From: Paraphysomonas bandaiensis
Lineage: Eukaryota; Protista; Chrysophyceae
Direction: 5' to 3'
DNA: 64,000 bases
Assembly (NCBI GenBank): GCA_965644295.1
Contig: CBFFRP010000032.1
Span: 1 to 64,000 of the forward strand
Below the pieces are notes generated by a model, which saw nothing but the letters and a program-made list of their open reading frames with translations, was not told the origin of the DNA and made no database searches. The position numbers were made by a program, and so were the translations under genes. Shown one piece after another: positions 1-64,000 of the stretch (position 1 is its first letter; every line of letters begins with the position of its first letter).

Positions 1-252
1 AATATGTGACCATACCGTACACGTTCCATACCACTCCATGCAAGACAACAAGGAGTTCAAATGCATATACAGTATTGCGTACACCGTATACCAGTGCATT
101 TATACCGTGCATAAGCATATGAGCACCCTACCACTGTACAAGCCCACTGGCACTGCTGTTGTGAAGTGCACGCAGAGCACCATATGAATAACTTGCAGCG
201 CCGACATACAGCTCTAGTCTACTTGACCACATAACAATAATTGGCTAATTCC

Positions 253-1021
253 ATGTCAGAAGAAAGCAAAAGCTCTATGCAATCTGAGGTCGCAGCTGAT
301 GCGACTGGAGATGTGACTCTTTTACAGTTGATAACAGAGGGCAAGAACCCTCGCGGCATTCCATCTGCTATATTCATTGTGAGTGTCTTATATGCAGTAA
401 TGATGAGTCCGCGTTATAATTTATATGTGTTTTGATAGGAAAATGTGGAGCAGTATCTTGGTGGTCACTCTGTTGAGTCGACACTTGGAGCCCTACAAGA
501 ACTATACAGTAAATATAAATACATGGAGCAGAGTTTTGAAAGGTCCAAAGGCGTATACAAGTCTAAAGTTCCGCTCACAGAACAAACTTTGGACCTTTTA
601 CGCACTCTAAAGAAACGGAAGGATGAGGAAGAGGAGTTAATTACACGTTATAGTCTTTGTGACACTCTTTTTGCAGAAGCGAAGGTGTGTCAGTTGCTCG
701 CGGATTGAACATGGGTTTGATTTGATATGCAGGTTGATACATCTGAGTCCAAAGTGTATCTCTGGATTGGAGCAAGTACTATGGTTGAGTACACATACGA
801 TGAAGGTATGAAAACTTGTGCTTTTTCGGTAGTTGTAATTTTTTATTTCAGGAATCGAACTTTTGGAAACTCAGCTAAAGCAGTTTGCAGAGAAGATCAA
901 GGAGTTAAACGAAGACCTCGACCATCTACGTACTAATTCGATCACCGTTGAGGTGAACATGGCTAGATTATTTAATTACAACGTCAAAGTTAAGAAGCTG
1001 GCCCAAGCCTCTGCCAAGTAA
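253..1021 (+). CDS. PFDN3: Prefoldin subunit 3 (VBP1); 4 exons approx. 253-378, 439-684, 733-805, 852-1021
   Basis: Spliced translation gives NPRGIPSAIFI/ENVEQYL, LQELYSKYKYME, KVYLWIGASTMVEYTYDE and ITVEVNMARLFNYNVK, typical of PFDN3. Three GT-AG introns keep the frame. Confidence 0.93.
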
Positions 1022-1365
1022 GACCTCCTTGTTCTGAGTAGAAAAAAGTATTTATTTTGTGATTGGTACTGTAATCCGTCATTCTTTAATAATATTTTTT
1101 TCAACCAAGATACCAATCCCAGATTATTATATCTTTCAGTAGTTTTCAGAAACAAAGATCTTGTGAATATATTTTTCACCCACCTCACTGCATACAAGTA
1201 GCAAGCTATCTGAGCTTACTTTGTATTGCAGATAGTAGTCATCGTATTCCTGAATCGGATATATAAATGTTAAAAAGCTTCGTTTCTGCTGAAGTCTGGA
1301 CGGACTGTGTGATTTGAGTGGAGTGGGGTAGTGATTGTCCAATTATTAGCAATATAGGCGTGTAA

Positions 1366-1658
1366 TATTAGAATATGGACTGTATCCTAGTATATTCAAT
1401 GTGGTACTTGAAGACAATGTACGAGAATACAGTGAAGTATGGTGATGTGTAGATGCTGTTATGATATTGAGAAAACTGAAATAGTTTGCTCTTTCAAGAT
1501 ATGTTTAGTAGCGAAAGGTCTACAGAAGTAGTGATTTATGCATGGCACAAAACGAGCTTGTGTTGTTTAACACAATTCGTGTAAACGATATTAATAAATC
1601 TATCTAGTCTAACAACTTAATCTCTCTTTGATCTAAGTAAAATGAGCATTTCCCAACA
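1366..1658 (+). repeat. 5' LTR of Copia-1 (TA...CA termini)
   Basis: Direct repeat of 6527-6819; boundaries fixed by TSD, PBS and PPT. Confidence 0.95.
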
Positions 1659-4600
1659 TGGTAGCGAGCGAGGAGGAGAGAAGGAGGATAGAGGAGTAGT
1701 TCCTCAGTTCAACGAGACTAACGTTGAACAATGGATTGAGGACTTCGAGACATTCCTTATGAGGAAGGAACAAAGCGAGGTAGCGGTGGAACTGCCACCT
1801 AAGGAGAGCGACTTCGGGGAGCAGCCACTTACGTTGATGGAGGAGAAGGCGTACAGACAGGCTGTGAAGAGGTATTGGAAGGCGAACGCCATAGCTTATT
1901 CTTACTGCAGGGATGCGGTGCAGCATTCCCCGAAAGCGCTGCGTAAATTCCATCTTACCCACAAAGCGTTCAAGGCAGAAGGGAGTGGTGTAAACAGGTT
2001 CAAAACACATGTAATGATTGATGAGTTGAAGAAGTGTTTTGCTGGAGGGAAGCAAAATAGGATCAGTGACCTCTTAACTCAATATGGTTCTTTCCGTATG
2101 CGTCCGGAGGAGACGGCGAAGGACTACGTACTACGGTTCGAACTACTGCTGAAGGAACTACAGGAGCAGCAGCAGGATATCTCGGAGGTATCAAAAACAA
2201 GTCGACTACGAGAAGGCTTGCTCAATGAAGAGTATGCTCAACTGAGAGTTGGATTATACTTGATGGATGATGATGTTAATTATGTAACTGTATCACGTAA
2301 GATAGAAGGCTATGATGATACTATGGCTGGGAAGGAAGCGTTGGAGAAGAAGCGTAAAAGAGTGGAGGAGCTGAACCTGATAGACAGTAAGAAACGATAT
2401 CGCAGAGAGAGGGATCATCGTAAGAAGAACAACGGTAAGAAGAAGCCGATGAAGAAGGATACAGAGATTACAGGGCAGCGACCTGGAAGTGCCGAATATA
2501 CTGGGTGCAGAAATTGTAAGTCAAAGGAACATCTTGCCATCGATTGTCCAGCATCGAAAAAGAAGTACTCGCAAAGCAAGAGCAAGGCTGTGAGGTTTCA
2601 AGATGGAAGGAAACCAGACAAAAGACTACTTACAGTTGAAAACATCAGGCGTGGAGAGCCAGCGGATTTGTCTGACGAAGACGAAGCAAATATGATCGAG
2701 CAACAGGAAGAGTATCACTTGTCATGTAATGTGTATGAGACGAATATATGCAGTAGTGTGCATGAGGATATTCACTATACATACATTGATACCTGTTGTT
2801 CGTCATCAATGTTTTTGATAAATGATGTGAATATACTTGATAGTCATATGCACACATCAAAGGTTATTAATGGTTCGAAAAAAGGGTCAGAGATATGCGT
2901 CACGAGTGTAGGTTCCCGTGGAGCATGGAAGAACATTGAGGTATCAAGTCAGATAAATCGGTGTCTTTGTTCTGGACGGAAGTTGAACGATATGGGATAT
3001 CGATTTACTGTATGGTATGGTATACAGATATATGACAGAAATACGGATGAGCTGGTGTTGGAGGGACCTATGAAGAATGGAATGACTGCTGTGCCAACAC
3101 AGCAGTTATTGGAGCTTCCAGACGTATCGACATCCAGTGATTCAGAAGTAAATCTCAGTGACCGTACGGGTGAGGATGAACTGGAGCTGTTACATAGGAG
3201 AGCGGGTCATTTTAACAAGCATGCGTTGGTAGAAGCCCACAAAAGAATGCTAATTATTGGGACTGGACTGAAACGAAAACATCTCTCGAAACGTGTTTCC
3301 AAAGAACAGTGTCTATGTGATGTATGCGCCAGGGCGAAGATCACCAGAGTAAGTTTTCGGACAAAGGATGAGGACTCCGTTCGTCCAAATTTCTCGGCCG
3401 ATATAGCAGTATACTTAAATTGTCCAGCTCGAGGAGGGGAAATATATGTGCTCAAACTAACACACCATGCCAGTCGGATGTTCTGGTCGGAAGGGCTTGT
3501 TCATAGGACTGGGTCATCGGTACTGCAGGTTTTCAAGAAGATTTTTGAAGGAGATGTGAAAAGGTACAAATTAGAAATGCATCATTACCATGCAGATGGA
3601 GCAGGGGAGCTAATATGTGATGAGCTGCGACAATATCTTAGGTCACAGGGTTGCTATCAACATACGTGGAGCTCTACGGACTCTCCTGAGATGAACGCGA
3701 TTGAGGAGCGGAAATTCAGGACCTGTGGTGAGATGACATTAGCGATGCTGATTCAGTCAGGATTGCCTTCACAGTTTTGGCTAGATGCCTACATGGCAGC
3801 CAGGTACATATTAATTCGATTGCCTACAAAGACAGCGAAGGGGTATATGTCCCCTCTTGAATTTTTGACTGGTGAGGCTCCCAATCTGAAATATCTCAGA
3901 GTATGGGGGTGTCGTGCGTATGTCCTCACTACAAAGGCGGATCGACGGAAAGACTGGGACGACAAGGCCCTTATCGGATATCTGATAGGATATTCAGATG
4001 AAAAGGTAGGATATGATGTATATCTACCTGCGACTGATAGGGTCGTCACGTCGGTACATGTATTAACTGATGAGTCCATACCGTCACGCTCGGAGAGCTA
4101 TTTCGCTGAGATAGATGCTCTTCGAGTGAAGGAGGCCGAGAGACCGAAAATTGTGTCTGACTATGCGGGCTTAGAAGGTACATATCATATTGATGATGAG
4201 GATGGTCTTCTCTACAAGACCACGAGAGTAGTAGAACGAAAGGGGGTAATAGTAGCCTATCGATCTCTGGTAACTGCAGGTCGGAAGCATATCGAGCACC
4301 GGGTGCCGATTCACGTCGAGGACGTAGTGCGAATGACTGCAGAAACTCCCGGGAATACCGGATATATAGGAAAGGGGGACGCCCTGAGTACTATGCCAGC
4401 CAGGGTGCTGGACCAGGGAAGACCTGGAGGGTTACAGGAGAGTCCTGACCCAACCTGTCAGGAGACAGCTGTGAGGTTGCAGACCTCTGAAGACTATGAG
4501 TCTGGGGTTGTGAGCGGGGCTCCTCCCACAACGCACGATGTGCGTGCTCAGGATGAGCAAGGTACGGGTTCTTATATACCTCGTCGACCGATTGAACTAG

Positions 4601-6353
4601 ATGGTGATGGTCGGGTCCGACGCAAACGGCTGCAGCGGAGACTGGCAAACGCGTCAGTTTTAGGAGAGATTAATATGGTTGAAGTACCGGATGCGCATAA
4701 TATTGATCTTAACCATGCAGAGACAGAAGATATCAAGATACCAAATTCATATGCCGAGGCAGAGAGATCTCCACAGTATCAACAATGGAGAAAAGCTCGA
4801 ATGGTGGAGAAGACATCATTGCTGAAAAGACGTGTCTTGAAGATCGTGAAAATTCCAAGCGGAGTGAAATTAGTTAGAGCGAAATATGTGCATACGGTGA
4901 AGCGAGACATACTAGGGAATATAGTAAAGTACAAGGCTCGGCTAGTGGCATTAGGAAATCTCCAAGAGAAGAAGGAGGAGGAGCCGTCCACTTTCGCTCC
5001 AGTGGTTAAGGGTATAACCATTAGACTAGTGTTAGCGATTGCGTTTATGTTACAGATGCATGTGCATCAATTAGATGTATCATCCGCATTTTGCTATGCA
5101 GATCTGGAGGATGACGTGTATATGGCACCTCCACCAGATGAGGAATTACTAGCTGGATGGTGTTTTCAACTAATCAAGGCATTGTATGGACTGCGATCTT
5201 CACCGCGACAGTGGAATAAACATATTGACAAGTTTATTAAATCATTGCATTTTACTCCGTGTATTTTGGATACGTGTTTGTATATGCGATGGAGTAACGG
5301 AAAACTGCATTTATTATTGATATATGTTGATGATATCATAATTGCATCCGCTGATCTGACTTACTTGGAAAGCGTAAAGCGTAGGTTCTGTGAAACATTC
5401 GAGATGCATGATCTGGGAGTGTGTAAGCGATTTCTGAACATCAGGATAACCAGAGGAGAAAATTGGTATATGTTAGATCAATCTGAGTATGCTAAGAATA
5501 TTATCAAGAAATTCAGCTCAGTTATGGGAAAGAGTAGTAAGAATAAGGAGGCCCCACTACCTACTAATGTTCAGGATCTGTTGGCAGAGGAACGTGAACT
5601 TACGGAGGAGCAGAAGCAGTGGGTTGACTCATTTCCGTATCGGCAAATTATTGGAGCAGTGTTGTATCTAGCAATGCATACTAGACCTGATCTGGCTTAT
5701 GCAGTGGGGTTATTGTCTCGATTTAGTAGTTGTCCGACATATGCATCGTGCAAACTGGCGATTCACTTATTGAAATATTTGCGTGGAACAATTGATGAGG
5801 GCATCAGATTCAGTGGGAGTGAGTTCGACTTACATGTGTTCAGTGATTCAGATTGGGCTGGTGATAGACTGACTCGGCGATCGACAACAGGATACATTGT
5901 GTTCTTATGTGCAGGCGCATTGGCCTGGCAGTCTAAACTACAGACCACAGTTGCAACTTCGAGCATGGAATCTGAATATATGGCGGAGTATGCGGCTATG
6001 CAAGAACTGGTGTGGCTTCGGGGGTGTTCAAGGAGCTCGGGCTCTTAGTTGCGAAGCCGACTCCATTCTTTATGGATAGCAAGAGTGCGAAAGATCTCTC
6101 CGAGAATCCTGTGTATCATAAGAGGTCGAAGCATATAGACATCAAGTATCACTGGGTGAGAGAGCATGTAAATGGAAAATTTCCTACGGCAAAGTTGATT
6201 CATGTGTCGACGGATGATATGGCGGCTGATATTTTCACGAAGGCATTGTCAACGAAACTTTTCAGTCGTCATGAGAAAACTATTACCGGGGTTAAGAGAA
6301 GTGTGTCAACCAGAGTTGAGGAGCAGCAGAAGAAGCGACCCCGAAGAGGTTAA
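1642..6353 (+). CDS. Copia-1 gag-pol polyprotein; single frameshift at ~6020 (G homopolymer) within RNase H
   Basis: Zn knuckle CRNCKSKEHLAIDC, protease YIDTC, integrase HxxxGH..CDVC with D(SAD)-D(HADG)-E, RT IYVDDI, RNase H SDSDWAGD. The C-terminus (MDSKSA..HKRSKHIDIKYH..ADIFTK) continues in ORF 6012-6353. Confidence 0.93.
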
Positions 6354-6526
6354 AGGTGTGTTTTAGTGGGTGAGAATCCCACATAACTATATATCTAGTT
6401 GACTGCTAGTTATATATGTATCTTGATAAGATTTCACATCTATTTTACCTATGAGACTAGTTTATAGCATGAAGATCACTGTACTCATTGTTGTTTCGTA
6501 TCACTGCATTCTACATTGAGTGGGAG

Positions 6527-6819
6527 TATTAGAATATGGACTGTATCCTAGTATATTCAATGTGGTACTTGAAGACAATGTACGAGAATACAGTGAAGTA
6601 TGGTGATGTGTAGATGCTGTTATGATATTGAGAAAACTGAAATAGTTTGCTCTTTCAAGATATGTTTAGTAGCGAAAGGTCTACAGAAGTAGTGATTTAT
6701 GCATGGCACAAAACGAGCTTGTGTTGTTTAACACAATTCGTGTAAACGATATTAATAAATCTATCTAGTCTAACAACTTAATCTCTCTTTGATCTAAGTA
6801 AAATGAGCATTTCCCAACA
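6527..6819 (+). repeat. 3' LTR of Copia-1
   Basis: Direct repeat of 1366-1658, preceded by the PPT and followed by TSD TGTAA. Confidence 0.95.
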
Positions 6820-8918
6820 TGTAAGAGTCAGAACTAGTGTAGCAAATCAATTTAACCAACTAGTGCTTAACTCTGATTTAATACTATTTGGCGTTACAAA
6901 AGTTGCTTGTGCGTCACCGCAAGCACCACAGTGCAACCACTTTCGCTCACTGTCCTAAAGATGAACTAGCCCGGATGTTTGACTTTAGTAGGCAGTCCAA
7001 TATCCCGGATCCCCCGGATGCCCTTGAGGTGATCTGCTGGCTATTTAGCGGCTCACGTTGTTTTCCCGGCAAAAACCTCCGGTATTTATTCCCCATAACA
7101 CCACGAAAAGGTGTGAGTCCGACTTTGTTGAGGGTGGAGTGAAGGACACACTGTAAACTGTAGTATCCGTGGCTAGTGTGCAACTTCTTCTGCTTCCACA
7201 AAGTATTATGTGCAAAAGATGTAGTGGTAGCATTCACAAAGGGTGGGATATTCACAAAAGATGATAAACCTTGGGTGGGCAAAGGAGAATACCCTTCAGA
7301 CTTCAGTTCAGACATGGGAGAGTGTAAACAATTTACGACGCATAATCATATATCCATTTATCGATAATGTTACGCAATATGTTAGCAATAATGACTTGAA
7401 AAAAACGACACACTCGGTATATGTTACAACATAGATATAATTGACTGTGCACGTTAAGAATATCTACAAGTAATTTTAAGATTTAAGATTACGACGTATA
7501 TTATTCATCTGAAATGCATATTATTACAACGTATATGAACACTTCGAATATTACTTAATATGTTGTTAAAGAATTACTTCAATAATTTTACTATATGAAG
7601 AACCTTGGAGTATTCTATGAACCCCGTTCCTGTCTAATATGCAACCACCCACGACACTAGCACAACCTAAAACCTAAGTGACAGATTATGAGGGGATTAA
7701 AGCTTGCTTTGCTTTCTCCTTTCAAACCGAGAAATCAGTCCGCTCAAGAACAATTCATATACTTTCCTAGTGTGATAATGAAGACACACAAGAAGGGACG
7801 TAAGCAGTTTCGCTGCTGTTTACAATCTATTGACTGTAAGTGTGAGAACATTTTCCCAGCATTTCGACAGTGAGGACTTCGTTTCAGTGTTATCACACAT
7901 TTAAGTATAGACATGCTTGTGAGAAGCACAACTGCATATTTATATGCAGCGACTACATTCCCGTGAGTAGAGGGCGTGTTCTCCACACGTGCAATACTTC
8001 AGCATGGTGCGTAGGCATGGACTCTTTTTCAACTCAACCGACATTCCAGATATCTCTTTCGATACCTCCAAATAATAAAAGTCAACGGCCAAGAGTGCCC
8101 GGGATGCTTGTCATTTTCATCATACAGCGCGGAACGTCATATGAACAATTTGACATCTATTCTAGACTCCAATGCACTATTGATAGACCGCTGCAGATAA
8201 AGGGATTATCGATATATCGGTAGTGTTTCTGTATCCAATAATTCGGAGACAAGTTTGAAAATAGAGTCTTAGGTTATGGCCGCCAGAGATTCTAACCGTC
8301 GTATCCATGTAAGCAACCTACTACGAGTAGTGTTCGCCACAGTCACTATGCAATAGGATGATCTGCACTCGGAATGGGAATAAATTAACTGTAAATATAT
8401 TCATATCAATCCAATATACTGAACACTTGATGTCTGGATATATATATATATGTATTATCCATGAACAAACCCTCTCTGTAAGTACTTGAAATCTGTGTCC
8501 ATGGAGATGGTATGGTATGAGATCGGATATCTTACGTACACAAATATGATATGGTATACGGCGACAATGTCAGATTTTTTTATAAAAACACCACTTTTAG
8601 ACAAAATTGATAATTTTCACACACCAGATGGCGGTATACCAGAATACAATAGTATAATGTTAGTGTACGCCACTCTTGATACCAGTATGTGTTATTATAT
8701 GCGGATCATGGCATCACTTGGTCTGCACGTGCACATTGCGAACAAGAGCCCATTAGTCCTTAAACAGCCTTTGTCTCCATCGAAGCACACGTGAACATAA
8801 TCGAGGACCCCCACGAGTGTGCTGTGTCCCTGTCTGTCTTTTATGTCCATCACTTCGAAGTGTTTCCTCTAAGAGTACTTGAATTTAATCGACTTCACTT
8901 CTATTTGTATCGAGTAGT

Positions 8919-11900
8919 ATGCCGTCACTTATAAAAATAAGAGTGGTATGATGTGCTACTCGTCTAGGAACTTATATGTGTCTGTGACTCTAATGCATGA
9001 CAGGTGGAGGGTCGTGATTTGCCTGTGATGGATAGGAATCTTCAGGGCGAGGCGTTTACAGATTCTTATGTTGAGATACGGTTAGGAAAGCACCAACAGC
9101 AGCGCACACAGACGATCAGAAAGACTCTGAATCCTCTATGGGATGAAGAGTTTCGGTTTGAGGTTGTGGACGACTCCTTGCTACAGAACACGCCAGTGGA
9201 ATTCAAGGTGCATAGTGCCTGTAAGGAGCGCTCTAATTGTCTCTTATCAGGTTATGGACCAAAATTTATCGTCATCTGAGCTGATAGGCGTGGTGTATGT
9301 GGACCTGAACCCTCTCATAATGAGGACTGCCCATGGATCTGACAAAGACTTGATTGTTGAAGGCTGGTTTCCACTCTATGACACACTGCGTGGAATACAA
9401 GGATCACTCTTTGTTGCTGTGAAACTGCAGTTTATTGGTAACGACAATCCTTTTCGCGATTCTGCTGCGGGGGTTCAGTTTTTCTCAACTTCCTCTCTTT
9501 CCCCATCCGAATTTGTTATACAAGAGGTTGCAGTCGTCTATTATTCTTTTTCGTTACCTTATACTCTCGGTAGGTACTGGGCCTTGTTGTGGACCTTGTG
9601 GTCGAAGATGATCCAGAGATGTCATGGCATGACTACTTTCGAGCTGCCAAGTCCAGTAATGACAGCCGGTATATAATATATTGATTTCTGTTCGTACTAG
9701 AGTGAAGTCTTGTGGTCGTTTAGTATGCGTGTCTTGTATCGACTCAGTGCGACTGTTCGTAAAGAGGTTGGGAAAAAGGTGATCGAGGCAGGAGGCAATG
9801 CAGTTTTGGGGTATACATCACACTTTGATGTTGAGGGAGACTCTGGTATTGTTGCGAGAGCGTATGGCACTGCTTGCCGCCTCATGAAGGTGCCGTAATG
9901 TTTCCCATTGTGGTATTTTTCTGCCTTATATGACACCTTGTGGGAGATAGGTTACTGGTAGCGGAATCGGTGTCATAGAGTCTGATGGTACTCATGGAGG
10001 TATATAAGTAATTTAAATTATTTCTGAATAATTCCACTTCAGGATCTTCGGATTTCCCTCCACCCCCATTTCCTCGCCGTTCAACTACAGCACCAGCGCA
10101 TCCGTCATTACACTCCCACCTCCCCGGGCGTGCTTTGCAGAATATCCACGGGGTCCTAGGAGCATATACCAGCTCCAGTATCGGAATACCAGGGCTAGAT
10201 GGAGAGCTCCAACTGCAGGCCTTCGGACCTTGCAATGATAAGGTTCCTGGACAGACTCGTGATGCATCGGGGACTGCAAGGTATTGCCATATGACCGTTG
10301 TACATGTGGTCGACGGTACTGTTACACAGATATTCTGGGCGTGCAGAATACTCTAACATGCAGACCGAGGGCACATCAAAAAACATATTTCAGTCCGAGG
10401 TGGAACTGCTTTCACTGAAATCGTTCGACGACCATGTCCGTATCCGATTTGGTGGGCTCGTCATGGCGAAGTCAGTGAAGGTCAGATCTATAGAATATTC
10501 AGTGCTCAGTTGATTTTGGTTGTTCTCAGTTTCTGGGGAAGCTTCAGAGCAGCTTAAGTGATCAGGAAACGCGAGAAGGATGGTGGGAAGAGCTCCGAGA
10601 TGAGGTGTGTCTCCTCTGGTTTTGGTTACGTGCTTGTGTTATATAGCTATAGATTCGGAATCATGCACAGACCCTGTGCTGCACCCACGTGGTCGGGTAC
10701 ACTGAAATATGCACCGTTCATGGCGATGTGTGTATTCTTATGTGCACAGGAACTGCTGCTGTCATTAAGGTGACATCGTATTATTTATATGTTACTTAGT
10801 ATATGATATTTTCCTAGGGGTTTCCTCACCCAGTTTACCACCACACGGGTACTGTCAGTAGCATCACTCAGGATGTGCATCATCAGCAACACACATACGC
10901 TGCCTCAAGAGCTGATACTGCGACAAATGCGACAGCCATGTCGATTGATCCACATTCATCTCCTATTGAGCAAATTGTCTCTGATATTGTTGATTATGAT
11001 GCGGATGGGAGTGCGAATGAGGTGAGATATGTTCCACTGCCTCAATAATGTAAGGATTTGTCATTGCTATATATAGGATACATACATCAAGAAAAGGTCT
11101 AGTTCCAAACATATGGCTACTTCACCTGGGTTTGAGACCTCTCTTTTACGCTCAGTCTCGGACGCTAACCCTGTATCGGCATCTGGAGGATCATCATCCT
11201 CTCATGTATTAAGGCGTCATCGATCTCAAGGAGACGCATTTGTCCCTCCCATTTCAACGACTATGCCTAAAAGTTCAAGACGATATCCTCGACAGTGTTC
11301 CATAGCACATGTACCGTATAATCGCAGCAGGTAGTTAATGTAGGCTATGGCTAATACCCGCAGTGATTGTAAATGCAATATAGAGCGCCATTTGCATTCA
11401 TGCGCCTTGTTCCGTGTTTGATGTGTGGTCGAAAATGGGTTCCAGAATACATGATAACTACTGTGCAACCATCTCCCTCTATGCCAGTCAGGGGAAAGGG
11501 CAAGTTGCTGGAGGTTATTGTGCATCGTGCACGTAAATCTGGCAGTGGGGAACAAGATGCTGTGAAAGTTTCTGAGGTAATATAGTGAGAGTGTTTATGT
11601 GCCTTGGATGAGAGATATGTTAGGTGCTTCCGTTCGTGGAGTTTGATGTACAAAAGCAGCTCATGCTGAAGCTTAAAGTATTAGGCATGAATGCTGCCAT
11701 GGGATATTGCTGTACGGTAAGCGATTTTCTCCTGTGGACCTGAGTTGTAGTGACACTTGCAAAAAGGTCCAATTTGGTGCCAGTATGATAATAGCGACGG
11801 CCACTTGCACCGCCGTATATTTAGGTAAGACCGTACCCTGCATATGCATGTCATTCACATTACTGTGGTCACTACAGAGCCTTTACCCCCTCCCCCGCTG

Positions 11901-14518
11901 TTGCAGTTGGCGCGAAATTTCAAAGATATGAAGCTTGAGAATGATGCTCATTTAGCGCGCATTCAAGATAAAGTAGAAGAGATATGCAAGGCTAGTTGAA
12001 GGCCTTTTGATCATTCATCTATATATCTGACTGTATTTTAATTTTTCAGGCTAATTATATGCAATTGGAATTGCACCTGCCTCAACGCCAGCCCAGGAAG
12101 CGTCGTCCCAGTACAGGTACTGATATGGGAGGACCGACTTCATCGGAACGCCCGCCACTTAGAATAAGGTCTCATAGTATGGGTGACACAAACTCCATCG
12201 TTAGTGAGGACTGGGAGAGGTGTTTCGACATGTTGTGTGGTTTATACGCTCATAATGCACTAATGCAGGCACCACCAGTCATCTTCGTCTTCCTCCTCGT
12301 CGTCGTCTTCCAGCTCCGACGATTCCTACAGTAGCAGCCTGGAGAGCCCAAGCTCAAGTGATGACAGTGGAGCAGACGTGGGGACATCCACTAATGATGA
12401 TATAAAGTCCAAGCCAACTCCCAGTAAAGTAAACATAAAGTCACGTGCGCTATCTATGTCTCCCGTGCAATCGGAAGATGGAAGGTATACAATCTCATTC
12501 TTTGCTGTAGTTATTGTACGCTTATATGTTCCTAGTGGGAGTGTGACGGCGTCCCCTTTCTCTCCGAACGACAAGCCTTCAAGAAATCGCGACCATAGCA
12601 ATTCTATTGGAAACTCGGTCGCTTCTGCTGGAGAGACACGCAGGCAGCAACGCAGGAGGAGAAAGCTAAAGAAGAACTTATTTGAAGATGACCGCAAGCC
12701 CTTTGTGTTCGAGGTTGCAGACTTAACAATAGTAGTATTGATCTCATTTTTGATAGGTGGACGATGAGACCGACCTTGACCTGATGTGTGTTTTAGCCGA
12801 TCGATCAGTGCCTACCAGCATGCAGCTGGTAAATACGCAGGTTTGAGTATATAATCGGAAAGTGTCATTTTTGGGGTTACATAGTGCTGTCCAGGTCGTA
12901 CCAGGTGCAGATTCTCTCGCCGGTTTAAATCATTGTGTGGATGGAGTCGCTGATGTGTGTTCTGCCAAGGAGGTGAAAGTGGTCAGGCGTGTGAGACTCC
13001 CCCCTCGGCCGGCATCTGCTGGACTCCGCGGAGGTATTAACCACATCATCTCCGGGCTATTCCAGGTATGACGTTTAGTTCAGTGCATGGGGTCTTTCAT
13101 TATTTTTGGTTACAGGATGCATACGCCCGTCTGTGCTTCTCACAAAGAAGTACTGTGCCTACTGAGGTTGTACTTGTACCTTAAATCTGTCTTCATGGCT
13201 CTGTTAATATTTTTCTTCCGTAGATTCTCGGACTATGGCATAACGTAACCATAATGGAGGACGATACTATCGAAATTATTGTAATAGCAACGGTGAGCTT
13301 ATTATGTAGTTTATATCCTGAGTCTGACACAATGATCAAAAGAGTCACTATCACACCAGAAACCCGCATAGTATACCTCCCGTTCGCACATCGAGCAGCA
13401 CACAGGAAGAAGGGCAAGGGGCGATAAGCGAACAGGCGAACATGTTTCCACCTTCGGGAGCTGGGCCTATAATTCCAGCGTCGTCGTTTGCATTTCCGTT
13501 GCAATCCTTTCAGCCACAGGAATCAGTACTTCCGCGTCCCATTCCTCTCTTGACACACTTTAGCAACAGGTAAGCTCTTCATCTTGTGTCGTATCAATAT
13601 TGAATTCTCCTACTTTTTCTACTGGCATTTGTGAAGTCATACGTACGAGTCAAGTCGCACACTTCACTCTAATATTAGCGTGGGAGACCTTGAATCCAAA
13701 ATCTCCACTTCTATGGGCCTAGCCTCTTCTCCAGAGCAATCATCTGGGTTTCTATACCCTCGCCAGGAGAGTGTTCAGTCCGTACTTTCCCAATCTTTGG
13801 GAGGGCGCCATGCGGATTATTCTCTCTTTTCTTCTACTCCCTTTCCTGCAGTACGAGGATCATCGAGATCTACCTCTATACAACCCCTCACACTCTCTGT
13901 ACCAAAGGTACCAAAAGAATTAGCTAGTTTCAAATATGAAGTTTATGCTAACACCCACTATCGTAATAGGTGGTGCTGTCCACGCTTTGCTACATTCCTC
14001 ATACCAGGTATTATGACCTGTGACTAATGTAAACGTGGTTCACACAGTTATACCGACAGAATAGTAAGGTATCTGGGTCCGTTGCAATTACACTTTATCA
14101 AGGAGTCGTGGGCTGTAAGGGGGGAAGGTAGGGCGTGTGTAGTGCTCTCAATGCTTTTTACATGTTTTGCAGGTTTGCTAGGTTCGTTCTTCTACAGATT
14201 CTTATCTGAAATTGATGCTGCGGCACGTGCCCAAGTTGCTGCACTGGGTGGCAATGCATTGTTATGTCACAGGTAATTTTCAATGTATAGATTTTTAATA
14301 CTTAGACTGTGCGTTCCAGAATTGTACCTGTCGAGTCAGGCAGCAGGGTCTCCAGGAATCAAGCCTATAACATGATATCTGTTTATGGTGATGCTGTGCT
14401 AGTCGAAAGCGTATTACCGCCAGTAGTGGCTGACACACCTCAGGTGGGTCCTGATAACGCTTCACTATTAACTCCAGCTGATATAAAGCCGAATAATAAA
14501 ACCCGCACCACGAGCTGA
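8919..14518 (+). CDS. C2CD5: C2 domain-containing protein 5 (C2CD5/KIAA0528/CDP138) homolog, many short introns
   Basis: N-terminus MPSLIKIRV/VEGRDLPVMDR..FTDSYVEIRLG..RKTLNPLWDEEFRFEVVDD; also GWFPLYDTLRGIQG, GKKVIEAGGNAVLGY..FDVEGDSGIVARAYGTAC, PCLMCGRKWVPE, HFIKES and ARAQVAALGGNALL. Not every exon boundary was resolved. Confidence 0.9.
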
Positions 14519-15594
14519 ATAAATACTAGTTGTTCACAAAAGTATAATAAGAATGAAATTTTAGAAATTGTCGTCGTTGTCCTATATTGCAGGGCCTGGT
14601 ATCCATAAATGGTAATGACATTATAATTGCAGGAACATATTGTATTAATGGCCATTATAATTGCGGGGAAGTGAGGTCCCATTAATGTGCCATTAAAGAC
14701 ATTTAATTATACTTGATATGTGCTATAAAGAACTAAGTATTTTTAAGATCTAATATCTCCACTATTCTCCGACACTCTAGAATATGTTCATACAACTTCA
14801 CTGCTACTGTGTGGCATCTTTGCGCATTATCAGCTGCAAACTTACACCAACGATTGAAGCGCCTGAATTGTGTTTTTTTCTTTTTTCTATTAGCAGCTGC
14901 AATGATATATGTATGACGTAGGCGTGTAAGAGTCAAAAAACTTTATGTACGGCATATATATATGTTCGGGTAAAGTAGTGAATGTCTGATTATTAGCAAT
15001 AGGCGTGGAAGAGGAATTAGAACCAATAGCAATAGCAAAACAATTTAACCAACTAGTTCGTAACTCTGATATCTTACTATTTACTATTTGGCGCAACCAC
15101 TTTCGCTCACTGTCCTTGAGGTGAACAGCCCGGATGCTTGACTTCAGTAGGCAGCCCAATACTTCGGATGCCCTTGAGGTGGGCCCATTCGTCAGGGGCC
15201 AAAAAGACGTCTACGCAATTGACATCTCTTATTAAAGTCTCTGGTACCACACAAGCATTTGGCTATGCGTGGACAGAAGAATATATACTGACTATATATG
15301 CGGCTCACGTTGGTTTACCGAAGAAATATTTCCAGTGCTTATCTACCACAGAACACCACGTGCGACTGCCTTATTATTCATCCTCCATCAACCCAAACTC
15401 TAATATAGTGCTTGCGAATTTTATATTTTTATGTACTTCTCTATATGAAAAATGAAAAATATCAATGACTCTATAACCTGCTGGTGATGATATTCGTAAC
15501 GCTTTATTGTTTTTGTATATATACTTAGCTTTATTCTGGTAAGGCCAATGACCCCAACCATATCCAAAACTTCTAAAGAAGGCATTAAAAAGTT
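14099..15594 (+). repeat. Copy 1 of a 1496-bp direct duplication (C2CD5 3' end plus left part of a hAT element)
   Basis: Repeated at 16927-18422 (offset 2828) with about four substitutions seen. Confidence 0.95.
14975..15365 (-). mobile_element. SINE-like copy B (degenerate 5' end), nested in a hAT element; duplicated at 17803-18193
   Basis: Shares GTAGTGAATGTCTGATTATTAGC, CCCGGATGCTTGACTTCAG and GCGGCTCACGTT..GAACACCACG with the other copies. Confidence 0.8.
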
Positions 15595-16926
15595 GTAAAG
15601 CCGTGGGCTTTTATAACACCCTTTAACACGTTTTATGACATCATCATAATAATATTGATAACTATATTATTGCAATAACGATATGATAACATAATATGTA
15701 GGGTATATGTAGCTGGTTTTGTATTGATGACAACAAAAGACAGATTATTATTAGGAGAGAGCGAGACAGCAGAGACTACTAGGATTTACCCTCACTACTA
15801 GGATTTACCCTCGAACACACGTTTTCTTTGGTCTACGCGATTGCTACCCGTTGGTTTACGCCTATATCCATACGGTAGTCGGTGTCATAGCGTTTTGGGT
15901 TGGGAAGCATTGATTGGTACCGCATGTGCGATATTCGTAGTCCATTCATCATTATGAGAAGCTTTCTGATGGTTTTGAACAGCTCTATGTGCTTGCTCAT
16001 CGTTCCGGACTATGATATACGATTATTTTCCCATTATCACACACCGTCGATTTTCTGTGGAACGGGAGAGAACTCGTACGGTGCCATTGGGCGCAGATGC
16101 ATAGGCGTTCTAGGCATGCTGATGGTAAAATTTCCCTATGTATAGATGGCTAGGTCTGTTGTACACTGGTTCGCAGGAATGGCGATGTTTAACGGGTTGA
16201 AATGTGATTGCAGTTGTCATGAAATGTGCTTGCAATTTTTGTGGATTCGAATATTGTCATTTTTGGGTGTTTGTGGCTCGAAAATCGGCGATTTTCTGCA
16301 ATTCTCAAAAATTGGGGATTTTTGGGTTTTGGGGCTCAAAAATCGGAGTTTTTTGGAAAGGACCTATTTTGGCGTATTTCAGGGCATTTTTGACTATAAA
16401 CGATGTAGGATATGAATCGTATGTAGTGTAGTACATGTATGAGCATATTGTACGGTTGTGGTTGCATTCAATGTCCTGTGTATGAGGAGGAGTCTTTAGA
16501 CTAGGTGTCTGTCTTTTGTTTTGCTTGTAACTTTAGTTTTAATAATAATTCTCTATGAAATTAACATAGTTGGTTGACTGATCTGTCTATTGGGAGCTTT
16601 AGATTGCAGGATACTTGGGAGCTTGTATCTCTGGCTGTTGGTTTCTTAAAGAGTTATTATTATAGTTTTCTGTTTTGTTGTTTCGACAAACAACCATTTC
16701 ACATATCTTTTCAGTGATCTTAGGTCTGCAAACAACCATTTCACATATCTTTTCAGTGATCTTAGGTCTGCAAACAACCATTTCACATATCTTTTCAGTG
16801 ATCTTAGGTCTGCGGGCAGACCTAAGATCACTGAAAAGATATGTGAAATGGTTGTTTGTCGAAACAACAAAACAGAAAACTATAATAATAACTCTTTAAG
16901 AAACCAACAGCCAGAGATACAAGCTC
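15595..16926. other. 1.33-kb insert of unknown origin between the duplicated segments
   Basis: No homology elsewhere in the window. Small hairpin AAAGCC-GTG-GGCTTT at the left end, tandem ACTACTAGGATTTACCCTC x2 (~15775-15812), long fold-back at the right end. Confidence 0.8.
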
Positions 16927-16927
16927 C
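16618..16927. repeat. Fold-back palindrome: 196-bp left arm (three 42-bp units), 2-nt loop, 112-bp right arm (one unit)
   Basis: Unit AAACAACCATTTCACATATCTTTTCAGTGATCTTAGGTCTGC x3, centre GGTCTGC-GG-GCAGACC at 16807-16822, then the reverse complement of 16618-16729. Confidence 0.95.
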
Positions 16928-17346
16928 AAGGAGTCGTGGGCTGTAAGGGGGGAAGGTAGGGCGTGTGTAGTGCTCTCAATGCTTTTTACATGTTTTGCAG
17001 GTTTGCTAGGTTCTTTCTTCTACAGATTCTTATCTGAAATTGATGCTGCGGCACGTGCCCAAGTTGCTGCACTGGGTGGCAATGCATTGTTATGTCACAG
17101 GTAATTTTCAATGTATAGATTTTTAATACTTAGACTGTGCGTTCCAGAATTGTACCTGTCGAGTCAGGCAGCAGGGTCTCCAGGAATCAAGCCTATAACA
17201 TGATATCTGTTTATGGTGATGCTGTGCTAGTCGAAAGCGTATTACCGCCAGTAGTGGCTGACACACCTCAGGTGGGTCCTGATAACGCTTCACTATTAAC
17301 TCCAGCTGATATAAAGCCGAATAATAAAACCCGCACCACGAGCTGA
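16927..17346 (+). pseudogene. Duplicated terminal exons of C2CD5 without promoter or 5' exons
   Basis: Copy of 14099-14518 with introns retained. Confidence 0.85.
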
Positions 17347-18422
17347 ATAAATACTAGTTGTTCACAAAAGTATAATAAGAATGAAATTTTAGAAATTGTC
17401 GTCGTTGTCCTATATTGCAGGGCCTGGTATCCATAAATGGTAATGACATTATAATTGCAGGAACATATTGTATTAATGGCCATTATAATTGCGGGGAAGT
17501 GAGGTCCCATTAATGTGCCATTAAAGACATTTAATTATACTTGATATGTGCTATAAAGAACTAAGTATTTTTAAGATCTAATATCTCCACTATTCTCCGA
17601 CACTCTAGAATATGTTCATACAACTTCACTGCTACTGTGTGGCATCTTTGCGCATTATCAGCTGCAAACTTACACCAACGATTGAAGCGCCTGAATTGTG
17701 TTTTTTTCTTTTTTCTATTAGCAGCTGCAATGATATATGTATGACGTAGGCGTGTAAGAGTCAAAAAACTTTATGTACGGCATATATATATGTTCGGGTA
17801 AAGTAGTGAATGTCTGATTATTAGCAATAGGCGTGGAAGAGGAATTAGAACCAATAGCAATAGCAAAACAATTTAACCAACTAGTTCGTAACTCTGATAT
17901 CTTACTATTTACTATTTGGCGCAACCACTTTCGCTCACTGTCCTTGAGGTGAACAGCCCGGATGCTTGACTTCAGTAGGCAGCCCAATACTTCGGATGTC
18001 CTTGAGGTGGGCCCATTCGTCAGGGGCCAAAAAGACGTCTACGCAATTGACATCTCTTATTAAAGTCTCTGGTACCACACAAGCATTTGGCTATGCGTGG
18101 ACAGAAGAATATATACTGACTATATATGCGGCTCACGTTGGTTTACCGAAGAAATATTTCCAGTGCTTATCTACCACAGAACACCACGTGCAACTGCCTT
18201 ATTATTCATCCTCCATCAACCCAAACTCTAATATAGTGCTTGCGAATTTTATATTTTTATGTACTTCTCTATATGAAAAATGAAAAATATCAATGACTCT
18301 ATAACCTGCTGGTGATGATATTCGTAACGCTTTATTATTTTTGTATATATACTTAGCTTTATTCTGGTAAGGCCAATGACCCCAACCATATCCAAAACTT
18401 CTAAAGAAGGCATTAAAAAGTT
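16927..18422 (+). repeat. Copy 2 of the 1496-bp direct duplication
   Basis: Near-identical to 14099-15594; identical ORF track entries offset by 2828. Confidence 0.95.
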
Positions 18423-19185
18423 ACAACTAGAAAACATTTTCATAAAAACATTAATTTCCCAAGTCTGGGATGCAGGAATTGTTGCCAGTGCAATTTTTGA
18501 GAAGACAGTGGCCAAATTTCAGGGCAACGATGAAAGAGGGCTGACAGGCAATAAGAAAAGAGCGGTTCGACATTTATCTATTGATGTCATCATGCACCAA
18601 AAGCTCAACATAAATCGACATTCTCAATATTTCACCAGGTTTTGGCCGTTTCACCAGGTTTGGTCATCACATCGACTTTTCGACAATTTCATGACGGAAC
18701 TGACTTTGCATATATCGTGTTCTGGACAGCGCCGAGGTCAGCAAGAGAGCTCGACACAGTACATACAAGACCACTTTTCCGCAGATTTCTTCATGTTGAA
18801 GCAATTTCTGAGAGGCTCTTTATTAGTCGAACAAAGTTGACTGTAACACCAAATATGAATCGTTGCTATCCCTTCGAACCAAGTATACGTTGTGGGATAA
18901 TGCTAAAATACCATCCATGTGGTTTTGTAAGAAGTTTCTGGTGGGCCAATATGGAGAGCACGAAGAATGATGATGTGTAGTTACGGTTTGTAGTCTGTTA
19001 TTAAACCTAATTATTATAAGGTGGGACCACACGAAATATTATGAGCAATCTTATCTACTTAGTCATTGACGCCACCATTAATGGGCATTAATGGTAATTA
19101 CTGACCATCAAAATTGCCTATATATATTTTATTTATGGGGAAACTGGTAACTTATGAATTGTCTACTAACGGTTACCAGGCCCTG
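17418..19185 (-). mobile_element. Degenerate hAT-family DNA transposon (left part also at 14590-15594)
   Basis: TIR CAGGGCCTGGTA...TACCAGGCCCTG; 8-bp TSD CTATATTG/CTATATGG (7/8 match); minus-strand remnant CPEIWPL../KIALATIPASQ..FSSC resembles the hAT dimerisation domain. Confidence 0.8.
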
Positions 19186-20110
19186 CTATATGGTATCATC
19201 AGAAACTGAACACTTGATAGCTAATAGAAGGTATCCACTGTAGAGAATAATAGAGGTAGTAAATCAGCGAAACAATAATTTTTAAAAAATAATTATCATG
19301 ATGAAAACAACAGACAGTGGAACATATGAATGGCAACATCGCAGACGAGTAATATTAATGCTTGCTTCCCTGGTTCCACATACGCCATCAACGTGGTAAA
19401 TTTGGCCGGAAATCAGGTGGGATATATATAGCAAACGATAACTTAAATTAATTGAAACTTATGAGTACAACAAAAGAGCTTATATTGTAAATTTTTCATA
19501 GAAGATCATACACAAAATAGATGATACATGAATACCTCAAAAGGTGCAATAGTTTTTATTTAATACTATCTAGCAAATAGCAACAAGGAAGCGATATAAG
19601 TGAAGGTGATCATACATCTTCATTGGAAGAAATTTGCCCTCCTCATCGACAATGAGACATACAAATACAAATGAGGAGCCATGAAGAAGCGCAGCGTACT
19701 ACACTGTTAAGGCTGATATCATAACCTAGATGTTTTATGGCACTCATAAGGGGAAGTTACTGTCCAAACGTCGTAGGGGCGCGTACAACTTCGAAAAAAG
19801 TAAAAAAATCTCAATACTTCTTTATTGTATACGGTATAATTATTTAATTTTACTATTTCAATGGAATGGCACCTCTAAGGTTCCTCAAAAGTAAAAAAAC
19901 AAGTTATCACAGAGTGAAAATATATCACTCAATATAATAAACACCACCACATGCTTAATGTACGGAGTAGACGCACTAACGAATTGCATATCTGAATCGT
20001 TGCGGCGGTTATAGATTCATCTTAATATAAAATCAGTGTTTCATAAAAAAAATACTCTCCAGTTTACAGATGTATAACTGTGTAGTGACGCGTGTAATAG
20101 CAAATTCGAA

Positions 20111-21269
20111 TCACAGCTCATCTATATATACGAGCATCGGTAAACCCCCTTCCATCGGTGGCCTACCATGCACGTGCTCGAGGATGGCTTCCGATAAGCT
20201 CGGTGGTCCGTACATATGGACCCTCGCCGTTTCGACCCCCCTCCAATTCTCTTCACTATCTACAGAGTCCAGGTACACTCCTATCACGTAACCATACGGG
20301 GAAAATGCTGAGAATAGGTGCATGATAGTGACGTTCGGAGTAAGATTGGACACGCGGAATACCCACCGGGTGCATTCCTGCTCTGAATAAAAGCCCGTGC
20401 CACTGTATTCCTTCATAGTGGATGATATCAGTGGTGGAGGAGGGGGATTGATGGTAGTATGTGAAAAATCATTCGAAGAAGTCATTGATATTAAAGCAGA
20501 GTCGCCAATAGAGTATGACATATGCCCCTTAGTATCCTGAGGCTGAGGACCTCCAGTACAATCGGACTTAAAAGAATAAAGTGAAGAGTCATTATTTTTC
20601 ATATCTGCGTGGTGAAGGGATGAGTTCAGATGATTCACATTGATTGGGTTGGAGCTTCGTTCTGGTGTTATGCCGTCGAGTTCGGCGATAGCTAGATACA
20701 TAAGATCATATGGATCATACTATTCATGCGTGTTGTCACCTCTATTACACGCACTAATAGAGGCGAACTCAATGACGACCATCCCGTGCTCATTCTCCTC
20801 ATATCCCATTACACAGCCAAACTTCAAAGAACAAATGTTATCACAATCACTTTGAGAACAGTATAATTACCTCGGAGAAAAGGATGATTGTGTCGGACTT
20901 AGAATACGTGCTATCAAGGCCAGTAACAACTACCTTGGTCGCATTACAACTGGGAGACTGACTTGGACGCGCAATATCGACCTGAATCTCTTCCCCTTCC
21001 ATCCTTAGACTGTCTTTCAGGAGCGCATCGGTGTTTTGTATCCCTTCACACACCACATAGCCGGATGCCACGGTGTCAGATGCTTCTTGTTTATTCACTT
21101 TTACAAACAGAACCCCTCCAAAATGCTCTTCGAATAATATCTGTGCGTGGAACTGACTGTTATAAATATCTTATCCGCATGTGTATATACACACCTGCAG
21201 CGCCCTCTCATCTACACTAGCAGGTAAATTATATACAATGAATGAGCACACATCCGGTTCAACATTCAT
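20111..21269 (-). CDS. RRM-domain RNA-binding protein (about 3 RRM-like units, at least 4 exons; start uncertain)
   Basis: RNP2-like motifs SFIVYNLPASVDERALQ, KVVVTGLDSTYS and VFRVSNLTPNVTIMHLFSAFSPYGYV, joined by plausible GT-AG introns. Confidence 0.65.
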
Positions 21270-24200
21270 AATTAAGGCACTGTATAGCCGGATGAAAGAT
21301 CAAGAATCAGATGGATATATTTTCATACTAGGGAAATTTTTATTCGATGTGTGTGGGATGTGAGGAGGGTTGGGAGCTGATGAGGGTTGCGCCCCCTCTC
21401 AGTGCATGTACATACGCAACACGAAGGCATCCAATTACACCTCACTCAAACCACACTAACCAATCGAATACCATACTTCATAATACACCCAATCAAACCA
21501 CTCTCTCGTGTGCTGCTGCTCGTGATGTATGTAGATATGTATATGGTGAATGTGGTGGGGATTTCTTTCGAAGTGCGTGTTCTGGATTATTACTAGTACT
21601 ATATTCTCGGCTTTTCAGTTTTTAATTTGGAGTATTCTAAAAAAACGTTTTTTATATGAAAGTGCAGCAACCGACCCCACTGCCTGGACCTCTACGAAGA
21701 TCTTATGAGGGGCGGGGTACTCTACGACTGAGAGGTATGCCATATGCTACGCAGTGAAGGCTTTGCGTTGGAATACGTGGATAGTGAATAGCATATGCAT
21801 CCTATTCCTTCTAGGTAGATGGGTTGCATAGCATCGACCGGAGATATCTCGTGTGCCTGTGTGTTACCTGATGGCACGCAGACATAAGGCTGGTGTCTGG
21901 TCCAGTATGTCTAGTATATTTCACTCATGTATGATGTCTAGTGGTAGTGAGTTAGAGAAGTGAGGTTCGCTGATATATGGGAGGTTTACGAGCATGAGTT
22001 CATGGTCAATCTCTCCCAGTAGAGTCTCTGTTATATTGTGGCGGTTGTCGTGGTGACTGTACACCCCATTTACTTTGGTGCCAAGTGACCCTCTTCTGGT
22101 GGATAGATTTGTTTGCTAGAATCTGTACAGTTTGGTAGTCTGTCCAGGTGGGAGTCGTGCATTGGGCTTATTCGAGAGCATAAGCAAGTGGTGACTGCTA
22201 CCCATGAAGGCTTTGTGATTTCAAAGGGTATTTTTGCGTCAAACAATTTTATTGCTTTTCAATCTACCCCTCAAGTAATGAGTTCGGTATGCAACAACTG
22301 TTTACAATAGAACCAGATCATGGGTTGTAACTTTACATAAAATGCATCTAGCATGCGCCGTTTACACAATTGCTTACAATAAGAGTGATACTAGGTGCTA
22401 TCATTCATTCCAAGGTTCTTTTGATTTTAATTTGGTTACTGAACACATGCTTCTCTCCCGCTACCTCACTCAACATATGTACCGCCTCCGTAACCTTTGG
22501 TAGTTTCCGCTGCCTCATCATTAGCCTATGCTGACTCAGACTTCATCTTTTTTCTCGTTTGTTCCCGTTTGATTCGTTCTCACCCCTTTGTCTACGACTC
22601 TTACCGACATCGTAATAATAATTTTATTGCGCTGGTTATTGTTTTAAAATCAGTCTATAAAACTATATCAGTAATAATAGTATTGTAGGGCCAGAGTACT
22701 AATTACAAAGTTCTGATCACAATGGTTTAGTGATATCAAAATGGATATTGTATAGAAATGTGGAATTATTCAATGTTTGGCAACAGGGCAATAGTGTGCT
22801 TTCTCCGGTACCGGATCCTCACCATATTATTACCACCTTATTATATAACACCTAAAGCAACGGTGTCATTTAAATCCTACTAAATTTTGCAGATGTTTCA
22901 ACCTAAGTAAAAGTGGTAGATGAATGGAATAAAATCTTATCTTCATTATATCTAAATAAGCTTCTTTTTGACCTGATTTTGGCTCAACAGGGCGCTCATA
23001 CCGGGAAAAATTTAGACATTCAACTTCAATATTCGGTTCAACAGAAGCTCACTTCTATCTTAATTATGATAGTGACAGTCATATGTATGTGATTTCATCA
23101 TAGTACACAGTACACAGTACACTATTATAGAGAAACCACAATCATGAGTTAAATCATTAGACACTTCAAGTTATATTCCACCCTTCGTCTGACGATGTGG
23201 AAGATGATAATGGTGTCAGTGCAAGCGATGTATCTTCATAGCCAGGACTTCGAAACAACATCAAGAATATTTCAGGAGAGTTTAGTACGTACACATCTGA
23301 TGCTGTATAGGTGGTTAAGGGCAGTGGCATCCAGTTCTTTCAGGGTGTGGTATTGCATTGTGCTTATGAGGATATGATGGGCCTCATATCATTCTCACAT
23401 CATTCAATCAGGTGCACTAGCAGAGGAAGTTAAGCTTAATGTATATAAATGTGATGATGATGCTAGTTAAGGCAATAAGAAACCTTTCGTGCGACTACAA
23501 CTGTTCACATTCATCATCACACTTATTTACGAAATTCAACACCTCGCAGTTGTTAATAATTTCATCAGTATCCATCTGTGGTTGGAGTGCATTTGTTGTA
23601 GCTATTATATATATAAATTCGGGGGGTTATTGTTTGAGTTGACATATAGTGCAATTGCTATTCCCAAAGCATGCACAGCCAGTATACATACCATTCATTT
23701 GAAACAATACGAATGCTCATTTGTTTTCTTAATGTTAATCTGGAAACGCCTATTTTTTATTACATCAAGCAAGCTACTAAAGTACCTATACAATCTAATA
23801 TGAAGTTTTCGACATCATGAGGATATTAAAGCTACAATTAAACATAGGGATAAGGAGTATCTTCCCTTGTCTATTTTTTAAAACTCGGACTTTTGCCCTC
23901 GTTTCAAAATTTTGAGCGCGGGACGATATATAGCCTCCTTATTGCCCGTGGTTAAATATAACTTAACATCGAATATATTACAGCCTGGGGTAACTCCTCA
24001 TTCATTGTGTACTGCTACTCACCACCGTCCCTATGTACTCTTTCCTACTGCTTATTTCCCCGCATTCCTGTATCCACATGTCCTCTCTTTCTTATTCCAT
24101 ATTCCCTGTATTCTCACCTATTCTGGCATTCTTCTTCTCTCTGTTATTATACACTCCGCAATAAGTCCATAAACTTGTTATTAGGCACTACTGTACACGT

Positions 24201-24415
24201 TTTTTACAAAATGACTCAACTCTTGGATATTATAATTCAGGACAGCATTCATGGTTGCCCTGTTCCCGGTATTTATAATGGAATTAATAAAAAACCTCCC
24301 GGCGATTACAATGGTCATTAATGACACTAATACCTAACTAGATAATATCGCCCACAATAGATAGTGTAGTGCCCCCTGAAGTTTTATAACAGACTACGAA
24401 GCGTAACTAAACATC

Positions 24416-24845
24416 GTAGTGAATGTCTGATTATTAGCAAAATAATTGAAATAACTAGTTCGTAACAATGATATCCTACTATTTTTTGGCACTATGATAG
24501 CTGCTTGTGCGTCGCCGCAATCACCAAGGTGCAACCACTTTCGCTCTCTGTTCTTAAGGTGATCAACCTGGATGCTTGACTTCAGCTGTAAGTAGCCCAA
24601 TACCCCTGATTCCCTTGAGGTGGGTCCATTCCCGGATGCCTGTTTATTCGTCAGGGCTCAAAACGACGTCTACACAAAAGACATCTCTTATTAGTGTCTC
24701 TTGTACCACAAGCATTTGGCTATGAGTTGGCAGAAGAATATATACTGACTATATATGCGGCTCACATTAGTTTCCCGGAAAAATATCTCCGGTACTAATC
24801 CCCCTGAACACCACGAAAAGGTGCAAGCCCGACTTCGTTTAGGGT
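24416..24845 (-). mobile_element. SINE-like copy C
   Basis: Full-length match to copy D, from tail GTAGTGAATGTC to the CCGACTTCGTTTAGGGT end; no TSD recognised. Confidence 0.8.
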
Positions 24846-25442
24846 TTCTCTTTCTCCACTGGCACATCAGGATCTTCTTTCAAGGCTTTATATGGAGGGT
24901 ATTTCATCTCACCATAGAAATAAGAAAGTGCTTGGACTCATTTATCGACTCCCAGGTGCCATAATCAAGAGACTCTCAGCAGCATTAGACTGAGGTAGTT
25001 GGAGTAATAGGTACTAAGTCAAGCTCTCAAGCTGTCCAGAACACACTGTGCAATAATTCCAGAATCATTCAGCCACAAATATCCAGTTTTCTCTTTAAAA
25101 CTCTCCTATAAAGTACACCACTAAGTTCCTATCTGCCCCGACATTATCCTACAGATACAGCTTACCCATGTGTTTAACCGTAATACATAATACTATTCGG
25201 GCGGTTATAAAAGTCTGTTGCGGTCGTATTTCTGCCCCAAACACTCCCTTTGTACTCACCTCATCCTACTTAACTGTATTAGCTATCTCCTGTCTCACTC
25301 AGTAAGAGATAAACTTCAAGAACACATTATTTTAAACTTCATTGTTAATTATTCAAAGACACTATTTGTCCGTAATATAGAACACACAATCGATATTTAC
25401 TAAGAACCGATTCTGTGCTTGACTCACATTCCTGTGTCGAGT

Positions 25443-26186
25443 CTACATCTTTCCTACTATTTCTCTAAACAAAGTATTTACCTCGTCAGTCCAGTCGTCA
25501 CCAAGTCGTTTCTTTGCGCGCAATCCAGTGGAAGCGAATGATGCTTTGTCTAAGTCCTCGATTGAGTCTTGACATTTGTTTAACGCATGCATAACTTCGG
25601 CTGTGGTTTCGGCTGCCGCAAAATACACAGCAGCCAGACATTTGTCACCCTCCAGTCCTTTTCTGGCAGGAATGCCCGCTTCATTGTTGAGGTTCATGTC
25701 TGCCCCAGCGGCAATTAGAAATTCTGATACTTCAATGTAGTCGTAACTTAGAGACATATGGAGTGGGGTGTTGCCTTTCTTATTTTGGCAGTTTACATCG
25801 GCCTTATTTTCCAAAAGCAATTTTACATGGTCTAAATGGCCATTCTGAGCTGCAATGTGAAGTGGATAGTTACCATTTCCGGTATCCTTTGAGTTGGCCA
25901 GCTCCTCTGTGAGCATTCCCTTAACTTCTTCTGTTGGTTTCTTCCACCGAATGGCACTGTGGATTTGTTTCCATGTAATTTCTACAGCTTCAGGAGACAC
26001 AACAGTGTCATCATTTGCGGCTTCTGAGCCAGATGCGTTTTCATTAGATGGGGTGATGTCTTCTTTCGTCTCCTTCTGAGGTTGTGCGCTGTTCGTGTTA
26101 TCTTCTTTCGGTTGGGTTGTATTAGTCGAAGCAGGGACCTCTGCTGTTGAATTGGCTGGAGCCTCAGACGAAGATCCGCAACCCAT
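25443..26186 (-). CDS. Ankyrin-repeat protein with N-terminal dual acylation motif (MGCGSS)
   Basis: GNYPLHIAAQNGHLDHVKLLLENKADVN and GNTPLHMSLSYDYIEVSEFLIAAGADMN; intronless 247-aa ORF. Confidence 0.9.
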   Translation of the reverse strand: MGCGSSSEAPANSTAEVPASTNTTQPKEDNTNSAQPQKETKEDITPSNENASGSEAANDDTVVSPEAVEITWKQIHSAIRWKKPTEEVKGMLTEELANSKDTGNGNYPLHIAAQNGHLDHVKLLLENKADVNCQNKKGNTPLHMSLSYDYIEVSEFLIAAGADMNLNNEAGIPARKGLEGDKCLAAVYFAAAETTAEVMHALNKCQDSIEDLDKASFASTGLRAKKRLGDDWTDEVNTLFREIVGKM

Positions 26187-26641
26187 TTGACTTCAATTTA
26201 ATCTTCTTACTTAAGTGTTGTAATTGAACCGATGTATGGAACCCTGGGTAAGAAATGGGTGTGGATACTGTGTGTATATTCTCAAATCGCCATACATTAT
26301 CAGCCACAACGTACAGTATCAGACATATATCTGCATATGATACACAGCAGTATACCATACCCCCTACATAACATCTACACTACAGGAATACTGGCGATCC
26401 GGTATATTGTGTTGATATAACCGGACAACTGCCCGTTTACGGATACAAAAAAGCAGAGAAATGAAGTAAAAATAAATTCAAACTTCACTTCTGTGTGTAT
26501 ATGTATGTGTGTCGAGGAGGCTGGTATGTATGGGATTGCACGCATATCTCACCCCATTAACATATCACTGAGTATACTACATTCTCGCCGAGCTATACGA
26601 TCAACTCGAGCCAATCACCTCCCTTGAACCCAGTCATTACC

Positions 26642-29221
26642 ATGGCAGCTCCTCTGGAAGTGGTTGATATGATACAGCAGAGTTTGGACGAGTCAGGAGT
26701 GATAAGAAACATACGCTCTCAGCTCCTCTCCGCAGTCATTAATCTGCTCAACGGCACCGGAGATGCTTCAGCAGATTCATCTTCGAGTCCAATCAAAGAT
26801 TTCAAGGGGACGCAGCAGGGTAATGTGTTGCTGTGTGTTGTGTGTGTATGTAATGATGTGGATACAGGTATGGCTGCGCTGCACTTGATCGCTGAATTGC
26901 TGGATGTTTTGGGCTTGGGCTTGACGCTATCTACGTTTGCATGCGAGTCTGAATTGGTTTGTTTTGACATATTCGAAGTTTGCTATGCTAATACCGTCAC
27001 AGAGCCTGCCTTTTCCAGAGAAGAAGAGTATATGTGATATTGCCGATGAATATGGCCTGAAGCAAGTGGATGGACAGCCACTGTTGTTGGGTATTTTGGA
27101 GAAAGCGAAGGGTGTGGTAGATTATTCAACGAAGAACCCTTCGACATCGAGCAGCAAGACGTCCTCGCTCTCTCGCCACCGGCTAGGTTAATTTTTAATG
27201 TTACACACTGCACGTATCAAATTCCTTGTAGGTTTGTCGGAGGCAAAGCACGATTTGGACCACATGGAAATGGTAGACTCCGATTTGGAAGAAAGTTTCA
27301 GTAGTATTGGAAGTGGTCGGCATGCCAAAACGTATGTCCTTTGTTTAATGTTTGCCTGTGTTAATTCGGGTTGACTACGAATTGTTTATAGATTGGCACC
27401 GCTTGCCCAATTGTCGAAATCTGCTCCGGGACTGAAAGAATTCCCCGCCCCCAGTGCTAATAGTGGAGGAAAACATCCACATCTTGCTCCTCTCGCTCCC
27501 TTGCATTCTTCGAAGCCACTACCTCAAGACCGCAAGACTTCCCCGAGGGCGTCCCCAAAGAGCTCTCCAGAGAGCGCGTCACACAAGTCGATCAAACAAG
27601 ACTCTCCTGAAAAGCTATCAGTCGGAAGAGACCTTGAGCAATCTTTTGAGTCCTCTATGTCGGCAGAAGAGAAGACCCCCCTGAGTCCTTATTACGGCTC
27701 TTCGGCACCGGGTTTGGGTCTTGGGGATGGCCTTGACGCTTCTGCACCTGATTCCCCGTCCTTTGAAGACTCCTCTCAAGTGTTTGAGCACGTAGCCGAC
27801 GGTGATATCTCCGCAAAAGGTACCACCACCGAAGCCAGTGTAGAAGAAAACAAGCCTAGTAACCCTCAGGAGACCAAAAATGTGGTTGTTGCCGCCGTTT
27901 CTCAAGATAAAGAAGAGCAAAAGGTGCTGTGCTACGGATGCTAGTGTTCTATTTTAATATATTATTTTATCGTCAGAGTGTAGACACCGTGCGGGCCACA
28001 ACTAGCAGTGCGCATGTGACGCGATCTCGTCTAGGATGGGACGATACTGATGAGGTTGAAGAGGTAATGGACAGCTTCGAGGAAGGTGACGATGAAAGTG
28101 TCGGCAGCCCTAGCAAGAAGCCTCAGGTAGATGAAGACTTCGATGAAGAGGTTGAGATGACGGGAAACGCTGTTGAGATGGAGAGCCGGCCGGACGTTGA
28201 GCGGGAAGACACTGTGATTGACAGTGTGGACACCGTATCACGACTACGTCCGGGAGGTCTTCGTTCTGGTACACGTGAAGCCTTCGGTCCCGGTGCCAGC
28301 GAAACAAGACCTCAGTCTTCGGCCCTCGGAGGACTGCCTCCTGTATCACGTCCTGGGGCACGTTCTCTTGGGGATCGAGATGACTGGGATAATGCCCTTT
28401 CCCCTACAGGAGATAGTGAAGCATTTAATGATGATGACGAGTACGGAAGCGTAGATCATGAGGCATTAGACGAATCAGGAGTACTTAATGTTAGTCGACG
28501 CAGTAACCAGGAGGAGGATGAGGAGGAGCAGAAAGCGATAAAAAAATTTGATGGTGTGAATAAACCTATACTCAATCCCGATAACAGTGACGAGGATGAC
28601 TACGACGACTATGGGGACGATTTTGAGGATGGAGGTGATGATGATGATGCTGAGGTGAGCATCGCAGAGAGTCTGGAAGAGGAACTGTCTTTCGGGGCGG
28701 CCTCCTCAGAGGGTAATAGCAGTGGAGATGAAGGGTTCGGTGGGGGTATGGCGAGGACGTCCTCCGGGCTACTCCCAAAGCCATCAGAGGAAGGGAAGAG
28801 AGATGGTAGCTTGGCGGTAAGTGACTTTGACTACAACAGTGACGACTCGGCCGGGGGTGAGTACGCACCGTCAACTGGAAAACGTAGTTCTCCAAAGAAC
28901 CAGGCTCAGAGTAACATCAAGGTTGACTACAACTCATCCGATGATGAGTTTGAGTTCGGTGGCGGGCCCGAGACGGGATCCCAGCCAGGTAGTGACGGGG
29001 ACGTTCTTGATTTCAGCGTGGGTGAGCAGTCCGGAGGTTCTCTGGTTATGGACGAGGATATGGACGAGGGGTCAGCACTAAAGTCAGCAGGGGGCAGTCG
29101 GGCCGCTGGGGACTCTATGGATTTCAGTATGTCTGAACAGGAAGTCTCAAGTAGCCAGGGTTTGGACGGATTCGATTATACGACAAACGCAATGCCTCCA
29201 TCGAGCCGGAGAGGTTGGTGA
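26642..29221 (+). CDS. FOP/FGFR1OP (CEP43)-like centriolar protein: LisH-type N-terminus, long acidic disordered tail; multi-exon
   Basis: IQQSLDESGVIRNIRSQLLSAVI, LHLIAELLDVLGLGLTLSTFACESE and QPLLLGILE resemble the FOP/CEP20 dimerisation domain; long D/E/S-rich last exon. Confidence 0.7.
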
Positions 29222-29773
29222 GTTGATCAGTGTCACTTAATAGGCACTCCCAACACTATTCTTGCAATCAAAATACTCTTGATGTTGCTCTTGTGTTCGT
29301 CCAAATGTAGTTGTAGTATCAGTTACCCACTTGCAGTATATTATAGATGGAGTTGCGTTACGTGATCAACAACGCATTCTCATGTGAAAACTATTCATAC
29401 TATTAGCACATCCTATATGATATTAAACCCGTAATGTATCGATTTAATTGGCGAAGTTCTTAAAACGTGCTATCGTTCGCTCATGGCTTGTAACCTTGTC
29501 AATAAAACATTAGTCATTGTTTAGTTTTGCTGTAGCTCTAAGTGAGCTAGTGACGAACAGTATTACATGAACTATTGCGATGATAGTGATTATAGTAGTG
29601 TAACCAGGGACAGGGAACAATGGAAAAATTTAATTTTGGCCCTCGGCCCGCATTTGGCCCTCTACTACAACTAACAATATAATAACAATAATTCTTAATT
29701 AAAATCACACACTACAACCACAAGCAACAATAACGCACAAAGCAAAGGGCAGTATTACGCACAAAGCAAAGGG

Positions 29774-32700
29774 TGTTGAGTTTTGCTGTTTGTGAGCAAT
29801 TAAAAGCTGTAGTTTCCAAGATATTAGAATTATATCCGTTACTCAAAGAATACAGTAGTAGCTAGCTGTAGTATGAGAACCAATAATATGATAGCCATTG
29901 TAGTGATAAAACTGAAATATACTGACTGTACAAGATAGTGACGATGTAAGATCGTACTAGAAATGGTTGGTGTAGTAGAGATAGAAAGAGTTGGTGAACG
30001 TCAATGAATGAAGTATGGTATCTCTTATAATTATATAATATTCCATATAAGTGTTAACAAAGGTCTTATTACTAAAAATGTCTATTTCTAACATGGTAGC
30101 AGACAGTAGTTCGGAGTGGAAACTTCTTCCTAAATTTGATCAGTTCGGTGTAGTGAATTGGTCAAAGAATCTGAAAGTGTGGTTGATGAGGAAGAACAGG
30201 AACCATCTGGGTCTAGAGGACCGTCCAGTAAGACCAGCAAATAATGCGCCAGTGACAGTCCGAAATAAGTACAAGGAGGATCTGGACAAGTGGCTGGAGA
30301 GGAAAGACACGTGCATCAGTTCGATATTTGAAGCTGTTCAACCAGTCGCTGAAGCCCTTGAGATCGTGGATCAGTACTTCCGGGAAAAGGATATGCTCCC
30401 GCAGGACCATCCTGATAAAGAGCAGTTAGCGAGTGAACTCATCTCTAGGTTAATTGTTCGGTTTCGAGGGGAAATCCAATATGAATTAGTTGAATTGAAT
30501 AAGAAGTTTGCAGGATTCAAAATTCTACCGGGGGAACTCGTGTGCGCAGCAATCGATCGACTAAACGGCATCTGTCAAAAAATGTCCGAGTTGGGGGAAC
30601 CACCCACTGACATCGCTAAAAAAACGAAGTTACAGACTGCCCTCGAAACACGAAGCGATTTGGAGCAATTGTACACCAATCTCTACCTACAAGGTGACAT
30701 AACCTTTATTGATATGATCACCATATGCAGGAGATACGATCAGGCAAAAGGTGTCCCGAAAGAAGGCACCGAGACGAAGTAAACATGAATTCCACTGCTG
30801 ATGAAAATGAGGTGTGCAGCTATCCCAAATGTGGCAAACGGGGTCACTCACAGAAATCGTGCTGGAAGAAGAAGAGAGACCTTAAGATCGCGAAATTAAG
30901 AAGGCAGGGAAAGAGTCGTGGCGCTAGGAATCGATCTGAGAGTCGCAGAGACAACAACGAGAAGAAAAAATCAGATGGCTGCTATGTATGTGGAGACACC
31001 AGACATCGTGCGTATAAGTGCAAATTTCGTGCTCAAGTACGTAGTGACTCTGCCCAAGGAGACAAAAACCGGCCATTTTTGGACGAAAAGCCTGCAAAAC
31101 GCACAGATTGGAATCGTTTTTTGCGGAGAGAGGAGCAAGAGGAAGATTCGGACTCTGTGAACATGATTATGTATGAGGAACCGCATGATGATTCATGTGT
31201 CTCTGAAGAGGTGCTACACACTTCCGATGAACCCGTGTATTTAGACAGCTGTGCCTCTAATAAACTGTTCATTGTTAAGGACAGAAATTTCCTTCATACG
31301 GTCAAGAAGGAGGATGGAAATATACAGACAACCAGAGCTGGATCCAGTTTACACTATGAGGAAACTGGAGGCTTTGGCGATTGGACTGACATCAAGATCT
31401 GCCCTGGATCAGTCAAGAATATCTGCTCTGGAGGAATACTCCGTTCTCACGGGTATGGATTGCAGTTGTTGAACAAGCCCACTGTTGTGCGACTTGATAC
31501 TGGGGAGACTGTATTGGAGGCAACCTACTCAAGCAACGGAATGCCTTATGTAAATTTACAGGAAATACTTGATCTTCCAAATTTGACAATGCTGGAGGAA
31601 GTATATTTGTCCGACAAGGTGCATGAAGATCCGTTAGAGATGTTACACAAGCGCTGTGGACACGTCAGCAAACATAAGCTGATTGAAGCGTTTAAACACA
31701 GACTTTTTACCGGGAGCGGATTAACCCGACGACATCTCAGCAAGAAGAGTTTACGAAAAATGAAAGGTATTTGTAAAGCTTGCGCAAAATCAAAGATGAC
31801 AAGGAAATCATTCACCGCAAAGAGAGATGACGAACTGCAAGCTACAGAGTTCCTTGAGAAGGTTTCTGTGGACATTGCTGTATATTTCAATTGCCCATCC
31901 AGACAAGGATACAAATATGTTCTGACATTATCAGATATAGCCACCAAGGAGTTTTGGGAATATCCGTTGGAGACACGGTCTGCGAATGAGGTGTTGAGTT
32001 GCGTGAAGGACTGGGTTGAGCGTAAACTCCCTACATATCCCGGTTCACACCGGTTGATACAGTACCATTCGGATGGGGGGGCTGAGTTGATCGACAAGTC
32101 CATTCAGCAATACTTAATGAGCAAGTTTGGAACTAGCATCACTTGGAGCTCCACAGACAGCCCTGAGATGAATGGTGTATCTGAGCGTAGGAATCGAACA
32201 TTGGGAGAAATGACTCTGGCTCTGTTAATGGACTCAGGATTACCCGTAATTTTTTGGTGGGATGCTTATGTATATGCATGCATGATAGTTCGACGAATGC
32301 CTACACGTACATATCGAGGTTGGATGTCTCCAATGGAATGCGTCCCAGGAGGTTCAGTCCCTGACTTATCGAGATTTCGACGCTGGGGGTGCAAGGCTTA
32401 TGTGCTTATTCCCAAAGGTGATCGTCGAAAGGACTGGCAGGAGAAGTCGCAGACTGGGTATTTCATAGGTCTATCCAATACGAAAAAGGGATCCCGTGTG
32501 TGGCTTGGTGACAAAGAAGTCGTATCAGTACATGTTCTGTATGATGAAAGTATACCTCCAAGAGATAAGGAGTACTATGCAGAGCTTGAAGAGGCCTTAG
32601 TCAAAACTGACCCATTAGATCGATCAGTTGAAGAGTTTAAACATCTGATTGGTTCGTATCATGTGGACGACGGGTTTCTCTTTAAGACTACGAGAGTTGT

Positions 32701-35290
32701 GGTGCGAAAAGGACTAATTGTGGCGTTTAGGGCGCTAGTAACTGCTGGGAAAGAGCAGATAGAAGAAAAAGTCCCTATTCACGTACGTGATATTGCCGAG
32801 TTGACTGGTGACTATAACCGCAGGCTGTACTCAAAACCTCGTTCTTGTGACGACAAGAGAGGTGGATCGTCATCTACGCCGGCTTCGGGTGACACGCCCA
32901 ATAAGTCTACGGCGGATGAGATTCCAGGGAAGAGAATGTCCCTTCGTACTTTGCCGGAGAGTAGTGCGGGTGCTGTACCGAGTGGGGTCAGCGCGAATCG
33001 TGTCTTTGAGAATGTACCTTCTTGTGTGCCAAGTGAGAATAGTGGTACTGTACATGCTGAGTCAAGGGAGACCAGTGGTAAACGTACGCGAATCCGAAGG
33101 GTGTTGACTAATGTGTCCACCCTGGGTGAGGTAAACCTTCTCCATGATGAGGAGATTGTTAACTTGTGTGATGAGAGTGATTGCGCACTTATGTCTAACT
33201 CGTCTACTTATAGAGAGCCTGAGACGTATGAAGAGTCATTGACATGTCCTGAAGCTTCAAATTGGAAGGAAGCTAGACGATTAGAACGGAATGCATTATT
33301 CAAGCGGGAAGTGTTTAATGTCGTTGAGACGCCACCTGGTGTTAGACCTCTAAAGTCCAGATATGTGTTCAAACGAAAATACAATAAAGATGGATCAATA
33401 AAAAAGCATAAAGCTCGTCTGGTCGCTCTGGGATATGGTCAAAGGACAGGTATAGACGTCGAAAATACATTTGCTCCTGTGGTGAAATCGATTACGGTTA
33501 GACTAATCATTGCCCTTGCTTTCATGTTTAGTATGCACATCCATCAACTTGACGTGTCGAATGCATTCTGTTATGCTAAAATCGAAGGAGACGTGTACAT
33601 GGACCCTCCTCCCGATTTTCAGTTGCCACCAGGACACTGTTTCAAACTATATCGCTCACTATATGGCCTTCGGAGTTCTCCACGTTCATGGTGGAAGACC
33701 ATACATGGATTTATAAAGTCTTTGGGATTCAAACCCTGCATTTTAGAACCATGTCTATATTATATGATGTACAAAGGTCATCGTGTGTACTTAACCATAT
33801 ACGTTGATGATATAGTAATCGCTTGTGCGGATCTGACTATTTTGACAGAAATCAAGAAACGGTTTTGTGAAAGATTTGACATGTCAGACATGGGAGAATT
33901 AGAGCATTTTCTCAACGTTCGAGTTACAAGGACCAAGAATTATATTCAACTTGACCAATCGACATACGCTGAAAAAATTCTCACCAAATATGCAGCATTC
34001 CTTGGACCTTCAAACAAAGTTCGCAAATCCCCACTACCTGTAGATGCCATGGACAGGATTAATTGCACTGATAGTGAGAACTCATCTCAGGAGGAAGAGG
34101 GAGTCGACAATTATCCCTATCGTAGCTTACTAGGTGCCATGCTATATCTATCAATGAATACGCGTCCAGATATTGCGTATGCTGTTGGCCTATTGTCACG
34201 ATATGCTTCGAAACCAACAAAGGCTACATGCAAGTTGATGACTTATTTGTTACAATACATCAGGGGTACTGTGCGGAAAGGTATTCGGTTCAGTGGTAAG
34301 AGCTTTGACATGCATATTTTCACAGACGCTGACTGGGCAGGCGATACTGTGTCACGAAGGTCGACAACTGGATACATTGTGTTTGCAGCAGGTGGACCAC
34401 TCACCTGGCAATCAATCTTACAAGTTACTGTGTCTACGTCTTCAATGCAGAGTGAGTACCAAGCTATGTACGCTGGCATGCAAGAACTGGTGTGGCTTCG
34501 GGGGGTGTTGGCCGAATTGGGACTTCGACTGTACGAACCCACTCCATTTTTTTTAGATAGCCAGAGTGCTCGTGATCTAGCATTAAATCCAGTGTTCCAC
34601 AAAAGATCAAAACACATTGAAATCAAATACCACTGGGTGCGTGAACATGTAGATCCAGAAGGACGTTTTAACACTGCGATATTGTATCACGTTGGAACTG
34701 ATAACCAGACTGCAGACATATTTACGAAATCTTTGTGTGGCGTTATATACGAGAAGCATAGAAAGAGATGTCTAGGAGAAGATCAGAAGTCATCTGTGGA
34801 TGTCATCAGAGAGAATTCATACAAACGAAACAGAGGCTCATAAACGTGTTGTCTACGGAGAGGCTAGCTGAAACGTCGGAGCCATACGTCCACCGGTTTG
34901 TCCTATACGGTTTCGGTGGTTGCGTATCCGTCAGTTATGCCATGTGTTACAGCTTTGAATTGAGAGGGAGTGTTGAGTTTTGCTGTTTGTGAGCAATTAA
35001 AAGCTGTAGTTTCCAAGATATTAGAATTATATCCGTTACTCAAAGAATACAGTAGTAGCTAGCTGTAGTATGAGAACCAATAATATGATAGCCATTGTAG
35101 TGATAAAACTGAAATATACTGACTGTACAAGATAGTGACGATGTAAGATCGTACTAGAAATGGTTGGTGTAGTAGAGATAGAAAGAGTTGGTGAACGTCA
35201 ATGAATGAAGTATGGTATCTCTTATAATTATATAATATTCCATATAAGTGTTAACAAAGGTCTTATTACTAAAAATGTCTATTTCTAACA
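29774..35290 (+). mobile_element. Ty1/Copia LTR retrotransposon 2 (full length, recent; same lineage as Copia-1)
   Basis: 320-bp TG...CA LTRs at 29774-30093 and 34971-35290; TSD AAGGG; PBS TGGTAGCAGA at 30094 (tRNA-iMet type); PPT TGAGAGGGAG. Confidence 0.97.
30078..34843 (+). CDS. Copia-2 gag-pol, split by a -1 frameshift near 30740-30780 (ORFs 30051-30782 and 30725-34843)
   Basis: Gag domain, then two Zn knuckles (CSYPKCGKRGHSQKSC, CYVCGDTRHRAYKC), protease YLDSC, integrase SVD/HSDG/SERRNR, RT IYVDDI, RNase H TDADWAGD. Confidence 0.92.
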
Positions 35291-35616
35291 AAGGGTCAAA
35301 TTTAGCAAGAGTTATTAATATCTTAAGCAAGAGCAACTTTATACCAAAACATTTTTCGGAGCTGGGGGCTCCCCACGCTTCGACTCTACGAGCCGGCGTC
35401 CACTGCCCCCAGGCCCCCGCCCCTAAACAACGCCGGGGCCGGCCCCACCGGCCCTATACCGGCAATATATTGATTGGTGGACTGGTCAAATATTCTATCA
35501 ATATTGTTTTTGTTAAAGTATCTCACAGCTCACAATATATTGCAATATATTGCAATCAATATAATGATAGTCATATACAGAAAGCTTCTTAACTGTAGGG
35601 TAAAAAAAATAAGTCC

Positions 35617-35901
35617 ATGTATATAAATCTCCGTTCAGACAGTGATTATTGCAACAATACAGAGGATGACAAAGCTGAAGTTGGCTATGCGAAAAAAATT
35701 CTTCAATCAGCTCAAAATATTAAGAAACCGAAAGTTGAAATATCTAAGTACAGGTGCACGAGTCATGTAGTATGTACTACCAATACATGTGAACGCCTGT
35801 TCAGCGCAGCAAAACGGATTATAATATCAGTGTTGCGCAAACGTATGCATCCTACTACACTTAATACGATGTTGTTTCTGAAAGCTAACCGACAGTTGTG
35901 A
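35617..35901 (+). pseudogene. hAT transposase C-terminal dimerisation-domain remnant
   Basis: TTNTCERLFSAAKRII..RKRMHPTTLNTMLFLKANRQL matches the hAT S/TxxxERxFS...R..L...L..LLFL pattern. Confidence 0.8.
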
Positions 35902-36631
35902 CCAGATGCAAGCATATTTTAATTAATATTGGTGATGATGATGTCACCGATGATGACTCAGAGGATGAGTATATGAGGAAACTTTTAATTAATTAAGAGT
36001 AGTGGGTTGATTATCAAGTGACCTTAGACCTTATAATATGACAAGTACTAAAAACTACGGATGTATTTACTTACTGATTAGTCATACTAATATATGGCAA
36101 TATATTGTAACTATATATTATTGCAATAGTATTGTAGGGCCGGTTTAAAACTCCATCAATACTATTGATGGAACGCTATCTAACAATAGTATTGCAATGT
36201 ATTTTTTCCCATCCCAGAGTGAAACTGAAATATATATTATATATTATATATTGATCGTATATATATTCATACTATCTACGATGGTAAGAAAATGACTCGA
36301 AGTGCATTGGGATTATATGAGCTTGGCGATTGACAAAGAATGACAAGTGATGTTGATCCTAGTATTAATCTTAATTTATAAGTAGATCATTGGGTGTGAA
36401 GTACGTTCCGTTAATTCAGCCTTCACCATCCAATTAGGTCAAATTCTTTTGTTTTGTGTATGTTACGAAATACTGTCACGGTAGATCGACGGTGAGTACG
36501 ATTAATGAGATTAATAGAGATTTTGTAAAATGGTCAATTGTTCGATATATGCGCGACCAAGCAAACCTCGTCCTTGTTGAGTTCTTCTAACTCGTAAGCA
36601 ATTAAAATCATGATCGTTTAAATAGAGATAT

Positions 36632-37122
36632 ATTATATTGAAAGTCTTATTATTAGCAATAGGCGTTAAAAACCTGCACCAACTTAGTAGCTAGTAGATG
36701 AATGCTAGACAAACTAGTTAGACCTCTACCTGTAACTAATCAGTACATACTTTTTTTATCCTACTATTTAACGCTACGGAAGCTGCTTGTGCGTCGCCGC
36801 TCTGAGTTCTTAAGGTGAACATCCCGGATGCTTGACTTCCGCAGGCAGCCCAATACCCCGGTTACCCTTCAGGTGGGCCCTGTCCCGTATGCCCTTGAGG
36901 TGGACCCATTCCCGGATGCCTGTTTATTCGTCAGGGCCCAAAGACGTCTACACAAGTGACACTTATTGGTGTCCCCTGTACCACACAAGCATTCGGCTAT
37001 GAGTGGGCAGAAGAATATCTGCTGACTATGTTTGCGGCTCACGTTAGTTTCCCAGAGAAATGACTCCGGTACTTATCCCCCAGAACACCACGAAAAGGTG
37101 CGAGTCCGACTTTGTTGAGGGT
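36632..37122 (-). mobile_element. SINE-like copy D, best preserved, with 12-13-bp TSD
   Basis: TAAATAGAGATAT at 36619-36631 and 37122-37134 flanks the element; the end CCGACTTTGTTGAGGGT is shared with copies A and C. Confidence 0.85.
37036..37122 (-). ncRNA. Candidate HDV-like self-cleaving ribozyme at the 5' end of the SINE-like family (also 7050-7135 and 24759-24845)
   Basis: Minus strand reads ACCCUCAAC..GGACUCGC-ACC-UUUUCGU-GGU-GUUCUGGGG..CCGGAG..CUCUGG-GAAACUAAC-GUGAGCC, consistent with the order P1, P2, P3/L3, P1', P4, J4/2, P2'. P1 is imperfect. Confidence 0.5.
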
Positions 37123-37658
37123 AAATAGAGATATGTTGATCTCAATTTTGATAATTAATCGATTATTGAGTGCGTTTAAAAATTCAGTTGTTTATTTTAC
37201 CAACTGAATGTGACTTTCGTATATTCTATGTAAATTCTACAGTTATGACTTAAGAGTCAGATATTATATAACTAACTAGTGCTTAACTCTGATATCCTAC
37301 TATAGGTGAGTAGTTAAAGAGTAAAGACTGGCAGTATGTAGTATACAGTATACTATTACGAGATTTTTACCATTTAATCTCTCTCTCTTTTGTATATACA
37401 TTGGATTATTTTGTTTCCCAGCTACATTGCTTTTCTGTTATGCTGTTTCTCACACTACTACATACTAGATTACAGATTACTGATACCGTTGGTAGATTAC
37501 AGAGTACACTATCTAGCGCATATCCCATATACTTCCGCAACTTATTATTATCAATACAAATGCACATCGCTGTGCACCGTAAACTCCAAAATGGTTCTAA
37601 AGTGTAATTAGATAGATGCCTATAGGAAAAAATATATAATACACCGCATCTGTAAATA

Positions 37659-40600
37659 CTACTTCGAAAACACACGACTTCTTTCCCTATCACGCCGCTC
37701 CACTACAGGTTTCTTTTCACTTTTACCTACTTTTTTGCTTTTGGAATGTGTCGCAGTTTGGGCTCCACCAAGATCAGATACAAAAGGATTGTACTTCCCA
37801 CCTTGTTGAGACGAACCACCTGCAGTGGGGACGGGCATCAAAGACTCTCCTCTAGACTGGCTTTGTCCCGCCAGCGCACCAAGTGCAGCTCCATGCGGCA
37901 CCCGCGAGTAGTCAAATGAGGATGCCTAAATTAACAATCCGTCAAGTCCACAGAGCCAATATAAGTTCACACACTCACCACCTTAGTCTTATCACTGCTG
38001 CTAGAATTCGTTTTGTGTTTTCCAGTGCTACCGCTCCTATTTCTGTTACTACCCTTACTATCCTAGAGGGCAAGATTACGGGACTAAACAGTACAACTGA
38101 TCACTATACCACTGATGGAGGTTGACCTCGACTTGCGTGCAACTTCTCCTCCCCCTGTTGTGCAGTGCTATTGGCTTCTTCGTTTGCAAGATGTTTCTCC
38201 GTTACCATACTCTTTCCCGTCTTTTCTATCCCAACCACGGTGTCAGCTAAGTCAAGCTAATATAACGTCATTCCAAATAATGCCAATGCATCAGAAACCC
38301 TACCGCTCCTTCAGCGCATTTCTCCTCGTGCTCTGCACCTGCTTCGTACCACTCAGACCCGCCATCTCTTTGCCCACACACTTGCATCTTCTGGCTACTG
38401 AGGGCGTCTCGATTCCTTTTTTTGTCCTTATTACGCCATCTGTTGCGGTTAGATATGTCGTATATCTCTGCCATTGACTGAGGGAGGGCGTCCAAACTGG
38501 AGGCTGAGCTAACTGCTCCGCTAGTCGGTCCACTCTCGGTTTTAGTATCACACACAGAAGCAACGGGGCTAAAGTGGGATACATCGTTTTCGTTATTAAA
38601 TACACTGTTGCGCTGAAGCTCCTGATGTGCCTTCTCCATTCTGGCGATCATTGCCGCACCTACATCTGTGGGGCTCTGCAAGCAGCGTATATGAAACGAG
38701 CAAAACGCAGAATACGAAATCAACACTACTAACCATAGCTCGCAAAACAGAACCCCTAGACGAACTTTCGTGGTACACAGGAGACGAAGTGGAAGTAGAT
38801 CGCCACATGGCATTGTTGAACAACTACATACAGCGACCCATGAACATTGTAAACGGCATATATTTCCACTAAACCTGTGGCCACTCCGGGTCTGACACCA
38901 CGTCAGGACTGGCGACTACTTTTCCAAGTGCGCCAGGAGATGCAACGGAGTTCCGCCCATCCTTTCCAATTGGGATGGTGACTGATGGAGTGATCTCCCC
39001 TACAGTTGTACATCCTTGCAGTCTGCGAATTTGACCGTGTTTGTTCTGCGAGGCCTCACTGACACTCCGTTTTGGTCGTATCACTTCCATGGAGTTATTT
39101 TCGTGTACATCGTCCACTGAGACATCACTAGAGTCTCTACGTGTCCGGGAGCAAATAGCAGGGTCGGTGGCCGGAGTGGATATGGCTACCTCAGTAGGTC
39201 CAAACCCCATCTGTTCGCGCAGAGCACCAACCACCTCTGCAATATGATCACGAACATATTTACTAAGTGGTGCACACGCCAAGACTCCCGCCTCATCGAT
39301 GGGGACCGCCCGGCCCAATCGAAATAGTTCAGCGTTGGACATAATGAATAGCGTACTTTCGTCTTCCCGGCGCGCAGCCAAGTCACGCCAGTTCCATAGC
39401 GCTGCGAGAGCCGCATTTTGCTCGGCAGATATATCCAATTGCTGTTTTTTTGTCCCTGAGCGAGCGTCGAGAAGCTTTGTATATCCTGATGGGTAGAATG
39501 GGTCTTTCTCATATCTCTTGAGGCAGGTGCGTTGTGAGGCGACGAGAACGGCCTCTATACCCGCCGAACCCTGCGATGCATGCACATCCCGACGCACACA
39601 GTCGTAGATGTATAGCAGATAATGCGTATCGCTGCGTGCATATTCAATCATGTCACTGGGAAGGGGGCGCTGGCGCCAATCAGATAGCTGATGCTTTTTA
39701 TTGAGTGTGATACCACAATGGTATTTGAGTAGGTGGGATAGAGATAGGGCAGGATATCTCAAGGCTTTAGCAGCATGGTATGTGTCAAAGCAGTTAACAA
39801 CATAGAGTCCGAAGTCTCGTTGGAGCCATAGAATGTCACTGTCACATCCATGAAAGACCTTAACCACCTCCGGATCACTGAATAATGGCAAAAATATAGA
39901 CATATCTCGCCTGAGCGCGAGTGTATCGATAATGTAGTCTTTTTCCCTCGTTGACACCTATGGAAAACAATGTGTCAAAGATATTGATACCATTTAATAA
40001 GCGTACCTGCATGAGGCAGGTAATCCCCTGGAAAGACCGATAGCTATGATGCTCGAGGTCGATGGCAATTTCCTTAAAGCATTCCATTTCTTCCACCGCG
40101 CGTTGTAGTTCGTCAAGGTCATCTATGTACTCGAAGGGTCGTGCTGCGGCAGCGGCAGGCATCACCGGACTGATGTAAGCTGAGTCCGTCAGCTGCTGCT
40201 CTTGATGTATTCGTGTGCAAAGAGCTTTGATCTCATCCTCATATGGATGGGGATAATAAGTACTCGGGGCGATAGCGAGTTCATCAGGCGACTCTACAGG
40301 CAGGTCGCAAATGTCAAGGGGTGTACGTGCATGGGGCTTCGTTCGTAACCGCGGACGAAATGGTCGACTCCGTGAGTTGTCAATCTCCTCAAGAAATTGA
40401 AGCTGTGGTTTAGGTATGTCACATGTATTCTCCCGGAGAAGTCTGTCACGATCAACGCTCAGAGACTCCTTTATCGTGGACGATTGCCTTGGAGTTTCTC
40501 CACTAGCTTCATCAAGCTGCATATCAGCACTTTCTAACAGCATATCAATCATATCAACAACCATCTCGTACAAAGATGAGTCCATGAGGTCGGTGGTCAT

Positions 40601-40882
40601 ATCAGTAGACGGCTGTATAGTGTCACTTATCAGCTTAATGAGATCCGTTACTTCCTTTGAGAGGCCCTCTGCTGATGAAAGGAACTGAGGGAAGGTAGAG
40701 AAGTATCCGTAATCACCATCTGCGGGACAAGTGAGTGATATAGATGTATATTACAGGCTCATACTCTCTGCGCTGGGGATACTGTTCGAGGCTCGTGTAG
40801 ACACCACTAGAGATGTCATCAGGCCGCGTATGAAGGCATCAGTGGGCTCGGAGTTGAGTATCACCTCGTCGATAGAGGACAT
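37659..40882 (-). CDS. EXOSC10: Exosome 3'-5' exonuclease RRP6/EXOSC10, multi-exon
   Basis: IPKPQLQF, YPHPYEDEI, IAIDLEHHSYRSFQGITCLMQ, KVFHGCDSDILWLQRDFGLYVVNCFDT, DWRQRPLP..YARSDTHYLLYIYD and HRDC LWNWRDLAARREDES. Confidence 0.95.
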
Positions 40883-42436
40883 GGCTGATAACACAGTTGT
40901 GCTCTTAGTTTAGTTCCATCTGTGGAAATACCACACTGATGTATGCACTGATCCATATATACAGAGCGAGTGAATGTATACGCACTGTATGCATACATAC
41001 CATACACATCTTACCATACATATACAACATATACAGTGGTGTATACGGTGTCCTCACTCCACTGGAATGACTGTGTGTTTTTGTATCCAGCCAATCGACT
41101 GGTACTCCGTACTGCAGACTGTACAGCTGTACCAGGCATCCATCCCATCGTACACCATACAACATACACATATACATACACATATACTGCAGTATACCGT
41201 GGTATACCAGAATTATACTGTGGCCGGTATACAGTGTATGTATGATACTGTATACATATATACTGCAGAATGGGACATCAGGATCTCGGTCCTCTCTCTC
41301 CAACTGAGTGCAGAAGATATCTATAAACAAAGTCCAGCTGATGAGAAAGAATGGAGCTGGTGCTTATTCACTACATGTCCGTTAATGCGATCCATGCTCA
41401 CAGAGTGTTTGTAGCCTCATACCGAATGTACGGCTACTAAAGACAACTTCGAGATTTATCCGACATCATTCTCTTTAAAAACACGACTTTTCTAGTGATA
41501 TTCCACAGTTTTAAGCTTAGGTAAAAAGTTTATGGTGTGTGCTGGAAGTGTGCAACTCATGCTTCACGGCATTTAACCACTCCTTTACGAGTAATATCTA
41601 CATGACGATTATCAGAAACTGGCAGACGTCTTAGCCCTAACCTATCTTAGTATATTTGGTGTCTGGGAACAATTCTACAGGTCTATTCCCGAAAATTAAA
41701 AGGGAATTTTCTCTGTAGCGTGGTTTGTGATTGTGATACGTTCGATATTTAAATAGTTTTGTTTCCTTATTCGTAGGCTTTATGCTAACACAAGAATTAA
41801 CTTTCTTATGATGGTGCAATTACATTATATTTCATATATACCAGGTATCCATCGCAATGCTTCTCGAAGGGGAAACCCTTGGCGCAGATTTAAAGTTTGT
41901 CGCAGCAATCTACATCTCAGGGATACCTCCCATACAGTTGACTAAAACATCCCGTACAGTGAAGGGTGGTAGAACTATGCTGCTCATAGTAATAGGTAGT
42001 ATATTATATATATATATATGATAGCCCAAAAGTGAGCAATCTGTAAGCGGGAAATGGGACATATTTCTTTTAGATATAATAACAGTTATAGGTATAATAT
42101 CTCCGTATGAAAATTATTGCATATTAAATATTAGCCCTAATCAAATCCACATACATCGTCAATGAACTAAACACTATTCCAATCAACATTGGAGTATAAC
42201 AACATCAGATAGAGCAGCGCACAACATTTTATATAAAACCCCACGCTCGAAATACCTCTACCGAGTACCTTTAGTTCTGTACCACTTATGCTACAATTAA
42301 CGATTTACATTTCTACATACATTCCATTGCGGTCGACTCACAATACTACAAATTTCCAGTTTTTGTCGTCGGTGAAAATGAACGCGACGTAGCATAAATA
42401 CACAAATACAAACGTGATACGTGAATACACATACTA

Positions 42437-44023
42437 TTAACCGCAACCACTTTGCGGTTGATAAGATTTAGCTCGAGCCACGGGAATGGGCACGTCAGTG
42501 TCAGATGCATCTCCCTCGCTACCACACTCATCAATTCTCTGCAGTGCCTCAGACATGAGAGAATCACTCACGCTCCGGTGCATCTTCCCCTCCGTATTAC
42601 TTTTAACGACATCTCGTAGATGCCGCAAGTCACTGTCACTGAGCCCCAGACTGATGGCGGCTCCACTCCAGCTCACACGGCGGAGGCGTTTGATTCGTGT
42701 ATTGGGCTTAAAATCACCTGTCGTGGCATCAGAGAAAGAGGAGGACACGTAGACAAGGGAGCCTATTGTCTGCAGAGCAACACCCGCCCAGACATATGCA
42801 GAAGGCCAAGGGGGTGCGTTGAAGCAAACTAACGAGACTACAAGTGCAAGAGTTTTATTGGCGTTGTTCACTAACTGGCTAGCAAGACAATTCACTTCTA
42901 CTGATATTTCCATTGTATAGTACCTATTTGCTTGAGCGCACAGCGTTGTACCCAGCAAAAGTACGATGGATATTGGAATAGAAAATCCCAACACATTCAC
43001 GGAGTGTTCAGGACTAGTAATTACCCGTAGGGAGGGCTGCAAAGACTCCCACTGCAGTGCGAATAGCGGCAACGACAAAAAGTGCTGCAGGAATATGTGC
43101 TCACATACATCCGCATTATACCGTTGTATCAGCATGCTGCCCGTGGGAATCATAACCGAAATGGCTAGAATTGCCACAAAAATACAGCTTAGCCCATAAG
43201 GAAGGTTAGTGGCACCTCCAGGGGCAGAACCTGAGGAAGAGATAGTCATGAGGATGCAACCCGCGCTTATAACAACCACGGACAGATACTGGCTTGCGCT
43301 AAATGTACGACCAAAGAGATATTTACCAACAACCAATCCCGCGACCAGCTGTAGGTTAGTACATACTATGAACACGGGCATCGGCAAATACAACGTGGCT
43401 ACTGATTTGAAGTAGAGGAATGCAAATGAGAGAAATACAATGAGGGCATGCCATCGCATGGGTATACGTGGGGCCGCAATATATTCCCCTGCATTGGGAA
43501 GACATGCAGCTACTATCCATATATGCAACACTAGAGCAGCCAATAGGGATGAACTGGGCTCCATCTCAACCAGCAGCTCGAAAAGAACATTGCTCATAAA
43601 CCCGGAAATTACTGCCAGGGCAATCTTCATAATGAGAGATGTATTGGAGGGTGAGTCATCAACAGAAGTAGTATCTGCAATAGAAAGAGTGGACGCCAAA
43701 ATCTTCTCATTATCAGAAACATTCTCGTCGCTGTCTACAGTATCATCATATATATCTGAGTGCAGATCAACTTCACTCAGAAAGAAGTTCTCGCCAATAT
43801 CTCTAGGGGAGGAAGCGGAACGCCTCCGCTGCAGCATTGTCGGCATGTTCGAAGAAAAAGAGAGCCGCCTCTCACCCATATCGTTAGTAGGAGGGTTGGC
43901 TGTCGAGCTGTAATCAGGCATCACTATAGATGTCGCTGCTGGTGAGGCTGATGGTCGGCCGCTCTGCATAACTGGAAGATTGCTGACATGCAGTAATGAA
44001 CACAATGAAATGTTAAGGTGCAA
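42437..44023 (-). CDS. Nucleotide-sugar transporter, UAA/SLC35B4 (YEA4)-like; true start probably downstream of 44023
   Basis: Multiple hydrophobic segments; GFMSNVLFELL, PRIPMRWH, LPMPVFIV and GRTFSASQYLSVVVISAGCILMT match SLC35B4-type motifs. Confidence 0.75.
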   Translation of the reverse strand: MHLNISLCSLLHVSNLPVMQSGRPSASPAATSIVMPDYSSTANPPTNDMGERRLSFSSNMPTMLQRRRSASSPRDIGENFFLSEVDLHSDIYDDTVDSDENVSDNEKILASTLSIADTTSVDDSPSNTSLIMKIALAVISGFMSNVLFELLVEMEPSSSLLAALVLHIWIVAACLPNAGEYIAAPRIPMRWHALIVFLSFAFLYFKSVATLYLPMPVFIVCTNLQLVAGLVVGKYLFGRTFSASQYLSVVVISAGCILMTISSSGSAPGGATNLPYGLSCIFVAILAISVMIPTGSMLIQRYNADVCEHIFLQHFLSLPLFALQWESLQPSLRVITSPEHSVNVLGFSIPISIVLLLGTTLCAQANRYYTMEISVEVNCLASQLVNNANKTLALVVSLVCFNAPPWPSAYVWAGVALQTIGSLVYVSSSFSDATTGDFKPNTRIKRLRRVSWSGAAISLGLSDSDLRHLRDVVKSNTEGKMHRSVSDSLMSEALQRIDECGSEGDASDTDVPIPVARAKSYQPQSGCG

Positions 44024-44423
44024 GAAGTATAGATGATCTGTCCATTTTCTGGGAAATGTGAGACGTATCTATAAACATACATGACACGTGGGCATATAAA
44101 TGTCTGACCCATCCATACATACATAATACATACATACGTGCACAACATCTAGTAGAATCAACTGTTTTGTATTCCGTATTCTGTGTTATGGAGAACGGCA
44201 TACGGGTGTCTTGATGGTTCCATATGTTACAATGTGCACCATCTGTACTGTACGTTTCTGTCAACTTTTATCCACGCACTCGTTTTTCCACAAAAACACT
44301 CTCTCCACACCCATTCCGACGACTCTCCAATTCTGACACGAGCATTCCACAAGCATTCCATTCTACCCCTGGTGGACTCAAATTATACCCACAACTCCAT
44401 TACACTGTACAATATGTAACAAT

Positions 44424-45965
44424 ATGGCTGCAGCTCATCACCACGATGGTGGCGATATATTCGTGTTTGCTCCTTCCGAGAATTTGGTGGCCGCTCACCT
44501 CCCATCACTCCGCGATGTTGTTCCAGAACACACCGTACTTCACGGTGGGCAGGAAAGGTTCAAATCGAACACAAGAAATCCACCACAAGATGGTGTGAGG
44601 TGTCCTGGGTGTCTTCATCATTATACCATCTGGAAGGGATTCCTGAAACACGTGCGCGCAAAGAAAGATGTTCGACGGCTACCAATAACAAATGACGAAG
44701 AAAGGGACGACGTGTTCTACTGCAAAGCCGCAGAGATGAAAAAAGCAAGTAAAGATGATCGCTTGGAGTGCACTCGTTGTCCTGTGTGCATGTCGAGTGC
44801 GGAGTTGCAAGCAGCATTAAGGCACGACTGTCCCATCAGCAACGCCACCACATTCATACCTCCAATGGGCAGGTGCAAGGGTTGTGATTTAATTGTTAAA
44901 GTGAAGTGTAGCTGTCCCGTATGCAATGTGGCGCCCCATAGTGTTGAGTTTAGGATTCAGCCTGATCCGTGGTCGGATTGTCCCTACCCTAAGTATCCAC
45001 AGCATGCTGAAGTCATCTCGGAGTACGATAAGAAGCGGCGACAGATTTACATGAATGCACTGGCCGAGCAGACTCGAATGAACAGCACTAGAGCGTCTTT
45101 TGAGGTCAATAACTTTGCTCTAATTCATTTGAATAAACTCCTGCAAGAGCCGGATGGATACATTGTGCTGTCAGAGTTGGAGCGCCAAGCACCTGGATTT
45201 CTTGAGCGTTGCGGGGCATCAGATACAGTTATGTCCAGAGTTCGGGAAGAACACCAGAAAGACCAGACGGACCAACGATCTTTTTTACTTCATCCCCATG
45301 CCACCTACCGATTAGTTGAAACCATGAAGAATCTTGAGGCGGCCATTGATATGGATGTTCCGATTAAGTCTTTGATTGCAACCATTTCCCGACATAATGC
45401 TGTGCGCCTATTAACAGAGGAGCAACGAAAGGCACTGGACGACGCATCTGTGCGCGCGGTTGCTTCGGCTCCACCGGAATATGTGGAGGGAGTTACAGAC
45501 ATTCCTAATGCAGACGATGGGTTGGCTGCCAAAAGACGCCGCATGGAGGAGAACGGTTGTGCTCCAACCAGTGCCCCTGAGCTGAGTGCAGTTGAACTCC
45601 AGGCCCGTGAGGAGACTGTGACTTTCCTGACATTCTTCAGACAACAGTTGTACGCTCACTTTGTTGCTTTAAATATTGGAAGAGAGGCCCAGGTGTTATA
45701 TGAGGACTGCAAAGAAACAATCGCACGGCTCCTCACCATCAGTGTCTCAGAAAACAAGCGGCTTGCGGACAGAATTTTTTCCCTGCTACATCCAGTGTCG
45801 GCTCCACTGTCGCCAAATAACGCGTACAGTCACGATACAGAGATGGACTTGAAAGGTTGTGTGGCTGCTGTCAATGCGGTGGTGGTTGTGTTGAGGCCTG
45901 ATTTAGTTCATGATTTGAATGAGCTGAAGCTGGAGCCCACTTCAGATGGCACTTTCCCGGAGTAG
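44424..45965 (+). CDS. Unknown 513-aa transposon-borne protein with Cys/His-rich (Zn-binding-like) N-terminal third and a putative NLS
   Basis: Intronless intact ORF; CPGC-x12-H, CTRCPVC, HDC, CKGC, CSCPVC..H; AAKRRR; the start codon lies inside the left TIR. Confidence 0.8.
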   Translation: MAAAHHHDGGDIFVFAPSENLVAAHLPSLRDVVPEHTVLHGGQERFKSNTRNPPQDGVRCPGCLHHYTIWKGFLKHVRAKKDVRRLPITNDEERDDVFYCKAAEMKKASKDDRLECTRCPVCMSSAELQAALRHDCPISNATTFIPPMGRCKGCDLIVKVKCSCPVCNVAPHSVEFRIQPDPWSDCPYPKYPQHAEVISEYDKKRRQIYMNALAEQTRMNSTRASFEVNNFALIHLNKLLQEPDGYIVLSELERQAPGFLERCGASDTVMSRVREEHQKDQTDQRSFLLHPHATYRLVETMKNLEAAIDMDVPIKSLIATISRHNAVRLLTEEQRKALDDASVRAVASAPPEYVEGVTDIPNADDGLAAKRRRMEENGCAPTSAPELSAVELQAREETVTFLTFFRQQLYAHFVALNIGREAQVLYEDCKETIARLLTISVSENKRLADRIFSLLHPVSAPLSPNNAYSHDTEMDLKGCVAAVNAVVVVLRPDLVHDLNELKLEPTSDGTFPE

Positions 45966-46486
45966 ACCCTTAGCATTGTGTCTTTTCTTTTTATAAATTA
46001 GTTTGTTTTCTTATTATAGCCTGCTGATTCCAGATATAGCCTTTTATTATTATTGCTTTTCGCTGTTATTATTATTCAATCGTTGTCAAGAAGTTTTATA
46101 TAAATTTTATTATTGTTAATTAATGTATTAATTATTAATCATATTATGTCATCACTAGAACTGTGTAATAATCACACATTCACCCAAATTTTTAATGGAC
46201 TCATTTTGAGCCCAAATTACACAAGCTTACTCTCATCACTATTGCCGTGAGCACTGCGCTTTCAATTTCGTATGAAACTAGTAATTACAATGTGAAAAGT
46301 GAAAAGCATTCCACCGACATATAGCTAATAATATATTAAACAGATTAATATCATTTGCAAGGTATTGCAATATACTGTTCCAAATTACTTAAGAATAATA
46401 ATTTAGAATAGTTAAGAATAAATAACCAGATTAATAAATACTAAGTGCAGCGCAGTCACAACGTGCACTACAACCACATAGCACCC

Positions 46487-47443
46487 CTATGATTGTTCAC
46501 CGCGGTAAGGTGTGTACGGATACGTCGGGACATAAAAGTGTGCAGCTGCCATATACTGTTTGACGTCAAACCTACTAATTGTATCCAAAGCCGTCCTTAA
46601 CCAAAACTTTAATGAATTGGGCGTGACTTGTGGACTATGCTCTTGAAGAAACTTGTCCACGTAACTGAATACCCATTCCACTGGTGCAAAGGTAGGGGAC
46701 GAAGCAGGACGAAAGACAACATAATGTCCAGCATCCGTTAGAGCTTTGACCACAACTCCAAAATGAGCACTCAAGCGATCCATTGTAATGACACGTCTCC
46801 CAGTACCCTCAAGACTGGGAATTAACAGGTACACAACAAAGTGGTAGAATACCTCCGAAGTTGTGCCATGTGGATAAAATATGTTGTTGATCACACCTTT
46901 GCGAGCGTCGATAGCAACTAGCAATGAGTAGTGGGGCAGCATGCGGGCTTTGTTTCCAATAGAACTGCTTGAGGTGCTCCCAAGAGAGTGACCACAGACA
47001 CGCCGTGAATTGGAGACGTAAAAGCCGCTTTCGTCTAAGTCCACAATGTCCCGATAATAAACCCCAAGCACACCCGGTCGCAGTGAATGATCAGGCGGAT
47101 TGACCCAAAATGCCACTCTATCATTCTCGTCAAGATACTTGGCGATGTACTTCATATGCTTTTTCTTGAAACCAAGTCGGAGGAGTGCTCTGCACACTGT
47201 GGATCGGCTCACAGTCACGTTGCAAACAATTCTCAGAAACTCTGCGCATTCAAGCAGAGTGGTATCCTTAAAACAACATTTGTACCAAAACAATACTGTA
47301 TATTGATGCCTAGACAAACCATGTTGTGATATTCCTTCCTCTGCCTCAACAGGCTCATGCTCAACAAGTCTGTGATCAATTCGAAACACCGGATGATCAT
47401 AAATGAAGTCTTCAGAAAGATCCAATACAGGAGCTGCAGCCAT
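46487..47443 (-). CDS. IS630/Tc1-type DDE transposase (DD33E)
   Basis: Winged HTH TTLLECAEFL..VSRSTVCRALLRLGFKKK; catalytic VDLDESGF, VITMDRLSAH, RPASSPTFAPVEWVF with 33 residues between the second D and E. Confidence 0.92.
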   Translation of the reverse strand: MAAAPVLDLSEDFIYDHPVFRIDHRLVEHEPVEAEEGISQHGLSRHQYTVLFWYKCCFKDTTLLECAEFLRIVCNVTVSRSTVCRALLRLGFKKKHMKYIAKYLDENDRVAFWVNPPDHSLRPGVLGVYYRDIVDLDESGFYVSNSRRVCGHSLGSTSSSSIGNKARMLPHYSLLVAIDARKGVINNIFYPHGTTSEVFYHFVVYLLIPSLEGTGRRVITMDRLSAHFGVVVKALTDAGHYVVFRPASSPTFAPVEWVFSYVDKFLQEHSPQVTPNSLKFWLRTALDTISRFDVKQYMAAAHFYVPTYPYTPYRGEQS

Positions 47444-47637
47444 ATTGTTACATATTGTACAGTGTAATGGAGTTGTGGGTATAATTTGAGTCCACCAGGG
47501 GTAGAATGGAATGCTTGTGGAATGCTCGTGTCAGAATTGGAGAGTCGTCGGAATGGGTGTGGAGAGAGTGTTTTTGTGGAAAAACGAGTGCGTGGATAAA
47601 AGTTGACAGAAACGTACAGTATACACTACATAGGCAA

Positions 47638-48161
47638 TAGTATAGGAGTATACGGGTTATCTCATAGTATAGGAGTATACGGGTTATCTCATAGTATAGG
47701 AGTATACGGGTTATCTCATAGTATAGGAGTATACGGGTTATCTCATAGTATAGGAGTATACGGGTTATCTCATAGTATAGGAGTATACGGGTTATCTCAT
47801 AGTATAGGAGTATACGGGTTATCTCATAGTATAGGAGTATACGGGTTATCTCATAGTATAGGAGTATACGGGTTATCTCATAGTATAGGAGTATACGGGT
47901 TATCTCATAGTATAGGAGTATACGGGTTATCTCATAGTATAGGAGTATACGGGTTATCTCATAGTATAGGAGTATACGGGTTATCTCATAGTATAGCAGT
48001 ATACGGGTTATCTCATAGTATAGGAGTATACGGGTTATCTCATAGTATAGGAGTATACGGGTTATCTCATAGTATAGGAGTATACGGGTTATCTCATAGT
48101 ATAGGAGTATACGGGTTATCTCATAGTATAGGAGTATACGGGTTATCTCATAGTATAGGAG
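47638..48161. repeat. 27-bp minisatellite, left half (19 full units plus a partial)
   Basis: Unit TAGTATAGGAGTATACGGGTTATCTCA; one variant unit (TAGCAG). Confidence 0.98.
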
Positions 48162-50498
48162 TCCTACCACACAAGTCCAGAAAAATGAATTCTGTTTTTT
48201 TGTATGGGAGTGTGTGTAGGAGGGGGTTGAAGTGGAGATATTCTGGTCTGCAGAATTCAGCGTTTATGTACGTGATTCTGCGTTAATGTACGTCCCTCTT
48301 AACGACCATATCGAGCGTATGGCTGCATACAAGTACTTATATATATATAGTCTTGTAGAGGACTCTTATTACTACTATGTGCCTTACTGACAATATCTAC
48401 CGTGTGTAATCAGGTCAGTATTCCCAGTGAATAAGCGAACGTCATGAAATAACAAATATGTTCCAGTGGCCACCATAAGGCGCGATGACAACACCTAAGA
48501 ACTGTTTAAGTCTCGATATTAGGCAGTCTAATATCCCCTACCTCTCATTGGGTGGCTTCATACTCCACTACGGTTGCCACAAAGGTGTCTGGTATTACAC
48601 TTACCAGGGTCAGTCAGAGCAGTGTAAATTGATTGATGATAATTAGAATTGTTGTAGTTTCATAGAGATGTGCACAAACAGGTGATGGGGGAGTGCTTAA
48701 TTCCTGTCAGTTGTTTTTTTTGCGATCCGAGCCAGGAAATGCATTGACTGTGGCCACTGCCTTCGAATTGATTGGCAATCGAAGCAAGCCTTTGTAGTGC
48801 TACAGTTGAGAGACGTGTTGATGCGTATGCCGAACGGCAATGTCAGTGATGCCGTCAAATTACTTTTTAATGTTTGCATGTGTTGAAACGTTAAATATCG
48901 GGATGTACCAAAACCTTCATAAGATCAATTAGAAGCATATATATCGAGAGGACAAAACAAGAGTTATTATTGATAGTGATCCAAGTCAAGAACTATCCAG
49001 TATCAAGAATTATAGTCCAAAGCTTCATGGAATGTACAACTTGTGAAAGGTTTAAACTTGGCACAAAGGTGTACATGAATTTCTAAATGAGAAAGCAAAG
49101 AAATTAACTTCGATTAGTTTGGATATATATATTTTTAGTAAGCCAATCTTGCCTATGATTATTATTTCCGTAATTAAGTGTTTGAATCATCGCTTGGGGG
49201 TGTTGAAGTGCTGTCCGAGAAAGTTTCCGGTAGTTTTAATATTTATAGATTTTGTAGTGCGTATGTATTGAGTTATATCCACACATTAAACTACAACCAA
49301 CTCCATAATGGGGTAATAATATAATAAAAGCATACAGGGGTACTGAGGGGAGGTTGTAAGGCAATGAGGTAGCATACATGGGTGCCTTGGCTAGTGACTA
49401 TACCTAGGCAGTACGCAGAATTAGGAGAGAGGAGTGCATAATATTCAATTGTTATAATATATATATATATATATTTTCAAGATTATAAAAGCATTATAGA
49501 CATAGAATAGAGTGTACTTTGATGCTTTGGTTTCCTCTGGAGGCGATATGGGGGCTGATGGGGTGGTGCATGTAAGTGCTTGTGATTGGGGTATAATGTA
49601 CAATTAGTAGTTGGTGTGAAAAGAGTTTCCATACGTGTCAACATGTGTATAAAGCCAAAATATAGCTAAACATACAATGTTCATATTGTATACAATGTAC
49701 TTGTCATGTTTTTCATCATCTGGAGGTCACCTAACAGCCTCTGGTGGTTGACATATAGAGGAGAACTATATCTGTATTGGAATAGTAAATTACAAGCTTA
49801 TTATTATTATTTCTTGGGTTACCTGCTGTCACAGTATATATACTTATGATTTATATGTTTTTACGATATCTATGAAGGTGCACTCGGCTCAAGGGCTCAC
49901 TGTGATGAATACTGGTGATATGCATATTAAGGGTGTGAGCGTGTGTCAATGTGTTTCAACTCTGTACATATTTTCATACTCTCACTATAGAAAAGATAAA
50001 AGTTATACGCTCTATGAGTATAAATATATATAGACTCCGTATATTTAAGTCAACTTTTGGCCTTCTACTGCTCTTCTTCTTCATACTTACCAGATCGCCT
50101 GCTTGCTCAATAAGATGCTTAATAACGACTGGAATAACCCACTTAATGATGCCACGAATAAACCTCGTCTTATCTTTCCTTTAAAGGGCTGTGACATTGC
50201 TGTCTTATGTCGATATTGTCTTGTATTTGTTGCTATCTTTTAATGTGTCTATCACGTCTTTTATCTCTTCCACAGATAGAGCTCCATTATTGGGGTAAAC
50301 CGTATGCAATAAATTACCTTTTTTACATCTACCCTTTTCTTAATAGAATGCTGTATTTTTAGGGTAAAAATAGTAAAAATAGTAAAAATGGGAGAAAAAA
50401 ATAAATTGCCGCCATCCTTTAATCTGAGGGTGTGGGGAATAGTGAGTGGTGATGATGAGTGAGAACTTTTCTCGTTTTTCTGGACTTGTCTGGTAGGA
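48162..50498. mobile_element. 2.3-kb non-autonomous TIR element inserted in the minisatellite
   Basis: TIR TCCTACCACACAAGTCCAGAAAAA / TTTTTCTGGACTTGTCTGGTAGGA (1 mismatch in 24); 5-bp TSD AGGAG (48157-48161, 50499-50503); no long ORF inside. Confidence 0.85.
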
Positions 50499-51008
50499 AG
50501 GAGTATACGGGTTATCTCATAGTATAGGAGTATACGGGTTATCTCATAGTATAGGAGTATACGGGTTATCTCATAGTATAGGAGTATACGGGTTATCTCA
50601 TAGTATAGGAGTATACGGGTTATCTCATAGTATAGGAGTATACGGGTTATCTCATAGTATAGGAGTATACGGGTTATCTCATAGTGTAGGAGTATACGGG
50701 TTATCTCATAGTATAGGAGTATACGGGTTATCTCATAGTATAGGAGTATACGGGTTATCTCATAGTATAGGAGTATACGGGTTATCTCATAGTATAGGAG
50801 TATACGGGTTATCTCATAGTATAGGAGTATACGGGTTATCTCATAGTATAGGAGTATACGGGTTATCTCATAGTATAGGAGTATACGGGTTATCTCATAG
50901 TATAGCAGTATACGGGTTATCTCATAGTATAGGAGTATACGGGTTATCTCATAGTATAGGAGTATACGGGTTATCTCATAGTATAGCAGTATACGGGTTA
51001 TCTCATAG
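50499..51008. repeat. 27-bp minisatellite, right half (a partial plus 18 full units)
   Basis: Same unit, in phase with the left half once the insertion and one TSD are removed; three variant units. Confidence 0.98.
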
Positions 51009-51155
51009 CTAGCACTACTACACGGAATTCAGCCAGATAAATCCGCCACGGATGCGAGTTGATCATACAGTGTCTCTGTGGAGGGCGAGAGACTGTTACC
51101 GTTATCTGAGGAACATCTTGAGCTGATTCTCTTATAGCATAGCATAGACTGGACT

Positions 51156-52292
51156 ATGGGTCGAGCTATCTCCGCAGTACTCATTCTAGTGGTTGCTGTG
51201 ACCCTCCTGCTACCCTCTGCTGCTCTGCATCCTGCATGGAATCAGACAGTACGACGACTGAGCTCAAAGCACACACATATAGAGTGGTAATGTAGGAGTA
51301 ACCCTTACAGCTGATGCTGATATATATATACGTGTAGGCCTAATCTGATGTATGCTCCCAAGAACTATCCCGTATATAAACCACTTTTACAAGTTTTGCA
51401 AGAGTGGAATCCTGATAATCCAGATGCACCAAATGAGTTTAAAGAGACTTTACAGCACTTCAATTATAGCGATCCAATAGAAAGAGAAATCGCCACGAAA
51501 TTTCGAGAGGCCGAATTGCCATTCAAAGTATATGGTGTTCCTAACATAAACGAAGTCGTGGAGAAATGGACGAATGAATATTTGAGCGATCGTTTGAAGC
51601 GGGATGGCTCGATACGGACGGAGCGGTCAAAGAACAATCATTTTATGTTTTGGAAACGTAAGAATTACAAGGGGTTCAAACAACCAACTGATTACGTGAG
51701 TATGAGCTTTGATAAGTGGGTTTCATTGGCAGAGGCCGCTGACAGGGATAAGACAGCAGCTGAGACTGAGCACTACTATTTCCACAAGAGTGAACCAATG
51801 GGTGCTAGAATGAGTACATTTGTTGGGCGTGATTTACGTGATTTTTCTACCCCCGTAGATAATTTCTTTATAAGCAAGGTGTCAGCCAATAAGGGTATTC
51901 AATGCCGGTTCGGTATGCGAGGAATTATTGCAGAGACACATTATGACTCCGGTAGGAACATGGTTGCGATGCTCAAAGGCTCGAAGCGTTACATATTGAC
52001 TCCTCCTAGTACGTGCAAGTACCTGGGTATAATATCGGAGGTGAAGCACCCCTCCTACAGGCATTCTGTGATAGATTGGAGTGATATGAATCAAGCTCGT
52101 GCTAGTCGCTTTGACCAGGTCAGTAGTATCGATACAATTCTTCGAACTGGTGAGGTTCTTTATATACCATCATTCTGGTTTCATTACATTATATCTCTTG
52201 AGTATTCTATACAATGTAATTCTCGCAGTGGACCACCGCCATCTGGTATAGGGAAGCAGCACATTCAAGAATGCTTTGATAGGAATATTTAG
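51156..52292 (+). CDS. JmjC/cupin-8 2-oxoglutarate-Fe(II) oxygenase with N-terminal signal peptide or anchor (2 exons)
   Basis: AETHYDSGRNMVAMLKGSKRYIL (HxD) and GEVLYIPSFWFHYI; upstream exon MGRAISAVLILVVAVTLLLPSAA joined by a GT-AG intron at ~51287-51338. Confidence 0.85.
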
Positions 52293-52699
52293 ATTTAGTA
52301 CTCAGCGAATCAGTTTAGAACCAAACTCTGTCGCGCAATATCGCCCGTTGTATTTTTCTACCTTTGTTAGTAACCTATCCTTCAATACATGTAAATCATA
52401 ATGATTTTATTCGGGCTTAATTTTATCATACCGTCTAATTTGAAATTGAATATGAAGCTCTTTAGACTGAATTAGGACCAGGGAGCCATATAATGATATC
52501 TTTACTATCTGCTTTATTTCCATATTCAATCTGGTTGAATTAACTAGTCACACTAATTTGGTGTAAAAAACTCTCAAAGTTATAAAAAATAATGACATTG
52601 AAGGACTACACGTCCATAGTCCATAGGCAGCTCTCACACCTACTTCAGGACTAAAAATCCTAAAGTCAGCAGATGTCGGGTATATCAACATATCTGCAT

Positions 52700-52803
52700 G
52701 CAAAGTGATTGCCCTTGGTGCTTGCGGTTTCAGTAAATAGTAGGATATTAGAGTTAAGCACTGCCTCTTAACTCTTAAGCGCCTATTGCTAATTGCTAAT
52801 AAT
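52700..52803 (+). repeat. Truncated 3' fragment of the SINE-like family (opposite orientation to copies A-D)
   Basis: GTGATTGCCCTTGGTGCTTGCGG..AAATAGTAGGATATTAGAGTTAAGCAC..GCCTATTGCTAAT is the reverse complement of the family tail. Confidence 0.65.
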
Positions 52804-52869
52804 ATAAAATTCTCTGCCCTACGATGGCAAATACAGTCCAACATAAAGTTTCACTCTATTAACCAGCTC

Positions 52870-54293
52870 CAAGCCCAATGTCTCTATTGAGACTGTGGCT
52901 GAGTCACATCAGTGTGCCCAGGGCCTTTTACACTCCCTTACTGCTGCATTTTGTTGACCACCACGCTTCCGACAAATTACCTGTCACACCATGTTGTACA
53001 CGCTCCAAGCCCCCCTGCCTGGCCTTGCAACCTTCACCCTACTCAACTACTTCAGTTAAACCACGTGCCTGCACCAATGCAGCGCTGACCGCACCTACGT
53101 GCTATCCCCTCAGCAGACAACTTCGTCTCACCCATCGCTTTCTACGGCTACAACCTCTCAGAACATGGCTCGTGCGAGCAGGCTCACGAAAACGACCCCC
53201 ATGGACCCCCTATGCAATCACTGAATACTCTCGATCCCTCTCAACTGTGCAACAGGGCTGCCTTCTGCCGCCCACTCAGCCCAACCCAACATGGTTTGTC
53301 TGTGGTCCATCCACCCAGCCTCACCCTGTTCACCTATCACCCCCACAGCCCATCCATCTCATTGGATAGACACTGTATTCCGCATACGGTATACTCGACT
53401 ACTGTACTACTGTGTCCTACAGGATGTATACCATTCCGTGTATACCTCTACTGCTGTTGGACACATCACCATGTCCATGTACCTGTATACCGGTACTGTT
53501 GGACACATCACCAGCTCTCTCTCTCTGTCCAACACACTCATAACACCACTGCAGTGTCATACACACACACAGTACACTCTACCTCCTCCTAGAAAACCCC
53601 CGGACAAACTATCGCCTCTCCCTTACTGGGCGTACTGGTCCACCCACCATTCCTCCTTCCTTCCACAAACTCAATTCCTTCCATCTTATGATGTGTTTTG
53701 CTCCAACGATCACTTCTTCCTGGACACCAAATACCCGGTGGAGTTGGAACTACACGCGCTACTCGAGAGAATTCCTGACCTTGTCATCATGCGTCTCCAA
53801 AATGTGTTGCAATGTCATTCCAAGGGAATGCAAGGAGTCCACCGTGCCAGGTCCATCAACCATCCCTCCCACGCCCTTCAGGGGAAGGAATTCTCCTCCG
53901 ATAACAGCGGTGACGGACCCAGCAAATCGGACCTAGGTGCACTCAGGACCCTAATTCAGAATGCTGAGCCCCCTCCAAAACCAATGGAGACCCATCCCAA
54001 AGGGAGACCCCCAGATCAAAAGCGCCGGTGAGTCCACGGACACACGATAAAGGCGAATTTCATATCACACAAAAAGAACGGAAGTGGTTGCACCTTGGTG
54101 CTTGCGGCGACGCACAAGCAGCTTTCGTAGCGTTAAATAGTAGGATAAAAGAGTTTGTATTGATTAGTTACGGGTAGTGGTCTAACTAGTATGACTAGCA
54201 TTCTTCTAGCCACTAATTGATGCAAGGTCTCAACGCCTATTGCTAAATAATCAGACATTCACTACTTGCTAATAATAAGACATTCACTATAAT
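52870..54293 (+). mobile_element. Possible non-LTR retrotransposon 3' remnant sharing the SINE tail
   Basis: C-rich body with ORF 53291-54031 ending KPPDK...GRPPDQKRR, followed by the ~210-bp family tail (54080-54293) with a duplicated TTGCTA(A)ATAAT(C/A)AGACATTCACTA end; no RT motif visible. Confidence 0.45.
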
Positions 54294-54783
54294 ATGAATT
54301 TATTTATGCTAAATTTTTACACCATTTTTGGTGTGACTAGGAAATTTCACCAAATTAACTAGGTCCAATCAGTCCAATAATAGATTATTCATCCCTATAT
54401 TTCCAGTTTATAGCGAATAAAGTTTGACAAAAGGAATAAGAAATGCGAAAAAAGTTACATGCCTTGTTTGCTATTGCATCATTTTATCGCTGTAGTCTGT
54501 TGTACTCACTATTACTTCACACTCATTACGGTCAAATGAGTGGTATTCATTGCAATTGTTTTTCACTATGTATACCGCATTACGTACATTGCATCAATGT
54601 AACATTTTACAAGGTTAAGATATACAACCGAGGTCTTAATTCGAATTTCTATTATATACGCAATCACTCCGAAACAAGCAGATACACGTCAACTTGTTTA
54701 CGACCTAACAACACACCTGCCCACATTTATGGCAACATATATACAACACGATACTACTCTCATGGCATAAGGTTACGTCTTCA

Positions 54784-57033
54784 CTACTTGCGATTTTTTT
54801 CTGTGGTTTTTACCACCTTATTGTCGTTGTTGCGTGTGCTGAATCTCGTCTGCTGCTCTACATTCTTTCTACACCCGATAAGGTAGTCTTCTAATCTGTC
54901 CATGCGTTTATCGTCGTACTCTCTGAGCAAATCCATTTCCCATTCCGACCGCTTCTGGTCTGACAAGGAGGAGGCCGAGTGGGAATCAATGAGAGCAGCT
55001 GTCTCGAGATAAGAATAAGGAAGGGAAGATAGTGGATGATCAGCGATCCATACGCCGTTGATATGACCCTTCACTCCCCCTAGCTGGCTTTGGATTTCTG
55101 CAGGAAAGCACCTAAGGGTATGAAACAGTGCGCGCTGTGAAATAATGGGCTGAGACGGTGCTTGGATTTTGGTGGTGCCCGCTGTACCATTGGACTTCCC
55201 ACTACCACCTTTGGGTGGTAAGAGCTTGGCACTGGATCCCCTCTGACCACGCTGTGGTCCACTGCTATACGACCTTGACCGCCTATCGCTAACGGCTATA
55301 CCAGAAGGGTCTACAGAGTCAGAAAGCGCTGCTCCATCCGTCCCTCCTCCCTCTAGACGGCCTGGGGATACCGAATCAGATACACCTCCACCCATTGCCC
55401 CTCCACCCTTCGTACCACTCTTGCTACGCTGGGACCGGGCTCTTCTGTTCGCAGGACTATGACTACGGCCCCGACCTCTTTCTTCTTCTGCTACAGGTCC
55501 TGAAGAAGACAGAGATTTTTCCGCCGGTGCGCCCCATAGTTCTAACCGCATATTTTTTGGGCTACACGGTACACCTACCGCAGTGCCAGCTACTGTAGTC
55601 CGGCAGAGGGATTCTATAGTCCCAATGTACCCCTCGGCCGCTATAAAACGCATCTGACTGGTCAGTAATTCAAATATGTCCCGACAAAGCAGATCCGTGC
55701 GTCGCAATGGGTTGAGTCCTGAGCCATATGTAGGAGTATGGGCATGTAAAGCAGCAGCTAAAAGGGCAGCGGGGTCACATGCCGCGTCACTGCTGGACAA
55801 CACGTCCACTACGGGCATTCGCACAGAGGTGCCATAGTATCGGTCTAAATCATCTTCGCGGTAAAGGGAAAATCCTCCCACACGTGCTCCACAGTTCAAA
55901 TCTCCATCACCGGATACTCCGACAACACTAAATTAAACGACTACACATTAAACATTGCACACAATAAAACGTTAGGTGCTACCCACTTGCGCGTATTGAT
56001 GGCCAATCCGTCCTTCTCCAGAGTGTACCTCCGTGTCTCAGCAGCACTGAAGACTACCTCATCCACGCGAAAAACCACACACGCGCCCCATACATGCCAG
56101 TATATCTGCTCCCAGCTCATTCCCCCCGAGCTGTGTAGCAACTTCAGGTAGCTCGTCAGAGACCAATCAGGAACAGCCACGTGACGGCGCACGAGTTTTC
56201 CTCTGAATGCTACAGCCGCTTGAGCACTGCTGCACACTAGGGAGGCGGAGTGTACATCTAGGTACATCGTCGCACAATTGCTGCAGCAGGTAAGAGAGGT
56301 CGCAATCGACCGTGAACTCTTTGGCCCAGAACTTCGTCGAGAAAAGTCAAGCTCCACTCGACGTTTGTAGAGTTTGTTGAGCACTTTGTCCTTTCTGTCT
56401 TTAGTAGCGGCCAATAGCTAAGACATTAGTGAGTGAAAGAACATGACAAGTAAAAGAGCGAGGCGGTCGTACCTTGGCGGGTGTGAGGGCGGCCAGGCGA
56501 TTCAAAAGTCTCTCAGATATGCAGGATAGATCAATTGGTAATTTTATGATATCCCCAAGATGTTGTGCTATCTGAGATAGACACATGTCCACGAGCGTAT
56601 CCATCTGCAAAAAATCAGATGATATCAGGATTGAGACTACAAGGGCCTTCTCTAGTGGCGGAGGACGATTTGGGCGATGAATATATGACATGAGCCATTC
56701 AAATATTTCAACGTCACAGTGAACGGAAATATCAATGTCCTCATAGCCTGTCTCATTCTCCGCCAAGAAACTCTCAAAATACTTCATATGTTCCACCAGA
56801 ATATTCCGCTTACAGCAGAAGTCTTTTGTGATCTGTCGATTTTCATCACATACATGAATAAGTACAATGTCATCAGTTTGCTTCAGCTCTGAGATGGGTT
56901 TCTTCCAGTAGTCATCCTCTGATGACTCGTCAAAACTACCACTATGTAGTCTCATCATTGACGGCGACAGACAAGGCTTCGAAGTTGATTTGTGCTCGTA
57001 TTCAGAGTCTCCTGCTAACAATCTCATTAACAC
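54784..57033 (-). CDS. SANBR: SANBR/KIAA1841 (DUF3342, BTB-like) homolog, multi-exon; start not resolved
   Basis: IHVCDENRQITKDFCCKRNILVEHMKYF, DIDISVHCDVEIFEWLMSYI, VVSILISSDFLQMDTLV, KDRKDKVLNKLYKR and LLREYDDKRM. Confidence 0.85.
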
Positions 57034-57809
57034 AGCCTAACACAACGTACATCTCTTACCCATCCCTGGGAGTGGTCTTGATGATAGAGCAGTTGTTTAC
57101 ACTGCAGATTTAACTCAAGAGATTCTCTGCACCAGCTCTGTTGCAAAGGACTGTTTGTAAGGCACTATGAGTATGCTTCTATATGCTTTGGTATTATATT
57201 ATGGTGGAGGCAGTATACGGTTACACCTACAGCATCCCTGTGCAGATATATGAGACAGAGGGCTTATAAGTCTAGGCGAAACAATGAGGAGGGAAACTAA
57301 CAAGGATACCGAATGACATGATACATAACCAGAGCATAGATAGATATGCAGTGGAAGTGCTGGTTATGATGACCAGATGCATACTCTCTATGTGTGTGAG
57401 CTGCTGTACAGGTGCTCCACATGAAGAGTATGTATGCGTGTAGTTACAGAGACTGCTGCTGTACATACATACGTATACTCTGTAGTACAAAATATACACC
57501 ACTATCTTTGACCTCACCAGCAGCAGCTATCTTGTATTCTGTACTACAATCGTACTTTGTGCAGTCCTGTCGTAGTACTGCTGTATACAGTACTGTATTC
57601 CACCAAAAAGTACAGAATTTTCTCACCGAATGATCTGGAAACTTGTTTTCCTCCAATATTACTGTATCTTGTGTATGTATGTGTATGTATGTATGTATGT
57701 CTGCAGGCGTGTGTACTGAAGAATTTCCTGTGAGCTGTTTTATCATAATACATATGCGTGTATTAACACTATACGACATACATGACACTATCCATATACC
57801 ATAGATAAC

Positions 57810-59435
57810 ATGCTCTGTGTACGAAACAATCACGAGTCATTGGTTCGTGTATTAGGTAAGGACCAGGAGGGGTGTAATAGAGAGAGAGAGGAGGACCCCA
57901 TGGTTCATAACGGGAGATTGAGGGTGATGGAGGAGCCCAAGTCATACCCCTGTTACGTATACATTGACTCCAGAGTGGGGTATACGGTCTATGTGCTGCT
58001 CTTCATCCCTATGAATGAAGCTATAGAGAAGTACTCAATCCGATCCACGAGTCTCATATCTGGCAGCTGGATGTACTTTTTCTTCAGATTTAATTCTGGT
58101 TATGAGAGTGCTCTGCAGTTAATATCAGACATCAATGGAGTTGGCACATCTGGTGGTATGAGTGGAACCGATTTTATGGCCCGATATGCTAACGCTATCG
58201 ATAAGTGTGGTGTGGTACCTGAAAAGTTTGATATATCAGAGCTGCAGAAAAATTCAACCATGAGTTTCTGTGACAGCGACTGGGGACGGTGCCTTCACGC
58301 CACTTTACTGCCAAGAACAAGTGCATCACTTGCGTCGAATTCTCCTTCTTGTCAAACATTTCACCATATTTTTGAAGCAATGAGGAACAAAAATAAGAAC
58401 GGATACTACTCTTCGACTGTTTTGGAAAACTCACTGCAGAAAGGGGTGGATATATCATCTCTGTATGGTAACACCACTGAGAAAAAATCACGTGGTTGTT
58501 CCGTTCTGCTTTTGAAGAATGCTGAGGAGTCACCCCTCACAACTGACGATAACTGCTCGTCTTTTCAGAGCTCTCACATCGATTTTCCTTGGCTTTCTGC
58601 TGGCTATTTAATCCCTTCAGTACAACCTTCCACACCAACTCCTTCACTTCTTAATTCGTTACCGTCCCAAGAGATATCATCTCAACCCACTCCATCTCCA
58701 ACACTCGCACCTGCGCTGTTGTCGAACCAGCAGTCTGGCTGCGAATCGAGCTCGGAATGCTACGAATTTGAGAGCTCTTCAGAGGATAGTTCCGTAACAA
58801 TAAATCATACAGATGATAAAAACTTGGGTTCTGTTGATAGCACTGCTGAGGCCAAAAAACTCCTCACTTCTAGGGCCATGCATTGTCTGTACTCTATTTC
58901 ACGGGCAGATCTTGCCCGTTTTCGGAATATTCAAAAACCGGATCGTACACTTGTGTGTGCTGCTGCCTGTACCTGTCTCCTTCTTGACTTGGTACCAGCG
59001 GAACGCAGTCAGCGACCTCGTGACTATTGGAAAGCGTTTCGCCTCCTTCTGTCCGAAAGACATTTGGTGCTCATACTTGTCAGTGCGCTCAATGAGTACA
59101 TGAATGGAGACTTTTTAATTCCCAAGAAGAACTTAAGATTTGTATTGAAAATTCAAAATAGATACTTGGACAGCGTGAGATATGATGAATCGAGCTTAAC
59201 GAAGGCATTGGTGCTTTTCTCTCGAGCAGTGGTTGCCCAACAAGATGTACTGAGGGATAAAGTCTTAAAGCCAAGTGATAAATTTAAGGAAAATATCAAC
59301 CAAAAACGAGGCGTGAATAATGGGCACGTGAAGCTTGTTGAAGTTGTTTCAAAGAAGCCTAAGTGCTCCTCCTCTCATGTATGTAATATAGCAAGGCGTT
59401 CAAGACCATATCCAATGACTGCGTCACCTATGTAG
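57810..59435 (+). CDS. Hypothetical protein (541-aa open frame; true start and 5' exons uncertain)
   Basis: Long ORF with an S/P-rich middle and a helical C-terminal region; no family recognised. Confidence 0.6.
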   Translation: MLCVRNNHESLVRVLGKDQEGCNREREEDPMVHNGRLRVMEEPKSYPCYVYIDSRVGYTVYVLLFIPMNEAIEKYSIRSTSLISGSWMYFFFRFNSGYESALQLISDINGVGTSGGMSGTDFMARYANAIDKCGVVPEKFDISELQKNSTMSFCDSDWGRCLHATLLPRTSASLASNSPSCQTFHHIFEAMRNKNKNGYYSSTVLENSLQKGVDISSLYGNTTEKKSRGCSVLLLKNAEESPLTTDDNCSSFQSSHIDFPWLSAGYLIPSVQPSTPTPSLLNSLPSQEISSQPTPSPTLAPALLSNQQSGCESSSECYEFESSSEDSSVTINHTDDKNLGSVDSTAEAKKLLTSRAMHCLYSISRADLARFRNIQKPDRTLVCAAACTCLLLDLVPAERSQRPRDYWKAFRLLLSERHLVLILVSALNEYMNGDFLIPKKNLRFVLKIQNRYLDSVRYDESSLTKALVLFSRAVVAQQDVLRDKVLKPSDKFKENINQKRGVNNGHVKLVEVVSKKPKCSSSHVCNIARRSRPYPMTASPM

Positions 59436-61078
59436 TTACTTTCTAGCTTATGTTTATCTTCATATATGAAGTACTTGAAGTGTATGTGACTATTGAATCT
59501 TGCTTGTCTACTGTTGCAAGTATTTCACATATTCTTCTGTAAATCTTATTGTAACATAACGGTATCATATGTGCACATATTATACTATATAAATGACGAA
59601 TTTATTGTATTGCAAATGTGCTGACTGGATTTAATGTATTAGCGTTTTCTTTACTAATAATATTTTCTTTCCTACTTGAAGTACTTCCAGTGTCTGGACT
59701 ACATTTTCCTGCGTTGGGAGAGTGCTGATTTTTGTCTTTTATACACGCTACCAGAATATAGCCCTGTAGTTTACTTCTGCGTTACGTGCGTACAGAAATG
59801 AGTTACGTGCGTACAACTCAACATGCAGTAGCTAAGAATAGTACAGGGTATCAATATTCAATGTACAATATAACTAGCGACTACCGGATCTATAATTATA
59901 GATGTCAAGTTGAGTGTGCATGAGCTTGTGATACCATCATATAAGTATCAGGTGTCTCCTGACCGCTCCAACTACCGGCTAGAAGGTGACTCTCAAGCGT
60001 AGAACTTGGAGGTAGTTACCAGGTACTCTTCATCTGCTATATGCAGTGTGATATGTTAGTTAAATATTTTATATGGAATGTGATCCAGTTGATATCATTA
60101 GAAAGCTCGCGTAAATGTTTAGCAATAATACATGGATTAGAACTCTTGGGCATGTGTTTGGTGCATTTGAGAGCTCACCTTGTACATTTTATTTAGTTTT
60201 TCTTAGCGTAAGCTATTTATGTGCTCAAATTAACCGCAGCTTTGGCGATTTTTTAGAACAACAAATTGTTTATATCTTCAAGCACACCTATAACCTTCAA
60301 TGATATCATCAGTGTGTCAAAAAATATAAATGATTACTGTGCTAAATTGATATCTTTAGCGCTATGAAAAGTGGTTTTATTCCGATAATTAATTTCATAA
60401 CATTTTTATACAATTTAAAATTCTAATATGTTTATCATAGTTTCCCTACAAGAGTATCTTATCGAGATATGTACTAACTGCTGCCCATATCGTATCATGT
60501 GGAATGTGGAAGATATTTATTATTCCAGTCTACTACATCCGCTACTGCTGCAGTCATTGATTTTTAATTCCACCGAAAATAGCCTCTTTCTCTTCTTCCT
60601 CGTTCATTGAGTATTCTATGCTCTTACGTCTACACCTATACAAACTATCGAACAGTTTAGCTCCTAATAGGACTGTATATCAATTAACTGATATTGAAAA
60701 GGTTCTGCTGATTAGAGCGCTTTTATTCGGACGATGTGTTAGCATGAAACGCTAACTGAAGTTAGCAACCAAATGGAGCTAGTATTTGAACCCGTCCATT
60801 TCATATACTACATTGTACATATATCATATTCACATATAACATATATGACGATATATCTTAAGTCATAAGTAATGATTCTTATTTTCATAGAAACTGGTTT
60901 AGAATGTCACTTAAATGAAATTGAAAGGTAAGTAGTAGTAACATGAATATGTCGTTGACATATATCACACTAAAAGTACATGGATAGAGCCTGATATTTT
61001 AAATTACTTATCAACACCCATGGCGCGAACTATATTGTCACATCTGGCATTTCATGTTATTCCTTACAAACAGTCAAT

Positions 61079-63369
61079 TTATTGGTGGCTCATTTGCTCT
61101 AGCTTCTCTGCAAGCCATTCGTTCTTAGTGCACTCTTCCTGGAAGTCCTTCACAGTTTTAAAATATTTCCGCTGTTCATCCACAAGCTGCATACACAGTG
61201 TCAATTACAGATACAGTTGAACTTCTCACAGAAGCAATATTTATTCTCGTATAACTTACGTTCTGGTGGGTCGCCTTCAGCTCCTCCACTCGCTGTTCTT
61301 GTCGCTCTGCAGTGACGCATTGTCTCATCAATGAATCCTCCACCCCCTTCAATATATTCTTAAATTGTTCTAGGTATTCTGCAGAAGACTGTGGGTTTTG
61401 CATCGCCTCATCAAAGCTTCCACCAATAGAGTTTAGTAACTTGACCTGGTCAATAGTTATCAGAAAACAGTTTAACATTGTGATGTCTCAAGCACAACCT
61501 CTTTCTGCAAGAAAGAGAGCGTAGTGTCGAGTGTGTTATACAGTGAATAATACTTCTTAGTCTCGTCGAGTTTCCATGCGACCTGAAATCATGAACCACC
61601 ATACTATCAAAAAGTCCCAGAAAAAAAGAATGAATACCTGTTGGTAAAGCTCCACGAATCGGCGCTCGTATTGAATAAGTTCCGTGCGAGTGGGAACGTC
61701 ATCAATAATGCGAATATTCCTGGCGAGGTCAAGATTTGTCTGTGCAAGTAATCCTCGTAGTCTGTTGTATTTCGCCATCACCTTTCCGTGCATGTCTTCA
61801 ATGTCTCGAAGCTTCTTGTCCTCATCAGAATCCTTTTCTTCTCCGCCTTCGACTGCGGCAATCATACCCTGTAGCTCCTGCATTTGAGCCTTGCACGACT
61901 CCTTAAATGATGCTTCTTGTGCCCGCAGAGTTTCGTTAAGCGATACAAGATTCTTCAGAGTTGCCAGTTCATCCTGCTCATTCGCGGCACGTTCAAGCTG
62001 TGCAAGCTTCTCAATTTGCTGTTGAAGACGGAGGTTGTATTCAGCCGCCTCATTGCGCTCCTGCTCCAACACACGCATGCTCTCAAGAAGTGCCTGCGTA
62101 GCCCCCTTCAATTCAGCAACCTTGACTGCTGCCTGCTCCTGTTGCTTCACAAAGTTCTGCTGCTGCCTTTTGAGTGCGGCGGATTGACCAAGCTTTCCAC
62201 CCGCTAAAGATTCGTCGATAGCCTTGCGAGCCTCTTCTACCTCTGCTTTGTAGGCCGCGACAGCAGACCCTATTTCACTGGACCCAAGACCAACGATCTG
62301 ACCAACTGATGACCCAGATATGCCACTTCCTCCATCAGCAGAGTCGATTTGACTCATGTGCTGAAGCATCTCTGCCTGCATTTGACGGGCCTCAGCGGCG
62401 AACTGCTCCTCCTCTTTCTGTGCCTCTGTATACATGCATGAGAATACCTTACTTATCGACAGCAAAAAGCAAAAAAATCACGACAACAAAAGTCATACAA
62501 TTGTCACCTGCATGCGCCTGTGCAAGCTTCTTCTCAAAACCCGTCAGTTGGGTGCGGTTGGAGGATGCGCTTAGCTTACTCAATCCTGAGAGGGTCACGT
62601 CCGGGCTACCACTATCCATGATATGAATCACTTTTTTTCCAGTTTCCAACATTGCGTTTTGGACAACTGATACATTTCCCTTGCTTTCTCCTTCCCCTAG
62701 TGCTTCGGTTGAAATAGCTGTTTTACTGCCCCGCCGGGTACGGGTCTGTCCATCTTCTTCCGTCTCACCAACACCAGATGCGAAAGACTCGCCATACTCA
62801 AGAAGGCACGACCTTACCATAGTCTCCTCAGATCCGCCCATTACCTGCCGTCGCTTGAAAATTCTATTGGCTTTGTTCCGGCCTAAAATTTTAGCCAAAT
62901 CTGGTGTCACTGTCCTGGGCTCAGATTCATGAGGAAACTGAAAATGTTTCGAGAATTGCAGAGTCGAAAAGGCACGTAGTTGTGCCTCTCTCTCCTCTCG
63001 ACGCTCAAAAAACTTTTTCACAAGCCACACCATGACAGGATATATGGCTGGAAAGTCAGATCCGCCAACACCTCCCTGAATTTGGTGCGGTTGCAGGTCG
63101 CAAGGACAATTCATTTTCCTGAGAGCGGTAACGATAGCCTCCGACAGAGCGATCCTCTGACCGATAGTGGAGTTCTCTTGGAATAAAATATCCACATCCA
63201 CATCCTCTCCTGAGGATATAATGCACCAGCACAGGCCCCCCACCACCTTATCAAACTCACTCAGAGTGTTTATTCGAGCTCTGAAGTATCCCGCAGAGAG
63301 AAGGATCTCGATGATCTCATCATATTTCTGGCGTTGATATACCTTCTCTGTCTCAGATGTCTGATCCAT
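61079..63369 (-). CDS. CCDC93: Coiled-coil domain-containing protein 93 (CCC/Commander complex), multi-exon
   Basis: LLSAGYFRARINTLSEFDKVVGGLCWCI, LFQENSTIGQRIALSE, LQPHQIQG, IDDVPTRTELIQYERRFVELY and QRKYFKTVKDFQEECTKNE. Confidence 0.95.
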
Positions 63370-64000
63370 CTATGTGCTGGGTGTATAGGGATATAGTATA
63401 TGATGTGCGGGAGATATATGATACAGAGGGCCGGGCCTGTAAGCTCATCACAGCACAGGGTTGCTCTCTTGTGTCTATGTGCAGGAGTACTGCTGTATAT
63501 GTCATACACTGCTGCCTGCTGCTGCAGAGAGAATACAGTACGTAGAACACTATATGATACGCATCTCCTGTAGGATACTGGCGTTACTCGGTACACACGT
63601 ACATATGTACATATGTACCGTCTGGATGTACGCTGGGCTCCTCACCTTCAAGCCCATTGCTAGAACACACCACTCCACTGTCAGTAAACCCATGCTGACA
63701 TTAAGATACCTAACATCTCAACGAGAGTGATCAGTGAATGGGATATAAGAGTCGGCTTATGCTCTGTGTTGTGTTGCATAAGTGGTTTAAATGATGTGTT
63801 CTTGTCAATCAGATGATCGGATCAGTCTATATGCATCCCGGTGGTATCCTACCGATCACGTGGATGCTAGTAGAGGAGAGATGATCCAGGCAGATTTGCC
63901 ACACGAGACGAGCTAAATGAATAACGTATCAGCCCGTGATCTGTATTAAATTGGATAAACACCACCAACAGGGTCATGAACATGAAATGTGAAATCGTTG

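Follow-up and report, generated by a model that had tools for sequence, protein, structure and literature searches.

The window, a 64,000-nucleotide stretch of a Paraphysomonas bandaiensis contig, contains a 3,372-bp element at positions 44248 to 47619 with perfect 189-bp inverted ends flanked by TA duplications. Two intact open reading frames (ORFs) face inward from these ends, one encoding a 513-amino-acid (aa) protein, here called the partner, and the other a 318-aa transposase. We consider it highly probable that this is an autonomous, recently active IS630/Tc1/mariner element from a clade with two convergent genes and that the partner most likely acts in transposition. The clade has been seen so far only in aquatic metagenomes and in the P. 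bandaiensis genome.

Structure, transposase, and copies of the element

The arms at 44246 to 44436 and 47431 to 47621 are each 191 nt long and 100% complementary, corresponding to the 189-bp terminal inverted repeat (TIR) plus the flanking TA on each side (Table 1). The original prediction had judged these repeats perfect by eye and bounded by a TA duplication, and the alignment of the arms bears this out. Each gene has its ATG 176 nt into its own TIR; beyond it, the repeat runs on through ATGGCTGCAGCTC. Both proteins consequently open with MAAA inside the repeat, as had been predicted; the N termini read MAAAHHH in the partner and MAAAPVL in the transposase. The AT-rich gap predicted between the ORFs measures 521 bp and has a GC content of 0.29, compared with ~0.48 in the ORFs. 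This spacer contains both multi-base indels of the element (7 and 12 bp), and its substitution density is twice that of the ORFs. A search of the TIR for inner direct repeats of the IR/DR type yielded at best a 13-nt, 77% match, which is at chance level. The structure of the element as a whole is far beyond chance expectation.

Table 1. Features of the two-gene element and of a family that shares its ends
Feature	Position	Strand	Description
TA target-site duplication, left	44246..44247	.	TA at both ends in seven fully bounded copies
Left TIR	44248..44436	+	189 bp; contains the partner gene's 5' leader, ATG, and initial 4 codons
Outer 41 bp of TIR	44248..44288	+	Mirrored at 47579..47619
ATG-TAA mini upstream ORF	44414..44419	+	Precedes the main ATG by 4 nt; the right TIR has the mirror copy
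Partner gene	44424..45965	+	513 aa
AT-rich spacer	45966..46486	.	Contains both 3' UTRs
Transposase gene	46487..47443	-	318 aa, DDE_3
Right TIR	47431..47619	-	189 bp; contains the transposase gene's leader, ATG, and initial 4 codons
TA target-site duplication, right	47620..47621	.	
Non-autonomous family	L036 501..6007; L037; L035		Identical 41-bp ends

The 318-aa ORF matches the DDE_3 family (Pfam PF13358) over residues 133 to 268 (E = 2.6e-8; 34.3 bits against a cutoff of 28.6). In an alignment with five relatives, D137, D222, and E256 are invariant and 33 residues separate the second D from the E, this triad having been assigned by motif likeness (DESG, MD(R/N)xxxH, VEW) and not by structure. 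The N terminus of the transposase matched no helix-turn-helix (HTH) family from Pfam at E <= 1; the first HTH-like stretch, VSxSTVxRID, is shorter than in the relatives L041 and P0007, and the second is kept. The element thus has the DDE_3 domain, the D/D/E triad, the TA duplication, and the TIRs of the IS630/Tc1/mariner group, and its sequence places it there, in agreement with the original assignment.

About 10 copies were found in the genome at different TA sites. They are 99 to 100% identical, two of them 100%, and fall into three subfamilies. Seven other fully bounded copies have the same TIR pair, TA on both sides, and unrelated flanks; an empty site for the insertion at 44248 to 47619 was searched for in the assembly, and none was found. 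Every full copy in the genome contains both genes, which bears on the co-occurrence check proposed with the original prediction, and the near identity of the copies agrees with the recent activity that it suggested. These features indicate a recently active, autonomous, cut-and-paste element.

A second, non-autonomous family has exactly the outer 41 bp of this TIR at its ends, adjoining TA and enclosing different insides. The cargo ORF of that family had no match in Pfam or the PDB. Shared ends of this kind suggest that the outer 41 bp is probably the recognition end for the transposase. The partner is missing from these non-autonomous relatives and from one diverged solo transposase copy, C282, whose upstream sequence is homologous to TIR positions 19 to 185 and retains ATGTAA ahead of the ATG. 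At another locus, C169, an intact paralog of the partner lies beside a decayed transposase, and no TIR remnants exceeding shuffled controls were found near it.

The partner family and its linkage to the transposase

Structure models and sequence divide the partner into an N-terminal Cys/His-rich domain (approximately residues 10 to 180), a helical middle, a basic linker (KRRR) that is disordered, and a four-helix bundle at the C terminus. A word-indexed protein search with the partner returned no match, and 29 relatives were recovered by an exhaustive search of 1.84 billion representatives. Ten of these were looked up; each is a metagenome or Logan entry from a single contig, has no record in NCBI or UniRef, and bears at most the name "hypothetical protein". 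In Pfam, the partner matched no family (best match, Zn_SUZ12, E = 0.35) and gave no Myb/SANT match, and 17 family members gave stray zinc-ribbon matches alone (E >= 0.002). Comparison of the whole partner model with the PDB and Atlas returned nothing significant, as did comparison of the N-terminal domain with the PDB, VIA-wide, and Atlas, for which the best match was a Dof zinc ribbon (Z = 2.9). An ACDC domain was rejected for the C-terminal bundle, its Z score of 7.6 lying in the range usual for helical bundles, and PDB sequence profile matches to cytochrome c nitrite reductase were rejected as chance CxxC(H). A protein-language search gave weak C2H2-like leads, all below 0.9; C2H2 and other named zinc-finger families were rejected, there being no significant match to a curated model or fold.

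The Cys/His clusters are kept across the partner family, with C116, C119, C122, and H134 nearly invariant. Because these residues are conserved, the N-terminal domain is probably zinc binding, and the description of the partner as "Zn-finger-like" stands in that sense. The partner belongs to an unannotated family, represented so far only in metagenomes and the P. bandaiensis genome, whose fold gave no significant match in these structure searches.

Between copies, the partner has 5 synonymous and 3 nonsynonymous changes (P = 0.018) and the transposase has 5 and 0 (P = 6e-4), for a combined P of 5e-5. This pattern indicates that both genes are under purifying selection; neutral evolution of the partner gene, which had been named as an outcome speaking against the original prediction, was not seen. 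In distant relatives, whose transposases are 36 to 50% identical, the convergent pair is present on every contig long enough. The C-terminal part of the partner in L038, for which the transposase is 50% identical, is 29% identical (E = 2e-24), and the partner is convergent to a DDE_3 gene in each of L041, L042, the P0025 contig, and L086. A scan of metagenome contigs seeded by the transposase alone yielded nine loci, and a profile search found a convergent partner homolog in all seven that have downstream room. Because every informative distant relative has the convergent pair, the second gene is an old partner and not neutral cargo. The presence of both genes in full copies, the convergent pair in these relatives, and the purifying selection all support the claim of a real two-gene element.

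Transcription, start codons, and the proposed role of the partner

In X10, a poly(A)-selected metatranscriptome, each gene was represented by one separate contig, spanning 44407 to 46091 for the partner and 46426 to 47460 for the transposase. Both contigs end exactly 30 nt inside the TIR, where an assembly graph with k = 31 would break. X17 contained contigs of both genes, with the partner contig extending to 44390; X18 contained mainly transposase contigs, X19 contained partner contigs only, and other RNA runs reach 46234 to 46240 in the spacer. No RNA contig covered 44248 to 44389, the mirrored outer part of the right TIR, or 46092 to 46233. RNA runs held ~0.8 of the element's words and DNA runs 0.85 to 0.94, the RNA data being assembled metatranscriptome contigs in which DNA carry-over is possible and from which starts, strands, and levels are not readable. 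The contigs fit the predicted transcription of both genes from 5' ends within the TIRs. The convergent transcripts terminate in the AT-rich spacer.

In the mechanism that we favor, the transposase would recognize at most the outer 41 bp of either 189-bp repeat, and the inner part would be a mirror-image leader, with the TIR presumably acting as promoter so that each repeat launches one gene inward. The two mRNAs would share a 5' UTR, the ATG, and the first four codons and would both end in the spacer. The partner, co-inherited with the transposase over long divergence and under purifying selection, would then most likely act in transposition as a DNA-binding or targeting cofactor or as a regulator, comparable to the Myb-like protein of PIF/Harbinger. 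A complex prediction for the transposase and partner scored 0.00 and gave no answer either way. A stronger version, which we put forward tentatively and believe somewhat less readily than we doubt it, holds that an unrecognized clade widespread in marine protists uses an obligate two-component system: a new zinc-binding partner would bring a transposase with a reduced DNA-binding domain to the ends, the TIR would be both the recognition site and, for both genes, the promoter, leader, and start codon, and the host would have domesticated the partner at least once (C169).

The partner could instead be a passenger, a host gene captured once that plays no part in transposition and is kept by linkage to an active transposase. 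Linkage and convergent order that hold on every informative contig down to 36 to 50% transposase identity argue against this, as do the mostly synonymous changes, the absence of the 10 relatives looked up from annotated proteomes, and the failure to find partner homologs outside a transposon setting, with even the C169 paralog adjoining transposase remnants. That paralog, being intact near a decayed enzyme, nevertheless indicates that the protein can persist without the transposase; the partner has no known DNA-binding or transposition-related domain, and different cargo is found in elements that share the 41-bp ends. On balance, we regard a passenger as very improbable. A less remote alternative, although still an unlikely one, is that the partner is a regulator or anti-silencing factor, such as a copy-number repressor or target-site selector, and not a cutting cofactor, so that the transposase alone would suffice for mobility. 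Tc1, Mos1, and Sleeping Beauty transposases generally act alone, the non-autonomous family has just 41 bp of end in common, the copy number is low, and numerous insertions lie within (TGTA)n tracts, which leaves room for targeting. The present data fit regulator and cofactor roles alike, but the shortening in this transposase lineage of the first N-terminal HTH-like stretch seen in L041 and P0007 hints that some DNA binding may come in trans.

The start codons in the repeat also allow two readings. A shared ATG within the TIR, a central feature of the original prediction, recurs in L086 (transposase 38% identical), where a 55-nt perfect end repeat includes the ATG of both genes and both proteins begin MKDPRI. 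It is absent from L041 and L047, in which the ATGs lie ~95 to 125 nt inside the inner edge of the repeat, so the feature is not family-wide and the two-gene design therefore does not need it. The placement might be a by-product of end homogenization, in which one end was copied inverted over the other and the result was tolerated with no regulatory meaning. The position of the ATGs in L041 and L047 is in keeping with this, and arms engulfing coding sequence recur: those of L036 reach 1,226 bp, and a 115-nt arm in L044 copies the 5' coding part of the transposase. One subfamily has a single TIR change in both arms (44373 and 47494), indicating that the arms are kept alike. Set against this are the recurrence of the ATG in the repeat of a lineage as distant as L086, the 45 nt preceding the ATG of C282, which are its best-kept TIR part, and the two ATGs of L041 and L047, which lie at almost equal distances from the element ends and thus keep the mirrored leader geometry despite differing sequence. 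We therefore find the by-product reading doubtful and retain the mirrored leader as the preferred one.

Comparison with known systems

Tc1/mariner is the textbook one-protein transposon and the basis of gene-transfer tools. If the proposed mechanism is correct, a clade that has retained a second protein over long divergence would mean that Tc1/mariner, too, can evolve two-component machinery; a new protein fold would be linked to transposition, and the element would be a compact natural case in which a single repeat provides two genes with leader and start codon while also being the recognition end. With identical copies, intact ORFs, and transcripts at sea, the element looks active, which makes it directly testable and a possible genetic tool in marine protists.

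The genes mudrA and mudrB of MuDR are convergent, each launched from a ~200-bp TIR acting as promoter, and the likeness to MuDR drawn in the original prediction holds for this layout of two convergent genes starting at ~200-bp TIRs. It does not extend to the transposase, the target duplication, or the shared ATG: MuDR has a Mutator-type transposase, a 9-bp target duplication, and start codons that are not shared inside the repeat. Moreover, only Zea has mudrB, whereas the partner described here is conserved across the whole clade. Membership in Mutator/MuDR is ruled out by the DDE_3 transposase and the 2-bp TA duplication.

Transposition of PIF/Harbinger requires both of its proteins, a transposase and a Myb-like protein. 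The P. bandaiensis element resembles it in that a DDE transposase is inherited together with another protein that evolves faster. PIF/Harbinger has a two-ORF layout (PMC4482050). It is the best working model, by analogy, for how the partner may act. PIF/Harbinger has DDE_Tnp_4, a 3-bp TAA/TTA duplication, and a Myb/SANT partner, whereas the P. bandaiensis element has DDE_3, a TA duplication, and a partner without a Myb/SANT match; these differences rule out membership.

The ciliate elements TBE and Tec are likewise Tc1/mariner related with extra ORFs, TBE having, besides its transposase, a small ORF and a zinc-finger protein (PMC7325037; PMC4724952). Compared by description, both ciliate elements contain three ORFs and reside in ciliate germline nuclei, with telomere-like ends in TBE, whereas the P. 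bandaiensis element has two ORFs, ordinary TA insertions, a marine protist host, and poly(A) transcripts.

Tc1/mariner elements such as Tc1, Tc3, and Sleeping Beauty share with the P. bandaiensis element the DDE_3 domain, the D/D/E triad, the TA duplication, and a cut-and-paste organization bounded by TIRs. Tc3, Minos, and Sleeping Beauty-type elements also have TIRs of ~200 bp. The last two triad residues are spaced by about 34 residues in Tc1/mariner and by 33 in the 318-aa transposase, and the inner direct repeat of Tc1/mariner IR/DR ends has no convincing counterpart here. Canonical Tc1/mariner elements encode one protein, whereas the P. bandaiensis clade has a second, conserved, convergent gene, and in the P. 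bandaiensis element, unlike canonical Tc1/mariner, the TIR holds the start codons of both genes.

Anatomy of the element and its transposase

The element was predicted to have 189-bp terminal inverted repeats (TIRs), a TA target-site duplication and two inward-facing open reading frames (ORFs) whose MAAA starts lie inside the repeat, and the repeat finder and the ORF list agree on all of these features. The two inverted arms measure 191 nt, are 100% complementary and consist of the 189-bp TIR (CTGTACGTTTC...) plus one TA per side. Each ATG is located 176 nt into its own TIR, and the repeat extends past the ATG through ATGGCTGCAGCTC, giving both ORFs the same first four codons.

Coordinates of the element and of related sequences (C-numbers, contigs of the window's own assembly, G000; L-numbers, fetched loci; X10, an RNA run)
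Feature	Location	Strand	Description
Left inverted arm	44246-44436
Partner ORF	44424-45965	+	513 aa, MAAAHHH... (ORF list)
Spacer	45966-46486		521 bp; GC 0.29 versus ~0.48 in ORFs
Transposase ORF	46487-47443	-	318 aa, MAAAPVL... (ORF list)
Right inverted arm	47431-47621
Tandem array	47630-48170		~twenty 27-bp units (ATAGTATAGGAGTATACGGGTTATCTC), immediately right of the element
X10 partner contig	44407-46091		1,685 nt
X10 transposase contig	46426-47460		1,035 nt
Stretch related to X10 contig, record 3	46668-47139		510-nt contig
Head-to-head copies	C78:164549-171388 (L032)		97 bp between copies
Solo transposase copy	C282:28022-28987 (L081 1498-2463)		open frame
Partner paralog	C169:238617-240257 (L068 1618-3258)		546 aa, intact
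Transposase remnants at paralog	L068 3500-4482		four broken fragments
41-bp-end family	L036 501-6007 (C58); L037; parts of L035 and L030		5.5 kb
Chimeric sequence	L030 3849-4849; L035 501-1601 (C259, C433)
Inverted copy in L044	1-115 / 1854-1968		115 nt, perfect
L086 (ENA ERZ19395456)	1-2872		ends in a 55-nt perfect inverted repeat

The transposase matches Pfam DDE_3 at 34.3 bits (cutoff, 28.6), and aligning it with five relatives shows residues D137 (DLDESG), D222 (MDR/MDN) and E256 (VEW) to be invariant. The D222-E256 spacing is 33 residues, whereas canonical Tc1 has one residue more between the last two triad members. The DDE_3 match, the triad, the TA duplication and the TIRs place the element in the IS630/Tc1/mariner group. 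Its transposase has a shorter N-terminus than the relatives L041 and P0007 and is missing most of their first helix-turn-helix-like stretch (VSxSTVxRID).

Several copies each of at least four other DDE_3 transposase families, whose open frames measure 350 to 372 aa, occur in the same genome (contigs C134, C241, C247, C551 and C249; C14, C128, C217 and others). A diverged solo copy on C282 encodes a transposase with 91% amino acid identity to that of the element (dS, 0.18; dN/dS, 0.25). This copy has a degenerate left TIR upstream, is without a partner gene or a right end, and adjoins a kinase-like gene.

Linkage, copies and selection

The claim that the two genes are a real pair was borne out, as linkage is kept across lineages in which the transposase is 36 to 50% and the partner 20 to 30% identical to that of the element; these values indicate that the partner evolves faster. 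At L038, where the transposase is 50% identical, the product of the convergent gene matches partner residues 202 to 458 (29% identity, E = 2e-24). Starting from partner relatives, L041, L042, L086 and the contig of P0025 were each found to have the partner and, after it, a DDE_3 gene in convergent orientation; a profile confirmed the C-terminus of the L042 transposase. As an unbiased check, JGI metagenome contigs were also scanned with the transposase alignment as the query, yielding nine loci. In a profile search of the six-frame ORFs, each of the seven loci with sufficient downstream sequence (L043, L044 and L046 to L050) had a convergent partner homolog, and the two without one end ≤~400 bp past the transposase stop. 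L040 and L085 contain the partner with no intact transposase seen nearby; these two loci and the P0016 contig are uninformative or decayed with respect to linkage. The recurrence of the convergent pair shows that the partner is a long-standing companion of this transposase clade, and linkage in distant lineages rules it out as variable cargo or a recent capture. In L044, the 5' coding part of the transposase recurs as an inverted copy joined to the partner gene's 3' half; this reflects either internal rearrangement of the element or misassembly across the repeat.

With the TIR as the query, full-length copies were found in the 62.6-Mb assembly on C32 (the contig of the window), C297, C259, C185, C78 (two), C388, C2 and C433 (two). 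Nine copies were excised and aligned; they are 99 to 100% identical over 3.37 kb and form three subfamilies. TA borders each end of the seven copies that are fully bounded, whose flanks are unrelated, and (TGTA)n tracts are the insertion sites of several copies. The family is young and mobile. Both ORFs are present in every copy. The transposase is intact in 10 of 10 and the partner in eight, the other two (C78b and C433a) having a 1-bp deletion in a T6 run that may be real or a homopolymer error. Of the two head-to-head copies on C78, one is 100% identical to that of the window and the second differs by one deleted T.

When every variable site was scored once, the partner showed five synonymous and three nonsynonymous substitutions (P = 0.018), the transposase five and none (P = 6e-4), and both genes together ten and three (P = 5e-5), each against a synonymous share of sites of 0.23. 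Substitution density in the spacer is ~2-fold that of the ORFs, and multibase indels (7 and 12 bp) occur only there. The counts and the spacer contrast show purifying selection on both genes while the subfamilies split.

A second family in the genome has an outer 41 bp next to TA identical to that of the element. Its interior differs, with perfect inverted arms of 1,226 bp and an ORF of 547 aa that matches nothing in Pfam or PDB. This family is probably moved in trans by the element's transposase. In three two-gene copies (C259 and C433), the outer 35 bp of one TIR is replaced by ~1 kb of the 41-bp-end family; the three share a flank and are thus later duplicates of a chimeric element, or haplotigs. 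Together, these ends suggest a transposase recognition end of ≤41 bp, in which case something other than recognition, perhaps expression or recurrent copying of one end over the other, would maintain the inner 148 bp as a repeat. The two arms of subfamily C share one TIR substitution (44373 and 47494), and others are confined to a single arm.

The partner protein and RNA evidence

The partner has no Pfam match, and a word-indexed protein search gave none. An exhaustive HMMER search of 1.84 billion representatives turned up 29 relatives, of which 15 reach E ≤ 1e-10. All ten that were looked up are singletons from metagenomes or Logan assemblies, labeled "hypothetical protein" at most and without entries in NCBI or UniRef. 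The family alignment reveals conservation of an N-terminal (Y/F)xFxP motif, QxGxxCPxC, PCxxCPVCxxxxxLxxxxxHxC (C116, C119, C122 and H134 nearly invariant), CxxCx7CxCxxCNVxxH, a helical part with DGYIVLAE and TIxRHNAVRxLT, and a helical C-terminus; the linker varies and includes a basic patch (KRRR in this element). The description "Zn-finger-like" fits the Cys/His pattern, but the protein belongs to no named zinc-finger family. AlphaFold with the family alignment gave a confident model of residues 1 to 195 (pLDDT, 86; pTM, 0.79), and no solved structure resembles it: Foldseek returned nothing and the best VIA match was a Dof zinc ribbon (Z = 2.9). The C-terminal four-helix bundle has many, uninformative bundle matches (Z ≤ 7.6). 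A paralog on C169, 34 to 40% identical and without TIRs, lies convergent to a decayed transposase; the partner seems to have been retained there without the enzyme, making it a candidate domesticated gene.

Words of the element are present in 20 public runs (14 studies), at a share of ~0.8 in poly(A)-selected marine metatranscriptomes versus 0.85 to 0.94 in DNA runs. Contigs from four RNA runs (four studies) were mapped to 44100-47630. X10, a poly(A) library, gave separate contigs for the two genes, both stopping exactly 30 nt inside the TIR. Logan assemblies use k = 31; since the repeat is common to both ends, such a graph must branch at that point, and the stops are assembly breaks rather than RNA ends. 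In X17, the transposase 5' end has no coverage, so no branch arises and the partner contig extends to 44390. X18 contains a 1,048-nt transposase contig and a 239-nt partner piece, and X19 contains four fragments of the partner only. Three stretches that DNA carryover would be expected to cover have no contig in any of the four runs: 44248-44389, its mirror in the outer right TIR and 46092-46233. On the 3' side, partner contigs end at 46091 and transposase contigs at 46426 or 46234-46240, with no overlap between convergent transcripts seen in the four runs. A further X10 contig matches only the ends of a transposase stretch and is diverged between; it is a related transposase of another element or organism in the sample. 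The contigs fit transcription of both genes from the inner half of the TIRs, in line with the prediction of TIR-driven transcription; because they carry no true starts, strand or level, promoter activity of the TIR is something we only infer.

Interpretation and relation to known systems

We propose a two-gene Tc1/mariner-like transposon whose partner would act in transposition as a cofactor or regulator and whose TIRs would be mirrored launch pads for both genes. We consider it quite likely that the two-gene family is real, that its partner is conserved and that transcripts are launched from the TIRs, and we rate a requirement for the partner in mobility as an even call. That the partner is purely a passenger gene is improbable given the deep linkage and the purifying selection. 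A role as regulator and not cofactor fits the present data equally well, and we hold it as a possible but tentative reading.

The shared ATG could instead be a neutral by-product of end homogenization, a process supported by the further long inverted arms in this genome and in L044. We hold this account as possible but less likely than not; it is weakened by L086, which also has an ATG in its repeat, and by the conservation of the inner TIR in C282. In L086 (transposase 38% identical), the repeat holds an ATG at 36, mirrored at 2837, and both genes begin MKDPRI, the transposase starting there (MKDPRIF...). On the partner side, this ATG opens 20 codons ending at GT; the homology-bearing frame opens only at 146, with no ATG ahead of the conserved N-terminal part, and the two pieces would be joined by splicing out an in-phase intron of 50 nt, from GT at 96 to AG at 145. 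In L041, the shared repeat ends ~120 to 125 nt short of both ATGs, which are 155 and 149 nt from the contig ends. In L047, a repeat of ≥79 nt ends roughly 95 nt short of ATGs at matching distances. Upstream of the C282 transposase, sequence homologous to TIR positions 19 to 185 is best preserved in the 45 nt ahead of the ATG. By this comparison, the shared ATG either recurs or is ancestral within part of the clade and is not universal; the mirrored leader geometry is the more general feature.

Full-text literature, with Repbase and subscription journals outside its coverage, yielded no description of this transposase-partner clade and no Tc1/mariner element whose TIRs contain both start codons, which is not proof that the clade is undescribed. 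The element resembles PIF/Harbinger in having an inherited second protein and MuDR in the look of convergent genes launched from TIRs, and by their defining features it belongs to neither. In ciliates, the Tc1/mariner relatives TBE and Tec carry multiple ORFs (PMC7325037, PMC4724952), and the likeness to these is one of makeup. By every feature tested, the N-terminal DNA-binding domain excepted, the element is a member of IS630/Tc1/mariner.
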